Shown here one piece after another: positions 1-64,000 of a stretch of DNA of 64,000 bases. Each line of letters starts with the position of its first letter. Position 1 is the stretch's first letter. This DNA is from Malacoraja senta (taxonomy: Eukaryota): the NCBI GenBank assembly GCA_038087875.1, contig CM075992.1, positions 5,024,001 to 5,088,000 on the forward strand, given 5' to 3'. The notes beneath the pieces were generated by a model that did not search any database, had not been told where the DNA came from, and saw only the letters and a list, made by a program, of their open reading frames with translations. The translations under genes and the position numbers were made by a program.

Positions 1-77
1 GTTACCCATCTTTTTTACAATCATTCCATAATTGGGTGACACAGATTCATCTGTGACTAATGCACCCAACTTCTCCG

Positions 78-490
78 TGGATTGTCACCTTGTCCGTGGT
101 GGAGAAGCTTGTGTGGACCTGAGATCCTGAGAGCGATGCCGTCTGGAGCTACGCCCCTGGTAGGGCCACCCATGGCGGTAAGGTCGAGGGGGAGGTCTCT
201 GACAAAGAGCAATTCAACCAAGACCTCAACGGTGGAACAGGCGGAGGACGATGGCTGACTTTAGTGGAACGTCACAAAGGCGGATGAAAGCTGCAGCAGA
301 AAAGGGTCTCCGGTCGTCTTGGACTCCATGCCACTGGATCCTGACCCAGATCTGTCAAGGACCGTGGGGTGGCTGTGTGTGCACCAGTCTCCCCATGTTA
401 AACAAAGTCACGCACAGGCGTCCTCCATATAGGGAATAGCAGCCTGGAGACACCTATGGTCAGCCATGACCGAGGGGGGCCTAAGAAGAA
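78..490 (+). mobile_element. Non-autonomous RTE-derived retroposon (RTE 5'UTR-like head, (AAG)n tail)
   Basis: Head CACCTTGTCCGTGGTGGAGAAGCTTG...CCCCTGGTAGGGCCACCCATGGC resembles Expander/BovB-type RTE 5' ends; body 290-428 nearly identical to 22361-22499; ends in AAGAAGAA. Confidence 0.6.
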
Positions 491-1264
491 TACATCTTTG
501 AATCATTCCCCTTTTCCCTGTGTTGGCAAAACCTCTGGACTTATGGAAGTTCACTTGTGTGCCTCACCCAACAATGACTGCTGGTGGTGATTTTACAGGG
601 CACAGGCAAAAAATAAATAAAAACAAACAACTGCAGATACTGGTTGGCAAAAAAGGACATAAGAGTACTGGAGTAAGTCAGCAGGATCTCTGGAGAACAT
701 GGTGGAGATGAGGGATGGGTTGGGCTCCTTCTTCAGACTGAATGTGGAGGGGGAGGCACAAAAAAATATATAGGGAAAAATGGCAATGGTCTGGAATCAA
801 AACCTCCATGAAGATGCTGTTTGAAATCTAGGAATTTAAAAATAATTTGTTGTGTGTGGCAGCGGCTGATGTATTTAGAAGTGCCTGGGTGAGCAAAGGC
901 AGTCCAAGTTGTGGACCAAAACTCAAAGTGCTGGAGGAACGCAGCGGATCAGGCGGCATCTGTGGAGGGATTTTATTTCATTTGGGTTGGAACCACTCTT
1001 CAGACTGAGGGGAGAAGACTGGAGGTGAGGGGGTGGACAAAGGCTGACACGTGATAGTTACATTGTGTACAGTGGTAGAGAGGGGCGAATGTATAGAGTG
1101 CGGAATACGTTGCTTTGTCCTGGATGGCACCAAACATCTTGAGTGTTGTTGGACCTGACCCCATCCAGGCAACTGGAGACCATTTTTCCATTTATCATGC
1201 TGCTTGTAGATGGTGGAAATGTGTTGAGATGTCAGGCATTGGGGCGTTTTTCAGTATAATTTTT

Positions 1265-1538
1265 TTTAGAGATACAGCGAGGAAACAGGCCCTTCGGCCC
1301 ACCAAGTCCGTGCTGACCAGCAGCCCCTGTACACAAGCACACTAGGGACTATTTACAGTCTTCACCAAAGCCAATTAACCTACAAACCTGTGCATCTTTG
1401 AAGTGTGGGAGGAAACCGAAGCACCCGGAGAAAATCCTCGTGGTCACAGGGAGAATATATAAACTCCATACAGACAGAACCCGAGGTCAGATTCGAACCT
1501 GGGTCTCTATAAAGCAGCTACTCTACCGCTGCGCCACC
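1265..1538 (-). mobile_element. HE1-like tRNA-derived V-SINE
   Basis: Reverse complement has A/B-box head (TGGCGCAGCGG...GGTTCGAATC), V-domain and CR1-type tail GGGCCGAAGGGCCTGTTTCC. Confidence 0.85.
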
Positions 1539-1660
1539 GATTGGTTCTCATAGCCACAGTATTTATGTTCCATTGCATTTCTGGATAGAGGATGCTGATG
1601 AGAGACTCATCTACTGAACTCGCCAGTCTCTCGAGACCTTTCCTAGTCTTAAACTACTTA

Positions 1661-1829
1661 AGGGCCTGTCCCACTTACGCGACTTGCCGGCACCCGTCAT
1701 AGTCGCAGCAGGTTGCCGAAAATTTTCAAAATGCTGAAAATCCAGCGGCGACCAGAAAAAGGCACGACTCTTTGGGTAACTATTGACGACCATACAGGCG
1801 TCACATGTCGCGAAAGTTGAACAGGCCCT
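1661..1829. mobile_element. Harbinger/PIF-type MITE
   Basis: Left TIR AGGGCCTGTCCCACTT after TTA; degenerate right TIR AAGTTGAACAGGCCCT followed by TTG; 169 bp, non-coding. Confidence 0.65.
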
Positions 1830-1834
1830 TTGCA

Positions 1835-1968
1835 GTGTAGGAAAGAACTGCAGATGCTGGTTTAAATCGAAGATAGGCATAAAAATGCTGGAGTAACACA
1901 GCGGGGCAGGCAGCATCTCTGGAGAGAAGGAATGGGTGACGTTTCGGGTCGAGACCCTTCTTCAGACT
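1835..1968 (-). mobile_element. Penelope-like element terminal-repeat fragment with hammerhead-like core
   Basis: Minus strand reads CAGTCTGAAGAAGGGTCTCGACCCGAAACGTCACCCATTCC...CCAGCATCTGCAG; same unit recurs many times in the window. Confidence 0.7.
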
Positions 1969-1981
1969 GTGATCTACTTAC

Positions 1982-2110
1982 CATTGGTCACAGAAGCTGT
2001 GGCAAAGTGGTACATTCACGAGGTGATTGGGAAGATCTGGGCTCGCCCAGATTTTGGTATCCGGGGAGCAGTGGTAGAAACACGAGAGCTGTTTGAAGAA
2101 TTGCTCACAT
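1982..2110 (-). CDS. rtbdn: Retbindin/riboflavin-binding protein-like (folate receptor family), third coding exon
   Basis: Acceptor tttctttctctctctctag, donor TG|gtaagt; 129 nt, phase 2-2; translates (K)CEQFFKQLSCFYHCSPDTKIWASPDLPNHLVNVPLCHSFCDQ(W), matching the family pattern CExFxKxxxCFYxCSP...VPLCxSFCxxW. rtbdn versus an RBP paralogue is not fully resolved. Confidence 0.92.
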
Positions 2111-2244
2111 CTAGAGAGAGAGAAAGAAAATTCAGTTACTGTACATATCGCAGCAACTCACTGACCCTTCATCACAACATCAGTTTACCATGAGTCCCCT
2201 TGCTGTATTCAACCATGGAGTGTGCATTTACTGTAGATATCAAT

Positions 2245-2516
2245 GCTTTTGCGGTTGCAGCACCAAGACTGTGGAACAGCCTTCTCATCAATGCCCCCTC
2301 CATCGACTCCTTTAAGTCTAGACTTAAAACCTATTTCTACTCACAAGTGTTTCTTGATGTCCTCTGAGGGAGCGCTGTATGTATGTATTTATGTATGTAT
2401 TGTTAGATCTATGTACCACTGTATGTAGCATGTTAGTACCTGCACTGATGTAAAGCACTTTGGTCAACGAGAGTTGTTTTTAAATGTGCTATAGAAATAG
2501 AATTGACTTGACTTGA
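2245..2516 (+). mobile_element. L2-clade LINE 3' end
   Basis: Encodes AFAVAAPRLWNSL and APSIDSFKSRLKTYFY; L2 tail TGTAAAGCACTTTGGTCAAC...TAAATGTGCTATAGAAATA, then (TTGAC)n. Confidence 0.75.
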
Positions 2517-2848
2517 GTCAAATCAAGGCAATGCTCCAGTCACAAATTCCACCCTGACTAAGATGAGATAGGTTTATCCAGATAGAAAAATCCAACCTGA
2601 AGCTTTCTCACTGGCGCAGTAGAATAAGGGTGTTAGTTCTGGGCCAGCAATCTAGAGTCCTCGTTAAATGGTTGAAAAACATTGATTAACCTGATAGCGA
2701 ATTTAAATTCAGTTAACTAAATTCTGGAAGTGTGAATAAATGGGACATTATTTCCTCGCTTTTTACTCTATTAGATCCTGTGACCAACATAGATATTCCA
2801 ATTAAATTATTTCTTATGTTTGAGGGAATACAAACATTGCTGGTAGTT

Positions 2849-3101
2849 CATAAGTTCATAATTCATAAGTTATTGAAGCAGAATGAAGCCATTCAGCTCA
2901 TCAAGTCTACTCCGCCATGCAATCATGGCTGATCTATCTTTCCCTCTCAAGCCCATTCTCCTGCCTTCTTCCCATAACCCCCGACACCCTTACCAATCAA
3001 GAATCTGTCAATCTCCATCTTAAAAATATTCATTGACTTCGCCTCCACAGCCGTCTATGGCAATGAATTCCACAGATTCACCACCCTCTGACTGAAGAAA
3101 T
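2849..3101 (-). mobile_element. CR1 LINE 3' fragment
   Basis: Reverse complement has the RVVNLWNSLP-coding region, CR1 3'UTR and (TTATGAAC)-type tail. Confidence 0.8.
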
Positions 3102-3333
3102 TCCGATGCTTAACAATTTAAAACCAGTGAACCAGTGTTGCAAACTTCCAGAATTAAATTAAAATAAAATGCAAAGTCATTGCCTTACAGCTCAGGATTC
3201 AAATTCAATTCATATCAAATGGATGCGAGTTCTCAGTCAAACTAGCTACAAGATTTTGACTCTGACTTTGATTTGGGGCATTTTGAGTTTGGATCTGAAT
3301 GTAGTTACAGAAATAGGACCCTTTTTTTTTTGC

Positions 3334-3890
3334 AACATAGAAACATAGAAAATAGGTGCAGGAGTAGGCCATTCAGCCCTTCGAGCCTGCACCGATTCAA
3401 TATGATCATGGCTGATCATCCAACTCAGTGTCCTGTACCTGCCTTCTCTCCATACCCCCTGATCCCTTTAGCCACAAGGGCCACATCTAACTCCCTCTTA
3501 AATATAGGCAATGAACTGGCCTCAACTACCTTCTGTGGCAGAGAATTCCAGAGATTCACCACTCTCTGTGTGATTTCTCATCTCGGTCTTAAAAGATTTC
3601 CCACTTATCCTTAAACTGTGACCCCTTGTTCTGGACTTCCCCAACATCGGGAACAATCTTCCTGCATCTAGCCTGTCCAACCCCTTAAGAATTTTGTAAG
3701 TTTCTATAAGATCCCCCCTCAATCTTCTAAATTCTAGCGTGTACAAGCCGAGTCTATCCAATCTTTCTTCATATGAAAGTCCTGACATCCCAGGTATCAG
3801 TCTGGTGAACCTTCTCTGTACTCCCTCTATGGCAAGAATGTCTTTCCTCAGATTTGGAGACCAAAACTGTACGCAATACTCCAGGTGTGG
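3334..3890 (-). mobile_element. CR1 LINE, 5'-truncated (young subfamily)
   Basis: ORF2 C-terminus [30 protein letters not shown]; (CTATGTTT)n tail; highly similar to 52730-53304. Confidence 0.9.
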
Positions 3891-3999
3891 AAACAGGGTC
3901 CACTAATTGACAGTCTTGTGTGGAAATGCAAAAAATGGTAAAAAATAAATAAAAGTCACACAGAGTATGGCAGTTGTTGATTTGTGAGCCTAAAGATCT

Positions 4000-4700
4000 A
4001 GGAGTGCAGGTAAATGGTTCCTTGAGAACCTGGCGTCACAAGTAGATAGGGTGGTCAAAAAGGCTTTTGGCACATTGGCCTTCATCAGTGAGAGTATCGA
4101 GTTGAGAAGTTGGGAGGTTATATTACGGTCATACGAGACATTGGTGAGGCTACATTAAGAGTGTTGTGTTCAGTTCTGGTCACCATGTTATGGGATAGAT
4201 ATTGTCAAGCTGGAAAGGGTGCAGAGAAGATTCACGAGGATGTGGCCAGGACTCGAGGGCCTGAGCTATAGGGAGAGGTTGAGCAGGCTTGGACTTTATT
4301 CCTTGGCGTGTAGGAGGACGAAGGGTGATTTTATAGACATGTACAAAATCATGAGAGGAATAGATCAGGCAGACGCACAAAAGCCTCTTGCCTAGAGTGG
4401 GAGAATTGAGAACCAGGGGACATAGTTTTAAGGTGAGAGGGGGGAAAGATTTAATAGGAACCTTTTAATAGGTAGCTTTTGTTTTACACAAAGGGTGGTG
4501 GGTGTATGGCACGAGCTGCCAGAGAAGGTAGTTGAGGCAGGGACTATCGCAACGTTTAAGAAACATTTCAACAGGTGCATGGATAGGATAGGTTTAGAGG
4601 TATATGGGCCAAAAGCAGGCAGGTGGGACTAGTGTAGATGGGTCTGTGTGGGCAAGGTGGGCCGAGCGCCCTGATTCCATGCTGTATGATTATATGATTC
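4000..4700 (+). mobile_element. CR1 LINE 3' fragment (HER1-like tail shared with the SINE)
   Basis: Degenerate LERVQRRFTRM...LSYRERLSRLGLYSL coding; 3' end GGGCAAGGTGGGCCGAG...CCATGCTGTATGA. Confidence 0.8.
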
Positions 4701-4903
4701 TGAGATGAAAATGCTCTAAACCTAATCCCACTGAGGTAGATTTGGTTATACTTCATACTGACAAGTAATGTGCATTAGAATGGATTTATTCCAAGTACAG
4801 ATTCTTCTCTATAATCAATACAAAGAAAAATTCATTAAATCCACCTCAATCCATTCATAAGTTCCCATTAAAGCATTTTTTCCCCCTTTTTATGTGCACT
4901 CAC

Positions 4904-4991
4904 TTTGTACTTAAGATTCCACATCTGTTCCAGGGCGCAACGTCTGGCAAAGTACTCATCTTGTCATCTGTATCCGCTGAGCAGCAAGCAT
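4904..4991 (-). CDS. rtbdn: Retbindin/riboflavin-binding protein-like, second coding exon
   Basis: Acceptor tgtttgtttgaattatag, donor AA|gtgagt; 88 nt, phase 1-2; translates (N)ACCSADTDDKMSTLPDVAPWNRCGILST(K); splice phases join in frame with both neighbouring exons. Confidence 0.92.
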
Positions 4992-5078
4992 CTATAATTC
5001 AAACAAACAGCCCACTTTGCATTCAGTAGCTTAAAATTCATGAAGTAGCAATCTGGTGACAGAGTATCCAGGTTGGAT

Positions 5079-5385
5079 CTTTAGACTTTAGAGATACAGC
5101 GCGGAAACAGGCCCTCGGCCCACCGAGCCCACTCCGACCGGCGATCGCCCCGTTCACTAATGCTATCCTACACACTTGGGGCAATTTACAATTAACCTGC
5201 AAACCTGTACATGTTTGGAGTGTGGGAGGAAACCAGAGCGCCTGGAGAAAACCGACACGGTCACAGGGAGAGCGTACAAACTCCGCACAGACAGCACCCG
5301 TAGTCAGGATTGAACCCGGGTCCCTGGCGTGGTAAGCCATCAACTCTACCCGCTGCGCCACTGTGGCGTATGTCGGCTACATTAG
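5079..5385 (-). mobile_element. HE1-like V-SINE
   Basis: Full head, V-domain and tail ending TCTCTAAAGTCTAAAG on the minus strand. Confidence 0.85.
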
Positions 5386-5410
5386 TAAATGAAGTCACAC
5401 AGTAGGCGTT

Positions 5411-5702
5411 GGACAATAGGTGCAGGAGCAGCCCATTTGGCCCTTCGAGCCAGCACCGCCATTCATGGCTGATCATCCCCAATCAGTACCCCGTTCCTGC
5501 CTTCTCCCCATATCCCCTGACTCCACTATCTTTAAGAGCCCTATCTAGCTCTCTCTTGAAAGCATCCAGAGAACCTGCCTCCACTGCCCTCTGAGGCAGA
5601 GAATTCCACAGACTCACCACGCTCTGTGAGAAAAAGTGTTTCCTTGTCTCCGTTCTAAATGGCCTACTCCTTATTCTTAAACTGTGGCCCCTGGTTCTGG
5701 AC
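5411..5702 (-). mobile_element. CR1 LINE 3' fragment, (CTATTGT)n-tail subfamily
   Basis: TRGHSLRIRSRPFRTETRKHFFSQSVVSLWNSLPQ; same subfamily at 38408-38634 and 58697-58873. Confidence 0.85.
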
Positions 5703-6056
5703 CTTTCAAGGTTTAATACATTCTTCCACCTAAATCTCCAGCGCCCAAACAAAATAGAAAGCGCAAACTTGGGACAAATAGTATCTTGGAACATAGGAAT
5801 TATGTTCACCACACAAAGTTCTGGAGTAACTTTCAGTTGCCTAGTTGCCTATTTCCTTCGCTCCATAGATGCTGCTGCACCCGCTGAGTTTCTCCAGCAT
5901 TTTTGTGTACCTTCGATTTTCCAGCATCTGCAGTTCCTTCTTAAACACCTGGAGTAACTTATTGGGTCAGGTAGCATCTCTGGAGGACATGGATAGGCGA
6001 CATCTCGGGTCGGGACCCTTCTTCAGACTGATTATAGGAAGCTGGAAGCTTTCTCT

Positions 6057-6442
6057 TTAGTTTAGTTTAGTTTAGAAACACAGCTAGAAACAGGCCCTTC
6101 GGCCCATCGTGTTCATGCCGACCAGCGATCCCCGCATATTAACAATCTCCGACACACACTAGGGACAATTTTTACATTTACCAAGCCAATTTACCGACAA
6201 ACCTGTACGCCCTTGGCGTGTGGGAGGAAACCTAAGATCTTGGAGAAAACCCACGCAGGTCACGGGGAGTCACAGCGGCGGAGACCCGGGTTTGATCCCG
6301 ACTGCGGGTGCCGTCTGTACGGTGTTTGTACAGACAGCACTACAAACACCATACAGACAGCACCCGTAGTCGGGATCAAACAATGGTCTCCGGTACTGCA
6401 AGCGCTTAAAGCAGCAACTCTACCGATGCGCCACCGTGCCGC
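6057..6442 (-). mobile_element. HE1-like V-SINE with internal fold-back insertion
   Basis: (TAAAC)n tail at 6057-6073, head at about 6442; inverted copy of its own sequence at 6279-6330. Confidence 0.85.
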
Positions 6443-6634
6443 CGTTTCTCCTCCTTACTACAATCTTTCCAGCATTCCCTCCCCTACAGCAATCTATACA
6501 GCTCTCTCTCCCCGACTATGATCACTTGCCAGGCTTTGTTGCACCTCCAGCTTTCTCTCGCCTTCTCCATCAGTCTGACTAAAGGTCCCATCGTCTGTCT
6601 TTGTCATCCAGAGATACCGCCTGACCCGCTGAGT

Positions 6635-7080
6635 TAGTTTAGTTCCGTTTGTGGCCACGTGTACCGAGGCACAGTGAGAAGCTTTTGTTGCGTGCTAACC
6701 AGTCAGCGGAAAGACAATACATGAACACAATCATATATAGTCCATGTCTACAGATACACGATAAAGGGAATAATGTTTAGTGCAAGATAAAGGCAGTAAA
6801 GTCCGATCAAATATAGTCCGAGTGTCTCCAGTGAGGTAGATAGTAGTTCAGCACTGCTCTCTGGTTGTGGTAGGATGATTCAGTTGCCTGATAACAGCTG
6901 GGAAGAAACTGTCCCTGAATCTGGAGGTGTGCGTTTTCACACATCTGTACCTTTTGTCTGATGGGAGAGGGGAGAAGAGGGAGTGGCCAGGGTGCGACTG
7001 GTCCTTGATGATGCTGCTGGCCTTGCCGAGGCAGCTTGAAGTGTAGATGGAGTCAGTGGAAGGGAGTTTGGTTTGTGTCC
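6635..7080 (-). mobile_element. Rex1/Babar-type LINE 3' end
   Basis: Minus strand encodes IIKDQSHPGHSLFSPLPSDKRYRCVKTHTSRFRDSFFP; same family at 44780-45650 and 50488-53546. Confidence 0.75.
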
Positions 7081-8284
7081 ACGATTTCTAGTGATCTCTC
7101 ACAGTACCCACTACCCCTGGACATTTCTTCCAGCAACGATCCACTCAGATTCCCCCGGTGCCTAATCTGCTGTGAACTATCCTGCTTCAGTAGTTTCGTG
7201 TGCTGTGTCTTCTCTCATTATATTTAATTACATTAATCATTGGTTACAAATAACAAAACATCAGCATTATCTTCTGCGAATCCGTCTTGCTGTTGTTGCC
7301 AGCTGTATTTTCTGCTTGGCGCTGCTCAGATGAATTAAAAATATGTTTTTTTAATGTCATGGAATCTTTGAAAGTAGCGTGTAAAAATAATCCTTTACAA
7401 ATGTTTGCTTTGTGTTGGGCTTTGACCTGAATATTTTCAGCTTCTTCCTCCCACGCATATTGTCACAAGGTTCACAGCCCAAATTATCCCCAATTAGAGG
7501 GAGAAGCAACTATTTGGACCAAGTCAATGGCAGGGCAACAAGGCTACCAATACTTGCTTCCGATTCACATCAGAATTAAGATGGATAACGGTGTAAATGT
7601 GTAGGAAGGAACTGCAGACGCTGGTTTACAGCGAAGAGAGGCGCAAAATGCTGGAGTAACTCAGCGGGTCAGGCAGCATCTCTGGAGGAAAGGTACAGGT
7701 GATGTTTCGGGTCGAGGCCCTTCTTCAGACTGAGAAACAGAGGGGAGGAAAACTAGAGGTGTGAAAAAGTTGAGAAGGAATCACAGATGACCAAGGAAAG
7801 GTGGAGCCCACAATGGTTCATTGTTGGCTGTGGAAGAGGTGATAATGAAGGGGCATATGGATGCGAACAGTGGAGCTGGCTGGATGACTAGAGTGAGACA
7901 GGGGCAGAGAGAGAGGGAATGCAAGGGTTACTTGAAGTGAGAGAAATCAATATTCATACTGTGTAACATCAACAGTGTAAGCTCTTTCAGGGCACTTGAA
8001 ATCAAGAACCCTTTTGCTCACTTGATTACATAAAATGCATACACTTGTAGCATTAGAGTCACACACAGATACTGCACGGAAACAGGCCCTTCGGCCCACT
8101 GAATCTGTACCAACTATCAAGTTGGTACCATTTTTATAAACCTACCTAAATCTATTTTATTCCACATCATCAATTCTCCCAGGATTTTACCACTCATCTC
8201 CATACCAGTAACAATTTACTGCGGCCAATTACACTGCCTTGTGTTGTGGGAAACTGGAAGATTCAGGCTAAACCCACATGATGT

Positions 8285-8510
8285 AGAAACAAAGAACTGC
8301 AGATGCTGGTTAAAAGACAAAAAGGAGCAAAAATGCCGGAGTAGCTTAACAGGTCGGGCAGCATCTCTGGAAAACAGTCTGGAGAAGAGTCTTGACCCGA
8401 AACGTCACCTATTCCTTTTCTCCGGAGATGCTGCCTGTCCCGCTGAGATACTCCAAAACTTTTTGCGTCTGTCTTCGGTTTAAACCAGCACCTGCAGTTC
8501 CTTCCTGCAC
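8285..8510. mobile_element. Penelope-like inverted terminal-repeat pair
   Basis: AAGAACTGCAGATGCTGG...GGCAGCATCTCTGG followed by its reverse complement. Confidence 0.65.
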
Positions 8511-8890
8511 GCTTTCCCCAAATGCCGCAAGCCTGCAGATTAAATCTGCTGTGACAGGCAGAGAGAGTCTGACAAGAGCCTAGGAGGAAATCAGCAGCTT
8601 GGATCTTCTTGCCCAGTGACCACACCACGTTGACCTGCCCACGGTGTTTACTTCTGCAACTTGCTGAATCCCTGCGACCAAGCTGCCCGCTCCCATACTG
8701 CTGGGGTTCAGATAACTCTTCGAAGCGACGAGTGCTTGGACTCAGAGAGAGGGATACAGCACAGAAGCCCACCCTGCAGCCCACCAAGTCTGTACCGACC
8801 ATTTGCACTAATCCTCCACTAACCTTTAAGTTACAGGGAGTGTTTGGATAGACTGGAACATTTTTCTTTGGAGCATAAGAGACTGAGAGG

Positions 8891-9215
8891 TTCACAAGCT
8901 CACATGTTATAGGAGCAGACTTAGGCCATTCGGCCCATTGAGTCTATTCCGCCATTCAATCATGGCTGATCGATCTCTCCCTCCTAATCCCATTCTCCTG
9001 CCTTCTCCTCACATCCCTTGTCACCTGTTCTATTCAAGAACTTGTTTATCTCTGCCTTAAAATATCCACTGACTTGGCCTCCACAGCCCTCTGTGGCTAT
9101 GTTTCCCAGATTAACTACCCTCCGACTAAAGAAGTTCCTCCTCACCTTTTTAAAAGAGCGCCCTTTAATTCTGAGGCTATGAACCCTGGTCCTAGACTCT
9201 CCCACCAGTGGAGAT
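8891..9215 (-). mobile_element. CR1 LINE 3' fragment
   Basis: PLVGESRTRVHSLRIKGRSFKKVRRNFFSRRVVNL plus CR1 3'UTR. Confidence 0.8.
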
Positions 9216-11773
9216 GACATTATTTAGGTGTACAAGATCAGGAGGGGCATGGATTAAATTAATGCTGTTCCCAGGTTAGTAGTTTCTAAAACTAAATCTC
9301 TAATGGCACATCTCTACCCCGAGAAGAGGTTAATGTCTTTTATGCCTATTTTGAACAGACAAACTGATGCAGGAATTTTTTTTCCCAGTGTTGGGTGAGT
9401 CCCGAACCAGGGGTCACAGTTTAAGAATAAGGGGTAGGCCATTTAGGACTGAGATGAGGAAAAGCATTTTCACCCAGAGAGTTGTGAATCTGTGGAATTC
9501 TCTGCCACAGAAGGCAGTGGAGGCCGATTCACTGGACGTTTTCAAGAGAGAGTTAGATATAGCTCTCCCCATATCCCATGATTCCACTAGCCCTAATAGC
9601 TACACCTAACTCACTCTTGAAAACAAATTGGGTGGTGATTTTGGGTAGTGTTCCCAATGTTCAGCTCTGGGGTGGTAGCTAAATGTGTTCTGATTGAGTG
9701 TGAGTAAAGCTTTGGCAGACTGAGATTCAGGTCAGGTTAGAGCGCTGGGACATTTCATTAGGAATCGGGCCTGTTGTCCGACGCTCCTTGCTGCTACAGT
9801 GAATGCAGTCAGTGTGATTCTGGCATCCATCGGGCAGCAACAGCAGCCGAAGCTCCCTTGGGAACGAATCTCTCTGCTCAGCCTCGCCAGCTCCAGCTCT
9901 CAAGGCTTTCATTCCGTTGGCCAGCAGCTCAGTGGAGGTCAATGGGAGTACAGGGCTGATGGACACGGTTTGGGTTGATGCCTGTGATTCTTGGCACGGG
10001 CTCGCTCGCTACCAGGGCCGTTCAACAGCAGAGACACCACAGGACAAACACACAAAACTGGCTGTTCATAGGTGTCAGAAGAGCTACATTGCCCCCCTGT
10101 CCAAACGTAGAGGGCAGCTGAATCCACTGCCAACTTGGGTATGGAGTGATGGCGAAGATGGAGATATGTACAAGTCTTTAGAGACACACCGTGACACTCA
10201 GGATGCCCTGGAAATCCCTGCATCAATGGGCTTCAATGGGTGGAGCAACTGGTACGGCCACTGCCTCACAGCGCCAGAGACCCAGGTTCGATTCTGACCT
10301 TGGGTGCTGTCTGTGTGTGTGTGTGTGGAGTTTGGACTTTCTCCCTATGACTGTGTGGGTTTCCTCCAGGTGCTCTGGTTTCCTCCCACATGGATAGGTG
10401 ATGATTCGGGTTGAGACCCTTCTTCAGATTGATTGTCAGGGAGGGGGGGAGGGGGGGAGAGAAGAGAGAAGAAAGCTGGAAAAGGGGAGATGCAGGAATA
10501 GGTCGGTACTGGCGTGGGAGGGGGTTTTAATAGGTAGCCACGTGGTTGTGATTTTCCGTCGTGCTAGCTTCTCCATCACCATTAAGATGCTACAAACCTT
10601 CTCTCATTTCCTATTTGAATATCACTAGCTTTTCAGAGAAACTAGTGCAAAGCCCACACACTAGGGGCAGCTGAATAGAGGCTGATTAACCTACAAGCCC
10701 ACATGTGCTTTGTGCCTAAACCCTGAAGAAGGGTCTCGACCCAAAACGTCACCTATTCAAAATGTTCTCCAGGGATGATGCCTGACCTGCTTCGTTACTC
10801 CAGCGCTTTGCGCGCTTTTCTGTGTGAACCAGCATCTGCAGTTCCTTGTTTCTCCATGTCTTTCATTGGGCCGACAGCCATCAGTTACTTGAGTTCCCAT
10901 CACCGTCAATAATAGATGGACAACATTGAAATACTTATTACGGAGCTGTGTAGGAAGGAACTGCAGATGCTGGTTTACACCGAAGATAGACACAAAATGT
11001 CTCAGGCTGGCCCACTGAGTTACTCCGGCATTTTGCGTCTGTTTTATGAAACTGTTCCAGTCGCTAGTTATTAGCCAGTTTAACCTTGTGAACAGCTTTT
11101 CATTTGCAGTTTCCCCCCCTCATCTGGCCTATGGATTTTTATGTCGTTGACGGCTCTAATCACACGCTTAAATATTTTGCTTGCTAATCCCTATTTAAAG
11201 GGATTGAAGCACTTCTCCTCAGAACAACAAATCCTTGTTTACGCAGCTACAGGATAATAAAAACCAGTCTCCTGAGGCTAGTGGATTTAATATTGACTGT
11301 ATTTTTGCATTCCTCTTGGTTTACTGCATTGAAATCAGTATATCTACTCTTTCAAGTATCTGACTGGTCCCATCAGCCTGCTTTATTCATATCCCCATAC
11401 TTACTTTCATTTACTGTATATAAATGCAAATGTGGCTGCCTCTTGTTGCTCCCTAGAACTGAGAACATCATTAAGAATAATCCACAGACATCTGGAGCTA
11501 CATACAGACTACATCAGCAAGTTGACATGGGCAAGTTGGACTGAAAGGCCTGTTTCCGTCCTGTTTGACTCCATTCCAGCACTAACAATGGGAAAGGAAA
11601 AGGATAGGAAAGGTTTAAAGAGATATGGGGCCACTCGCGGGGTTGGTAGGACCAGCGTAGATGGGATATCTGGATCGGCATGGGCAAGTTGGGCCGAAGG
11701 GCCTGTTTCCGGACGGTGTGACTCTATTACAGAAGTAAAGATGGGAAAGGAAAAGGACAAGAAAGGTTTAAAT

Positions 11774-11911
11774 CTTCTTCTTGCGTATGGCGTGCACAGC
11801 CTAAAGTTGTAGGACAACTTGTTCTATTTGATCTTACTTGATTGTGCACGCCGGGTTGATTGCATTCGTCGATGCAGGGCGGACCACTTGAAGGTTGCCA
11901 TCTCCCACCCC
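11774..11911 (-). mobile_element. 138-bp ribozyme-headed non-autonomous retroposon (full length)
   Basis: 12-bp TSD AAAGGTTTAAAT (11762-11773 and 11912-11923); tail GCCATACGCAAGAAGAAG; no tRNA A/B boxes. Confidence 0.85.
11858..11911 (-). ncRNA. Minimal HDV/CPEB3-like self-cleaving ribozyme fold (variant copy)
   Basis: GGGGTGG GA GATGGCA ACC TTCAAGT GGT CCGCCCT GCATCGA C GAA TGCAATC: P1 with G1-U wobble, P3 ACC/GGT, P2 with one mismatch, J4/2 CGAA. Confidence 0.7.
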
Positions 11912-12359
11912 AAAGGTTTAAATGATGTGGGCCAAATGAAGGCTAGTCGGACTATGATAAATGGGGCATCATGGTCGGCATGGGCAAGTTGGGCCAAAGG
12001 GCCTGTTTACGTCATGTATTTACTAGATAGTAAAGCATTGTTGGCAGACATGGACATTCATGGGATCCTCCTGTATAGGAAGGAACTGCAGATGCTGGTT
12101 TACGCGGAAGATAGACACAAAACGCCGGAGTGACTCAGCGGGACAGGCAGCATCTCTGGAGAGAAGGAATGGGTGACGTTTCAGGTCGAGACCCTTCTAC
12201 AGGCTGAGTGGGATCCACCCGCACCATTGCAACCTACGTGGCCAGAGGGAGAGCGTGCAAACTCCACACAGACAGCACCCGAGGTCAGGATCGAACCCAG
12301 TTCGCTGGAGCTGTGAGGCAGCAACTCTACCAGCCCCATGCTGTGGACTAGATCTAATT

Positions 12360-12647
12360 TAGGGTGGCACGGTGGCGCAGCGGTAGAGTTGCTGCCTCAC
12401 AGCACCAGTGACCTAGGTTTGATCCTGACTGTTTGTACGTTCTCCCTGGGACCGCGTGGGTTTTCTCCGGGTGCTCCGGTTTCCATCCACACTCCAAAGA
12501 CATACAGGCTTGTAGGTTAATTAGCTTCGGTAAACTGTCAATTGTCCCTAGTGTGTAGGATAGTGCTAGTGTACGGGGTGATCGCTGGTTGGCGTGAACT
12601 CGGTTGGCCGAAGGGGCCTGTTTCCACGCTGTATCTCTAAACTAAAC
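12360..12647 (+). mobile_element. HE1-like V-SINE
   Basis: GGCACGGTGGCGCAGCGGTAGAGTTGCTGCC head through TATCTCTAAACTAAAC tail; head-to-head with a minus-strand SINE part at about 12240-12337. Confidence 0.85.
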
Positions 12648-13350
12648 ACAGAACGTGTGTGAATGGGTGATCGATGGTCAGCACGGACTCGGTGGGCCGA
12701 AGGGCCTGTTTCTACTCTGCATGTCTAATCTCATGATATGCCAGCCTTCCTCGAGATTGTGACAGACCTACCGAATATTTATTTGCAGCACGCTCACCAG
12801 ATCGGCCATTAGGCTGTGCTGCAATTGAAATGACCTCAAATTCAAATGTACTGCAACTCAAATGTTCTACTCACCCGTTTCCCAACCCCACTCTCTCCTT
12901 CCCTTTCCCAGCTGTTGAGCAGAGCTCCAATCTTGCGAGGGTTAGGGGGACAATCTTAGATGCCCTGGCAAAGAATCCATATCTGGCCAATGAATTACAG
13001 ATCACAGGATCATTGAGGTCATTAACTAATGGAATTGCTCAGGCAATTCATGTCCATCAGCGGGAAATGGGCATTGATTTTACTGCTTTAAACGCTTTCT
13101 CGGCTACTTGTTATTCATTGCGTTCTACCATCTCCAGGCTTCAAACAAAATATTTATTGTAGGCTGTCAGGCCATGGGGTTGTGCAATTGTGGAGAGTAT
13201 TTAAAAGGGTAAATGCAATTAGCGGTCCAGAGGCATGCAGAAAGGGTGGGTGTGGAAGATGGCTACAGCTCCTACCCAGTGCCGCAGGCAGGGCAACAGG
13301 CATTTAGGGCCAAACAGTACAAGATGACGCCTGCAACATGGAGACTCTTA

Positions 13351-13588
13351 AGGGCCTGTCCCACTTTCACGACCTAATTCACGACCTTTTTTACTCGTGG
13401 ACATTTTTCATCATGTTGAAAAAAACGCCCCGACCTACTTGATGCCACGAGTACCTACGACTAGCATCACGGCCTGCTACGACCTACCTACGACCTCCTA
13501 CGACCTCGTGACGACCATGCTGCGAGTACGAGTCAAGGGCAAACTCGGCAGAGGTCCTGAATTAGGTCGTGAAAGTGGGACAGGCCCT
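13351..13588. mobile_element. Harbinger/PIF-type MITE (238 bp)
   Basis: TTA on both sides; 31-bp perfect TIR AGGGCCTGTCCCACTTTCACGACCTAATTCA; repeated internal CGACCT motifs. Confidence 0.85.
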
Positions 13589-13883
13589 TTAGTTTAGTTT
13601 AGAGGGATACAGCGTGGAAACAGGCCCTTCGGCCCAACAAGTCAACCTAGACCAGCGATCACCCATACACTACTATCCTGCACACTAGGGACAATTTACA
13701 GAGGCCAATTGACCTACAAACCCACGTCTTTGGAATGTGGGAGGAAACCAGAACACCCAGGAGAAACCCACGCGGCCACGGGGAGAACGTGCAAACTCCG
13801 AACAGACAGCACCCGTAGTCAGGATCAAACCCGGGTCTCTGGTGCTGTAAAAGGCAGCAACTCTACCGCTGCGCCACCATGCT
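13589..13883 (-). mobile_element. HE1-like V-SINE directly abutting the MITE
   Basis: Tail at the MITE right TSD, V-domain, head ending CGCCACCATGCTGCCCC. Confidence 0.85.
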
Positions 13884-14861
13884 GCCCCCATACACTGACT
13901 CAATGTGGTCTACTATATTGCAGTCTTGGACTTAGTATGATCGTGTCTAATGTATAGTACGACTGCCACTGAACTGCTTGCGAGAAAGGAATTGCACTGT
14001 ACTTAGGTACACGTGGCAATGAAGTACCATTGATCCTGACAGAAGTAGATATAATTATCAGAGGCATAGATAGGGTGGACGGTCAGAACCTTTTCCCCCA
14101 GGGCGGAAGTATGAAATGCCAGAGAGCACAGGTTTAAGGTGAGAGGGGGAAAGCTAAAAGGAGATGTGTGGGGCAACTTTTGTTTCAACACAGGGCAGTG
14201 AGTGCCTGGAACGCACTGCCTTGTTTGGTGTTTGTGGCAGGTAGAATAGAGGCTTTTGGATAGGCACAAGGGATATGCAGGGAATGGAGGGATATGGATT
14301 ATGGGCCAATCGATACGAGGTGGTTCTGACACCATATTTGGCACAGAGATTGTGGGCCGAAGGACCTGTTCTTGTGCTGTGCTGTTCTGTATTCTATGCT
14401 CTAAACTGTAAAGCCACACACTGCAGACTCTGGAGATGGTAAATGGAAGTAGTCAACACTACAACACATTTTCCTTCTATTTGTACTCTGTATTTGTCAG
14501 ATGTCTCGGAAAGGAGAAGAAAGCAGCTTTTGCATGTTAATGAGCTTAGACCTTGCAGCAGGACATTAGATTCTTCCAGGAGAAGACAAGGTCAACAGGA
14601 AGCAAAGATTTAAATATAAATAGTCCCTTAATTCCAGTTATTTAACACCACGTCTGCCAGGTAATTCTGTGTATAAGCTTGTCTTTCATCTGTGTTATTG
14701 TAGCTTTCTAAATGTTATTGCCATTTGTATGAGTATTAGTTTAGGAAGGAACTGCAGATGCTGCTTTACACCTAATCCCATTTCCCCATAACCCTTGACA
14801 CCCGTTCAAATCAAGAATTTGTCTATCTCTGCCTTAAAAATATCCACTGACTTCGCCTCCA

Positions 14862-15228
14862 TCGAATCCACTCCGCCATTCAATCATGGCTGATCTCTGC
14901 CTCCTAATCCCATTTTCCTGCCTTCTCCCCATTAACCCTTGACACCCATTCCAATCAAGAATTTGTCTATCTCTGCCTTAAAAATATCCACTGACATGGC
15001 CTCCATAGCCCTCTGTAGCAACGAATTCCACAGATTAACTACCCTCTGACTAAAGAAGTTCCTCCTCACCTTCTTTCTAAAAGAGCCCCCATTGACCTTG
15101 AGGCTGTGACCTCTGGTCTTAGACTCTCCCACCTGTGGAAACATCCACTCCACATCCACTCAATCTATGCCTTCATTATTCTGTAAATTTCAATGAGGTC
15201 CCCCCTCAACCTTCTAAACTCCAGCGAG
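14862..15228 (-). mobile_element. CR1 LINE 3' fragment (partial duplicate at 14771-14861)
   Basis: MFPQVGESKTRGHSLKVNGGSFRKKVRRNFFSQRVVNLWNSL. Confidence 0.8.
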
Positions 15229-15827
15229 ACCAGCACCTTGCCTATCGCCTATCTTTTATTAAGAAAGCCAATATTATTGCAGTGTCTTATGGTGTCGCAA
15301 ACCTAATGGACAAACCTATTGGATTCTCCCTGTGACCAGGTAGGTCTCCTCCGAATGCTGCAGTTTCCACCCACATCCCAAAGACGTGCGGGTTTGTAGG
15401 TTAATGAGTCTCTATGCATTACCCCTAGTGTGTGGGAAATGGATGCAAAAGTAAAATATCACAGAATTAGTATGAATGAATGATCGCTGGTCGGCATGCA
15501 ATCGGTGGGCCAAAGGGCCTGTTTTCACGCTGCATATCGAAACCAAACTAAATGAGTTTAATTTGGCAACATGCTGGGTATAGACATTGTTGTCCAAAAT
15601 GCCTGTTCCTATGCTGTACTGTTTTATAATTCCATGCCAAGCAATCCATGTAAAAATGATAAACATGCCACGCTCTGATTTATATGTGATATTTATAACA
15701 TCGCTGCATTGCCAAGTCATGTATTGCCTCAGCTTGCACTGCTGTGCTTTCGATGGCAGGGCTGACATTTAGTCCCAGTCCATCACTAGGTAAGATTTTA
15801 ATTCCCCTGAATGAAGGTGTCCTTTGA

Positions 15828-16116
15828 AGGTGGCGCAGGGGTAGAGTTGCTGCCTCACAGCGCCAGGGACCCGGGTTCGAACCTGACTACAGGTGCTGTC
15901 TGTACGCTGTGTATGCAGTGTGTACGTTCTCCCCGTGACCGTGTGGGGTTTCACCAATTTCCTCCCACGCTCCAAAGGCGTGCAGGTTTGTAGGCTAATA
16001 GGCTTGGTATAATTGTAAATTGCCCCCAGTGTGTGTTGGATAGTGGTGTGTGGGGATCGCTGGTCGACGCGGACTCGGTGAGCCGAAGGGCCTGTTTCCG
16101 CGCTGTGTATCTCTAA
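15828..16116 (+). mobile_element. HE1-like V-SINE
   Basis: GGTGGCGCAGGGGTAGAGTTGCTGCC...GGGTTCGAACC head; CCGAAGGGCCTGTTTCCGCGCTG tail. Confidence 0.85.
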
Positions 16117-16195
16117 AGAATAAGAAACACAGGCATGGAACATTTTGGATGCATGGTCTCTCTCTCCCTGCTATGTACCGTCTATAAATACTTAC

Positions 16196-16328
16196 TCTTG
16201 GAGTATAGTGGGCAGTCATGGAGGTTTGGTTCAGGACTTGGAGAAGCTTTGTGGCTCCATGCTGCCTGGCAATTTGCATCCAGTTGTTTAACGGTCCCAC
16301 ATAACAACACAACAGCAATCCACAGCAT
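16196..16328 (-). CDS. rtbdn: Retbindin/riboflavin-binding protein-like, first coding exon (exon spans 16196-16347)
   Basis: Acceptor cttaactctcctcctttctcctccag, 19-nt UTR, Kozak GCCAAAATG, donor A|gtaagt; translates signal-peptide-like MLWIAVVLLCGTVKQLDA then NCQAAWSHKASPSPEPNLHDCPLYSK, cf. the family motif HKxxPSPEPNxHxCxLY. Confidence 0.92.
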
Positions 16329-16582
16329 TTTGGCACTCCCGTTGGACCTGGAGGAGAAAGGAGGAGAGTTAAGAACGTTGAAAGAAAGAACTGCGTCTTC
16401 TTCTGTCCCAGCGGTAGAGTTAGTACCTCACACCACCAGAGACCCGGGTTCGATCCCGACTACGGGTGCTGTCGGTATGGAGTTTGTGTGTTCTCCCCGT
16501 GACCGCACATGTTTTCTCCGGGTGCCCATGTCATCCTGGGAGTCACTTGCTGTGGAAGAACTCAGCACAGAGTGATCATAGT

Positions 16583-17101
16583 AGATATGTTACAAAGCTT
16601 ACCTTCAGTCGCGCTGTAATTCTGCCACTGGCCGTGTGCGCGATTTTGGCGCCTTTAAGGGGGGGCGGGGTTAAAACGCGGGTTTCTCCTCCCTTGTCCT
16701 GGTTAATATTTTGTTGGATGACAAGCGTTGGCTGAAAAATCGTTCCTAGTGGCGATTTGTGTCTTTTTTATTTTTATTAAATCGTCAATGTCAGCGCTAG
16801 AGTAATTTTAAAATCAGCTCCTGAAGCGTCAACGCCGATAACGGGGACGGATTTCACACACGGGACAGGTAAACGAAAGTGGTTTCTTTAAATGTATAAA
16901 AGTGCTTCTTAAGAAGCCTTTAATTCACATTTTTTCATGCGACACGGTGATTTTATTCCCCGAATTAACGGCAGTATTTTTCATGCCAATATGGGGTTAA
17001 ATTCACCGCAAATGAACGTTCCAATCGATCGCATTCCAGAAATCCTCACTCACAAGATGATTTAAATCCCCATTAATTTACAGGTATTAAACATTCAATT
17101 C
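16583..17101. repeat. Unclassified CpG-retaining element running into the assembly gap (putative DNA transposon end)
   Basis: Abrupt rise in CpG content from TAGATATGTTACAAAGCTTACC; no similarity to other repeats in the window; other end not visible. Confidence 0.3.
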
Positions 17102-17301
17102 NNNNNNNNNNNNNNNNNNNNNNNNNNNNNNNNNNNNNNNNNNNNNNNNNNNNNNNNNNNNNNNNNNNNNNNNNNNNNNNNNNNNNNNNNNNNNNNNNNN
17201 NNNNNNNNNNNNNNNNNNNNNNNNNNNNNNNNNNNNNNNNNNNNNNNNNNNNNNNNNNNNNNNNNNNNNNNNNNNNNNNNNNNNNNNNNNNNNNNNNNNN
17301 N
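17102..17301. other. Assembly gap (200 N)
   Basis: Run of 200 N. Confidence 1.
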
Positions 17302-17329
17302 TCCAGAGATGCTGCCTGACCCACTGATT

Positions 17330-17622
17330 TGTTTAGTTTAGAGATACAGCGCGGAAACAGGCCCTTCGGCCCACCGAGTCCGCGCCGCCCAGCGATCCCT
17401 GCACACTAACACTATCCCACACACTAGGGACAATTTACAATGATTCCAAGCCAATTAACCTAGGAACCTGTACGTCTTTGGAGTGTGGGAGGAAACCGGA
17501 CATCCCGGGGAAAACCCACGCAGGTCACGGGGAGAACGTACACACACTGTACATACAGCACCCGTAGTCGGGATCGAACCCGGGTCTCCGGCGCTGTAAG
17601 GCAGCAACTCTACCGTTGCGCC
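17330..17622 (-). mobile_element. HE1-like V-SINE
   Basis: Near-consensus copy from tail to A-box region. Confidence 0.85.
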
Positions 17623-18411
17623 ATACCCACTCCAGCACTTTGTATCGATGTTAGTTCCAACTGCTGTTATGACCATCTGAGCTTTCAAGCTACACTTCAG
17701 TTTGAAAGCGTTACCTAGTTATAGGTTTCCTTCCTTGTTTTCAGTTCCTAAATTAACTGTGGAATCGCCAGATACACTCTTTCAATATTGGTCTGTTCGT
17801 AAGCAGCACCACCACCTCCACCACCCCTTCTCCTTCCAAGTAGAAAACGACTCAGGATTGTGGCTTAAAGCTCTGTCTTTCTGATGAGACGATACACTTC
17901 TGCACGCCCAGAAAACTCAGAGACTTGGCATTATTCCAAGAGAAGCAGGAACCCTCCCTGTGATCCCAACTAACTCATGTCAGTTAAAGAGAAACAGCAG
18001 CTGACCAGATCATTTATCACGACCCTGGTTGTGCAGTGCTCCTGTATCCATCTACAGAACAGCAACACAAAGCCTGCACGCATTTCTCTTGTGAAAGGTG
18101 CTATATTTTATAGCATTTACTTTCATTCCTCCTGCTGCTCAGTATCGTAGCAATAAAATTGTTATTTGTACATTGCTACATAATGACTTCATCACATCGG
18201 GGTTAAAAACTGGTAAATGTGAACTATTTAGAGACACATGACTGAACCACATGTAACAAACCCTGCCTGGGATCATAGGCTGGCAAATTTTTCAAGTCTA
18301 ATGTTTTCTTGCGGATATGTTCCTGGCTGCAATGTAACACACCAAGCTGATAAAATGGCGAAGAAAAGACTTGAAGTGCTGGAGTAACTCAGGCAGATCA
18401 GGCAGCGACCC

Positions 18412-18601
18412 TGGTGCCTTCCCTCACAGTGGGAAACGTTGATTCCGCTGTCTGGGGATGTTTGTGTGAAAGACTATTGTGTTCTGTGTACTTTTTAAAT
18501 TTTTTTAATTCGTTTGGCTGTGTGATGACCACAAATTTCACTGTACCAATTGGTGCATGAGACAATAGATGTCTCTTCTCTCTCTTGTTGTCTTGTCTTG
18601 G
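18412..18601 (+). mobile_element. 3' fragment of a Rex1-tailed non-autonomous retroelement, inserted in a Penelope-like repeat
   Basis: GCCTTCCCTCACAGTGG...GGGGATGTTT hairpin, AATTTCACTG...GACAATA tail, (TCTTG)n-like end. Confidence 0.5.
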
Positions 18602-20996
18602 AGAACATGGATCGGTGACATTTCGGGTCGGGACCCTTCCACAGTCTAAGGAAAGGTCCCGACCCAAAACGTCACCTATCCATGTTACCCAAGATACTGC
18701 CCGATCCGCCGAGTTACTCCAGCACTTTGTGACTTTTTTTGTTTGTTTAAACCAGCATCTGCAGTTCCTTGTTTCTACAGCAGATAAAATGTGAAGGCTA
18801 TATTCTTAAACCAGTAAATTCAGTACTTTGTGCAAGACTGGGAGGCATTAAGCTAGCAATAATCTATAGAGCTTCTCAACCTGAGGATTTCCCAGGCTGA
18901 TTTATGATCACTGCTCAATGGTGTACGAGATCAGGCAGCTAAGTTGCAGAGTGTAAGGTCCCAAGGTGAAAATGGTCAGATGATCTTGGTCAGAATAGTG
19001 CTGTGGGATATTGTATATAACCCATAGATGGACCATTTATGGCCCCTGCAAGGAGACAAGCGGCAAGGGACAAGACTCAAATCAAGAGTAGACACAAGTA
19101 ACTGCAGGTGCTGGTTTACCAAAAAAAGACACAAAGTGCTGGAGTAATTATGAACTATAAACTGTGTTGGTTGCATTAAGGCCCAGGGTTGTTGCACTAA
19201 TGTTGCACTAATCCTCCCACATTCCAAAGACGTGCAGGTTTGTAGTTCAATTGGCTTCGGTAAAAATCGTCCCGAATGTGTTTGGAATGTGGGAGGAAAC
19301 CGGAGCACCCGGAGGAAATGCACGCGGTCACAGGGAGAACGTACAAACTCCGTACAGACAGCACCCGTAGTCAGGATCGAACCCGGGTCTCTGGAGCTGT
19401 AAGGAGGCAACTCTACCGCTGCGCCACAGAAACTGTGCCAGTCATCCAGGCTCTGTAAAGCAACTCCTTACAGAAATGGACCACTGCTTACTTTACCCAT
19501 CAGAAGCCACGGCAACATGCTGGCATTCAACAGGCCCCATTCAAAAAATATTTTGCCTGCAGTTACTGGCTTGAACGACTCACATAGTATCTCTAAAGCC
19601 TGTAACCTCCACACCATCAAGGACAAAGGGTTCTGGCACAAAGAAGAACCACCAGTCTAAAGAAGGGTCCCGACCCAAAACATCACCCATCTTTTTTTCT
19701 CCAGTGATGCTGCCTGGCCCACTGAGGATGGGTCTCGACCCGAAATGTCACCTATTCCTTTTCTCCAGAGATGCTGTTTGACCCGCTGAGTTACTCCAGC
19801 ATTTTGTGTCTCTCTCTTTGGAATGAACCATCTGCAGTTCCTTCCTACACCACTGAGTTACTCCGCAGTTTGTGTCTATCTTTGAGAACCACCATTTGCA
19901 GGTCCCCCCCTCCAAGTCTCACACGCTCCTGATTTAGGAATGTACCATCGTTCCTTCATCACTGCTGGATCTGAATGCTGGAACTCCCAGCCCAACAGCC
20001 CTTGAAAGATACAGCATGGAAACAGGCCCTTCAGCCCTCCGAGTCCATGCCGACCATCGATCACCAGTTCACACTAGTTCTATGTTATTCCACTTTGACA
20101 TCCACTCTCGACACACTAGAAACAATTTACCAAGGTCAATTAATCTACAAATCCGCATGTCTTGGGGACAAGGGACAAAACTGGAGCACACGGAGGAAAC
20201 CTATGGGATCACAAGGAAAACATGCAAACTCCACACAGACTGTACCCAAGGTTAGCAGTGAACTGAATAAACGTTATGGAGCCTGGAGGGCCTGTTCCTG
20301 CGTTGTAATATTCAATGTCCTTTGGTGAAATTCACTCTGCATTAAAGGACACAAAGCGCTGAAATAACTCAGGCAGCATGGATAGATGATGTTTCGGGTC
20401 GAGACCCTTCTTTAGACTCTCTATACATTGGCCATTTCACACTAGGAAATGATCAGAATACTTGCCTGGGCGGAGGGAACAGTTCTGACTTTATACTCCA
20501 TCTAAAACGGCAGGCAGGCACCACATTGAAGCTGCACGCCCCCCAATACGCCCACTGGCATGCAATGATGGTAAGCAGCAGGAGATGCTGAAAGCGAAGA
20601 TTTAAGTCTAGATTTTGCAACGTTCCCATCCATGCACGTTAACACTGACGAGAAATGCCTCCATCTGCCATTGTCACATTAAACAAGCAGGATAATGTCT
20701 CTGTTAAAGACAGGGGAGCAACTTATTTCATACCAGCAGTGTGAGGTTACAATTAAATGCAGAATTATCTCATGGTTAGGAAGCAGATTGGGTACAAAAC
20801 TGAGGAGGGGGGGGCGGAGAAATTTTCAGGTTGGGAACCTGAAATGAAAGTGAACCTGAAATGAATGCAACGAAGCACAAAGCTAATCCGTACCAGTAGT
20901 GGAACGGCAATTAGTTTAATTTAACTGTAACCTCTTCCTCTTTCTTGTGCTACGCAGATGTCCTATTGTAACATGTGTGCAGAAATTACACAACCA

Positions 20997-21136
20997 TCCC
21001 CTCCCCTCTCCCCTGCCCTCCTCTCCTCTTCTCCCTACCTTCCTCTCCCCTCCTCACCTCATCCCCTCCTCTCCTCTCTCCTCCCCTCCCTTCCCCTCCT
21101 CCCCCCCTCTCTCCCTCTCCTCCTCTCCCCTCCACC
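20997..21136. repeat. Polypyrimidine (C/T) low-complexity tract
   Basis: About 140 bp almost entirely C and T. Confidence 0.95.
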
Positions 21137-21859
21137 TTTCGAGAACCAGTTTAAGAAAAAGCACCTTTCTTGGGCTTAAAATAATTTAGCCTTCCTCTTT
21201 TAAGACATTGATCTATAATAAGAAAAACAATGTTTTGTAGCACAATTTATTCCATTGATAATGCGCTGTGGTATGTTATACGATTTCCTTGGAGTGAGTG
21301 AAGTTTACAAAATATGAATAAATATGAAAATACCAACAAATAATGATTTGAAAAGTAAATGTTACATTCTACAATTCTTTCCCCTGCTATTTATAATTGC
21401 CTATTCTTTTTGAATCTTGGAATATTGAGTTTTGTGTCCTAGTTTTCCTGGAACAACATAGAACTTTACAGCAGAGGAAGAGGCCCTTCAGCCCACAATG
21501 TGTGCACTGAACATGATGCTGTTAATCTAATCTATGCTACCTGTTTGTGATCCATATCTCTCCATTCCCTCTGCCTATCTAAAAATCCTTTAAATTGTAC
21601 AGAACATACAATAAAACATAGGAACATAGAAAAATAGGTGCAGGTGTAGGCCATTCGGCCCTTCGAGGCAGCACCGCCATTCAATATGATCATGGCTGAC
21701 CATCCCTGCTTTTTTCCCTCGATTCCTTTAGCCCTAAGAGCTAAATCTAACTCCCTCTTGTGCTTCCACCACTACCCCTGGCAGCACCTTCCAGACAGCC
21801 ACCATTTAATTTCAACTTTCCCTCTCTGACCATAACCTATGCTCTCTAGTTTCGTTTTT

Positions 21860-22130
21860 TAGTTTGGTTTGGTTTAGGGATACAATGCAGAAACAGACCC
21901 TTCGGACCACCGAGTCCGTGTCGACCAGCGATCCCCGCACACTGACACTATCCTACACTCACTTCACAATTGTACCAAGCCAATTTATCTACAAACCTGT
22001 ACGTCTCTGGAGTGTGGGAGGAAATTCGTGCAGGTCACGGGGAGAAGGTAGAAACTCCATACAGACAAGCACCCATAGTCAGGATCAAACCTGGCTCTCT
22101 GAGGCAGCAACTCTACCGCTGCGCCACCAT
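21860..22130 (-). mobile_element. HE1-like V-SINE
   Basis: Tail, V-domain and head recognisable on the minus strand. Confidence 0.8.
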
Positions 22131-22351
22131 CTTTGATATTTCTACCCTGGCGAAAAGATTCTGACTGTCAATCCTATTAATGCCTCTTATAATTGTACAT
22201 ACTTCTACCAGGTCTTTCTCAGCCTCCGACATTCCAGAGAAAACAATCCAAGTTTGTCCCACCTCTCCTTATAGCTAATAACCTCAAATTCAAGTAGCAT
22301 CCTGGTAAGCCTCTTCTGCACCCTCTCCAAAGCCATCACATCCCCATTCTG

Positions 22352-22546
22352 CTGCTGCAGGCTGCAGCAGAAAAGGGTCTCCGGTCGTCTTGGACTCCAT
22401 GCCACTGGATCCTGACCCAGATCTGTCAAGGACCGTGGGGTGGCTGTCTGTGCACCAGTCTCCCCACGTTAGACAAAGTCACGCACAGGCGTCCTCCATG
22501 AGAGGACAGTCATACTCGTTTCGAGTGACCGCCGATGATGATGATG
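22352..22546 (+). mobile_element. 5'-truncated RTE-derived retroposon with (GAT)n tail
   Basis: Body nearly identical to 290-428; ACATCC repeated at 22338-22343 and 22547-22552 within an older CR1. Confidence 0.6.
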
Positions 22547-25050
22547 ACATCCTCCCTGTATGAAGAAGGGTTTCGGCCCGAAACCTTGCCTATTTCCTTC
22601 GCTCCATAGATGCTGCTGCACCAGCTGAGTTTCTCCAGCAATTTTGTCTACCTTCGATTCTCCAGCATCTGCAGTTCCTTCTTGAACATCCTCCCTGTGT
22701 CTTTAATACCATGTTTCTGTCATAGCTAGATAGTGTAGAAGGCAGACTCTCAGACACCTGTCTGAAGAAGGGACTCGACCCGAAACATCACCTTTTCTCC
22801 AGAGATAATGCCTGACCTGCTGAATTACTCCAGCTATTTGTGTCTGTCTGCAGATTCTCAGACTATCAATTCATTACAGCTCTCATCTCAATCCAGTGAT
22901 TTAATTCTTCCCTGTACTGTCCAAAAATCCCTCTCCTAAGAAAAATAAATCCAGGAAGTTGACATACACCATTTTTTAACACTTATACAGAATTTGATAT
23001 CTGGTTGGGTAAATCGTATTATCAAATGTTTGTGTCGGCAGTCACATGGATCCTAGTCCAATAGCTGGAGGCTAGATTAGTCAGTCTGAAGACCCGAAAT
23101 GTCCCCAATTCTTTTCTCCTAAGATGCTGGCTGACCTGCTGAGGTACTCCAGCTTTTTGTGTCTATCTTCGATTTGAACCAGCATCTGCTGTTCCTTCCT
23201 GCACGGTTGTACTTTAAATGTGGTTCGGCAGCTGAGCTTGTTTACACAAATTGATTATTCCTTACTTTTCCAAAGTGCCAAAGCTCAAGATTTGGCAATA
23301 GTACAAAGGTTTCAAATCTGTCACCTATCTTGAATCCCCTACATTGAAAAGTGACTCTCCTCCACAAAGGATTGGACCCTGGCCCAAAAAGTCACCTGTA
23401 TTTCACCTCCACGCAGATGTGCAGGAAGGAACTGCAGATGCTGGTTTACACCGAAGATAGACACAAAAAGCTGGAGTAACTCAACGGGTCAGACAGCATC
23501 TCTGGAGAAAAGGAATAGGACTATTTCTTCCCTGCAATAGGAACTGTTCCTTTTCTCCAGAGGTGCTGACTGACCTGCTGAGTTGTTCCAACTTTTTGTG
23601 TCTATCACAGGTTGAAGAGTTGAGACTGCAGTCTCGACCCAAAACGTCAACTGTTCCTTTTCTCCAGAGACGCTGTCTCCCCCTCTGAGTTACTCCAGCT
23701 TTGTGTGTCTACCCTCCACACAGATGCTGACTGGCTCGCCGAGTTCCTCCAGCACTTTGTGTCTTCTTCAAGGTTCTGGCATATGCAGTTCCTCCTGTCC
23801 ACTTTCAATGGCCATGTTGCCAGCCCCACCCAGTCTCACATAAATTAGTCAAGTGCGGGGTCTCAAAATGGAAGACGATATTCTCCAGCAAACAGCTCAG
23901 TAATTTCTCTCACTGGCCCAGATACACATTTAGACATTTGCCACACAAAAATAACCTAATGCAGTTTACAGCTTTCTGCACAGATTAACAATTTAAATCA
24001 TCTAATAGGATTTTATTCGAATGTAATTTAAGGTAAGAGGGGGGAAAGTTTAAAGGAGAGGTGCAGGGCAAGGTTTTTTTTAACACAGAGAATGGTGGGT
24101 GCCTGGAACGCGTTGCCAGGGGTGGTGGTGGAGGCAGATACCATAGTGGCGTTTAAGAGGCTTTTAGATAGGCACATGGATAGGCAGGGAATGGAATGAT
24201 ATGGATCATGTACAAGCAGAGGAGATTAGTTTAACTTGGCATCGTGTTCGTGACAAACATCGTGGGCCACGGGACCTGTTCCTGTTTCATATTCTAAATA
24301 AAAGGTACCAGTTTTTAACTTGGGGGAAAAAAACGATCTAATTTGTCAAGTGAGATTTCCAAACCTACATTTTACGGTTTAAAGAAAAACAAATGGCTGG
24401 AGGAACTCAGTGGGTCAGACGGCATCTGTGTAATGGACAGATGGAGTTGGGACTGTTATTTTCTAGTTATTTTACGGTTTTTATTTCGCCCCCACTGCAT
24501 TATATTAGAAGTAACCTTTTTCCAAATCAGGCTGACTGGTTAACCCAAGATTAGCATCCGCCGAGTTGTAGTCACCCACCCTACACTCTAAACCTCACCC
24601 ACAACAGATCCCGTCTATGTTGTTGTTTAAACGAGGTTTAACTCATTCCTGGGACATGTCTCCACGATGCACTTTCACTTCTACTCTGAATAACATCAAT
24701 TTCAAGAAATTAATCCCCGTTCCCCCAAAATGACTTCCCCGTTAGGGAGAGAGAGAGAGGAAAATAATACACAGATCGATCAATAAATAAAAACACAAAC
24801 AAATAAATAAATAAATATATAAATGCCGGGTTGGGATTTTATCTAACGGCTGGTGTTGTGAGAATTAGTCGGTTGCAAGGTCGAGTACTTTTTCTTGCAC
24901 CAATAATGATTCAACCGGTCACATTGCAAAAAGAACAGACAGGGATATTAAACAAATCTTGGACATAAAGTTTTTCACAACGCATTGTACATATAAATCA
25001 CTACTTAAATCGAGGATAACAAGGATTTTTAAAGGTGGTAAATATTAAAC

Positions 25051-25140
25051 GCTGTAAAGATTAAACATAACATGGTTTGTGGTGTTAAGATTAACCATTA
25101 CACGTCTTATGCTGTAAAGATTCAAACATAACACGATTTC
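25051..25140. repeat. 30-bp minisatellite, 3 units
   Basis: Units GCTGTAAAGATTAAACATAAC / GGTGTTAAGATTAACCATTAC / GCTGTAAAGATTCAAACATAAC start at 25051, 25081 and 25111. Confidence 0.8.
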
Positions 25141-25294
25141 AATACAAGCGATGAGATTTAACCTCAAACGTCCCACGCCAATGTTTTCCAAAAACATGCA
25201 TTATTTGTGAAATTTTGCATTTACAAACCTGTTAAACTTGGGTCCACCCCCCCCCCCCCCCTCTCTGCCCCCCGTTGTAACAAGTTGAAAGTAC

Positions 25295-25530
25295 CTGCGA
25301 TGTAGTCGCTGTTTCTGTGGCTCAGGTTCTGTTCCCAGTTTACGTTGGAGAGAGGGATAGAGAGTGTGTGTGTGTGTGTGTTCGCTTCTTCGCTCTTGGC
25401 TGTTTGGCAGATGTCAGTGTTGCCTGTTCTGCTCGGGCGGTAGAGCCGGGTCTATGCTTCACTCACTCTCTCGCCAGCATCTCCTGCCCACCTGTCCCGC
25501 CCCCCGGTCGCACAGAGAGACACAAGGCAA
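25295..25530 (-). other. rtbdn: Putative non-coding first exon of the rtbdn-like gene (start approximate)
   Basis: Donor CAG|gtactt at 25295/25294 inside the CpG-rich region; the first coding exon has an acceptor, so an upstream exon is required. Confidence 0.5.
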
Positions 25531-25879
25531 AGGGCCGGGGCTGAGGGAGGAGCGCGGTTCTTACGGTGGAGGCGAGGAGGTGGGCGGCAACTCAGAAACC
25601 CACCCCCTGAATTGAGTTTCCCAAACAAGATACGAGACGTCCAACGAGTCCACCAAACACATTTGTGACTGAAGGTAGACAAAAATGCTGGAGAAACTCA
25701 GCGGGTGAGGCAGCATAAGCATTTTTGTCTACCTTCGATTTTCCAGCATCTGCAGTTCCTTCTTAAACATTTGTGAACTGAACCCATTTTACTGAACTGA
25801 ACAACAAATATGAATAAGTCAAAAATCCTATACACCAATGCATATAGTGAGGTTACCCTGGAGAGCTCTCCTGACCTCT

Positions 25880-26052
25880 CTACATCATCGTCTATATCTC
25901 TCATTTCACTTATCCCACTAGTCTGAAGAAGGGTCTCAACCCGAAACGTCACCCATTCCTTCTCTCCAGAGATGCTGCCTGTCCCGCTGAGTTGCTCCAG
26001 CTTTTTGTGTCTGTCTTTAGTTTAAACCAGCACCTGCAGTTCCATCCTACAC
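25880..26052 (+). mobile_element. Penelope-like terminal repeat with hammerhead-like core
   Basis: TCTATATCTCTC...AGTCTGAAGAAGGGTCTCAACCCGAAACGTCACCCATTCC...CCTACAC. Confidence 0.65.
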
Positions 26053-26096
26053 ACTGCCATCTATCTCATTGGAGAGAGACCCTCAGACTATCTTTA

Positions 26097-26382
26097 ATAG
26101 AAACATAGAAAATAGGTGCAGGAGTAGGCCATTCGGCCCTTCGAGCCTGCACCGCCATTCAATATGATCATGGCTGATCATCCAACTCAGTATCCTGTAC
26201 CTGCTTTCTCTCTATACCCCCTGATCCCTTTAGCCACAAGGGCCACATCTAACTCCCTCTTAAATATAGCCAATGAACTGGCCTCAACTACTTTCTGTGG
26301 CAGAGAATTCCACAGATTCACCACTCTCTATGTGAATTTTTTTTTCTCATCTCTGTCCTAAAAGACTTCTCCCTTATCCTTA
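26097..26382 (-). mobile_element. CR1 LINE 3' fragment (young subfamily) nested in a Rex1-type tail
   Basis: Near-identical to 3334-3614. Confidence 0.9.
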
Positions 26383-27393
26383 ATAGGACTACACTGGACT
26401 TTATCTTGCACTAAATGTTACTCCCTTTCTCCTGTATCTGTACACTGTGGGCGGCTCGATTGTAATCATGTATAATCTTTCCCCTGACTGGATAGCACCC
26501 AACAAAAATGCTCTCCACTGCACCTCGGTATGTGACAATAAACTAAACCGATCTAAACTATACATCAGAACCGTTTATCCAGGGAGGAAATGTCAAGGAG
26601 ATTAGTTTAACTTGGCACCATGTTCAGCACGGACATTGTGGGCTGAAGGGCCTGTTCCTGTGCCTGTACGATTGTGTGGTCTATGTATCTAAAATTATGA
26701 GAGGCATAGATAGGGTAGAGAGTCAGATCCTTTATTCCCAGGATGTAAATGTCAAAGACTAAAGGGAAAAACCCTCCCAAGTTTCCCTTTGACTCATTCT
26801 TCCAAAGTTAAACCCTGTCCGCAGTTGTTGATAGACAATAGACAATAGGATATACCACGAACATCAAGAAATTTCCACCCTGAGCCATTTAAAGACATTT
26901 TATCAGTTTGAAACCCATTTGTCTTTTAACCTAAGGTTACATCACCACTTGCATTTATATATATTTTTTCTGATTAGTGTGCATTTAGCTTTAGGGTGGC
27001 AAGGTGGTGCAGCGGTAGAGTTGCTGCCTTTAATATGGGTGATGTTTCGGGTCGAGACCCTTCTTGAGACTAGTTACGGATAAGGGAAACGAGAGATATA
27101 GATGATGGTGTCGAGAGGTCAGGACTGCTCTCTAGGGTAAACTCACAGTAGATTTTAATATACATTGGTGTATAGATTTTTAGACTTATTCATATTTGTT
27201 CAGTTCAGTTCAGTAAAATGGGTTCAGTTTTATTAGGCCGGCACGGTGGCGCAGCGGTAGAGTTGCTGCCTTGCAGCGCCAGAGACACGGGTTCCATCCT
27301 GACTACGGGTGCTGTTTTGTCAGAACAACAACAAATGATCAGACCCATCCATATTGTGGAGATAATTATATAGGTTTTAAACATCTTGGAGCT

Positions 27394-27465
27394 GAATAAG
27401 ATCAAATAGGACAAGTTATCCGACATCTTTAGGCTGTGAATACCATACTCAAGAAGAAGAAGAAG
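27394..27465 (+). mobile_element. 5'-truncated copy of the ribozyme-headed retroposon
   Basis: 11-bp TSD ATCTTGGAGCT (27383-27393 and 27466-27476); AAGATCAAATAGGACAAGTT...CTTTAGGCTGTG...CCATACTC(AAG)5. Confidence 0.8.
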
Positions 27466-28118
27466 ATCTTGGAGCTCGGTCAATATAGATAAACAATTTA
27501 ATTTTAGCTCCAATGATTGATATATCATCTTTATCCTCAATGACCTCTGACCAGGAACACTATCTGTAGTATGACACCAGTGATCAATTTTAATTGACAC
27601 AGTTTTTTCAACAGAACGTTCTTCCTGAGACTTTAACTAAAGAGGCCAGTGCTATATAGCAACAACGGACTGAAATTGCTTCCACTTTTGCATGTCTAAC
27701 ATGCCTAACAACCATTAACAATTGTCCTTAGCTACTGGCATTCTCTTGCATCCTTTTACAAAGATTAAAAATATCACAATCAAAAGCTTGTAGTCAGATA
27801 TATGTCATCAGATAATAATTATGCAAACAGGAATATAAGGCATGGTATTGATTGTGTAAAAGCAACTAGCAAGAACGTATGCCAAGAAAGCAAAATAAGT
27901 GAATGTTGGAAGCAGACTCTAGAATCATAGAATCGTGCAGTACAAACCTGCACGTCTCTGGGATGTGGGAGGCAACTGGAGCACCCGGAGGAAACCCACG
28001 AGGTTAGAGGGAGAATGTGCAAACTTCACACAGATAGCACCTGTGGTCAGAATTGAACCTGGGTCTCTGGAGCTGTGAGGCAGCAGCTCCACCAGCTATG
28101 CTACTGTGAATCAAAACT

Positions 28119-28311
28119 ACACACAAAATGCTGGAGTAAATCAGCGGGACAGGCAGCATCTCTGGAGAGAAGGAGTGGGTGACGTTTCGGGTCGAGACCC
28201 TTTTTCAGACACGAAACGTCACCCATTCCTTCCCTCCAGAGATGCTGTCCGTCCTGCTGAGTTAGTCCAGCATTCTTCAAATGTAAACCAGCATCTGCAG
28301 TTCCTTCCTAC
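28119..28311. mobile_element. Penelope-like inverted terminal-repeat insertion
   Basis: Palindromic arms flanked by direct repeat TGAATCAAAACT (28107-28118 and 28317-28328). Confidence 0.7.
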
Positions 28312-29230
28312 ACTGTTGAATCAAAACTGTTGCCCTTCCACAGCCTGTGGCCAGAAACATCCAACGTGAATTGATCCCTCTATCGAGACTCAACCAAGTC
28401 TCTGATCTGACTTAAAAATTCAGCATTAAAATTAGTAATTGGCTCAGGAAATCCTGAGCAGTGATGTGCGAAATAGTGGGTCAAATAGGGTCGCAGGATC
28501 TGTCTGACATTTTCATTATACGCTTGTTCCCAGATGGGGAGTTGTCTCTGTTAAAGTGAAATGAACAGAAGGTGCTAATGAACAAATCTGCCAAGCATCC
28601 CGTCATAAAATTTGAAGCTTGCAATTCCTGCTCGTTAGCTAGGCAGATGACCAGTCCTGGTGCCCAACACACAGATGTAATGACAAGGAAGGCATACACG
28701 CACATCCACTTTCCTCGAAGTTTAAAGAGATTCTGCATCTAGATACAGTGGACAGTCAAACCCTTTTCACCAGGGTGGGCAAGTCAAGGGCTAGAGGGCT
28801 TAGCTTGAAGGCCGTATTCGGAGTTTTGCATGCAGTTCTGGTTGCCCCATTGCAGGGAGAATGTGCACCCTTTAGAGAAGGTGCCAGAGGTCTACCAAGA
28901 TGCTGCCTGGATTAGAGCATATTAGCTCAGGGGCGGCACAGTGGCAGAGCGGTAGAGTTAGCTAGATTAATTAAGCATCATGGTTGGCACAAACACGATG
29001 GGCTGAAAGGCCTGTTTCTGTGCTGGACTGTTCTTTGTAGACGAAGAGGTGCCAGTGTATATACTGTATAATGCTGTTGGCTGCTGTACACCAAATTAGT
29101 GGTGCTGGCAAGGTCCAGCAGTACGTTACGTCGCAAAATAGACCCCACTGGTTCTATATATTCGGTGTTTCCCAGAAGTAGTTTTTGTTGAGGTGAACTA
29201 CTTGTTAATCCTTCATGCAGCTGACCAACA

Positions 29231-29284
29231 GGGGTGGGAGATTGCAACCTTCACGTGGTCCACCCTGTTTCGACTAATGCAATC
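29231..29284 (+). ncRNA. Minimal HDV/CPEB3-like self-cleaving ribozyme fold (intact copy)
   Basis: P1 GGGGTGG/CCACCCT (G1-U wobble), P2 GATTGCA/TGCAATC, P3 ACC/GGT, L3 TTCACGT, then GT, TTCGA in place of P4, J4/2 C-TAA. Confidence 0.82.
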
Positions 29285-29479
29285 AACCTGACGTGCACAA
29301 ACAAATAGATCAAATAGAACAAGTTGACCAACAACTTTAGGCTGTGCATTCTGTATTCATGCCTATTATATTCTGTTGTGCTGAAGCAAAGCAAGAATTT
29401 CATTGTCCTATCTGGGACACATGACAATAAACTCTCTTGACTTGACTTGACTTGACATGCCATATGCAAGAAGAAGAAG
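29231..29479 (+). mobile_element. Ribozyme-headed non-autonomous retroposon, interrupted by a Rex1-type tail fragment (about 29349-29456)
   Basis: Flanking direct repeat (AG)CTGACCAAC at 29219-29229 and 29478-29488; tail GCCATATGCAAGAAGAAGAAG; colinear with 11774-11911. Confidence 0.85.
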
Positions 29480-29513
29480 CTGACCAACGAATGACAAAGG
29501 TGGTATCCTAAAG

Positions 29514-29920
29514 TTCATAAGTGATAGGAGCAGATTAGGCCGTAAAAAGATCCATTGACTTGGCCTCCACAGCCTTCTGTGGCAATGAATTCCACCACCC
29601 TCTGACTAAAGAAATTCCTCCTCATCTCCTTCCTAAAGGAACGTCCTTTAATTCTGGTCCTATGACCTCTAGTCCTAGACTCTCCCATTAGTGGAAACAT
29701 CCTCTCCACATCCACTCTATCCAAGCCTTTCACTATTCGGTAAGTTTCAATGAGGTGTCCCCTCATCCCTCTAAACTCCAGCGAGCACAGGCCCAGCATC
29801 TTCAAATGCTCCTCATATGTTAAGCCACTCATTCCTGGGATCATTCTCGTAAACCTCATCTGGACCCTCTCCAGAGCTAGCACATCCTTCCTCAGATATG
29901 GGGCCCAAAATTGCTCACAA
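29514..29920 (-). mobile_element. CR1 LINE 3' fragment
   Basis: LALERVQMRFTRMIPGMSGLTYEEHL...RNFFSQRVV. Confidence 0.85.
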
Positions 29921-31213
29921 TTGGAATCCTGCGTGATTATCGCTGCAGAATCTCTACTAAATAAGCTTAAGACTTGTTGAGTCTCATTGTCTGTAACTCG
30001 TTTTCACTTAGCTCACAGCTAACAATGTCCCTGTTTCTGTTACTATCATTCCTTTTCTTCATATCTTTCATTCATTTGTTCTATATCTTTCCATTATCAC
30101 CGTCTATATCTCTCGTTTCCCTTTCCCCTGACTCTCAGTTTGGAGAAGGGTCTCGACCAGAAGCTTCACCCATCCCTTCTCTCCAGAGATGCTACCTGTC
30201 CCTCTGAGTTACTCCAGCTTTTTTTGAAAAGAAATCAGATGCTTCGGTGGGTAGAACAGCAATGGCCCTCTCTGATCCTGAGAAAACTCTTGTGTCATCA
30301 GAAAACTATAGATACACAGCTCATTAAAGCTCTCATTGTTTTTCAAAGAGTCGTGTTAACCTTGCAGATTAAATTGGAAACTTTTATTTGTTGAAACAAC
30401 ATGTACGACATCTTTTTATTTTTCTCCAGCGGTTCCTTGAAGATACATTGTTGTGAAAATGATTAGATTATTTCTGCCGGCTTCATGCTGGTCGGCAGAG
30501 TTTGACCTTTAAAGTTCGCACAGTTTTATTTCGCCCTTCGCTCTCCCTCTCTCTCTCTCTCATCTTTGGCTTGCGATACTGCCTGTGCAAGGCCCTGTGT
30601 TATTTCACAGTGTCTCCCCGAGCTCCGTTATGCAAGAGGCAAGTCAGCTTGCGGAATCGTTTGAAGCAGTCAGAACATTTACTGACAGTCTCTGACGCAG
30701 TATCTGTTCCAGTCTCTCCTCTCTGCTATTGTATCAGGACAAAAACAGAATGTTTGGGCAATCTCAAGATACAAATAATACATTGCGAAAGGGGAGAAAA
30801 TAATTTGGTGTAACTAGTGTGTCATTTCTGGAAAAGGTGGGGGTCAGAGATAAATTTCCTCTCTTTCCCTCCGACCCGACCCGTTCACATTTGGCTTGAA
30901 TTTTCCACAACTATTTCCTAGTTTCACAGACTGTGGGATAAGAATGTAAAGAGGAGGCATTTATAAATACATTTGTAATTCACTGGATGGAATTGATCAT
31001 GGAGAATGGTGAGACAGGACATAAATTTCTGTCATGTGAAATGCAGCAAAATAAGTCCGGGAAACACTTAAGCCATTATTGCAGCTTGGAAGGAGGCCAT
31101 TTGGCCCAAGGAGCCCATGCCAGCCCCCGGCATAAACAACCCAGTTTGTTCGACTTTCCTTTGAATTCTTTCCCTAATTCCCATAAATCTCGGACTCCTA
31201 GTTATTCCCTTTC

Positions 31214-31560
31214 ATTTATTTTTATTAGAAGCAATTGTACAAGGACAGGACGATCGGCATCACAATTATACAATTATTGAACTGCTTCATTTTTAACCTT
31301 GCAACCTAAATTAAAAAAAAAAAAAAAAAAATTAAAAAAAGGAAAACAAGGAAAGAAAAAAAGAAAAAATGAAGAGATAAAATAGAAAAGAACAAGAAAA
31401 AGACCCCTAAGCTACCAAAGCAGTGCAGAGGAAAGAGAAAGATGGAGATATACCTCCCCCCCACCCCTCCCTCACCCATCATAGCATCGGATTTAGATAT
31501 AAATCTGTGTTTCACCATCCTGTTATTGGACTCCTAGTTATTGACCTCATCCTGTCCACC
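31214..31560 (-). mobile_element. L1-type LINE 3'UTR fragment
   Basis: Minus strand ends TTGCTTCTAATAAAAAATAAA like the L1 at 45931; T-rich 3'UTR; related plus-strand piece at about 34200-34590. Confidence 0.5.
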
Positions 31561-33465
31561 ACAGCGGTAATTCTTGTAATTTACTCACAGAGTGCTGGAG
31601 TAACTCAGCGGGTCAGTCGGCATCTCTGGAGAAATATACTGGGTGATGTATTGGGACCTGATGTCTCCAGAAGGGTCCCTACCCGAAACATCACCCATCC
31701 TTTTTCTCCTAAGATGCTGCCAGACCCGTTGATTTACCCCTGCACTTTGTATCTATCTTTGGTATAAAAAAACAGCAATTGCTGTTCCTTGTTTCTATTT
31801 CTTATAATTTAAACACATAAAGGGAGGTGGGTGTATGGAACAAGCTGCCAGTGGAGGTAGTTGAGGCAGGGACTATCCCAACGTTTAAGAAACAGTTAGA
31901 CAGGTACATGGATAGAACAGATTTGGGGGGATATGGGCCAAACACGGGCAGGTGGGATTCTGAAGAAGGGTCTCGACCCGAAAAGTCACCCATTCCTTCT
32001 CTCCAGAGATGCTGCCTGACCCGCTGAGTTACTCCAGCATTTTGTGTCTACCAGGTGGGACTAGTGCAGCTGGGACATGTTGGCCGATGTGGGCAAGTTG
32101 GGCTGAAGGACATGTTTCCACGCTGTATCACTCCATGACTGTATAACGAAATCTTCCCTCAGCTTTGTATTGAAAGCAATCCCAGCCAAGCCTTTCACTG
32201 TAACAGAAGCTCTCCAACCCTGGCATTGTCCTTGTAAGTCACTTTTGGACGCTCTCAACTGCTAACGCATCCTGTAACATAATGACCGGAATTGTACAAA
32301 GTACCTTAGTTGTGGTTCAAGCAGTGTTTTATATTTGTTCGATCATGACCTCCCTTACCTCTTGTGTTCTCTGCATCGATCAGTAGTGGCAAGCATCCCA
32401 TTTAGAAGATGTAGAAGCAAAGAACTGCAGATGCTGATGAATACATAAAAGGGCACAAAGTGCTGGAGTAACTCAGCAGGTCAGGCAGCATCTCTGAAGA
32501 ATATGGATAGGTGACGTTTCAAGTTGAGCCCTTCTTCAGACTGATTGTATTGAGGGGGGGGGGAGGGAAGAAGAAAGGACCATATCCCACACCCCTCTAC
32601 AATCTGAAGAAAGATCTCAATCCAAATCGTCACCTATCCATGTCCTCCAGATGTGCTGCTTGACCCGCTGAGTGGCACCAAAATGGTACCTCTAGTAAAT
32701 GGACTCCGTGGGCTGTTCCATGCAAACTGTACTGATGTGCGGGGAATGTCTCGCTGATCTGTCTGCAAAAAATTTATTTAATTATACCTGGTATATGCGA
32801 CAATAAAGAAACCATCGAAACCATGGAGTTATTCCAGCACTTTGAATCCCATTTAGATGTATGGACAGATGTTAAATTAAATCTTGAATCAGACCAATCT
32901 CAATCTGACTTGAGTCCTAAGTAATTCGTATTTTTACCTTACCTGATCCAGTGGCATTGGCAAAAAAGTGGAAGAAAAGAACTTGCTACACCACACTCTT
33001 GATCAGGAACCGAGGACATGTAGTTGAATTAATTCTTACTTGGAATGTTTTAACTGATGTACCCCCTACCTGACCCGATCTTGACAGATGGTTGGAGTAT
33101 TGTGTGTAGTTCTGGTCACCCCATCAACTGAGAGGATGTGGAGGCTTTGGAGAGGGTTCAGAAGAGGTTTACCAGAATATGACCTGGATTTGAGGGTATT
33201 AGCTACAAAGAGGTTGCACAAACTCTCTGAAACGTCACCTATTCCTTTTCTCCAGAGTTGCTGCCTGACCTGTTGAGTTACTCCTGACCTGTTGAGTTAC
33301 TCCAGCATTTTGTGTCTATCTTCGGTATAAACCAGCATCTGCAGTTCCTTCCTGCACAAACTTGTACTGTTTTGGGAATTTTGGACTTGCAGGGTAGTAG
33401 AAAGTGCCTAGAATGTGTACGGACTTAGTGTGGTCTATTATTTTACACTCTTATACTTAATATGA

Positions 33466-33910
33466 ATGGGAAGGACGTGCTGGCTCTGGATAGGGTCCAG
33501 AGGAGGTTTACCAGAATGATTCCAGGGATGAGTGGGTTAATATATGATGAGCGTTTGATGGCACTGGGCCTGTACTCGTTGGAGTTTAGAAGGATGAGGT
33601 GGGACCTCATTGAAACCTACCGAATAGTGAAAGGCTTGGATAGAGTGAATGTGGAGAGGATGTTTCCAATAGTGGGAGAGTCTAGGACTAGATGTCATGG
33701 CCTCAGAATTCATTGCCAAAGAAGGATGTGGAGGCCAAGTCCATGGATATTTTTAAGGCAGAGATAGATAGATTCTTGATGAGACCAGGGGTTATGGGGA
33801 GAAGGCAGGAGAATATGGATAGGATGGAGAGATAGATCAGCCATGATTGAATAGCGGAGTAGACTTGGTGGGCTGAATGGCCTAATTCTGCTCCTATCAC
33901 TTATGACCAT
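33466..33910 (+). mobile_element. CR1 LINE 3' fragment
   Basis: KDVLALDRVQRRFTRMIPGMSGLIYDERL; tail GGCCTAATTCTGCTCCTATCACTTATGA. Confidence 0.85.
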
Positions 33911-33945
33911 ATGAATGCGCGTAATGTATATTAGGATAGTCACTA

Positions 33946-34173
33946 GGTAGACACAAATGGTAGAAACTCATCGGGTGAGGCAGCATCTATGGAGTGAGCG
34001 AAGGAATAGGTGACGTTTCGGGTCGAGACCCTTCTTCAGTCTCGTCACCTATTCAGTCTCGACCCGAAACGTCACCTCTTCCCTCGCTCCATGGATGCTG
34101 CCTCACCCGCTGAGTTTCTCCAGCATTTTTGTGTACCTTCGATATTTCCTGCATCTGCAGTTCTTTCTTAAAC
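33946..34173. mobile_element. Penelope-like inverted terminal-repeat insertion
   Basis: Palindromic arms; perfect 16-bp flanking direct repeat ATTAGGATAGTCACTA (33930-33945 and 34174-34189). Confidence 0.75.
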
Positions 34174-34617
34174 ATTAGGATAGTCACTAAATGTATGCAA
34201 AATTTGGAAAATATTGGCAGAAAAACCAGATCAATTTTTCAAGACATGGACACCCTTGACCGAATTCTTACAAGAATAGTATGGCGCAACACAAATTTGG
34301 ATTTAAATCCAATTATGGGTTGGGTGAGGTAGGTGGGGGGGGGGGGGGGGGGGATGGGGCAGGTATATCTCCACTTTTTTCTTTTTTTTCTTTTTTTTCT
34401 CTTTTTTCCCCTTCTCTTACATCTTTATTCACTCTTTGGCCACACTACTTTGGTAGTCTAAGGGTCCTATCTTTTCACTTTTCACTTTTTCTTTCTCTTT
34501 TTTTCCCCCGTATTTTCAGGTTAAAAAAAAAGAAAAAATATTATTTTTAAAAAATAAATAAATAAAATAATTTAAAAAAATAATAAATTGTATGCAAAAA
34601 ATAATCTCACTGCACTT

Positions 34618-34850
34618 AGACATAGAAACATAGAAAATAGGTGCAGGAGTAGGCCATTCGGCCCCTCGAGCCTGCACCGCCATTCGATATGATCATGGCT
34701 GATCATCCAACTCAGTATCCTGTACCTGCCTTCTCTCCATATCCCCTGATCCCTTTAGCCACAAGGGCCACATCTAACTCCCTCTTAAATATAGCCAATG
34801 AACTGGCCTCAACTACCTTCTGTGGCAGAGAGTTCCACAGATTCACCACT
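34618..34850 (-). mobile_element. CR1 LINE 3' fragment (young subfamily)
   Basis: Near-identical to 3334-3560 and 26097-26325. Confidence 0.9.
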
Positions 34851-35609
34851 TAGCTACATGTGGCAATAAAGAACCATTGAACCATTGACCTGACAGAAGT
34901 TTATAACATTATGAGAGGCATTGGAAGGAAAGACAGTCGGAGCCTTTACTCCCACGGTACAAATGTCAAATACTAAAGGGCATACGTTTATGATGAGAGG
35001 GGCAAAGTTTAAAGCAGATGTGTGGGCAAGTTTTTTCACACAGAGAGTGGTGGGTGCCTGGATGTTGATGGAGGGGTGGTGATGGAGGCGGATACCACAG
35101 GTCAAAAGGTCGCAAGTGATAAGAGTAAAATTAGGCCATTCGGCCCATCATGTCTACTCCGCCATTCAATCATGGCTGATCAAGAGGCTTTTGCATCGGC
35201 ACGTGGATATGTAGTTAATGGAGGGATGTGGATCGGGTGCAGACAGATGGGATTAGTTCAGTTTAACAGCCCCTCCTGCGGCATTCCATTCCCCTTCCCC
35301 TCCGCATCCAGACCCACGCACCCTCTCAGCAAGGATGGAACAGCGCCAGCTGAACCCTTCATGATATGGACGGGAGCCTTGCCCTTGACCGGGGAGATAG
35401 GCGGAGCAGTCTGTGTGAACCACTGCCCCAGTGAAAACATTGGCAAGAAAGTGATGTTATACTGAGTGATCCTTGGTATGATGACCTTCACCAGGCTCCT
35501 ATAGACCGTGGTCTACACTCGGTGTGGTGTCCGTGGAGCTGCGGGCTACATTTCATCAGGCATGAAACTTAAGCGAGCCGCAGTCAGAGTATTGAGTAGC
35601 GAAATCGGG

Positions 35610-35829
35610 AGATAGCCACAAAATGCTGGAGTAACTCAGTGGGACAGGCAGCGTCTCTGGAGAGAAGGAATGGGTGACGTTTCGGGTCGACACTGAGTCT
35701 GAAGAAGGGTCTTGACCCGAGCCGTCACCCATTCCTTCTCTCGAAAGATGCTGCCTGTCCCGCTGAGTTACTCCAACACTTTGTGGCTATCTTCGATTTA
35801 AACCAGCATCTGCAGTTCTTTCCTACACA
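35610..35829. mobile_element. Penelope-like inverted terminal-repeat pair
   Basis: About 80-bp arms forming a hairpin, hammerhead-like core at 35699-35726. Confidence 0.7.
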
Positions 35830-36822
35830 TAGACTGGGTGCAGAGAAGATTTACGAGAATGTTGCCAGGACTCGAGGGCCTGAACTATAGGGAGATGTTG
35901 AGCAGGCTGGGACTATTCCCTAAAGCACAGGGGGATGAGGGGTGATCTTATAGAGGTGTACAAAATCATGAGAGGAGTAGATCGGGTAGACACAGAATGC
36001 CCAGAGTGGTGGAATCGAGAACAAGAGAACATAGATTTAAGGTGAGGGGAGAAATATTTAATAGGAACCTGAGGGGTAACTTTTTCATACAAAGAGTGGT
36101 GGATGTATGGAATGAGCTTGTGGAGAAGGTAGTGGAGGCAGATACAATTGCAATGTTTAAGAAACATTTGGACAGGTACCTGGTTAGGACAGGTTTAGAA
36201 GGATAAGGGCCAAAAGCAGGCAGGTGGGACTGGTGTGGATGGGACATGTTGGTCGACATGGGCAAGTTGGGCTGAACATCATGTTTCTATGCTGTATGAC
36301 TATGACATGCGGAGAGGATGTTTCCACTAGTGGGAGAGCCTAGGACTAGAGGTCATAGCCTCAGAATTAAAGGACGTTCTTTCAGGAAGGAGATGTGGAG
36401 ACATTTATTTAGTCAGAGGGTGGTGAATCTGTGGAATTCTTTGCCACAGATGGCTGTGGAGGCCAGGCCAGTGGATATTTCATAAGTTCATGTTCATTTA
36501 TTGTCACATACACCAATTGGTGCGGTGAAATTCACTGGCCAGGTCAGTCATACAATTTAAAAAGCAACAGATTCAAAAAAACACATTTTGACATAAACAT
36601 CCATCGCAGTGACTCCTACACATTCCTCACTGTGATGGAAGGCGAAAAGGCAGAGATAGATAAGGCAGAGATAGATAGATTCTTGATTAGTACAGGTGTC
36701 AGGGGTTATGGGGAGAAGGCAGGAGAATGGATTTAGGAGGGAGAGATAGATCAGCCATTATTGAATGGCGGAGTAGACTTGATAGGCCGAAAGGCCTAAT
36801 TCTACTCCTATTCCTGATGACA
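35830..36822 (+). mobile_element. Two adjacent CR1 3' fragments (35830-36308 and 36310-36822), the second interrupted at 36481-36646
   Basis: RGNFFIQRVVDVWNEL and MFPLVGEPRTRGHSLRIKG coding; two CR1 tails. Confidence 0.8.
36481..36646 (-). mobile_element. 3' fragment of a Rex1-tailed non-autonomous retroelement
   Basis: GCCTTCCATCACAGTGAGG hairpin and AATTTCACC...TGTGACAATAAATGAAC tail on the minus strand. Confidence 0.55.
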
Positions 36823-37062
36823 CTGAGATTTATGGCCAGTTATTTTAAGGTGGAAGTTCACCTACTGGTGTTAATCTGCCTCAGGAAAGTTGGCAGAGTT
36901 CCCACAGGCAGAAGGCACAACAATCCATAGACACAACATGGCTAAACTCTTGTGCGCCAGGCCTCAGTTTATCTTAACATGGGATAATCAAGGTTGCACG
37001 ATATAATCGCAGTGTTTACCTTGATGGCGAGGTTGTCTCCATGTGAGTCTCAATGAACACAC

Positions 37063-37386
37063 AAGGATGTTTCCACTGGTGGGAGAGTCTAGGACCAGAG
37101 GTCATTGCCGCAGAATTAAAGGCCGCTCTTTTAGAAAAGAGGTGAGGAGGAACCTCTTTAGTCAGAGGGTAGTTAATCTGTGGAACTCATTGCCACAAAG
37201 GGCTGTGGAGGACGTCAGTGGATATTTTTAAGGCAGAGATAGACAAGTTCTTGATTAGAACGGGTGTCAAGGGTTATGGGGAGAAGGCAGGAAAATGGGA
37301 TTAGGAGGCAGAGATCAGCCACAATTGAATGGCAGAGTAGACTCGATGGGCCGAATGGCCTAATTCTACTCCAATAACTTGTGAAC
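37063..37386 (+). mobile_element. CR1 LINE 3' fragment
   Basis: RMFPLVGESRTRGH...LFSQRVVNLWNSLPQRAVE. Confidence 0.85.
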
Positions 37387-38407
37387 TTGGGTGAGCTTTC
37401 TGAGTTGCCCGCGGCCTTCCTGACTCTTCATGCATTCCAAATAAAATCCGACCTTTCTGCTTATCAACAAGATTGTTTGCTTGTGAATGTGTCTCGGCAA
37501 GACACGATGCAGTGGAGGAGAGAAAGCTGGCTGGCAAAACTATCGGCTATATTAATTAATCCTGAGAAATACAGATCAAATCTAACACCTATGTCATTCA
37601 TCCTAATATTATCCAAGTGACGGTAAACTGCTATCTGTCGAGAATTTAATTTTGTAATAATAATGCTTGATGCAGGAGAAATTGTTTTTGCTGATGACTA
37701 AGACATTATCAATGGTTGGTGTTGGCCTTGTGCCCCACTGCTTGTATTAAAATGGTGATTGGCCTTATTGAATGGCCTCCATCTGCATCACGTCAAGAAT
37801 TTTTAACGCTGATTTATATCGTCACAGACACTTTCGGCTGTTGTCTGAGAAACTCTGAGCGAGATATTCGAAGATGCTGTTGTCAGGATTTCCGCACAGT
37901 TTATTTTTCACTTAACGATGTTTCCGGGTTATCCTGATGAAAGAATGGCTGTTACAACAAAAATGGATATATGTTAGAAAAAGACACAAAATGCTGGAGT
38001 AACTCGGCACGGGTCAGGCAGCAACAGTAGAACATGGATAGGTGATGTTTCTGATCGGGACCCTTCTTCAGACTGATGCATACAGACCCTTCAGCCCATC
38101 GAGGCCCTGCTGAGCATTGATCACCTGTTCACACTAGTTCAAAGTTACCCCACTTCCGCACCCACTGCCTGCACACTCGCCGCAAATTAACCTACAAACC
38201 CGCCCGTCTTTTGGACGTGGGAGGAACCCGGAGTACCCGGAGGAAACTCATGTGGTCACAGGAGGAACGTGCAAACTCCACATGGACAGCACCCAAGGGT
38301 CAGGTTCGAACCTGGGCCTCTGGCACTGTGAGGAAGCGACTCTACCACTGCGTTACCCACCTAAATGACCACAGCAAGGTGGCACGGCCTGTGGTGAAGT
38401 TGATGTC

Positions 38408-38634
38408 TGTGGAATTCTCTGCCTCAGAGGGCGGTGGAGGCAGGTTCTCTGGATGCTTTCAAGAGAGAGCTAGATAGGGCTCTTAAAGATAGCAGAGTCA
38501 GGAGATATGGGGAGAAGGCAGGAACGGGGTACTGATTGGGGATGATCAGCCATGATCACATTGAATGGTGGTGCTGGCTCGAAGGGCCGAATGGCCTACT
38601 CTTGCACCTATTGTCTATTGTCTATTGTCTATTG
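38408..38634 (+). mobile_element. CR1 LINE 3' fragment, (CTATTGT)n tail
   Basis: LWNSLPQRAVEAGSLDAFKRELDRAL coding; tail CTATTGT repeated four times. Confidence 0.85.
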
Positions 38635-38909
38635 TTCCCCAAGTTTCACTATCACACCTTCAGCCGAAGTGACATGGACAAGTTTAGGTTCATTATTGTC
38701 ATGGGTACCGAGGAACAGTGAAATGCTTGGTTTTGCGTGCTATCCAAACAGATCAAATAACACTATACATAAATATAATCAAATCACTCAAGCACAATAG
38801 GTAGAGCAAAGAGGAAGATACAGAGTGCAGAATATAGTTCTCAGCATTGTAGCGCACCAGTTCCACAGACAAAGTCCAATGTCTGCAATGGTGTAGAGGT
38901 GAATCGGTC

Positions 38910-39538
38910 AGTAAGTAAGTAAGTAAGTTTATTGGCCAAGTATTCACATACAAGGAATTTGCCTTGGTGCTCCACCCACAAGTAACAACATGACATACAG
39001 TGACAGTTACGAATGACTCAGAAAACACTAAACATTAATAATAATAAAACATTCATGATAAAACACCATTGATCAAGCATGTGAACCAACAAAATACCAG
39101 ATCAAAGGGAGGCTACAGATTTTTGGCTGTTGAGTAGAGCAACTACTCGTGGATAAAAACTGTTTTAATGTCTGGCTGTGGCAGCTTTGACAGTCCGGAG
39201 TCGCCTTCCAGAGGGAAGTGATTCAAAGAGTTTGTGGCCAGGGTGAGAGGGGTCAGAGATGATCTTGCCCGCTCGCTTCCTGGCCCTTGCAGTGTACAGT
39301 TCATCAATGGAGGGAAGGTTGCGGCTAATAACCTTCTCAGCTGATCGGACGAATCGCTGCAGCCTCCAGGTGTTGTGCTTGGTGGCAGAGCCAAACCAGA
39401 CCATGATGGAGGTGAGAACAGACAGTACGATGGACGTGTAGAATTGGACCATCATTGCCTGTGGCAGATTGTGCTTCCTCAGCTGCTGTAGGAAGTACAT
39501 CCTCTGTTGTGCCTTTTTGACTGTGGAGTCGATGGTAG
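38910..39538 (-). mobile_element. Rex1/Babar LINE, 5'-truncated, nested in an older Rex1-type element (about 38680-39810)
   Basis: MYFLQQLRKHNLPQAMMVQFY...IISDPSHPGHKLFESLPSGRRLRTVKA; (CTTA)n tail. Confidence 0.85.
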
Positions 39539-39834
39539 CCTAGCTTATGGATGGACCGTTCAGAAGCATGATAACATTGGTTACGAAGCTGTTCCTGGGG
39601 TTGACATTTGGTAGGAGAGGGGGCTTGAAGTCATTTCAAGCTTCTGTACCTTCTGCCAGACAGGAGCAGGGAGAAGAAGGAATGACCGGGGTGGGACAAG
39701 TCTTCGATTATGTTGGCTGCTTTCCTGAGGCAAAGTGAAGAGTAAATGGAGTCAACGGTGGGAAGTTTGGCCTGTGTGATGGACTGGGCTCCATCTACAA
39801 CTCTCTGGAATTTTTCGTAAACGGGCGACACGAT

Positions 39835-40280
39835 GGCACGGTGGCACAGCGGTAGAGCTACTGCCTCACAGCGACAGAGACGTGGGTTCGATCCTGACTA
39901 CAGGTGCTGTCCGTACCGAGTTTGTACGTTCTCCCCATGATCTGTGTGGGTTTCCTCCGAGATCTTCGGTTTCCTCCCACACTCCAAAGACGCACAGGTT
40001 TGTAGGTTAAGTGGTTTGGTATAAAAAGGTTAAAAAATTGTCCGAAGAAGGGTTTCGACCCGAAATGTTGCCTATTTCCTTCGCTCCATAGATGCTGCCT
40101 CACCCGCTGAGTTTCTCCAGCATTTTTGTCCACCTTCGATTTTCCAGCATCTGCAGTTCCTTCTTACAAAAAAAAATGTTCCTAGTGTGTGTAGGATAGT
40201 GTTAATGTGCGGGGATCGCTGGTTGGCGTGGATTCGGTGGGTAAAAGGACATGTATCTCTAAACTAAACTAAACTAAAAC
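39835..40280 (+). mobile_element. HE1-like V-SINE interrupted by a Penelope-like fragment (about 40042-40167)
   Basis: SINE halves resume at AAAAAATTGTCC / AAAAAATGTTCC. Confidence 0.8.
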
Positions 40281-40534
40281 TATAAAGAAAACAATAAACT
40301 TTTGCTGCATCTGTAATCTCCACGAAAGAATGACAAAGTAACTACTTCCTGCACTTTGCATTCTGTCAAGCCTTCTATTCAGTGAAAGAACATTAACAGA
40401 AAATTCCCGGCCAGTCTGTCCCAATGATAAGTAAGAAACATTTTGTTTCGACCAGGTAATTTCCACTAATACTCCCCTCCTATCTTCCCCACTGATTCAC
40501 AGTCCTACAGTTCGAATGATTCTGACACAGAATG

Positions 40535-41040
40535 TTTAGTTTTAGATTAGTTTAGAGATACAGCGCGGAAACATCAAACAGGCCCTTCGGCCCACCGAGT
40601 CCTCACCGATCAGCGATCCCCACACATTAAAGGGCCTGTCCCACTTGGGCGTCATTTGCACGTCACGACGCACGACGCGTGTGTCGTGACACGCACGTGA
40701 TCCGCGCATGGTGCGTGGTGACGTAGGCAGTGACATGCGGTTGCACGCGGCATTTTGGGATTCACAAAATCTTCGCGCATGACGCGCAAATGACGCCCAA
40801 GTGGGACAGGCTCTTAACACCATCCATCACACACTAGGGACAAGTTACACTTATACCAAGCCAATTAACCTGCAAACCTGTACGTCTTTGGAGTGTGGGA
40901 GGAAACTGAAGATCCCGGGGAAAACCCACGCAGGTCACGGGGAGAACGTACAAACTCCGTACAGGCAGCACTTGCAATTGGGATTGAACCCGGGTCTCTG
41001 GCGCTGTAAGGCAGCAACTCTACCACTGCGCCACTGCGTC
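40535..41040 (-). mobile_element. HE1-like V-SINE carrying a MITE insertion
   Basis: SINE is colinear across 40631-40814. Confidence 0.85.
40631..40814. mobile_element. Harbinger/PIF-type MITE (184 bp)
   Basis: TAA duplicated (40628-40630 and 40815-40817); about 35-bp TIR AGGGCCTGTCCCACTTGGGCGTCATTTGC; CpG-rich. Confidence 0.88.
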
Positions 41041-41404
41041 ACCCTTCCTGACTTCCCTTCCCAATCCCAGGAATGTCGGAGGCTGAGGGGAGACCTGATC
41101 GAAGTATATAAAATTATGAGAGGCATAGAGAGGATAGACTGTCAGAATATTTTTCCCATGGTGGAAATGTCAAGGAGTAGAGGGTGTAGGGACAAGGTGA
41201 TGGACAAAGTTTAAAAGAGGAGATTAGAAATATGCAGTCCATGTCTTTTTACACAGAGGGTGGGTGGGTGACTGGAACACACTGCTTGGGGTGGTGATGG
41301 AGGCAGACACGATAATGGTCTGAAGAACATCTTCGACCCCAAACGTGACCTATTCCTTTTCTCGAGGAATGCTGCCTGACCCGCTGAGATACTCCGGCTT
41401 TTGA

Positions 41405-42751
41405 AACTCTTTGAAACTCTTTGAATCACTTCCCTCTGGAAGGCGACTCCGGATTGTCAAAGCTGCCACAGCCAGACATAAAAACAGTTTTTATCCACGA
41501 GTAGTTGCTCTACTCAACAGCCAAAAATCTGTAGCCTCCCTTTGATCTGGTATTTAGTTGGTTCACATGAATGAATGAATGAATGAATGAATGAATGAAT
41601 GAATGCTATTTATTGTCATTCAAACCTAGGCTTGAACGAAATATCATTACTACAGTTTCTTTACATTACAAAAAAAACCAAGACCCACACTTAACACAGT
41701 TTACATAAACATCCATCACAGTGAGTCTCCAACACCTCCTCACTGTGATGGAAGGCAAAGTCTTATCTCTTCTCTTTATTCTTCACCCGCGGTCCAGCAG
41801 TCCAAATGCAGCGTCTAGGCGAACTGGGACTCCGGTGTTAAAGCCCCTGGCGGACGATGGTAAATCCTGTGGCCATTTAGCCACGCCGGGCGATGTTAGG
41901 CCCCGGCTCCGTGTCCTTTAAACCCCGCGGTTCAAGCAGTCCAACCCGCGGTCCAACTGCAGCGTCTAGGCGAACTGGGGCTCCGATGTTAGAGCCCCCG
42001 GCAGACGATGGTAAGTCCCGTGGCCGCCAACCCGCGCCGGGCGATGTTAGGCCTCGCTCCGTGTCCTTTAAACCTCGCGATTCCAGCGGGAGAAGTTGCC
42101 GTTGCGGGAGCTCCGAAAAGCCGTCTCCCACCAGGGACCTGGAGCTCCCGATGTTCCTGTCCACCGGGCCCGCAGCCGGAGCTTCCGAAACTCCAAAGTC
42201 GGGTCGCAGCCGAGCGCCACCACAGCTCTCCCTGCTCCAAAGCCGGCCAGCTCCGCGATGTCAGGTCCCAGGCTCCGCGACTGGAGCCCTCAGGCTAGTC
42301 CCGGCCGGAGGCCGCCGCCGGCTCCACAATGTTAGGCCCAACGACATCGAGATCCGACAGGGAAAAAGTCGGGTCCCCGTACAGGGAAGAGATTAACGGT
42401 TTCCCCAACATCCCCCCCCTCCACCCCCCACATATACACAGCTAAAAAATAATAAAAACTAAGCTCAAGACATACATTTAACAAGACAAAAATTAAAAAA
42501 AAAGACGGACGACTGTAGTTGAGCCGCTGCCGTTAGGCACCGCCACTCCCACTGCGGGTTGGACTGCTTGAACTCCCACGTGCTTGATCAATGGTGTTTT
42601 ATCATTAATGTTTTATTATTATTAATGTTTAGTGTTTCTGAGTCATTCGTAACTGTCACTGTATGTCATGTTGTTACTTGTGGGCGGAGCACCAAGGCAA
42701 ATTCCTTGTATGTGAATACTTGGCCAATAAACTTACTTACTTACTTACTTA
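41405..42751 (+). mobile_element. Rex1/Babar LINE 3' end split by a 1-kb insertion
   Basis: 41405-41568 and 42581-42751 are near-identical to the reverse complement of 38910-39235; (CTTA)n tail. Confidence 0.85.
41569..42549 (-). mobile_element. About 1-kb GC/CpG-rich non-autonomous retroelement with Rex1-type tail and (ATTC)n end
   Basis: Cleanly interrupts the host LINE; minus strand starts GGAGTGGCGGTGCCTAACGGCAGCGG and ends TGACAATAAATAGC(ATTC)n; internal tandem duplication of about 150 bp; no RT coding. Confidence 0.65.
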
Positions 42752-42969
42752 CATTTTGTGTCTCGGTTTAAACAAGCATCTGCAGTTCCTTCCTGCACAC
42801 AATGACATTGAAGAGGCATTTAGATAGGCACATGGAGTTGCAGGGAATGGAGGGATATGGATCACGTGCTGGCACAGAGGAGATGAGTTCACTTGGCATC
42901 TCCCTCCATCCCCTCCCCCTTCCCAGTCCTCCAACCAGTCTTACTGCCTTCAGCAACATTTTATCTCTG

Positions 42970-43190
42970 TGTAAGAGAGAACTGCAGCTGCTGGTTTAAA
43001 TCAAAGGTAGACACAAAATGCTGGAGTATCTAAGCGGGTGAGGTAGCATCTCTGGAGAGAAGGAATGGGCGACGTTTCGGATCTTCAATCTGAAGAAGGG
43101 TCTCGACCCGAAACGTCACCCATTCCTTCTCTCCAGAGATGCAGCCTGTCCCGCTGAGTTACTCCAGCTTTTTGTGTCTTTCTTTGATTT
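42970..43190. mobile_element. Penelope-like inverted terminal-repeat pair with intact hammerhead-like core (43090-43117)
   Basis: CTGAAGA-A-GGGTCTCGACCC-GAAA-CG-TC. Confidence 0.7.
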
Positions 43191-44779
43191 TGTTCGACAT
43201 GATCATGTGCCGTTCTATATGCTATGTTCTATAGTCTTCTAATAGGGTCTCCGTTTGTTTGGTCTGTAATGAGCGAATGGTTAGTTTGCAATATGCTTCC
43301 TTGGTGATACATCACAATCTTCACAGTGCTCCTAATGTGGCACACCCTTGCCTCTGACCAAGGGGAGTCGGAATGTTCCTTTTCTTACCTCCAGTTCCCT
43401 CCCCTTTACTTTCAGTCCAAAGGTTTCCAAGTGGAAATGTCACCCATCCTTTTCCTCCACGATGCAGAGCTGCTGCCTCACAGTGCCAGAGACCCAGGTC
43501 AGGTTCAAACCTGACCTCGATCGCTGTCTGTGTGGAGTTTGCACATTCTCCCTGTGACCACGTGGGTTTTCTCCGGGTGCTTCGGTTTCCTCCCACATCC
43601 CAAAGACTTGCATATTTGCCCATAGTATGTGATGCGAAAGTGGGACAACATAGAACTAGTGTGAACAGTGTGGTCGGCATGGACTCGATGGGCTGAAGGG
43701 TCTGTTTGGATCAATCTGAAGAAGGGTCTCAACCAGAAACATAATGTATCCATGTTCTAATGATGCTGCTTGACCGACTGAGTTACTCCAGCTCTTTGTG
43801 TCCATCTTGTGGGAATTCAGGACCCATTCCTGCTACGACAGCAGAGGTGAGAGTGTAACGGTTCACTAATCAATGTGCAAGATAACTCAATGTCTCTGAA
43901 CCATTAAACTCCGCCATGACTGCTGGAGGTTTTATCTAACTAACTAAACCTTAATTTTGTTTAACTAAAAGTTGTACTGACGATGAAACTACTGGTTTGT
44001 TGATCATTAGTGCCCTTCAGAGAAGGAGATAGGTTGCGCAAAGGAACTGCAGATGCTGGTTTACACTGAAGATAGACACAAAGTGCTGGAGTAACTCAGC
44101 CAGCATCTCTGGAGAAAAGGAATGGGGGACGTTTCGGGTCGAGACCCTTCCTCAGACTAAGAGTCAGGGGAATTGGAAACTAGAGATATGTTGTCCTTGC
44201 TTGATATAGCCCACATGACTCCACACTCACCGATGAGCTTGACTTGAAGCAGTCCGCTCAGTTCAGGGTAATGAGGGATGGGCAATAAATGCCGGCATGT
44301 TCACATTCCTTAAATTGAACAAATAAGTGGAAACTATGGTCTACCATGAGGCTATAACATCACGAAATGAGACATTGAACCAAACCTCTGGCTGCCTTCC
44401 AAGGTGACTGTAAAAGATCATGTGGAGCTCTGGGGAATGAGAGCTCTCCCTGCCCAGTCTGAAGAAGGGTCTTGACCCGAAACGTCACCCATTCCTTCTC
44501 TCCAGAGATGCTGCCTGTCCCGCTGAGTTACTCCAGCCTTTTGTGTCTACCTCCCTACTGAGTGTTTGTGCCTCAAGTAACACCACCCTGGCCACGCTCT
44601 CAACTCGATGCTGCCATCGGGAAGAAGTTACACCAGCCTGGAAACTGTGACCTCCAGGTTCAAGAACAGCTAATTCCCTTCAACCATCAGGTTGTTGAAC
44701 ACTCCAAACATTAACCACAACCCTGTCCATTAACCCATCTACAAACCAACCTACTAACCTCCCTTGCATTGGCTCATTT

Positions 44780-45650
44780 TACACCTCACGCTACCTCGGC
44801 AAGGCCAGCAGCATAATCAAGGACGAGTCGCACCCTGGCCACTCCCTCTTCTCCCAACCTAGACTGGATAGACTTGGCTTATACTCACTAGAATTTAGGA
44901 GATTGAGAGGGGATCTTATAGAAACGTACAAGATTCTTATGGGGTTGGACAGGCTAGATGCAGGAAGATTGTTCCCGATGTTGGGGAAGTCCAGGACAAG
45001 GGGTCACAGCTTAAGGATAAGGGGAAAATCCTTTAAGACCGAGATGAGGAAAAACTTTTTCACACAGAGAGTGGTGAATCTCTGGAACTCTCTGCCACAG
45101 AGGGTAGTTGAGGCCAGTTCATTGGCTATATTTAAGAGGGAATTAGATGTGGCCCTTGTGGCTAAAGGGATCAGGGGGTATGGAGAGAAGGCAGGTACGG
45201 GATACTGAGTTGGATGATCAGCCATGATCGTATTGAATGGCGGTGCAGGCTCGAAGGGCCGAATGGCCTACTCCTGCACCTAATTTCTATGTATCTATGT
45301 ATCTATGTATCTCCCTTTGGGCAAAAGTTATAGAAGTGTGAAAACGCGCACCTCCAGATTCAGGGACAGTTTCTTCCCAGCTGTTATTAGGCAACTGAAC
45401 CATCCTATCAACTAGAGAGCAGGCTTGAGCTGCTATCTATGTCATTGGAGACTCTTGGACTTTAATTGGACTTTACTGGAATTTATCTTGCACTAAACAC
45501 TATTTATGTTATTCTCTTTATCATGTATCTGTACATTGTGGACAGCTCGACTGTAATCATGTATTGTCTTTCCGCTGACTGGTTAGCACACAACAAAAGC
45601 TTTTCACTGTACCTCGGTACACATGACAATAAACTAAACTCAAACAAACT
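44780..45650 (+). mobile_element. Rex1/Babar-type 3' end, host of a CR1 insertion
   Basis: LGKASSIIKDESHPGHSLFS...GKSYRSVKTRTSRFRDSFFP; tail ACATGACAATAAACTAAAC. Confidence 0.75.
44861..45310 (+). mobile_element. CR1 LINE 3' fragment (young subfamily)
   Basis: RGDLIETYKILMGLDRLDAGRLFPMLGKSRTRGH; (CTATGTAT)n tail; near-identical to 52856-53304. Confidence 0.9.
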
Positions 45651-45930
45651 TTGGACTTTGGTTTTGGTGTGAACTATTATGGTTTGGTTTCCAGGTTACT
45701 GATCATTGTGAATTAGTCTGAAGAAGGGTCTCGACCTGAAATGTCCATATTCTCCAGCAATGCTGCCTTACCTGCCGAGTTACTCCAGCAATTTGTGTCC
45801 TTTACTGATAATTACTAAGTATTATTGATTATTAATTTATTGTATTGTTGGTTAATATTTATGTGAATGTTTATTTATTTGTGTGGTTTTGTGTCAACGG
45901 GACCGTAATGTTGCTGCAAGAAAAACGTTT

Positions 45931-47237
45931 AATTTTTTTTAATTTTTTTTTAATATTTTAATTTTATTAGAAGTAAGTACAATAATGTGGCACCAAGGTG
46001 CCTAATATATATTGGCATGTTCCATTACATGTACAGCTTCATATTTTTTTCCTTTAATAATAAAAGAGAGAAAGAGAGAATAGGTAATAAAAAAATAGAA
46101 AAACATGTGATGTATTGGTGTGTGAAAAGGAAAAGGGGGGGAAAGAGGGGGAGTAAAAAAAAGAGAGAGAAAGAGAAGTAGTAGAGAGTAAGAGATTGTA
46201 GGAGATCGTTATCTATATTCTTGACCATCCTTCACCCAGTCCTGAAACAGTTGGTTTCTACGATTTTGCTGCACCATATGCTTCCAAGAAGTCGATAAAT
46301 GGAGACCAACTCGTTAAGAATTGGTCTGTTTTGTCTGTTAGGAGGAATCGCATTTCTTCAAGATGTGCGGTGTCCAACATGTTTGAAATCCACATTTTAA
46401 GCTGGGTGTATTTTTCCAAAATTTAAGTATACGTTTTTTTGGCGTTATTAACCCATAATTTAAAAATGAATTTTGAAATGTGTTCAGTTTGTTCCCGTCT
46501 TCCGTTACTCCAAATATAATCATTTCAGTGTTAGGCTCCATTTTTATCTTGAATAATTTTGTAAATATTTCAAAGATATCGCTCCAGAATTTATGAAGTT
46601 TTATGCAGGAAACAAAAGAGTGTGTTATAGTGGCATTTTGAGATAAACATTTATCACAAATGGGGGAAGTATTTGGATAGAATTTATTCAGTCTAGTTTT
46701 TGAATAATATAATCCATGTAGAATTTTGAATTGAATTAAGTTATGTCTTACATTAATCGAACATTTGTGTATATATATCAAATGCTTTTCCCATGTTTCT
46801 TTCGTGATTTTTATCATTAATTCTCGTTCCCAATCTTCTCTAAGTGCCTCTGTTGATGGTAGTTCTATGTTTAAAATATTATTATATAAATATGATATTA
46901 ATTTCTGTGAGTCAGCCTTAATATTCATTGCTTCTTCCAGTGTGTCTAAAGTTATAGTTTGATGTCTTTGTATGTATTTCTTCATGAAGTCGCAGATCTG
47001 AAGGTATTTAAAATATTGGTTATTTTTCAGCTTAAATTTTAATTGTAATTGTTGGAATGATAACAGATTTCCCATTTCATACATATCGCCGATCCTTTTA
47101 AGTCCTATTCTTTCCCATTGGTTATATGTTTTATCTGTAAGAGATGGTTTAAATGAAGGATTATTCACTATTGGCGTTAACAATGATAGGTTTCTTAATT
47201 TTAAAATTAATTTTATTTGTTTCCAAATTCTTTGTTC
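45931..47237 (-). mobile_element. L1-clade LINE, 5'-truncated
   Basis: 306-aa ORF with L1 ORF2 C-terminal features (IQFKILHGLYYS, CDKC...HSFVSC zinc knuckle); AATAAA and poly(A) at 45931-45970. Confidence 0.88.
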
Positions 47238-47394
47238 TTTTGATGGTAGATATGACAATTCACACTCTTGACTCTTAACACAGATTATGTGGCCATTATC
47301 ACTTTGCAGTTCATGAGTATAAATAGGCTATAAAGTTTCCTATATCACACCAGACATTACTTCTTTGTACTTCTTTGTCTGTCTGAAGGTGGTA

Positions 47395-47697
47395 GGGCGG
47401 CACGATGGCTCAGCAGTAGAGTTGCTGTCTCACAGTGCCAGAGACCTGGGTTCGATCCTGTCTCCGGATGCTTGTTTGTCCAGAGTTTGTACATTCTCAA
47501 ACGTGATCTGCGTGGGTTTTCTCCGAGATCTTCGGTTTCCTCCCACACTCCAAAGACGTACAGGTTTGTAGGTTAATTGGCCTGGTGTAAATGTAAAAAT
47601 TGTCCTTGTGTGTTAATGTGCAGGAATCGCTGGTCGATTCGGACCCGGTGGGCCGAAGGGCCTGTTTCTGCTCTGTATCTCTCAACTAAACTAAACT
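47395..47697 (+). mobile_element. HE1-like V-SINE
   Basis: Head, V-domain and (TAAAC)n tail. Confidence 0.85.
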
Positions 47698-49104
47698 TAA
47701 GACGTTGACTACGTTGAAGACTACCTCTCTACCATCTTTCCAAATCTTGCCACCACCTTGCAATAGATTGAAGGGAATAGTGGATGGCACATTGGCACAG
47801 CTGGTAGAGCTGCCCCTCTCAGCTCCTATGACCCCCATTTACTCTTGGGTCATAGAAACATACAGCGCGGAAACAGGCCATTCGGCCCAACTCGTCCATG
47901 CTGACCGAGATGCCGTATCTACTCCCATTTACTCCCATTTGGTCCTCTATATCTTTCTAAGTCTTCACAATAAGGCATTGGAAACTATTGCATCTATTTT
48001 TTTAAGCAGAGGGTGGTGGCGGGGACTGGGAATGGTGGCGGAGGCAGATGCGATAATGGCATTTAAAGACTTTTATATTGGCACATGGAAATGCAGGGAA
48101 TAGTGGGATATGGATCATGTACAGGCAGATGTGATCAGCTTAACTAGGTATCGTGTTCGGCACCAACAATATGGATCAAAGGGCCCGATCTTGTGCTGTA
48201 CTGTTCTATGTTCTAAGTGCTATGATCTATGTTTTATGTTCAATGTTCTATCCACCCAAGAGAATAAACAAGGGCCTCAGTTTTACATCTCATCCAACGT
48301 AAACCCCATCTGACAACCCCACGTGTTCGAGACTGCACAAGAGATTTAGGGGACCAATATCTGGGAGAGAAGTGACCCGACCCAAAACACCACCTCTCCA
48401 TTCCCCACCACAGATGCTGCCTGACCCGCTGAGTTACTCCAGCACTTAGTGTTTTGCTCAAGATTCCAGCATCTGCAGTTCCTCCCTTCTCCAATACTTG
48501 GGCTGCGTGTGTTGGCATTGCCTAAATGGACAATAAACAGGTATGGCTTCAAAGCCGAAACGTGTCTTGGGATGAGATTGCTGAAGAACTCCCCACTTAC
48601 GGAGATTACTTAGGAATCTATTTATCCATTCACTATTACCGAGGGAATATTTGGGCGAGGGCTGACAGAGACTTTTATCGTTTGTTACTCTGATGCGAAA
48701 GATTCAACGTCACCAAGCAAATCCCTTGTGTCCGCGTTGCTAATGTTAGCTTGTGACAGCTTTGCAGATCACAAGACCCAGAGTTCTACGCTGTGCTCAG
48801 CAATATGTGGGTGACACAGTGACGCAGCTGGTAGAGCTGCTGCCTTACAGCGACTGAGACCCAGGTTCGATCCTGACCATGGGTGCTGTCTGTACAGAAT
48901 TTGACTGGGGTGAGGTTTCCTTAGGGGGCGGCACAGTTGGTAGAGCTGGTCAGGCAGCACAGTGGCACAGCGGTAAAGTTGCTGCCTTACAAGGCAATCC
49001 TGAACTCGGGTGCTGTCAGTGTGGTGTTTGCACATTAACATAGAAACATTTTGCAGATTGTCTAATGTTGGTCGCTAACCCTTGGGATGACTAATTCAGT
49101 GTTC

Positions 49105-49421
49105 CATAGAAACATAGAAAATAGGTGCAGGAGGAGGCCATTCAGCCCTTCGAGCCAGCACCACCATTCATTGTCATCATGGCTGATTGTCCCCTATCAA
49201 TAACCCGTGCCTGCCTTCTCCCCATATCCCTTGATTCCACTAGCCCCTAATGTATCTAACTCTCTCTTAAATCCATCCAGTGACTTGACCTCCACTGCCC
49301 TCTGTGGCAGGCAATTTCATAAATTCACAACTCTCTGGGTGAAAAAGGTTTTTCTCACCTCAGTCTTAAATGACCTCCCCTTTATTCTAAGACTGTGGCC
49401 CCTGGTTCTGGACTCGCCCCA
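49105..49421 (-). mobile_element. CR1 LINE 3' fragment
   Basis: Same subfamily as 61930-62370; (CTATGTTT)n tail. Confidence 0.85.
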
Positions 49422-49699
49422 CATTCTCCTTGTGACCGCGTGTGTTTCCTCCTACATCGCACAGACGTGTAGGTTTGTAGGTTGATTGGCCTCTGTAAAT
49501 TCCCCCAAGCCAACCTGGCCAATATTTTCTCAGATTCCCCAGTGCTCATATACCTTTGTATGTTCCCAATACTCAATCACACCTTTCTGTAACGTGACCA
49601 AAATTGTACACCACCAAACTAATGTAGTGAAGAGTTCTGATGTAGTTGCACCTGCTCCTTGACTAATGAACATCATTCCATGTGCCTTCAAACAGCCTT

Positions 49700-50022
49700 T
49701 AAGGGTGGCCCAGTGGTAAAGTTGCTGCCTTACAGCGCCAGAGACCCTGGATCGATCCTGACTACGGGTGCTGTCTGTACGGAGTTTGTACATTCTCCCT
49801 GTGACCCAGTGCGTTATTTCCAGGTGCTCTGGTTTTCTCCCATACAGCGTTAAGACGTGCAGGTTTGTCGGCTAATTGGCTTCTGTAAATTGCTCCTGGC
49901 ATGCAGGATACCAAAGTGGGATAGCGTAGAACTAGAGAACAGGTGATTGATGGTCGGCGAGGACTCGGTGGGCCGAAGGGCCAGTTTCCAAGCTGTACCT
50001 CTAAACTAAGCTAAACTAAACT
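49700..50022 (+). mobile_element. HE1-like V-SINE
   Basis: Head, V-domain and (TAAAC)n tail. Confidence 0.8.
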
Positions 50023-50487
50023 ATCAAATAAACCTCCATTCACCTTGGATTAATTTACACGTAAGCAATCAGAGATGCAGCTCCCAATCCCAGGAATATT
50101 GACCAGTGGACGAGGGAATGGATAGGAAAGGTTTGGAGGGAAATGGGCCAAATTGGACTAGTTTAGATGGGCGCCTTGGTCAGCACAGACTAGTTGGGCC
50201 GAAGGGCCTGTTTCCATGCTGAATGACGATGCGTGTTTCACTTGTAGCAAGGCGCCATCAAGTGGCCACAACGTTTAACTCTCAGTCTGGAAGCCAACCG
50301 GAGATGGACATCTTGGGTCACTCTTCTGGGGGGATTTACAATCAACATGTGTGCTCCAGTTTGCTTTTCATGACCCCATCCGTTTATCTCCTGGGATGTT
50401 GAAATTGTGATCTGCTTTCAAGTCTGGCCATATCTCTGGGTGACGCCTTGCTTCCCACCAAAGGGCCATGGGCTAAGCAGGTAACGT

Positions 50488-53400
50488 TCAGTTTAGTTTA
50501 TTGTCACGTGTACCGAGGTACAGTGAAATGCTCTTTTTTACACGCTGTCCAGTCAGCGGAAAGACAACACATGATTACAATCTAGCCATTTACAGTGTGT
50601 AGATACATGATAAGGGACTAACGCAGTGGAAAGGAAGGACATTAGCTTGGAGGATGTGGAATCGGTATGGGTAGAGCTACGAAACACTAAGGGGCAGAAA
50701 ACGCTGGTGGGTGTTGTGTACAGGCCACCTAGCAGTAGTAGTGAAGTTGGGGATGGCATCAAACAGGAAATTAGAAATGCGTGCAACAAAGGCAAAACAG
50801 TTATAATGGGTGACTTCAATCTACATATAGATTGGGTGAATCAAATTGGCAGGGGTGCTGAGGAAGAGGATTTCTTGGAATGTACGAGGGATAGTTATCT
50901 AAACCAACATGTAGAGGAACCAACGAGAGAGCAGGCTATTCTAGACTGGGTATTGAGTAATGAGGAAGGGTTAGTTAGCAGACTTGTTGTGCGTGCCCCG
51001 TTGGGCAAGAGTGATCATAATATGGTTGAGTTCTTCATTAGGATGGAGAGTGACATTGTTAATTCAGAAACAACGGTTCTGAACTTAAAGAAAGGTAACT
51101 TTGAGGGTATGAGACGTGAATTGGCCAAGATTGACTGGCAATTAGTTCTAAAAGGGTTGACGGTGGATATGTAATGGAAGGCATTTAAAGACTGCATGGA
51201 TGAACTACAAAAATTGTTCATCCCAGTTTGGCAAAAGAATAAATCAGGGAAGGTAGTGCATCCGTGGATAACAAGGGAAATCAGGGATAGTATCAAAGCA
51301 AAAGATGATGCGTACAAATTAGCCAGAAAAAGCAGCATACCAGAGGACTGGGAGAAATTCAGAGACCTGCAGAGGAGGACAAAGGGCTTAATTAGGAAAG
51401 GGGAAATAGATTATGAAAGGAAACTGGCAGGGAACATAAAAACTGACTGCAAACGTTTTTATAGATATGTGAAGAGAAAGAGATTAGTTAAAACAAATGT
51501 AGGTCCCTTGCAGTCAGAAACAGGTGAATTGATCATGGGGAACAAGGTTATGGAGGACCAATTGAATAACTACTTTGGTTCCGTCTTCACTAAGGAAGAC
51601 ATAAATAATCTGCCGGAAATAGCAGGGGGCCGCGGGTCAAAGGAGATGGAGGAACTGAGTGAAATCCAGGTTAGTCGGGAAGTGGTGTTGGGTAAATTGA
51701 ATGGATTAAAGGCCGATAAATCACCAGGGCCAGATAGGCTGCATCCCAGAGTACTTAAGGAAGTAGCTCCAGAAATAGTGGATGCATTGGTGATAATTTT
51801 TCAAAACTCTTTAGATTCTGGAGTAGTTCCTGAGGATTGGAGTGTAGCAAACGTAACCCCACTTTTTAAGAAGGGAGGGAGAGAGAAAACGGGGAATTAC
51901 AGACCAGTTAGTCTAACATCGGTAGTGGGGAAACTGCTAGAGTCAGTTATTAAAGATGGGATAGCAGCACATTTGGAAAGTGGTGAAATCATTGGACAAA
52001 GTCAGCATGGATTTACGAAAGGTAAATCGTGTCTGACGAATCTTATAGAATTTTTCGAGGATGTAACTAGTAGAGTGGATAGGGGAGAACCAGTGGATGT
52101 GTTGTATCTGGACTTTCAGAAGGCGACAAGGTACCACATAAGAGATTAGGATACAAACTTAAATCACACGGTATTGGGGGTTCAGTATTGATGTGGATAG
52201 AGAACTGGCTGGCAAACAGGAAGCAAAGAGTAGGAGTAAACGGGTCCTTTTCACAATGGCAGGCAGTGACTAGTGGGGTACCGCAAGGCTCAGTGCTGGG
52301 ACCCCAGCTATTTACAATTTATATTAATGATCTGGACGAGGGAATTGAAAGCAACATCTCCAAGTTTGCGGATGACACTAAGCTGGGGGCCAGTGTTAGC
52401 TGTGAGGAGGATGCTAGGAGACTGCAAGGTGACTTGGATAGGCTGGGTGAGTGGGCAAATATTTGGCAGATGCAGTATAATGTGGATAAATGTGAGGTTA
52501 TCCACTTTGGTGCAAAAACGGGAAGGCAGACTATTATCTAAATGGTGGCCGATTAGGAAATGGGAGATGCAGCGAGACCTGGGTGTCATGTACAACCAGT
52601 CATTGAAAGTAGGCATGCAGGTGCAGCAGGCAGTGAAGAAAGCGAATGGTATGTTGGCCTTCATAGCAAGAGGATTTGAGTATAGGAGCAGGGAGGTTCT
52701 ACTGCAGTTGTACAGGGTCTTGGTGAGACCCACACCTGGAGTATTGCGTACAGTTTTGGTCTCCAAATCTGAGGAAGGACATTATAGCCATAGAGGGAGT
52801 GCAGAGAAGGTTCACCAGACTGATTCCTGGGATGTCAGGACTTTCATATGAAGAAAGACTGGATAGACTTGGCTTATACTCGCTAGAATTTAGAGATTGA
52901 GGAGGGGATCTTATAGAAAACGTACAAAATTCTTATGGGATTGGACAGGCTAGATGCAGGAAGATTGTTCCCGATGTTGGGGAAGTCCAGGACAAGGGGT
53001 CACAGCTTAAGGATAAGGGGGAAATCCTTTAAGACCGAGATGAGGAAAAACTTTTTCACACAGAGAGTGGTGAATCTCTGGAACTCTCTGCCACAGAGGG
53101 TAGTTGAGGCCAGTTCATTGGCTATATTTAAGAGGGAGTTAGATGTGGCCCTTGTGGCTAAAGGGATCAGAGGGTATGGAGAGATGGCAGGTACGGGATA
53201 CTGAGTTGGATGATCAGCCATGATCATATTGAATGGCGGTGCAGGCTCGAAGGGCCGAATGGCCTACTCCTGCACCTATTTTCTATGTATCTATGTATCT
53301 ATGTTTAGTGCAAGGTAAAAGCCAGTAAAATCCGATCAAGGATAGTCCGAAGGTCACCAAAGAGGTAGATAGTGGTTCAGCACTGCTCTCTAGTTGTGGT

Positions 53401-53546
53401 AGGATGATTCAGTTGTTTGATAACAGCTGGGAATCTGGATTTGTGCATTTTCACACTTCTGTAACTTTTGCCCGAAGGGAGAGGGGAGAAGAGGGAGTGG
53501 CCAGGGTGCGACTAGTCCTCGATTATGCTGCTGGCCTTGCCGAGGC
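50488..53546 (-). mobile_element. Rex1/Babar-type 3' end split by the 2.7-kb CR1
   Basis: 50488-50622 and 53305-53546 rejoin to match the uninterrupted copy at 6635-7032. Confidence 0.75.
50623..53304 (+). mobile_element. CR1 LINE, 5'-truncated, ORF2 (AP endonuclease + reverse transcriptase) broken by a stop and frameshifts
   Basis: VGVVYRPP, IMGDFN, LGKSDH (APE); KSPGPD, NYRPVSLTS, QHGF, GVPQGSVLGP, KFADD (RT); (CTATGTAT)n tail. Confidence 0.95.
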
Positions 53547-53722
53547 CTAGTAACGTTATCATTATGGCAAGGCTAAGACAAACACTGACTCATTGCGAGA
53601 CTCTGGCATCACTGACTTAGGAGATTGTGAGCTTACGTCTCCATCCAAGGCCACAACACTTAGGCCATCACTCCCATGGCAAGATACACTATTCATCACG
53701 TTAACTCTTGGGTGTGAAGTTA

Positions 53723-54141
53723 AATGGCACAATGGCACAGCAGTAGAGTTGCTGCCTTACAGCCCCGAATACCAAGGTTCGATCCTGACTACGGGTGCTG
53801 TCTGTGTGGAGTTTGCACGTTCTCCCTGTACAAATCCAGGCCCCTTCCTAACTGCGTGGGTTTTTCTCCGGGTGCTTCGGTTTTCCTCCCCACAGTCCAA
53901 AGATGTGCAGGTTTGTAGGTTAATTGGCTTCTGTAAATTGCCCCTAGTGTGTAGGATGCAATTTTACCAAAGCAAATTGACCTGCAAACCTGTCCGTCTT
54001 TGGAGTGTTGGAGGAAACCGGAACACCCGGAGAAAACCCACGTAGGTCACAGGGAGAATGTACAAACTTTGGGCAGACAGCACCCGTAGTGAGGATCGAA
54101 CCCTGGTCTCTTGCGCTGTAAGGCAGCAACTCTACCGCTGC
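53723..54141. mobile_element. Tail-to-tail inverted pair of HE1-like SINE parts
   Basis: Plus copy 53723-53958 immediately followed by minus copy 53960-54141. Confidence 0.8.
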
Positions 54142-54932
54142 CCCCCAGAAAATACTGTGTGGTTTGGATGCATAGAAATGCCAATAGCATTTGGTATTTG
54201 ATATTCCATGTCTAAAATTGGTGTGGTGCTTAAAATCCTTGTATTATGCAAGAGAATCTCTTGTCTAAAGCCATAGGAGGTAGCGATGATTATGCTACTG
54301 TTGGTCTACGGCTTAGAGACGCACTGTATGCCACGGATTTGGTCGACCACAGTAAAAGGATTAGATTGCAAATCATTTTTGCTTGTCACATCCCGAGTGT
54401 TCCTGGAGTGAGCTGAATGACTCCCATCTCATCCGTGTCATACCATATGACATACTGGGATGGAGAGTTGCATTAAATAGGTGAAAGTTATCTTTTATTG
54501 ATGAGGGGAGGCGCGTGCAGGAAGATTTTCAATAAGATGGTTCAGTTTAGGCAGCTTTGCTCACAGGAGCAGTCAGTTTGATTATCAGGAAGAACTGAGA
54601 TACATCAACTCCACCAGATCAATATTATACAGGGAAGATTGGTCGGCACGGTGGCGCAGTGGCAGAATTGCTGCCTTACAGCGCCAGAGTCCCGGGTTCG
54701 ATCCTGACTACGGGTGCAGTCTGTACGGAATCTGTACGTTCTCCCCGTGACCTGCGGGAGCCAGATTTATATATTTCGATATACAAACAAACATCAAGAT
54801 TGCAAAGACAAAAATAATGCCCCCACGTTTATGTAGCTCGGAGCTTGTTTCGAGGTTTTAGTGTTTAATAGCCTGACAGTTGTAGGGAAGCAGCTGTTCC
54901 TGAACCTGGGACGTTGCAGTTTTCAGGCTCCT

Positions 54933-55250
54933 CCGACCGCCGGCCTGCGGCCTACACCATCTTGAAGCCGCGGTCTCCGGTAGGGAAGCACTGATTCAGG
55001 ACTTACCTTGTCTGAACATCTGGCCACCCGCAGCGGCGACTGCGGAGGGATGTGGTCCTGACCACGGGGGAAAATGGAGGAGGACTGACTAAACGTTGTG
55101 CCTTCCACCACAGTGATGATTGCTGTGGTGGATGTTTCTGTTACATTTTTATTGTGTATAGTGTGTTCTTTTTTTTATTGTACCGCTGCTGGCAAATTCA
55201 TTTCACTGCACTTCATTGTGTACGTGACGAATAAAACTGACTTGACTTGA
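54933..55250 (+). mobile_element. 5'-truncated Rex1-tailed non-autonomous retroelement
   Basis: Interrupts a Rex1-type host at CAGGCTCCT|GTACCTTC; hairpin at 55104-55132; tail ATTTCACTG...GTGACGAATAAAAC then (TTGAC)n. Confidence 0.6.
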
Positions 55251-56698
55251 CTGTACCTTCTTCCCGAAAGCAGGAGTGAAATGAGAGCGTGGCCAGGGAG
55301 GTTTGGGTCTCTGATGATGAACAACTTAAGAAGCCCAGGACTTTATTTCAGTAAGGAGTTTATAAGCCCTGTAGTGCAATATCAAAACAATGCGCTGCTT
55401 TATTTGAACTCAGGTAAGGAAAGGTCAGCTTGTGCAGTGCAGACACAGAGAGGGGCCGAGATGTCTTCGGTCCAGAAGGTGGTGATCTGTTTAGACTGGG
55501 ATGCTGGTGGGGCTCACACCTGGTGGATCACTTCTGCCCTCTGCTGGGCTAGTTATGATAATGCAATGCATTGGTTGCTGATGCTCCAGGACTTGACAGG
55601 AATTAACCTGGAACAGAAAGACTCAGGGAAGGCGTTAAATAATCGGACCTCCCTTCAAGACCTTCATCGCGTCGTTATTCTTCATCGGTCCAAACAGGAC
55701 TGGAAATGGGAAAAATAGAATTGAATTGCAATAAACCTTGCAGAATCTGGACATAAAAGCAGAAACATGTTGGATATGTTTCTACACGGATGCTGTCTGA
55801 CCTTTTCGCCATTTTCTATTTGTATTATGGTGGGAAGAATGTAAGTCTGGTTGACATTAAGTTAGAGTCATGAAATCTAAAGAGGACTCTTTCTGTCATA
55901 GAAGTAGAGAAAGACAGAAAACAAAAGAAGGCCGCTCAGCCCATCAAGCCCATGCTAGCCGTAAGCGGACTTTAGGCTAACGCCATCTCTCAGCACTTAA
56001 TCCTAAGGTTAGGGCTGTCTGAGTCATTTTAAACATGGGAAGTGTTTTTGCCTCCACCAGCCTCTCGAGTAGTGAGTTCCAGATTCACACGGAATGGGCT
56101 AATTCTACTCCTATAACTTATGAACTTATCAACACTGACACTTATGAACACTCACTCGTCACTGGAAACATTTTCCCTTGACCCTCTCCCCCAATCCTTC
56201 CACTAATTTCCTTAATTCTAAAGGTCCTCGTTATTGTCATCTCTGCCAAGAAAGTAAGTCTTTCGTCCCTCCATCTGTTCAATAATTTCAGATAAACTAG
56301 TTACATCTCTACTCGGTCACCAGAGGAACAACCCCATCCTAACCGGGTTCTCCTAAAAGCTTACCCTCTCTAACCCGAGGTGAGGATCGAACCCAGGTCT
56401 CTGTGGTAGTGAGGCACCAGCTCCACCAGCTGTACCACTGTGCCACTGCGTCATTCTATCACTCATTCAGGCTGGTAGAGTTGCTGCCTCACCGCGCCAA
56501 AGACCCTGCTTCCATTATGACCTTGGGTTTTGTCCGCATGGTGCTTGCACGTTCTCCCTGTGACCGCGTGGGTTTCCTCCAGGTGCTCTGGTTTCCTCTC
56601 ACATCCCAAAGACATGCAGGCTTTGTAGATTCATTGGCCTCTGCAAATTGCCGCTAGTGTGCAGGGAGTGAATGAGAAAGTGCGATTTCACAGAACAA

Positions 56699-57403
56699 GG
56701 CGGTACGGTGGCGCAGCGGTAGAGTTGCTGCCTTAAGCCCCTGTCCCACTTAGGAGACCTAAACAGCAACCTCTGGTGACCTTGCCCGCCACCCAAAAAA
56801 AAAATCATGGTCGAGGTGACCTGCAACCTCCTACCACCTCTCACGCATATGTTGAAAACCTTCCTCCACTCTGAAGAAAACTGGCTTCGACTAGACCTGC
56901 GACTAAAAAATTATCGATTTATAAAACGGCAACCTATTTTTATTCGAGGCCAGTTTTAATCATGATGAAAAAATAGCAGCAACCTAGATGAAGCCTCGAC
57001 AACGTAGAAACCACTTTTGACCATTAGGGAGAGTGACCAAAACCTCCTGTGACCTCATGGAAGCCTTGGGTGGTGGGCAAGGTCACCAGAGGTTGCTGTT
57101 TAGGTCCCCTAAGTGGGACAGGGGCTTAACTCAGCGGGACAGGCAGCATCGGAGACCCGGGTTCGATCCCGACTACGAGTGCTGTCTGTACGGAGTTTGT
57201 ACATTCTCCCTGTGACCGCGTGGGTTTTCTCCGAGATCTTCGGTTTCCTCCCACACTCCAAAGACGTACAGGTTTGTAGGTTAATTGGCTTGGTGTATGT
57301 TTAAAATTGTCCCTGGTGTGTGTTAATGTGCGGGATCCGGATCGCTGGGCCGAAGGGCCTGTTTCCGCGCTTTACCTCTGAGCAAACTAAACTAAAACTA
57401 AAC
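56699..57403 (+). mobile_element. HE1-like V-SINE interrupted by a MITE
   Basis: Head 56699-56735, resumes at about 57151. Confidence 0.8.
56736..57126. mobile_element. Harbinger/PIF-type MITE (391 bp)
   Basis: About 61-bp TIR starting AGCCCCTGTCCCACTTAGG with 2 mismatches; flanked by TTA and TAA. Confidence 0.85.
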
Positions 57404-57819
57404 AAGTTATGAATGGGTGGAAATCCCATTCATACGAGGATGAAAGGATATCCGTGCTAAATCATGAAACCAAACATTACTGACCTGTCATCCTCCTTTC
57501 TTTATTTGCAGAGCATCTGCCCTCATGGCACATTTCACATCAATTGCTTCCTCTCCTATGTCCTTTACGCATTAGATCAGTTGACTTGAGGATGCTCAGA
57601 GTGACACATTAAATAAAACATTCCCCCAGTTCTCAGTGCCAACGTTATAATTCCATTGGCAGAGAGTAATTGCTCTGCCCTTTTGAGATGGATTGGCACA
57701 TGGGACAGTGTGATCAATAGTCTCCAGAAATGCTGCCTGACCATCAGAGTTGCACCAGAACTTTGTGTCCTTTTTTGTTTGTAAACCAGCATCTGCAGTT
57801 CCGTGTTTATCTGAAGTCG

Positions 57820-58113
57820 TTTAGTTTAGAGATACAGTGTGGAAACACGCCCTTCGGACAGCGATCCCTGCACTTTAACACTATCCTACACACACACGGG
57901 ACATTTTCACACATACACCAAGCCAATTAATCTACAAACCTGTATGTCTTTGGAGTGTGGGAGGAAACCGAAGATCTCGGAGAAAAGCCACGGGATCACG
58001 GGGAGAATGTACAAACTCCATACAGACAACTCCCTTAGTCGGGATCGAACCAGTGTTCCTTGCACTGTAAGCGCTGTAAGGCAGCAACTCTACCGTTGCG
58101 CCACCGTGCTGCC
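57820..58113 (-). mobile_element. HE1-like V-SINE
   Basis: Tail to head CGCCACCGTGCTGCCC. Confidence 0.8.
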
Positions 58114-58696
58114 CTATAGTGACCCCCAATGCAACAGATGAGAAGTAGTGGATGGTGGAAGTAGTATTGGAAGTAGCACAGACAAGGTAGACAGTCAGAA
58201 CCTTTTCCTGCACATCTCCTTTAAACTTTGCCCCCTCAGGCTGTAGAAAGATGCTCAGCTGGTGAATTGGGCAGAGCAATGGCAGATGGAATTTAATTAT
58301 GATAAGTACAAAAACACGATACATTTTGGGAGGTCAAATAAAGAGATAGGACCTCAGGAATATCGAGGAACAAAACGACCTTCATGTAAATTCCAATAAT
58401 TCACGAAGATATGTATAATTAAATAGGGTGGAAAAGAAAGCATACAGGATGCTAACCTTCATTATCCAGGGCATGGAATATAAGAACAGGGCAGTTATGT
58501 ACGACATTATGAAACATTGGTGAGGCCACATCTGGAACATTATGTTCATGTTTAATTAGATACAGAACATGCACAGTTTGGTTGCTCTGGAGAGAGTGGA
58601 GAGGAGACACATCCAGTTGTGGCTTGGGTGAACTGCCTCTATCATAAAGTAAAATGGGATCAACTGGGTTTCCTTTACGTATAATGGGGGGAGCAT

Positions 58697-58873
58697 TGAC
58701 AATAGACAATAGACAATAGACAATAGGTGCAGAAGTAGGCCATTCGTCTCTTCGAGCCAGCTCCGCCATTCAATGTGATCATGGCTGATCATCCCCATTC
58801 AGTACCCCGTTCCTGCCTTCTCCCTATATCCCCTGACCGCTATCTTTAAGAGCCCTATCTAGCTCTCTCTTGA
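58697..58873 (-). mobile_element. CR1 LINE 3' fragment, (CTATTGT)n tail
   Basis: GACAATA repeated four times, then CR1 3'UTR; inserted in an older CR1 (about 58250-59190). Confidence 0.85.
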
Positions 58874-59197
58874 TCTGATTGAAGGGTACAAAATGGAGGG
58901 GCGTTGATACCATAGACTAATCTCCACAGCAGGGCTGTGTATAACCAGAGGCAATTGTTTAAGGTAAGGAGTAAAAAAGAGTAAGGAGCAGATCTAAGAA
59001 ACAAATTTGGAGTTTGGAATCAATGAAATGGTGGCGAGATAGTTCTCACAACATTAAGAAGCATCTAATCGAGTGCGTGGATCACTGAGGCAGAGATGAC
59101 TACAGATAAAGCACTGGTAAATGGGATTAGTGAAGAAAGATACTTGGTGGGCATGGATGGGGTGGGCTGAAGATTCTATGACTCTGAATGTATGTTT

Positions 59198-59500
59198 GTG
59201 GCGGCACAGTGGTATAGCAGTAGAGTTGCTGCCTCACAGCGCCAGAGACCCGTGTTCGATCCTAACTACAGGTGCTGTCTGTATGGAGTTTGTACATTTT
59301 CACTGTGACTGCATGGGTTTTCTCCGGATGCTCCGGTTTCCTCCCACACCCCCCAAAGACATACAGGTTTATAGATTAATTGGCTTTGGTAAAATTGTGT
59401 AGTGTCCCTGGTGTGTAGGATAGTGCTAGTGTGTGGGCTGATCGCTGGCCGTCGCAGGCACGGTGGGCTAAAGGGCCTATTTCCATGCAGCAGCTCTAAA
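59198..59500 (+). mobile_element. HE1-like V-SINE
   Basis: Head, V-domain and tail. Confidence 0.8.
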
Positions 59501-59530
59501 GTAAAGGCTAAAGGATGGACACCAGCCTGT

Positions 59531-59580
59531 TTCAGCACCACGGATAGATACCAGTCTGTTCCAGCACCACGGACAGCTCC
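59531..59580 (+). promoter_or_regulatory. Tandem REST/NRSF binding sites (RE1/NRSE x2)
   Basis: TTCAGCACCACGGATAGATAC (59531-59551) and TCCAGCACCACGGACAGCTCC (59560-59580) versus consensus TTCAGCACCnnGGACAGCGCC. Confidence 0.75.
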
Positions 59581-59688
59581 ATGCAATCTCCTGCTTACCC
59601 ACGACAATTAAACAGACAGCTCCAAGTACATTTTGTGTACCTTCCATTTTCCAGCATCTGCAGTTCCTTCTTTAACAGCTCCAAGTAA

Positions 59689-60036
59689 AGGGCCTGTCCC
59701 ACTTTCATGACCTAATTCACAACCTTTTTTACTCGTGGACATTTTTCATCAGGCTAGAAAAAACGCCCCGACCTCCTTGATGCCACGAGTACCTACGACT
59801 AGCATCACGACCTGCCTACGACCCACCTACGACCTCGTGACGACCATGCTGCGAGTATGAGTCAAGGGCAAACTCGGCAGAGGTCCTGAATTAGGTCGTG
59901 AAAGTGGGACAGGCCCTTTAGTTTAGGTTAGAGAGATACAGCGTGGAAACAGGCCCTTCGGCCCAACAAGTCCACCTACACCAGCGATCACCCATACACT
60001 ACTATCCTGCACACTTGTGAAAGTGGGACAGGCCCG
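59689..60036. mobile_element. Composite Harbinger-type MITE with captured SINE flank and a second right TIR
   Basis: TAA at 59686-59688 and 60037-60039; core 59689-59917 homologous to 13351-13588; 59918-60015 homologous to 13589-13686; extra TIR GTGAAAGTGGGACAGGCCC at 60017-60035. Confidence 0.85.
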
Positions 60037-61929
60037 TAAGTGCCGTCCACATTTTCCCAATACCATTTCCCCAAACTCTGATGCATGGTGATTGAGTGCT
60101 TTAATCCTGCCCCTCTTTTCATAGATGTTGCCTGACCTACTGATCTTTTTTTCCCATATTTAGTTTTACAAGCCATCCATCCACCACCCTTTTTTCACAC
60201 AAAGGGCAGTGGGTGTATGGAACAAGCTGCCAGATGAGGTGGTTGAGGCTGGGGCTATCCCAATGTTTAAGAAACATTTAGACAGGTACATGGACAGAAC
60301 AGGTTTGGAGGGACATGGACCAAGCGCAGGCAAGTGGGAGCAGTGTAGTTGTGACATGTTGGCCGGTTGTAGCATTTCTGGAGAGAAGGAATGGATGACA
60401 TGTTGGGTCAAGACCCTTCTTCAAACCCTTCTTAAACCAGTATCTGCAGTTCCTTCCTACACAGGGAAAATAAAGGCATCAATATATCTGGCAGGAAGGT
60501 GCTTAGATCAGTCAAGACATTGTTACCTGGAGGAGCAAGCGTGGAGAGAGCTTTACCCATTTCATATGTACTTTTTCAGTTGGCATTGGGTACAATGTCA
60601 ACGTCAAGCAGTTAAATGTTGTGGCCACTTGGTGGCGCCACTCTACAAGTGAAACAGCCAGAGTCATACAGCATGGAAACAGGGGAAGGGTCTTGACCCG
60701 AAATGTCACCCATTCCTTCACTCCAGAGATGCTGCCTGTCCCACTGATATACTCCAGCTTTTTGTGTCTATCAGGAAACCGGAGATCCTGGAGAAAACTC
60801 ACGCAGGTCACGGGGAGAACGTACAATCTCCATACAGACAGCACCTGCACTCAGGATCGAACCCGGGTCTCTGGCTCTGTAAGGCAGCCCACGATCTCCT
60901 GATTCACTCTCTGATCTTGCTCCCTTCAGTTGGTTGAATCTCCAGGAAGATAGTCCTTCCTTCTCCACTAGAGATAAGCAAAGTCTATCTGTCTCCCATA
61001 CCCATTACTCAACCATGAGTTGGCCTGACCCTCCCCACTAGTGCAGCAATCATTAATCCCCACATTCAATCACTTCTTGTGTTTACTGCAGATGATGCAT
61101 GAAGCGCTTTAATGTTAATCTTGGCACTCTGCCTAATTTCACAACACCAGCCATTAGGGAGGCAGATTGCTTGGAAGAGAGGATTGTCATTTTGATTATG
61201 GAGAACTGCAAGCAATACAATCATCTCTATCTTAATCGGGGAGCAAGTGGAAAATACATGGAGCTGAAGTTTGATTGAATATTGGCATCAACTTTGCAGT
61301 ACAAGGCATGGAGAACGCAAGTGTGGTTATATTTACAAGTCAGCTGCAGCTATGGGAACGTTTGATGAGACGTTTCAAGGCTTCTGTCTCTGTCCCTGGA
61401 CTACTCATTAAGAAAGGAAGGGGGAAAGGTTATATATCTTAGAGAAAACAAAATTCTATACAGTTGAACAGAGGGAATTTTTCTCTCGCAATTCGGGGGT
61501 GGCACTAGGCCAGAGACCCGGGTTTGAACCTGACCTCGGGTGCTGCCTGTACGGAGTTTTGCATGCTCTCCCTGTGACCGCGTGGGTACCCCCGGTTTTC
61601 TCCCACATCACAAAGACGTGTGGCTCCTCTGTTTCACCACCTGTAGCAATGTTATTTTATAAATTCCATTTTAAGAGAATTTGTACACATGATCAAAAGA
61701 ACATACGGCTAACAAACTGGCCATTTGGCCCATCCGTATATTGGAGTAGCTCTGCTCCTTTGATCCACTCAACAATCCAAAATACCAAAGAGCTACTTTG
61801 AAGAGCAGGACATCTCCCTATGTGCCACAGTGCCTAGGTATCTGTTTTGCATACACCATAGACTTCAGGCTTTTTTTCCCCATATATATATATATATTTA
61901 TTTATTGAACTTCTCTTGTTTATTATCTG

Positions 61930-62370
61930 ATAGAAACATAGAAAATAGGAGTAGGAGGAGGCCATTCGGCCCTTCAAGCCAGCACCGCCATTCGTTGTGA
62001 TCATGGCTGATCGTCCCCAATCAATAACCCGTGCCTGCCTTCTCCCCATATCCCTTGACTCCACTAGCCCCTAGAGCTCTATCCAACTCTCTCTTAAATC
62101 CATCCAGTGATTTGGCCTCCACTGCCCTCTGTGGCTGGGAATTCCATAAATTCACAACTCTCTGGGTGAAAATTTTTTTTGAGTCTTAAATGGCCTCCTC
62201 TTTATTCTAAGACTGTGGCCCCTGGTTCTGGACTCGCCCAACATTGGGAACATTTTTCCAGACTCTAGCTTGTCCAGTCCTTTTATAATTTTATATGTTT
62301 CTATAAGATCCCCCTCATCCTTCTAAACTCCTGTGAATACAAGCCTAGCCTTTTCAATCTTTCCTCATAT
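61930..62370 (-). mobile_element. CR1 LINE 3' fragment
   Basis: Reverse complement encodes RMRGDLIETYKIIKGLDKL; CR1 tail. Confidence 0.85.
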
Positions 62371-62417
62371 GATCTATGTGTATTGTGTTTACAGACCAGT
62401 TGCACTGCTGCAAGTTA

Positions 62418-62851
62418 AGGGCCTGTCCCACGGGCATGCGACTCCATGCGGCAAGCGCGACCTAACCGGAAGCGGGGCCGCGCGGAGGTCGAGTGATCCC
62501 CGTACAGGGTCGGTCCCACCAGCATGCGGCTGCATGCGGCAAGCGCTACCAGATCGGGAGTGGGGGCCGTGCGGAGGTCGAGTGACGTCAAGACGGTGCG
62601 TACGGCGTCGAGGCGGTGCGTGCGGCCTCCATGCGGCAGCGGACCGGCAGGCCGTTGCTGCGCGGAATTTTTGAACAGTGTCAGTTTTTCGGATCCCCGC
62701 GCGATGTCGGGACCAGCTCCGCACAACTCCATACGGCTCCGGCGATCGACGTGGGACTGGCCCCGCGACCTCCGCGCGGCCCCAGCACGGCCGCCGCTTC
62801 CGGTTAGGTCGCGCTTGCCGCATGGAGTCACATGCCCGTGGGACAGGCCCT
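62418..62851. mobile_element. Harbinger/PIF-type MITE (434 bp, very CpG-rich)
   Basis: About 58-bp TIR AGGGCCTGTCCCACGGGCATG...CCTAACCGGAAGCGG; flanked by TTA and TAA inside a Rex1-type tail. Confidence 0.88.
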
Positions 62852-63567
62852 TAAGTGTTTCATTGCTCCATCTTTGCTACACATGACAATTAAACGCTCT
62901 TGACCACTCATGTCCATACATGATAGGAGCAGAACTAGGCCATTTGGCCCATCAAGTCTCCTCCACCATTCAATATCTCCCTCTCAACCCCATTCTCCCG
63001 CCTTCTCCCCACAACCCCGTGACGCATGCACTAGTCAAACCCTTGACGCTCTGGACAACGTGTGTCCCACCGTGAGTCTCAGTGTGTGCAGGAGAAAGAA
63101 AACGAAGACGCGTGTTGGTCATGGATACTGGAAACGACATCCACAGGGCTCGAATGTGAAGTAATCTCTTCAATCTAGCCTTTGGACCCAAGGTAAAGAC
63201 TCTGTTAGCGGCTGTCTCAGCGAGTGACCGACAGCAGGGCAGCATGAATGGAATGGTAATGACATTTTTCATTAGCAGAGATGCTGTTTCCTGGGCACGG
63301 AATGATGTGCTGGGAAATGATGTAGTTATATTGATTTTTATTTCACAGCACTGACTCACATTCCCGAGCTGGGTCCATTCTCTGATTAAATCACCTTCGT
63401 GGCTGTCACGTTATAGAGAGCGAATGTTCGCAAATTAAATTGATGATTTTAACTCTTACCTGTCTCTGCGACCCCAGCCCGAAACCCCCCCCCCAGTGGG
63501 TCTTGCACAATCTGGGAAAAAGGAGTAGGTGACATTTCGGGTTGAGACCTTTCTTCAGACTGTTCAA

Positions 63568-63873
63568 CTTTAGTTTAGTTTAGAGATAGAGTGTGGAAGC
63601 TGGCCCTTCGGCCCACCGGGTCCATGCCGAGCATCGATCGCACGTTCAAACTAGTTCTATGTTATTCCACTTTCACATCCACACTAGGGGCAATTTGCTG
63701 AGGCCCATTAACCAACAAACCCGCACGGCTTTGTGTGTGGGAGGAAAGCGGAGCATTCGGAGGAAACTCAAGTGGTGACAGGGAGTGCGTGCAAACTCCA
63801 CACGGACAGCACCCGAGTCCAGGATTGAACCCGGGTCTCTGGTGCTGTGAGGCAGCGACTCTACCCGCTGTGC
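63568..63873 (-). mobile_element. HE1-like V-SINE
   Basis: Tail (TAAAC)n at about 63570, head at about 63873. Confidence 0.8.
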
Positions 63874-64000
63874 CACTCCGCTGCCCTAGGTCCGTGGACC
63901 ATTGACAAGACACCTGATCACAGTGATCTGCCCTCTGCAAATTGCCCCTGGTGTGCAGGGAGTGGATGTGAATGTGGACTCGTGGGCCGAAGGGCCTGTT

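Follow-up and report, generated by a model that had tools for sequence, protein, structure and literature searches.

The window, that is, the whole 64-kb stretch of DNA analysed here, holds copies of a dispersed, young retroposon family whose members are ~138 bp long and have no coding capacity. With a probability of roughly 0.7, we read the element as a short non-autonomous non-LTR retroposon of the SIDE/RIME type, in which the 5′ end of a LINE, an HDV-like ribozyme trimmed of its P4 stem, is joined to a LINE-type 3′ end, probably from the Vingi/Ingi group; we infer that its RNA releases itself.

The sequence points to an element that releases itself from the transcripts of its host. A copy would be transcribed within a host RNA polymerase II transcript, and its 54-nt double pseudoknot would cut 5′ of G1, C44 acting as the catalytic base; the RNA set free would have no cap, and its 5′ end would lie hidden within P1. 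A LINE endonuclease-reverse transcriptase acting in trans would bind the 3′ hairpin and terminal motif and then nick the target, and reverse transcription would prime on the (AAG)n repeat, aided by base pairing with the target. Because the RNA is so short, most copies would be complete and hence would each carry their own release device. Our guess for the RNA 3′ end is that priming occurs at the repeat inside a longer transcript.

Window copies and the ribozyme-like head

An earlier note on this DNA described two copies of a ~140-bp element with target site duplications (TSDs) of 10-12 bp. Both copies are present, and there is a third, 5′-truncated copy. The features are as follows.

29231..29284, + strand: copy 1, ribozyme head; putative P4-less HDV-like fold with P1, J1/2, P2, P3, L3, a one-pair P1.1 and a 5-nt P4 replacement; CUAA subfamily
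29285..29348, + strand: copy 1, 3′ body; stem-loop domain; a short open frame stops at TAG, 24 nt ahead of the repeat tail
29349..29456, + strand: foreign insert in copy 1; 3′ end of an unrelated repeat with a (CTTGA)n tail; a later insertion, outside the element proper
29457..29477, + strand: copy 1, terminal motif and (AAG)n tail
29219..29229, + strand: copy 1, left TSD, 11 bp
29478..29488, + strand: copy 1, right TSD
11774..11911, − strand: copy 2, full length; 12-bp TSD; decayed core (G.A in P2, C24A in L3)
27395..27465, + strand: copy 3, 5′-truncated and diverged; 87.5% to copy 2; 11-bp TSD, 27383-27393 / 27466-27476

Copy 1 spans 249 bp because ~108 bp of another repeat interrupts its tail. 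Its TSD is 11 bp when exact, and 12 bp if one A/G mismatch just 5′ of G1 is allowed. The short open frame of its body (29285-29340; seen also in L036, L040 and L044) ends in Q-L-stop 24 nt before the repeat tail and looks like a LINE C-terminus, albeit a very short one. The window as a whole is rich in tRNA-headed SINEs and LINE 3′ ends, contains 200 N bases, and carries broken CR1-type endonuclease-reverse transcriptase frames at 50614-52851; in its repeats it looks like cartilaginous fish DNA. Copies of a common repeat lie head to head at 28157-28243, 33971-34111, 35649-35753 and 43025-43162, and the long hairpins that they make give weak, spurious Rfam microRNA matches.

The first 54 nt of the element fit a P4-less HDV-like ribozyme. 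In copy 1 the nested double pseudoknot proposed for 29231-29284 was borne out in every stem: P1 pairs positions 1-7 with 30-36, including G1.U36, P2 forms seven of seven pairs and P3 three of three. The single strands are J1/2 GA, L3 UUCACGU, GU, UUCGA and J4/2 CUAA, which places the putative catalytic C44 at 29274. A published descriptor of HDV-like ribozymes (PMC6326823) specifies G1.Y, the L3 letters U, C and G, and J4/2 CRRA. The head has the 7-bp P1 opening with G1.Y, the 3-bp P3 and a P2 that crosses P1, and its L3 has the conserved U, C and G of the reverse wobble, at which point copy 2 fails. P1.1 consists of a single C-G pair, like that of the CPEB3 model, rather than two, and a 5-nt link takes the place of the P4 stem. 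The J4/2 rule, a catalytic C followed by RRA, is followed by the major form of the element (CGAA), and the CUAA subfamily departs from it. The likeness to antigenomic HDV that had been seen in CUAA thus holds for that subfamily only, whereas the likeness of L3 and the following GU to the CPEB3 ribozyme stands: the L3 is the same and GU follows P1.

Copy 2 had been taken as an example of tolerated change. The U-G/U-A and CGAA/CUAA alternatives are indeed real subfamily differences, but the P1 change is one-sided and not compensatory, and the G.A in P2 and C24A in L3 had not been listed. Since copy 2 fails the HDV descriptor and copy 1 passes it, copy 2 is a decayed copy and gives no evidence of tolerated change.

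Model searches gave faint signals. An Rfam scan (4,227 families) of a 101-base piece of one copy, L005, returned only two families, CPEB3 ribozyme at 15 bits (E 0.078) and HDV-F. prausnitzii at 14.4 bits (E 0.85); both matches end on the 54-nt head, but lie far below cut-off (15 vs 35 and 14.4 vs 44 bits). The ribozyme did not appear when Rfam was run over the whole window (E up to 5), and none of the three matches of RF02682 over the genome was above cut-off. The HDV descriptor, composed with prior knowledge of the element, found 58 sites in the window and all examined loci, and none in 30 Markov-resampled windows. Nested folding of the 54-mer recovered P1 and P3, and that of the full element P2; the minimum-free-energy z-scores of the head were not significant, as expected of a pseudoknot. 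An alternative 2-bp hairpin could pair C44 with G37, at a cost of 1.7 kcal/mol in a nested calculation. Together, a putative HDV/CPEB3-type fold without P4 is supported for the head.

Family size, insertion ends and the tail

The 1.94-Gb assembly containing the window was searched with patterns allowing up to two mismatches. A head 31-mer gave 7,952 matches and a tail 30-mer 8,517, both lower bounds on copy number; the reversed control of each gave none. Among 18 full-length copies picked by their tails, 31 of 1,854 non-CpG, non-diagnostic sites diverged (1.7%), as did 23 of 244 CpG sites, and the low non-CpG figure indicates that the ribozyme-headed family is young. Sequencing runs under seven organism labels contained 77-100% of the words of the family, four of the labels not being marked as a possible assembly source; these runs are contigs with guessed organism labels, some RNA-labelled.

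Subfamilies differ in the head at G8A, G32A, U38C/U39A and G45U, and at many sites in the body. The non-CpG head variants common to at least three of 107 copies were these same changes (G8A, G32A, U38C, U39A, G45U) and one G10A row (three copies); all except G10A are unpaired or pair-preserving. C44 is kept in 99 of 103 copies, and J4/2 is CUAA in 16 of the 103. Several internally deleted copies of 85-115 bp (a second copy at L026, and L075, L084 and L110) start at G1 between TSD-like flanks, some without parts of the ribozyme; their deletions often lie between short AATCAA-like repeats.

Full-length copies numbered 95 of 106 unique copies, a proportion that overstates completeness because most had been selected for their similarity or for having the head. 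Starting from the tail, the head was present in 24 of the 26 first-listed exact matches (18 of 20 fetched, plus six previously picked by head), and the other two had no head within 240 bp. A TSD could be anchored in 75 of the 95 full-length copies and not in 20 (median 11 bp, range 7-14). Its edge fell at G1 in 36 of the 75, at +1 or +2, positions that are ambiguous within the G run, in 22, and elsewhere in 17. Contigs of all four sequencing runs clip at G1 or G1-1 (the largest loose-end rows among those listed), and the agreement of only 0.34-0.43 upstream of the clip indicates unrelated flanks. The 5′ end at G1, claimed earlier for two copies and proposed for a genome-wide check, is thereby supported for the family.

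Target sites show preferences as well. Position −1 was T in 51 of 95 copies against a background of 31% (p 6e-6), −11 was A in 56 of 102 flanks and −13 was T in 47 of 102; the A at −11 would fit pairing with the element tail. Copying of a capped RNA is expected to leave an extra 5′ G. In this family G stood at −1 in 12 of 95 copies, against a background of 21%, and only two of 15 extra-letter cases were G.

These ends bear on the possibility, which we consider unlikely, that the head is mainly an internal promoter like Pr77 of L1Tc, with transcription starting at G1 and the ribozyme slow or vestigial after the loss of P4. A fixed start site would give the same uniform 5′ ends, although the lack of an excess of extra 5′ G leans weakly against a capped RNA. 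The single P1.1 pair and the missing P4 would suit a vestigial ribozyme, but P4-less ribozymes are known to be active (PMC10879173, PMC6326823), and all subfamilies examined keep the catalytic core while the 3′ body has more shared changes. Pr77 itself is both promoter and ribozyme (PMC3383444, PMC4035085).

Searches for an RNA polymerase III-type head, all insensitive to degenerate boxes, agreed with the earlier statement that the copies have no tRNA, 5S or 7SL boxes. ARAGORN found no tRNA gene in any of four loci, an A/B-box pattern matched two window sites, neither inside a copy, and the Rfam scan of the L005 piece gave no tRNA-, 5S- or 7SL-type match. The earlier note spoke of a ‘ribozyme SINE’; Kojima classes such elements as non-autonomous LINEs, not SINEs (PMC5786205, PMC4494074).

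At the other end, the 3′ hairpin was significant in the major subfamily (z-score −3.7) and not significant in two single copies of other subfamilies (−1.2 and +0.3). In the element, in the L018 family described below and in the alligator element SINE2-1_AMi, the 3′ end is made up of a hairpin, the motif A(C/U)ACG and a repeat rich in purines.

Sister families, covariation and the partner LINE

The same genome contains other ribozyme-headed families. A search of it with the CPEB3 model gave 60 matches, 39 of them above cut-off (best 64.2 bits), and the same search of 14 control genomes gave none above cut-off. A further family, L018, was found with the HDV descriptor, next to a copy of the element.

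L144:47-119 (G000:C21:8958106-8958178), − strand: L144 head, top CPEB3-model match (64.2 bits), with a full P4
L018:57-526 (G000:C4:1231231-1231700), − strand: second short ribozyme-headed retroposon, ~145 bp without a 315-bp insert

The L144 family, known from its first 119 nt, has ~20 copies at 92-96% identity, most starting at G1, and is a candidate for the 5′ end of a Vingi LINE. ATG ATG lies ~30 nt 3′ of its ribozyme head. At G000:C8:937568-937815 and C4:35489621-35489819, the first ribozyme half of L144-type heads is tandemly repeated at 26-bp steps. Among the 39 CPEB3-model matches above cut-off, those of 59-65 nt (32-44 bits) may be another P4-less family. The L018-type element has a two-pair P1.1, a long P4, its own hairpin tail and a 9-bp TSD; its family gave 491 head and 317 tail matches, with several head-tail pairs 107-118 bp apart and best copies at 97-100% identity.

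Covariation in P1-P3, which had been proposed as a check across copies, was absent inside the family (no compensatory stem changes in 107 copies or in sequencing-run contigs) and appeared between families. The three in-genome head types (the element, L144 and L018) align without gaps over 38 nt, with pairing in 55 of 55 cells; the alignment comprises five rows, three of them from this family, so that three families are independent. Five of 11 pairs change on both sides and none is broken, whereas slid controls pair at 40-55%; the structure used for this count was chosen from those same sequences. P2 pairs in all three head types, with one mismatch in L144. The covariation argues for selection on the fold, and cleavage itself is a prediction.

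The proposed link to Ingi/Vingi is supported by published Vingi 5′ ends, which share the core, spacing and register of the head (see below). No autonomous LINE with the element's head or tail was found in six exclusion-pattern genome searches, each of which requires near-exact anchors and would overlook a partner in roughly one case of two. The 118 head-without-body matches (30 inspected among 100 listed) were indels, truncations and nested insertions with no recurring long element, and the six matches to a head-without-link pattern were likewise indels, truncations or nested insertions. Tail-based patterns gave 68, 57, 182 (100 listed) and 23 matches, upstream of which, segmental duplicates aside, no foreign sequence recurred. 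Copy 3 was ruled out as a LINE 3′ end; its 27 matches were decayed element tails. In viral contigs the element tail pattern (two matches) and the L144 core (13 matches), and in genome contigs the tail pattern (one match), gave only chance hits without ribozyme context.

LINEs were also approached through their proteins, with generic domain profiles rather than a Vingi protein, and the matches were to other LINE families. PF14529 gave as best matches a Nimb-like family and CR1; PF00078, for which the best 150 of ~160,000 candidates were taken, was uninformative on reverse transcriptases near L144-type heads. RTE families were reached through DUF6451 and the C-terminus of L116 (5 and 14 stretches, respectively), with no tail match. 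In all, neither head nor tail was shared by 19 RTE-like 3′ stretches and one Nimb-like element; some in-genome RTE and Nimb-like elements end in (AAG)n, but their tails otherwise differ. Two LINEs deserve description.

L116:49-3490, − strand: RTE-like LINE, full-length, 1,057-aa APE-RT, from a metagenome contig
L117 (G000:C5:54190900-54195900): young Nimb-like LINE; many intact 1,277-aa frames, RNase H domain, hairpin and (AAG)n tail

L116, RTE-like and not a Vingi, came to light because its 5′ UTR was the sole metagenome match to the 21-nt core of the head. It has the same P3-L3-P1 core, which Rfam does not detect, and suggests another origin, namely that the element works in the same way but is a two-part derivative of RTE, or depends on an RTE protein for its mobility. 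Bipartite elements arise from RTE more often than from any other source (PMC5786205), and one in-genome RTE family ends in (AAG)n. The J1/2 of L116 is long, however, against the 2-nt J1/2 of the element and of CPEB3 and Vingi heads, and none of 14 RTE 3′ stretches resembled the element tail better than shuffles did (in the best case 32 of 200 shuffles scored as high). We hold an RTE source to be improbable.

L117 belongs to a clade that we take to be Nimb-like from its ORF1 and APE-RT-RNase H organisation. Its many intact frames and its hairpin and (AAG)n ending raise the prospect of a hybrid like the R2/R1 SIDEs, with a Vingi-type ribozyme head and a tail read by this LINE. Such hybrids have been published (PMC3414825), but the match between the L117 and element tails is not significant (28 of 200 shuffles as high), and a hybrid seems the least probable of the alternatives, with very little weight. 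A Vingi/Ingi-group derivative remains our preferred reading.

Vingi, CPEB3 and known systems

The supplement to PMC5786205 gives 5′ ends of Vingi-2_Gav, Vingi-4_Crp and Vingi-1_BF, an internal stretch of Vingi-2_SPur, and the Vingi-derived part of SINE2-1_AMi. Compared by eye, the gharial, crocodile and lancelet Vingi 5′ ends and the internal sea-urchin Vingi stretch have the core and spacing of the element. Vingi-2_Gav, also by eye, agrees with the Rfam CPEB3 consensus in 38 of the 40 positions of ribozyme 2-41 and in all of the last 14, and shares the 2-nt J1/2 and the spacing with the element and L144. The middle of SINE2-1_AMi is nearly a CPEB3 ribozyme, with changes in L3 and P3 that would fit a loss of cleavage behind a tRNA head.

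These likenesses suggest that the human CPEB3 ribozyme may have come from such a mobile element. We consider evenly poised a broader proposal, in which a CPEB3-type ribozyme would be the usual 5′ end of Vingi LINEs and of their short derivatives; this genome would have at least three such families, in one of which a P4-less 54-nt head alone would make a promoterless 138-bp element mobile to 8,000 copies; and the mammalian CPEB3 ribozyme would be the domesticated 5′ end of one Vingi-type insertion, not an orphan or a capture from hepatitis delta virus. According to Bendixsen et al., the CPEB3 ribozyme is not known outside mammals, and their study had no outgroup. The main text of PMC5786205 lacks the word CPEB3 and does not place Vingi among its ribozyme-bearing clades. 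We found no CPEB3-Vingi link in the literature matched, where one paper has both words without connecting them; Repbase, Dfam or earlier papers may record it. With L144 (64 bits) and Vingi-2_Gav as candidate outgroups, the origin of the CPEB3 ribozyme becomes testable.

Compared directly, the element and the mammalian CPEB3 ribozyme (RF00622) share a gapless register over positions 1-38, the same L3, the one-pair P1.1, GU after P1 and the CGAA junction. They differ in the letters of P1, P2 and P3, in the absence of P4 from the element and in its score (15 bits vs the cut-off of 35); the element is multicopy and mobile, whereas the CPEB3 ribozyme is single and intronic.

P4 is also replaced by a short link in minimal HDV-like and theta ribozymes, nearly 99% of which lie in Caudoviricetes phages, beside tRNAs, whereas that of the element heads a retroposon; the eukaryotes in that survey were human, mouse and protists (PMC10879173). 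No theta-type site beside a phage tRNA was encountered here: the flanks of the element are unrelated target sites, and its core was absent from viral contigs. If our reading is right, P4-less HDV-like ribozymes, reported almost only from gut phages, would extend at high copy to a vertebrate-type genome.

A ribozyme head on a LINE tail is a published design (PMC3414825, PMC4035085), and its novelty had been overstated. The R2 SIDEs and R2/R1 hybrid SIDEs of Drosophila, like the element, have a 5′ HDV-like ribozyme, a LINE 3′ end and no ORF; these SIDEs are copied by TPRT, with release from a co-transcript proposed as it is here. They are rare and lie in 28S rDNA, whereas the element is dispersed in ~8,000 copies and lacks P4 (PMC3414825). 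Trypanosomatid RIME, NARTc and SIDER are short, dispersed, ribozyme-headed derivatives of the L1Tc/ingi clade (PMC4035085, PMC3383444), and their TSDs of 11-12 nt, as in L1Tc (PMC3383444), are close to the median of 11 bp found here. Their heads are 77 nt long, keep P4 and also act as promoters, whereas the element has a 54-nt head, an (AAG)n tail and an animal host (PMC4035085, PMC3383444).

Bipartite RTE and Vingi derivatives have been published for vertebrates (PMC5786205, PMC4494074, PMC3747384); Vingi-1_EE derivatives, Bov-A, RTESINE and RTE-N2_Lch resemble the element in combining LINE 5′ and 3′ ends (PMC5786205, PMC4494074), and some non-autonomous metazoan SINEs use HDV-like ribozymes (PMC6765202). 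We found no report of this family, or, among the matches listed, of an HDV-like ribozyme in cartilaginous fish; Repbase, Dfam or earlier papers may record either. Kojima asked why only RTE, Ingi, Vingi and R2 yield bipartite derivatives (PMC5786205), and an answer may be that a ribozyme head makes a promoter unnecessary. Vingi UTRs are used in RNA-only gene-insertion platforms (PMC13708176), where a self-cleaving 5′ module would matter, and copies on the sense strand of introns, in their thousands, could cleave host pre-mRNA.

If it releases itself as proposed, the element (ribozyme 54 nt, element 138 nt) would have the most compact design of any self-releasing retroposon seen in an animal. 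Three points are surprising and can be put to the test: the minimal head, the recurrence of ribozyme heads across three families, and the CPEB3-Vingi link. The kind of element is already known from flies and trypanosomes; what is new is a P4-less head at high copy in a vertebrate-type genome, together with the link between CPEB3 and Vingi.
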